Source: Amoeboradix gromovi X-113
Taxonomy: Eukaryota > Fungi > Sanchytriomycota
Length of the DNA stretch: 5,356 nucleotides
NCBI GenBank assembly: GCA_018985225.1
Contig: JADGIF010000667.1
Span: 1 to 5,356, forward strand
Direction of reading: 5' to 3'
Shown here: positions 1 to 5,356 of the stretch, piece after piece
How the letters are laid out: each line of letters opens with the position of its first letter
Position numbering within the stretch: position 1 is the first letter of the stretch
The notes under the pieces: generated by a model
Told to the model about the DNA's origin: nothing
Seen by the model: only the letters and a program-made list of their open reading frames with translations
The model's database searches: none
Position numbers and translations under genes: made by a program

Positions 1-123
1 GTGGACAGAGATGTGAATGCATGTTTTAATAATCTTCAAGTGATAGATAGTTTGCTAGCGAATGGTGAGAGACCAGGTTGGCAACAAAGGATCACTGACA
101 AAGTAGTTTCGCCTATTGCCTAG
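1..123 (+). CDS. 3' end (partial, runs off the window) of a probable Fanzor/TnpB-family RuvC nuclease, Fanzor1-like C-terminus
   Basis: Frame +1 from base 1 reads VDRDVNACFNNLQVIDSLLANGERPGWQQRITDKVVSPIA* (TAG 121-123). DRDVNAxxN matches the TnpB/Fanzor RuvC-III catalytic motif (RDxNAxxN). The downstream helix followed by G-E-R-P resembles Fanzor1 C-termini. The context is eukaryotic. Only 40 codons are visible. Confidence 0.75.
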   Translation: MDRDVNACFNNLQVIDSLLANGERPGWQQRITDKVVSPIA

Positions 124-222
124 GTGAAGAAATATGGGACACTACTGTGAAAACTTCAACTGGGTAAATCTCGTCACCCGCTTTTTACCCCTAGTCTAGT
201 TTTTACAGAGCATGTCCCAAAT
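64..222 (+). ncRNA. Putative Fanzor omegaRNA scaffold overlapping and following the nuclease stop codon (boundaries approximate)
   Basis: Hairpin 108-115/121-128 (TTCGCCTA/TAGGTGAA, one G-U). Long interrupted stem: 135-141/213-219 (TGGGACA/TGTCCCA), 145-155/198-208 (CTGTGAAAACT/AGTTTTTACAG, one G-U) and 162-168/184-190 (GGGTAAA/TTTACCC). Loop bases 169-178 are complementary to 64-72. The location matches where TnpB/Fanzor guide scaffolds are encoded. Confidence 0.55.
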
Positions 223-943
223 GATAAGAAAGAAAGTTAACCAGTTGTTTCGAAAGGACTTCAAAAAAATACGGATGAGAATTCATCGAAATTGCCACCT
301 GTAGCTCTACCTACTGAAAAGAAGTCCGATTCAGCTTTCAAAGATCCAAAAAAAAAGATAACAAAGAGATTGAAATACATCGAGAATGAAGATCGAGATA
401 AAATACGCTTAATGGATATGGTGCTAGACAGGAAGATCTTAAAAGTTGCTGTTAATTATTTTGTAGTTTTAGGCATTATTTCTGTGATTGCGATGTCGTT
501 GGGACTCCTTGGAATTTTTACTCAAAGATCTTTTGATACAGTTTCTTTGGATACAAGAAGCACTAACTCTATCGACTCTCTAGGTATCCAAGTTAGGGAA
601 TTTGGCTTGTTTACGAGCTGGTCAGACTTTACATCCAACTGCTGCTGTATGCTGTCAAAATCAAGTGAATTAGCTGGTATTGAATACTGGAGGTGCCGGG
701 AAACGGAAATATCAGATTTTAAATACAAAGTTCTTAAGATTTATTTAGGTTCTTCGTCGAGTATCCGCAGATAGTACAGGAAAAAAAGTCGATGGATATG
801 CAATCCGCCCATTTTGCGGTAGATTCTTCATTCAACATGCAGACCCATATTTTAAATCAGACGGGTCAGTCGCCATCGGGACTGGATATAATGATACCAC
901 AACTGCAGGACCTGATTATCAGGCGATGCTTAACTTATGGTAA
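223..943 (+). pseudogene. Uncharacterised single-pass membrane protein with Cys-rich C-terminal region; 5' end missing or uncertain (possibly interrupted by the element, or a short gene starting at ATG 412)
   Basis: Frame +1 is open from 241 to 729 (charged region, then hydrophobic VAVNYFVVLGIISVIAMSLGLLGIF, then WSDFTSNCCC...EYWRC). Removing a 19-nt GT-AG intron (730-748) continues it as VLRRVSADSTGKKVDGYAIRPFCGRFFIQHADPYFKSDGSVAIGTGYNDTTTAGPDYQAMLNLW* (TAA 941-943). The ORF-track start at 292 is TTG. There is no in-frame ATG before 412 and an in-frame TAA lies at 238-240. Confidence 0.5.
730..748 (+). other. Predicted 19-nt spliceosomal intron
   Basis: GTTCTTAAGATTTATTTAG: GT...TAG and AT-rich. 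Removal joins the frame +1 ORF to a 64-codon open frame +2 segment. Its size matches the RPB5 intron. Confidence 0.6.
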
Positions 944-1618
944 AATACATTACATTAAGACGTAGCTCCACAGAAATCACTAATGCGCTTGTCCAAGATG
1001 CTCTGTAAACTATAGGAAATGTTAATACATATCCTAAAAAACACTTGCTTTATTGCAATTGTGGAGCACTGGTTAGAAACTTGAAAAATAACATTAGTGC
1101 TACGTGTGGTATTCTAAAGAAAATCAATTTGGTGACATGCACAAACAGTAATTTCAAATTGCATAACGGCGCCATGGTAGAAATGTACATATACAGACTG
1201 GTTTAATCCAGCCTCGTCGCAACGGAAGCGTGAACAGTCACTGTAATGGAGTTACTGGCATTTCCAGTATCTCTGTGGAAACCCCTGATTTTTAGAAAAC
1301 CTGGACATGTAATGAGAGGCTAAAAAGGTGTAGCATCGAAATGTGAATCACTGCTTTCACTTCCAAACATGAAATCGAAAGCTTTGGATTACGAATACAA
1401 CGAAACACCCATGTCGTTGGTGGGGATTAATTAGTTGTTTTTGAAGTTTTGATTCATTTTATAAAGAGAAGAGCTAATGTAAGCTAATGATTCTGCTAAG
1501 TTCTTTTTGACTAGTAACTGAAATCAAAAAACAGAGGTGCTTAGCAGAGCATTATGAAGTGACTCGCGTCATTGCAACGAATTATTGCGCAACTTGGCGA
1601 ACATTTCATGTATTACAG

Positions 1619-1626
1619 TTGATTGG
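1619..1626. promoter_or_regulatory. Inverted CCAAT box (TTGATTGG) upstream of CBM18 gene 1
   Basis: The 8-mer starts 51 nt before ATG 1670. The same 8-mer starts 47 nt before the paralog's ATG at 4087. Confidence 0.4.
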
Positions 1627-1669
1627 CTTATGACTGGTCCCTTGTTCTCATTAACAAAAATCATAAAAC

Positions 1670-2161
1670 ATGCTTCATTTATTATACACTTCGATTGTTG
1701 CTCAAAATTGTGGAGCCGGAGTGGGTGAGTGTCCAACGATTCAATGTTGTAGTCAATGGGGATGGTGTGGTGTTACAGTAGACCACTGTGGTACAGGTTG
1801 TCAATCTGGATTCGGGAAATGTGGTTTCCCAGTTGCTACTCAAAACGTGTGCCCAACGAAATATTCAACTGATGGAAGATGTAGCGCGGATGTTGCTTGT
1901 ACAGATGGTAACTGTTGCTCAACATATGGATACTGCGGTGATTCAGAAAGCCACTGTGTGACAAACTGCTATAACCAGTGTACTGGGCAGCCAGAAGTTA
2001 CGCTCTGCAGTACAACTTCCACTACTTTATTTGCTAGCACAATTATTACAAGCAGCACAGCTAATCCTACTGCTACGGTATCGCAAGTAGCTACAGAAGC
2101 ATATGAGACAGAAACCGGATATTACGATGATAATGATGAGCTAGTGGATTTACGATTTTGA
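1670..2161 (+). CDS. Secreted chitin-binding protein with two hevein-like (CBM18/Chitin_bind_1) domains and a Ser/Thr-rich tail, 163 aa
   Basis: Short hydrophobic leader [11 protein letters not shown], two 8-Cys modules with CCSQWGWCG and CCSTYGYCG signatures, a Thr-rich linker and an acidic end. AATAAA at 2163-2168. No catalytic domain is visible. Confidence 0.93.
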
Positions 2162-2630
2162 TAATAAATTTTGAATTCTACTCTTTTGGACTTATTGTTA
2201 AAACCTCTGGTTTTTCTAAAATCAACAATTTCCACAGATAAACTAAATATCACTGTGTAACAATGGCTGCTCACGCTTTCATATCATTGAGAGGGATGAA
2301 AAAGACATGCATTTATATCACTGGGAAACTTTTGTTTCACTAATCTCTTCCCTTCTATTTGGGCGATAATTACGTTTTAGACCATTTCTAAGTCTAGAAG
2401 AGCGCATTTCGTATCGCTTATTGATTGCTTTAGATTGTCATATTATGACTAAGAATACTCAGTGACACTTGTCATTTATAAGAAAAATCAATAGTCGAGT
2501 TTTTTATCCAGCTCCAAAAATTTATTAAAAGGAACTATCGGAGTAACAACTTTCATTAAGCCAAGATAAGGAGTTTATTCAATCGGAATGCTCAACTGTA
2601 TTTAACATAATCGTGTTGTTACAAAGGAGC

Positions 2631-3265
2631 ATGTCGGATGCTGTACGCCAATTTCGAATTCACAAAACTGTATTTGAGATGCTAAAAGACAGAGGATACA
2701 TTCTAAGCAAGGCAGAACTAGACATGACATATGAACAGTTTGCAGAGAAATATGTAGTGAATAACACTGCTAACAGATCGCAGTTGCACCTGATTTGTGC
2801 GAAGAGGAATAAACCCGAGCAACAAATTTATGTTGTTTACGCAGAGGAGGAGAGCGTTGGTGTAAAAAACATAAGACTTTATTGTGAAAAGATGATTAGT
2901 AACCATATTGAGAGAGGTATACTAATTGTACAAAAGCAGTTAACACCTAGTGCCAAAAAGATTGTAGCTCAAATGAGTCCAAAATACTTGTTGGAGGTTT
3001 TCTTGGAAAGTGAATTAATAGTGAACATAACTAAACATATTTTGGTTCCACAGCATAACATTTTGGAAGACAAAGAGAAACAAAGCTTATTGGATAGATA
3101 GTAATTTTTTAATAATGTAGTAAGCTTAAGGATACACAATTACCGCGAATACAGCAAAACGATCCAGTGGCTAGATATTACGGACTGATCAGGGGGCAAG
3201 TGGTGAAAATATGTAGACCCTCTGAGACTGCTGGTAGATATGTTACTTACCGTATCTGTGTATGA
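2631..3265 (+). CDS. RPB5: DNA-directed RNA polymerases I, II and III shared subunit RPABC1/Rpb5, 204 aa; exons 2631-3100 and 3121-3265
   Basis: [23 protein letters not shown]...TPSAKK...[21 protein letters not shown]. After the intron it reads [48 protein letters not shown] (TGA 3263-3265), the canonical Rpb5 C-terminus. The start is ATG 2631 rather than GTG 2613. Confidence 0.97.
3101..3120 (+). other. 20-nt spliceosomal intron in RPB5 (phase 2)
   Basis: GTAATTTTTTAATAATGTAG. Removal gives TA|T (Tyr) and restores the conserved [16 protein letters not shown] without a gap. Confidence 0.93.
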
Positions 3266-3314
3266 ATAAATATAGCTAATTTACTCGTCAACTTTAACTT
3301 TTTCATGGAGTGCA

Positions 3315-3470
3315 ATGAAACTTCCTACAATTAACTTCCATAAGGGATTTGCAATTGCAAGTTTTGGAATATCTTGCTACTTGGTCGTTGCGATTGTGGA
3401 CACCTATATTACTCGCAAGCATAACAGAAAAGAACACGACAAAAATGTGCTAGATACAATAAATAAATGA
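3315..3470 (+). CDS. 51-aa single-TM microprotein, COX14-like (cytochrome c oxidase assembly factor; tentative)
   Basis: MKLPTINFHKGFAIASFGISCYLVVAIVDTYITRKHNRKEHDKNVLDTINK*. It runs ATG to TGA and fills the RPB5-DUF6787 gap. HKGF followed by one TM helix and a basic/charged tail resembles COX14 architecture. Overlapping AATAAA motifs at 3458-3467. Not in the ORF track. Confidence 0.6.
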   Translation: MKLPTINFHKGFAIASFGISCYLVVAIVDTYITRKHNRKEHDKNVLDTINK

Positions 3471-3487
3471 ATTAAAGGGTTCTTGCA

Positions 3488-3769
3488 ATGTCTTACAGAG
3501 AATGGATTATTCGATGCGGCATATTTGCCATAACAGGATCTACATCTATGATGGTGACGCGGCAAATAGCGAACACTGCTAGCGGCTTGCTTCAGCCAGA
3601 TTTTCAAGAAGTAAGATCCGTTCGACACGGCCCATTGTCATATCAGGCATCTTATTTAATATCTATGATGCCCCTGTATTCCTTAACGTTGTATACGTAT
3701 GCCACAATATTTAGAAGACAAGATTATTTTGGAAAGCTTATAAAACGTATGTGGAGAATAAAAAGCTAA
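3488..3769 (+). CDS. Small two-TM membrane protein, DUF6787-like, 93 aa
   Basis: Motifs IFAITGSTSMMVTR, GPLSYQASYLISMMPLYS and FRRQDYFGKLIKRMW resemble, from memory, the FAITGSS...P(I/L)Y...F family DUF6787. AATAAA at 3757-3762. Confidence 0.72.
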   Translation: MSYREWIIRCGIFAITGSTSMMVTRQIANTASGLLQPDFQEVRSVRHGPLSYQASYLISMMPLYSLTLYTYATIFRRQDYFGKLIKRMWRIKS

Positions 3770-4039
3770 ATCAATTTGAATCTTAATTCACGCTAACTTC
3801 TTCCCAAATCTTGAGCATACATAAATCAAGTTTATTGAAAATTTCAACTGCTTTCTGAAATTAGTTAAATATTCGCGTTTAATTGTCCTACATATCAATT
3901 ATCTTTAAAATAAGATCTGACTTGCACGTTTAACCTCAATCAAAGCATCGCTGGTAACGTAAGTTATGTTCACGGATGATGCCATGATACATAACAATCA
4001 ATGGCGTAACATTGGCTGCGATTGCTCGCACCCCTTGCT

Positions 4040-4047
4040 TTGATTGG
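4040..4047. promoter_or_regulatory. Inverted CCAAT box (TTGATTGG) upstream of CBM18 gene 2
   Basis: Identical 8-mer and similar spacing to the one upstream of the paralog. A second ATTGG lies at 4011-4015. Confidence 0.4.
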
Positions 4048-4086
4048 TTGTTAAATAGCACCCTGAAGACCTTCTCCACTCGAGAC

Positions 4087-4635
4087 ATGTTTTATTTGAT
4101 ATCTGCCGTTATTTTTGCTCAAAACTGTGGTGCAGGTATTGGTTTTTGCCCCACAATCCAATGCTGCAGTCAGTACGGCTTTTGTGGTACTACTGCCGCG
4201 CATTGTGGCACAGGCTGTCAGTCTGCGTTTGGAATGTGTGGTTATCCAATTCCGACATATTCTGTCTGCCCTACAAGATACACAACAGATGGAACCTGTG
4301 GACCAGATGTCGCTTGTAATCCTGGGTATTGTTGTTCTACATATGGATTTTGTGGTAAATCAAATAACCACTGTGTGAGAAATTGCTACAACCAGTGCAC
4401 GGGGCAACCTCCAATTACATTGTGTACTGCTACAAGTACACAATTATTCACCAGTACTTACGCAGCAACAACTACTTTGGCACTTGGCACAACAACAACT
4501 ACCTTGGCTGCTAGTACAACAACAGTTCCTGTTTCAGAAACGACTGCTGCAGCATCACAGGTACAAACCGCTGAAGCCAGCGAGTTGGAAACCGGTTTTG
4601 AAAACGATGAGTTAATTGATCTAAATCTAGAGTAA
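4087..4635 (+). CDS. Secreted chitin-binding protein with two hevein-like (CBM18) domains and a Thr/Ala-rich tail, 182 aa; paralog of 1670-2161
   Basis: ATG 4087 gives MFYLISAVIFA-QNCGAG, colinear with the paralog start (the ORF-track start 4012 is TTG). CCSQYGFCG and CCSTYGFCG signatures are present and all 18 Cys align with the paralog. AATAAA at 4634-4639. Confidence 0.93.
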   Translation: MFYLISAVIFAQNCGAGIGFCPTIQCCSQYGFCGTTAAHCGTGCQSAFGMCGYPIPTYSVCPTRYTTDGTCGPDVACNPGYCCSTYGFCGKSNNHCVRNCYNQCTGQPPITLCTATSTQLFTSTYAATTTLALGTTTTTLAASTTTVPVSETTAAASQVQTAEASELETGFENDELIDLNLE

Positions 4636-4685
4636 TAAATTTGAATAGTCTGATACCACATGTTTCTCATTTAAAAGTAAGTTAT

Positions 4686-5171
4686 TTATTCAGAACCTGC
4701 AGCCATAGTTGCACCCTGAACATTCGTAGCTTGTAGATCGTCATTCTCGTCTTGTTCTGAGTCCTCAATCTTTTTCTTTTTACGAGATTCTGTCAGGTGA
4801 TCCAAATCCTCTGGTTTTCTTTTCAAATTATCTTCTGATTCTTGGCTGTCATCCAAATTCTCACTAGCTTTGCTTACTCCAGATCGCTCTTTCACCATTT
4901 CGATAAATTGATCCTCCGCAATGATCTTTACCTCTCCTCCACATCTCTCCAGTTTGTCCAGGCCTGGGTCTTTTCCAGTAACTAAGTAGTTTGTCTTCTT
5001 GGACAATGCAGTTCTGTACATCCCTCCTCGTTCAGTAATAAACTCTTTGGCTTTCTCTCTTGTGAAATGGTCCATCGCCCCTGTAAATACGAACACCATG
5101 TTTTTTAGGCTATCCTCTTTTAAGGGAATATCAGGTACTTCTTTGCTGATCTTCTTTCCGGTTTTCGGCAT
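4686..5171 (-). CDS. Stand-alone BRCT-domain protein (RFC1 / NAD-ligase-type BRCT) with a charged tail and a probable NLS, 161 aa
   Basis: SLKNMVFVFTGAMDHFTREKAKEFITERGG...LSKKTNYLVTGKDPG.DKL...KIIAEDQFIEMV is the RFC1/LigA BRCT pattern. The tail contains KRK...RKKKK. The stop at 4686-4688 overlaps an AATAAA (4685-4690, minus strand). No AAA+ domain follows. Confidence 0.85.
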   Translation of the reverse strand: MPKTGKKISKEVPDIPLKEDSLKNMVFVFTGAMDHFTREKAKEFITERGGMYRTALSKKTNYLVTGKDPGLDKLERCGGEVKIIAEDQFIEMVKERSGVSKASENLDDSQESEDNLKRKPEDLDHLTESRKKKKIEDSEQDENDDLQATNVQGATMAAGSE

Positions 5172-5356
5172 ATCTTCGTCTCAGTTTTTAGATGTAAAAA
5201 ATACTCCCGTTTTAATTTTAGTTGGACGTGGCATGCATCCTATACACATGGTACGCCAAACAAATCTGTTCTAAATTTTAATTAAATAAACAATCTAATA
5301 TGACTGCATTGGCGATATTGCCCCAATATTCTCATTCTTGACTTCTCTAGCTGTAT

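Follow-up and report, generated by a model that had tools for sequence, protein, structure and literature searches.

The 3' end of a predicted Fanzor1-type gene in Amoeboradix gromovi is most likely the right end of a deleted, non-autonomous transposon copy

The described element most similar to the one reported here is Spu-1 of Spizellomyces punctatus, a single-ORF element of ~2 kb with inverted repeats of ~30 nt that encodes SpuFz1 (PDB 8GKH, 9CEY). A conserved CA is found upstream of its 5' inverted repeat, the TAM of SpuFz1 is CATA, and 134 'ghost' Spu-1 loci in S. punctatus carry inverted-repeat pairs and an omegaRNA without a Fanzor ORF (Saito et al. 2023, PMC10432273). That study is the precedent for ghost loci, for the position of the omegaRNA and for a CA/CATA TAM. 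A second point of comparison is the TnpB/omegaRNA system of IS200/IS605 elements (ISDra2; PDB 8H1J, 8BF8), in which the gene for the guide RNA shares sequence both with the 3' end of the nuclease gene and with the element's right end, and a conserved motif adjoins the left end. We found no publication on Fanzors in Amoeboradix in the literature.

The window, by which we mean the whole stretch of 5,356 nt analysed here, corresponds to contig C953 of the A. gromovi assembly from its first base on (G000:C953:1-5356). We assigned the following features to it.

1 to 120, forward strand: last 40 codons of a predicted Fanzor1-type ORF, its 5' side cut by the contig end (translation and alignment of relatives)
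107 to 129, forward strand: small predicted hairpin across the stop codon (MFE fold and consensus fold of 33 copies), with pairs that never vary
121 to 123, forward strand: stop codon TAG of this ORF, invariant across 33 aligned copies
124 to 219, forward strand: 96-nt structured non-coding segment, candidate omegaRNA scaffold by its position and by analogy with SpuFz1
135 to 219, forward strand: long imperfect predicted hairpin, TGGGACAC... paired with ...ATGTCCCA, with 25 predicted pairs and 0 compensatory changes; the inner arm resembles the left inverted repeat
191 to 219, forward strand: right terminal inverted repeat of 29 nt, exact reverse complement of the left end TGGGACATGCTCTGTAAAAACTAGAC... 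(100% over 29 nt)
220 to 240, forward strand: unique 3' flank, different in all copies, which would be the guide segment of an omegaRNA in the Fanzor/TnpB model
1670 to 2161 and 4012 to 4635: two ORFs on either side of the Rpb5 gene, each with two chitin-recognition (PF00187) repeats
2613 to 3101: Rpb5 gene

Frame 1 of bases 1-123 reads VDRDVNACFNNLQVIDSLLANGERPGWQQRITDKVVSPIA*, starting with VDRDVNACFNN and ending with SPIA before the TAG at 121-123, exactly as the earlier note had translated it. Because the window begins at contig base 1, the frame is truncated on its 5' side by the assembly and not by biology. The DRD of RuvC-III occupies codons 2-4. The longer motif DRDVNA (window codons 2-7) aligns to DRDENA of ISDra2 TnpB, and the second Asp of DRD (bases 10-12) falls on the catalytic D361 in a profile alignment to 8BF8/8H1J (E 5e-6), in agreement with the note, which had described the RuvC-III Asp as intact. 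The window copy differs from the family consensus at seven positions. One of them is a G-to-T change at base 26 (G26T), private to this copy, which turns the consensus CCNN into CFNN and thereby places a Phe instead of a Cys beside the catalytic motif. The note had read CFNN as a divergent counterpart of ARNI; CFNN is indeed present, but it reflects this private change, the family consensus being CCNN.

A Pfam scan of the 40-aa window peptide alone gave no match, the peptide being too short. Better evidence on the superfamily came from longer copies in the same genome. C184 (= L029), which is 97% identical to the window and extends upstream, is a 529-bp contig consisting of a single open frame, ...VIYYGDGSYKH...PEFRTSKLCYSCHG...RQCTHCDVVVDRDVNACCNN..., and C465 reads ...RLRQCTHCDVVVDRDVNA in the same frame. 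Directly upstream of the RuvC-III motif both of these 94-100% identical copies encode a zinc ribbon CxxC...CxxC (LCYSCHG...RQCTHC) and the RuvC-II Glu, which C184 has in the context PEFRTSK. The zinc-ribbon cysteines in alignment A4 and the Glu column are conserved to at least 90%. Across the alignment of eight longer relatives, conservation extends to DPG(K), GDGS, PEFxTSK and all four cysteines, and D-R-D-x-N is invariant in the alignment of these with the window. RuvC-I is found in full-length relatives (VCVDPG in P0001, IDPGK in P0006) and is absent from the deleted ghost form described below. The earlier note had named the absence of such motifs upstream as a refutation of its reading; RuvC-II and the zinc finger were recovered in copies of the same family, and RuvC-I in the full-length relatives.

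Against a curated cut-off of 26.3 bits for PF07282 (Cas12f1-like TNB), the C184 fragment scored 33.4 bits, P0001 35.9 bits and the C363 ORF 33.2 bits. The profile of the clade matched the solved ISDra2 TnpB at E 5e-6 over the zinc-ribbon and RuvC-III segment. A phmmer search of P0001 against PDB sequences gave no Fanzor or TnpB match; the relationship was apparent only with the family profile and in the fold search. Since C184 passes the PF07282 cut-off and D-R-D-x-N is invariant, we take the RuvC-III motif in the window to be real homology and not chance. The sequence comparisons support the note's interpretation of bases 1-123 as the C-terminus of a Fanzor-type (TnpB-superfamily) gene with its RuvC-III Asp, in a compact eukaryote.

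An exhaustive HMMER search with P0001 among 1.84 billion representatives returned 82 matches at E <= 0.001, 11 of them at E <= 1e-30. A word-based search of 5.8 billion proteins found only two, both from the A. gromovi genome itself; a protein encoded on C1184 is listed in EukProt as EP00835_Amoeboradix_gromovi_P001751. Among full-length proteins, P0006/P0085, 606 aa long and from two JGI metagenomes, is closest to the window subfamily, with 65% identity to the C184 C-terminus and 43% to the N-terminus of the family. An AlphaFold model of P0006 (mean pLDDT 80.6, pTM 0.77) was compared with solved structures, as the note had suggested, and the best matches were with Fanzor1 proteins: SpuFz1 (9CEY, 8GKH; E 6.5e-17 to 4e-16, TM 0.66-0.67), followed by PpFz (9CF1; E 5e-14, TM 0.57) and GtFz1 (9CER; E 1.5e-11, TM 0.52). 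Matches to the Mimivirus Fanzor2 (9B0L; E 1e-5, TM 0.28-0.34) and to ISDra2 TnpB (8H1J; E 2e-5, TM 0.23-0.33) were weak. The SpuFz1 match spans the whole chain at a sequence identity of only 14-15%. As judged from this predicted fold of a full-length relative, and not from the window's own gene, the window family belongs to a small divergent clade of Fanzor1. A Fanzor2/IS607-type assignment was rejected in view of the weak fold match (TM 0.28-0.34) and the lack of any DNA or motif match to the genome's own Fanzor2 family. A giant-virus origin of the window subfamily was likewise unsupported: IMG/VR contained no match to the family protein fragment or to its 22-nt left end, and the relative P0007 lies among ordinary eukaryotic genes. 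The contig of a further relative, P0023, was ambiguous as to giant-virus origin.

The first ~220 bases of the window are repeated in the 10.5-Mb assembly at 88-97% identity, with at least 40 scored places and 122 candidates, while the window sequence beyond base ~230 is not repeated there. In all 33 collected copies the similarity stops exactly at ...ATGTCCCA (base 219); their last bases are ...TGTCCCA, after which the flanks all differ. On the upstream side, 31 of the 33 right-end copies are truncated by contig ends, and the repeat therefore breaks the assembly. In the public contigs of the source sample the summed word depth was ~6,000-17,000 over bases 1-268 vs 40.9 on the unique flank, which is compatible with hundreds of copies, although summed depth is not equal to copy number. 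None of these public contigs bridges the sequence upstream of C953 base 1.

The other end of the family was found to the left of the C184 start. Position 1 of C184 was rejected as the left end, as homology runs 105 bp further, to TGGGACA: 17-18 independent copies stay similar over these 105 bp and then stop at TGGGACATGCTCTGTAAAAACTAGAC...; the boundary is sharp at the left in 18 copies and at the right in 33. Since this left end and window bases 191-219 are exact reverse complements, we identify the family as a transposon whose terminal inverted repeats are 29 nt long. Immediately outside the left end, the bases A-A-C-A at -6 to -3 occur in 15, 17, 15 and 18 of 18 independent copies, respectively; -2 is variable, -1 is A in 12/18, and the sequence is random further out. 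By analogy with the described systems, AACA(N)A is a candidate TAM or target-site motif. In the right flank, N-A-T-(G) was weakly preferred at positions +2 to +4, and no target-site duplication was seen in two complete miniatures (C644 and C963). The metagenome relative L085 represents a full element: it measures ~1.95 kb, contains a single ORF and is bounded by inverted ends of its own, 27 nt long and starting TGAGACA....

In its architecture the A. gromovi family thus resembles Spu-1, with a full element of ~2 kb and one ORF in the relative, inverted repeats of ~30 nt, a CA-containing motif outside the 5' inverted repeat (CATA TAM in Spu-1, AACA-N-A here), no transposase between the inverted repeats, and the predicted whole-chain fold of P0006 (TM 0.67 to SpuFz1). 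A neighbouring transposase, which the earlier note had proposed to look for, was not seen, as has likewise been reported for Spu-1 in S. punctatus, and no recombinase adjoined any of the window-family copies examined. It differs from Spu-1 in the sequence of the terminal repeats, in the low identity to SpuFz1 and the missing phmmer match, and in its host, which belongs to a different fungal lineage; the clade is small, with the 82 matches at E <= 0.001 given above. With TnpB of IS200/IS605 the family shares the homologous zinc-ribbon and RuvC-III segment, the conserved motif adjoining the left end and, if the role proposed below is correct, a guide-RNA gene that overlaps both the nuclease gene, at its 3' end, and the right end of the element. 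Unlike the IS200/IS605 elements, it is eukaryotic, has a much larger REC, carries true terminal inverted repeats instead of subterminal hairpins and lacks TnpA, and the whole-chain fold match to ISDra2 TnpB is weak. Spu-1-like Fanzor1 elements with ghost derivatives are a known kind, to which the A. gromovi family adds a member; the window locus itself is most likely a relic.

Internal deletions characterise most members of this family that were long enough to judge. We built a composite of overlapping contigs of 793 bp, used as a coordinate frame only, in which window base 1 is position 575. In its frame ~49 N-terminal codons (M...KCNYTYQT) are fused in frame to ~140 C-terminal codons (SMKYDD...SPIA). 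C709 shares with this composite the left end and the first 49 codons, then reads on through 199 more open codons, which can be aligned to the N-terminal REC region in P0006 and P0001. As C709 continues into this full-length-type N-terminus, the 793-bp form derives from a full-length Fanzor1 element by internal deletion. C644 is a complete miniature of 393 bp, C963 a complete miniature of ~223 bp with 31-nt inverted ends, and C387, C1096 and C44 are further deletion variants. Among left-end copies long enough to judge, ~8 are internally deleted or broken off, and only C709 and probably C526, which is identical to the full-length-type N-terminus for 54 residues until the contig end, are of the full-length type. 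The judged ghosts, of ~0.2-0.8 kb, have lost the middle of the gene including RuvC-I, WED and REC and therefore cannot cut DNA themselves. The middle part of the family (RuvC-I region) was not present on any contig at high identity, and no complete full-length gene with window-family ends was found in the assembly. Over the 40 tail codons, the 33 copies carry 61 nonsynonymous and 25 synonymous changes from the consensus, 1 stop and 2 frame-disturbing indels, about what neutral decay after insertion would be expected to give.

We therefore regard window bases 1-219 as very probably the right-end module of a Fanzor1-type terminal-inverted-repeat transposon, in a copy that is most likely a deleted, non-autonomous ghost of ~0.8 kb or shorter. 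As the sequence upstream of base 1 is missing, the ghost status of this copy is a frequency argument and not an observation. The uncharacterised programmable nuclease that the earlier note had envisaged at this locus is not borne out, given that most judged copies are ghosts without RuvC-I, WED and REC and that the tail evolves neutrally. Like the ghost Spu-1 loci, the ghosts of A. gromovi are non-autonomous, retain the inverted repeats at both ends as well as the 3' non-coding segment, and are commoner than full-length copies. Whereas Spu-1 ghosts lose the whole ORF, the main A. gromovi form retains an in-frame remnant of ~190 codons (the first 49 codons together with those for RuvC-II, the zinc ribbon and RuvC-III). 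Other differences are the coexistence of several deletion variants and of recombinants involving a sister family, and a far higher density per genome, the 10.5 Mb containing ~1100 candidate places of the sister family in addition to the window family.

Two other readings of the window copy were weighed against this ghost. In the first, which follows the earlier note, the copy would belong to a full-length Fanzor1 gene that may be active and of which the 3' end was assembled but the remaining ~1.7 kb was not. The tail is open and its DRD intact, C709 combines the same left end with 248 open codons of full-length-type N-terminus up to the contig end, C526 is exact over the first 54 residues, and the truncation of 31/33 right-end copies by contig ends points to near-identical longer upstream sequence in many copies. 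However, deleted forms outnumber full-length-type ones by ~4 to 1 among the judged copies, the RuvC-I middle is on no contig at high identity, and both the neutral evolution of the tail and the private Cys-to-Phe change next to the catalytic motif speak against it. We consider this reading unlikely.

The window might also carry a solo or recombinant right end, i.e. the 219-bp module joined to unrelated or distantly related upstream sequence by 5' truncation or inter-family recombination. Such junctions exist in the genome. C1129 (L006:6647-7138) and C1019:22880-23158 carry two copies that are 98% identical to each other. Their last 226 bp are 96% identical to the window family, yet the preceding ~200 bp have only ~40% protein-level identity to the family and contain many stops. 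A young right-end module joined to the remains of an old gene in this way suggests that the end module is homogenised by gene conversion or recombination. In the C963 miniature (L012:6526-6748; cf. L006:~6190-6646), the left end of the sister ghost family, TGGGACATCAAATATAAAAACTGGAC..., is joined to the window module from window base 62 on, which by its sequence makes it a hybrid of two ghost families. Five contigs are moreover broken within 3 bases of window position 1. Since C184, C465, C825 and C936 run on upstream with 91-99% identity, most copies are uncut at that position and branching of the assembly graph can also give breaks there, we regard this origin of the window copy as highly improbable.

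The 96 nt from the stop to base 219 are conserved as well as the coding part (mean column identity 92% over window bases 95-219 in the 33 copies), and the fold of window bases 1-225 was better than all 200 shuffles (z = -3.27). No compensatory changes in the predicted hairpins were seen among the 33 copies, which are ~95% identical; covariation is absent because the copies are too similar. The hairpins could equally be a DNA-level inverted-repeat structure instead of an RNA. Position and fold of bases 124-219 are compatible with an omegaRNA scaffold by analogy, as SpuFz1 encodes its guide-RNA scaffold there. If the family works as Spu-1/SpuFz1 and TnpB elements do, transcription of the 3' segment would yield an omegaRNA with the flank after base 219 as guide, a putative full-length Fanzor1 would cut matching sites adjoining the TAM in trans, and such cutting might help the element family to persist. 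The ghosts might then be maintained as omegaRNA-only guide loci which program a few intact Fanzor1 proteins in trans, with the end module homogenised by recombination or gene conversion, as the young modules on old or foreign upstream DNA in C1129/C1019 and C963 suggest, and the ~190-codon remnant perhaps expressed as a truncated protein. We consider this extension improbable. If it were so, the putative guide repertoire would number tens to hundreds for the window family and about a thousand with the sister family.

Further Fanzor genes are present elsewhere in the genome. Two long Fanzor1 ORFs belong to another subfamily: C1184 (L031:1184-3289) encodes P0001, uninterrupted over 734 aa, and C363 (L032:1460-3538, minus strand) encodes P0002, 685 aa, whose genomic frame contains stops close to its end. 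DPG, PEFxTSK, the zinc ribbon and DRDVN are present in both proteins. TGGGACA-type inverted repeats were not found around these two genes. Yet another Fanzor1 subfamily is represented on C750 (L039:1580-2793), where an N-terminus and RuvC-I region 44-56% identical to P0006 run to the contig end with one in-frame TAG. The sister Fanzor1 ghost family, with related ends, accounts for the ~1100 candidate places. A small and highly divergent Fanzor1 clade is thus represented in A. gromovi, with inverted repeats like those of Spu-1, ghosts and a candidate TAM of the AACA type. For a genome of 10.5 Mb, so high a density of Fanzor-derived elements is unusual and would make A. gromovi a good natural system in which to study the role of ORF-less omegaRNA loci. 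Useful leads for genome editing lie in the intact relatives, namely P0001 (C1184) and the metagenomic P0006/P0085, and in the defined ends of the family, and not in the truncated window locus.

A Fanzor2/IS607-type family, distinct from these, is also present in the genome, and at least 150 PF07282 matches were scored for it. This family shares with the window family the PF07282 superfamily and hundreds of decayed copies; unlike the window family it has a DRDHMAARNI-type ending and an association with a serine recombinase, and it shows no DNA similarity to window bases 1-219. On C542 (L023:1417-3169, minus strand) we observed an open Fanzor2-type ORF of 569 aa with a 152-aa ORF directly before it, which by its sequence looks like an IS607-type serine recombinase. 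This locus is likely an autonomous source of the hundreds of Fanzor2 relics. C11 (L026) had been considered as a full-length element with the window's end and was rejected, as it contains a decayed Fanzor2 copy and a separate end fragment ~550 bp away.

Outside the element end, the window has the appearance of ordinary eukaryotic nuclear DNA, with genes for Rpb5, two chitin-binding proteins, a BRCT protein and a DUF6787 protein and a GC content of 35-45%. At 1104-1328 it contains a decayed fragment 68-76% identical to DNA flanking Fanzor2/IS607-type relics (L015, L016, L018, L024 and L025), probably an old mini-element of that family in the spacer before a chitin-binding gene, as far as its sequence tells. 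Finally, a contig of 341 nt from a sediment metagenome (run X2) contained window bases 1-74 with one difference and reached 267 nt further upstream, which indicates the presence of the same element family, or of A. gromovi itself, in that environmental sample.
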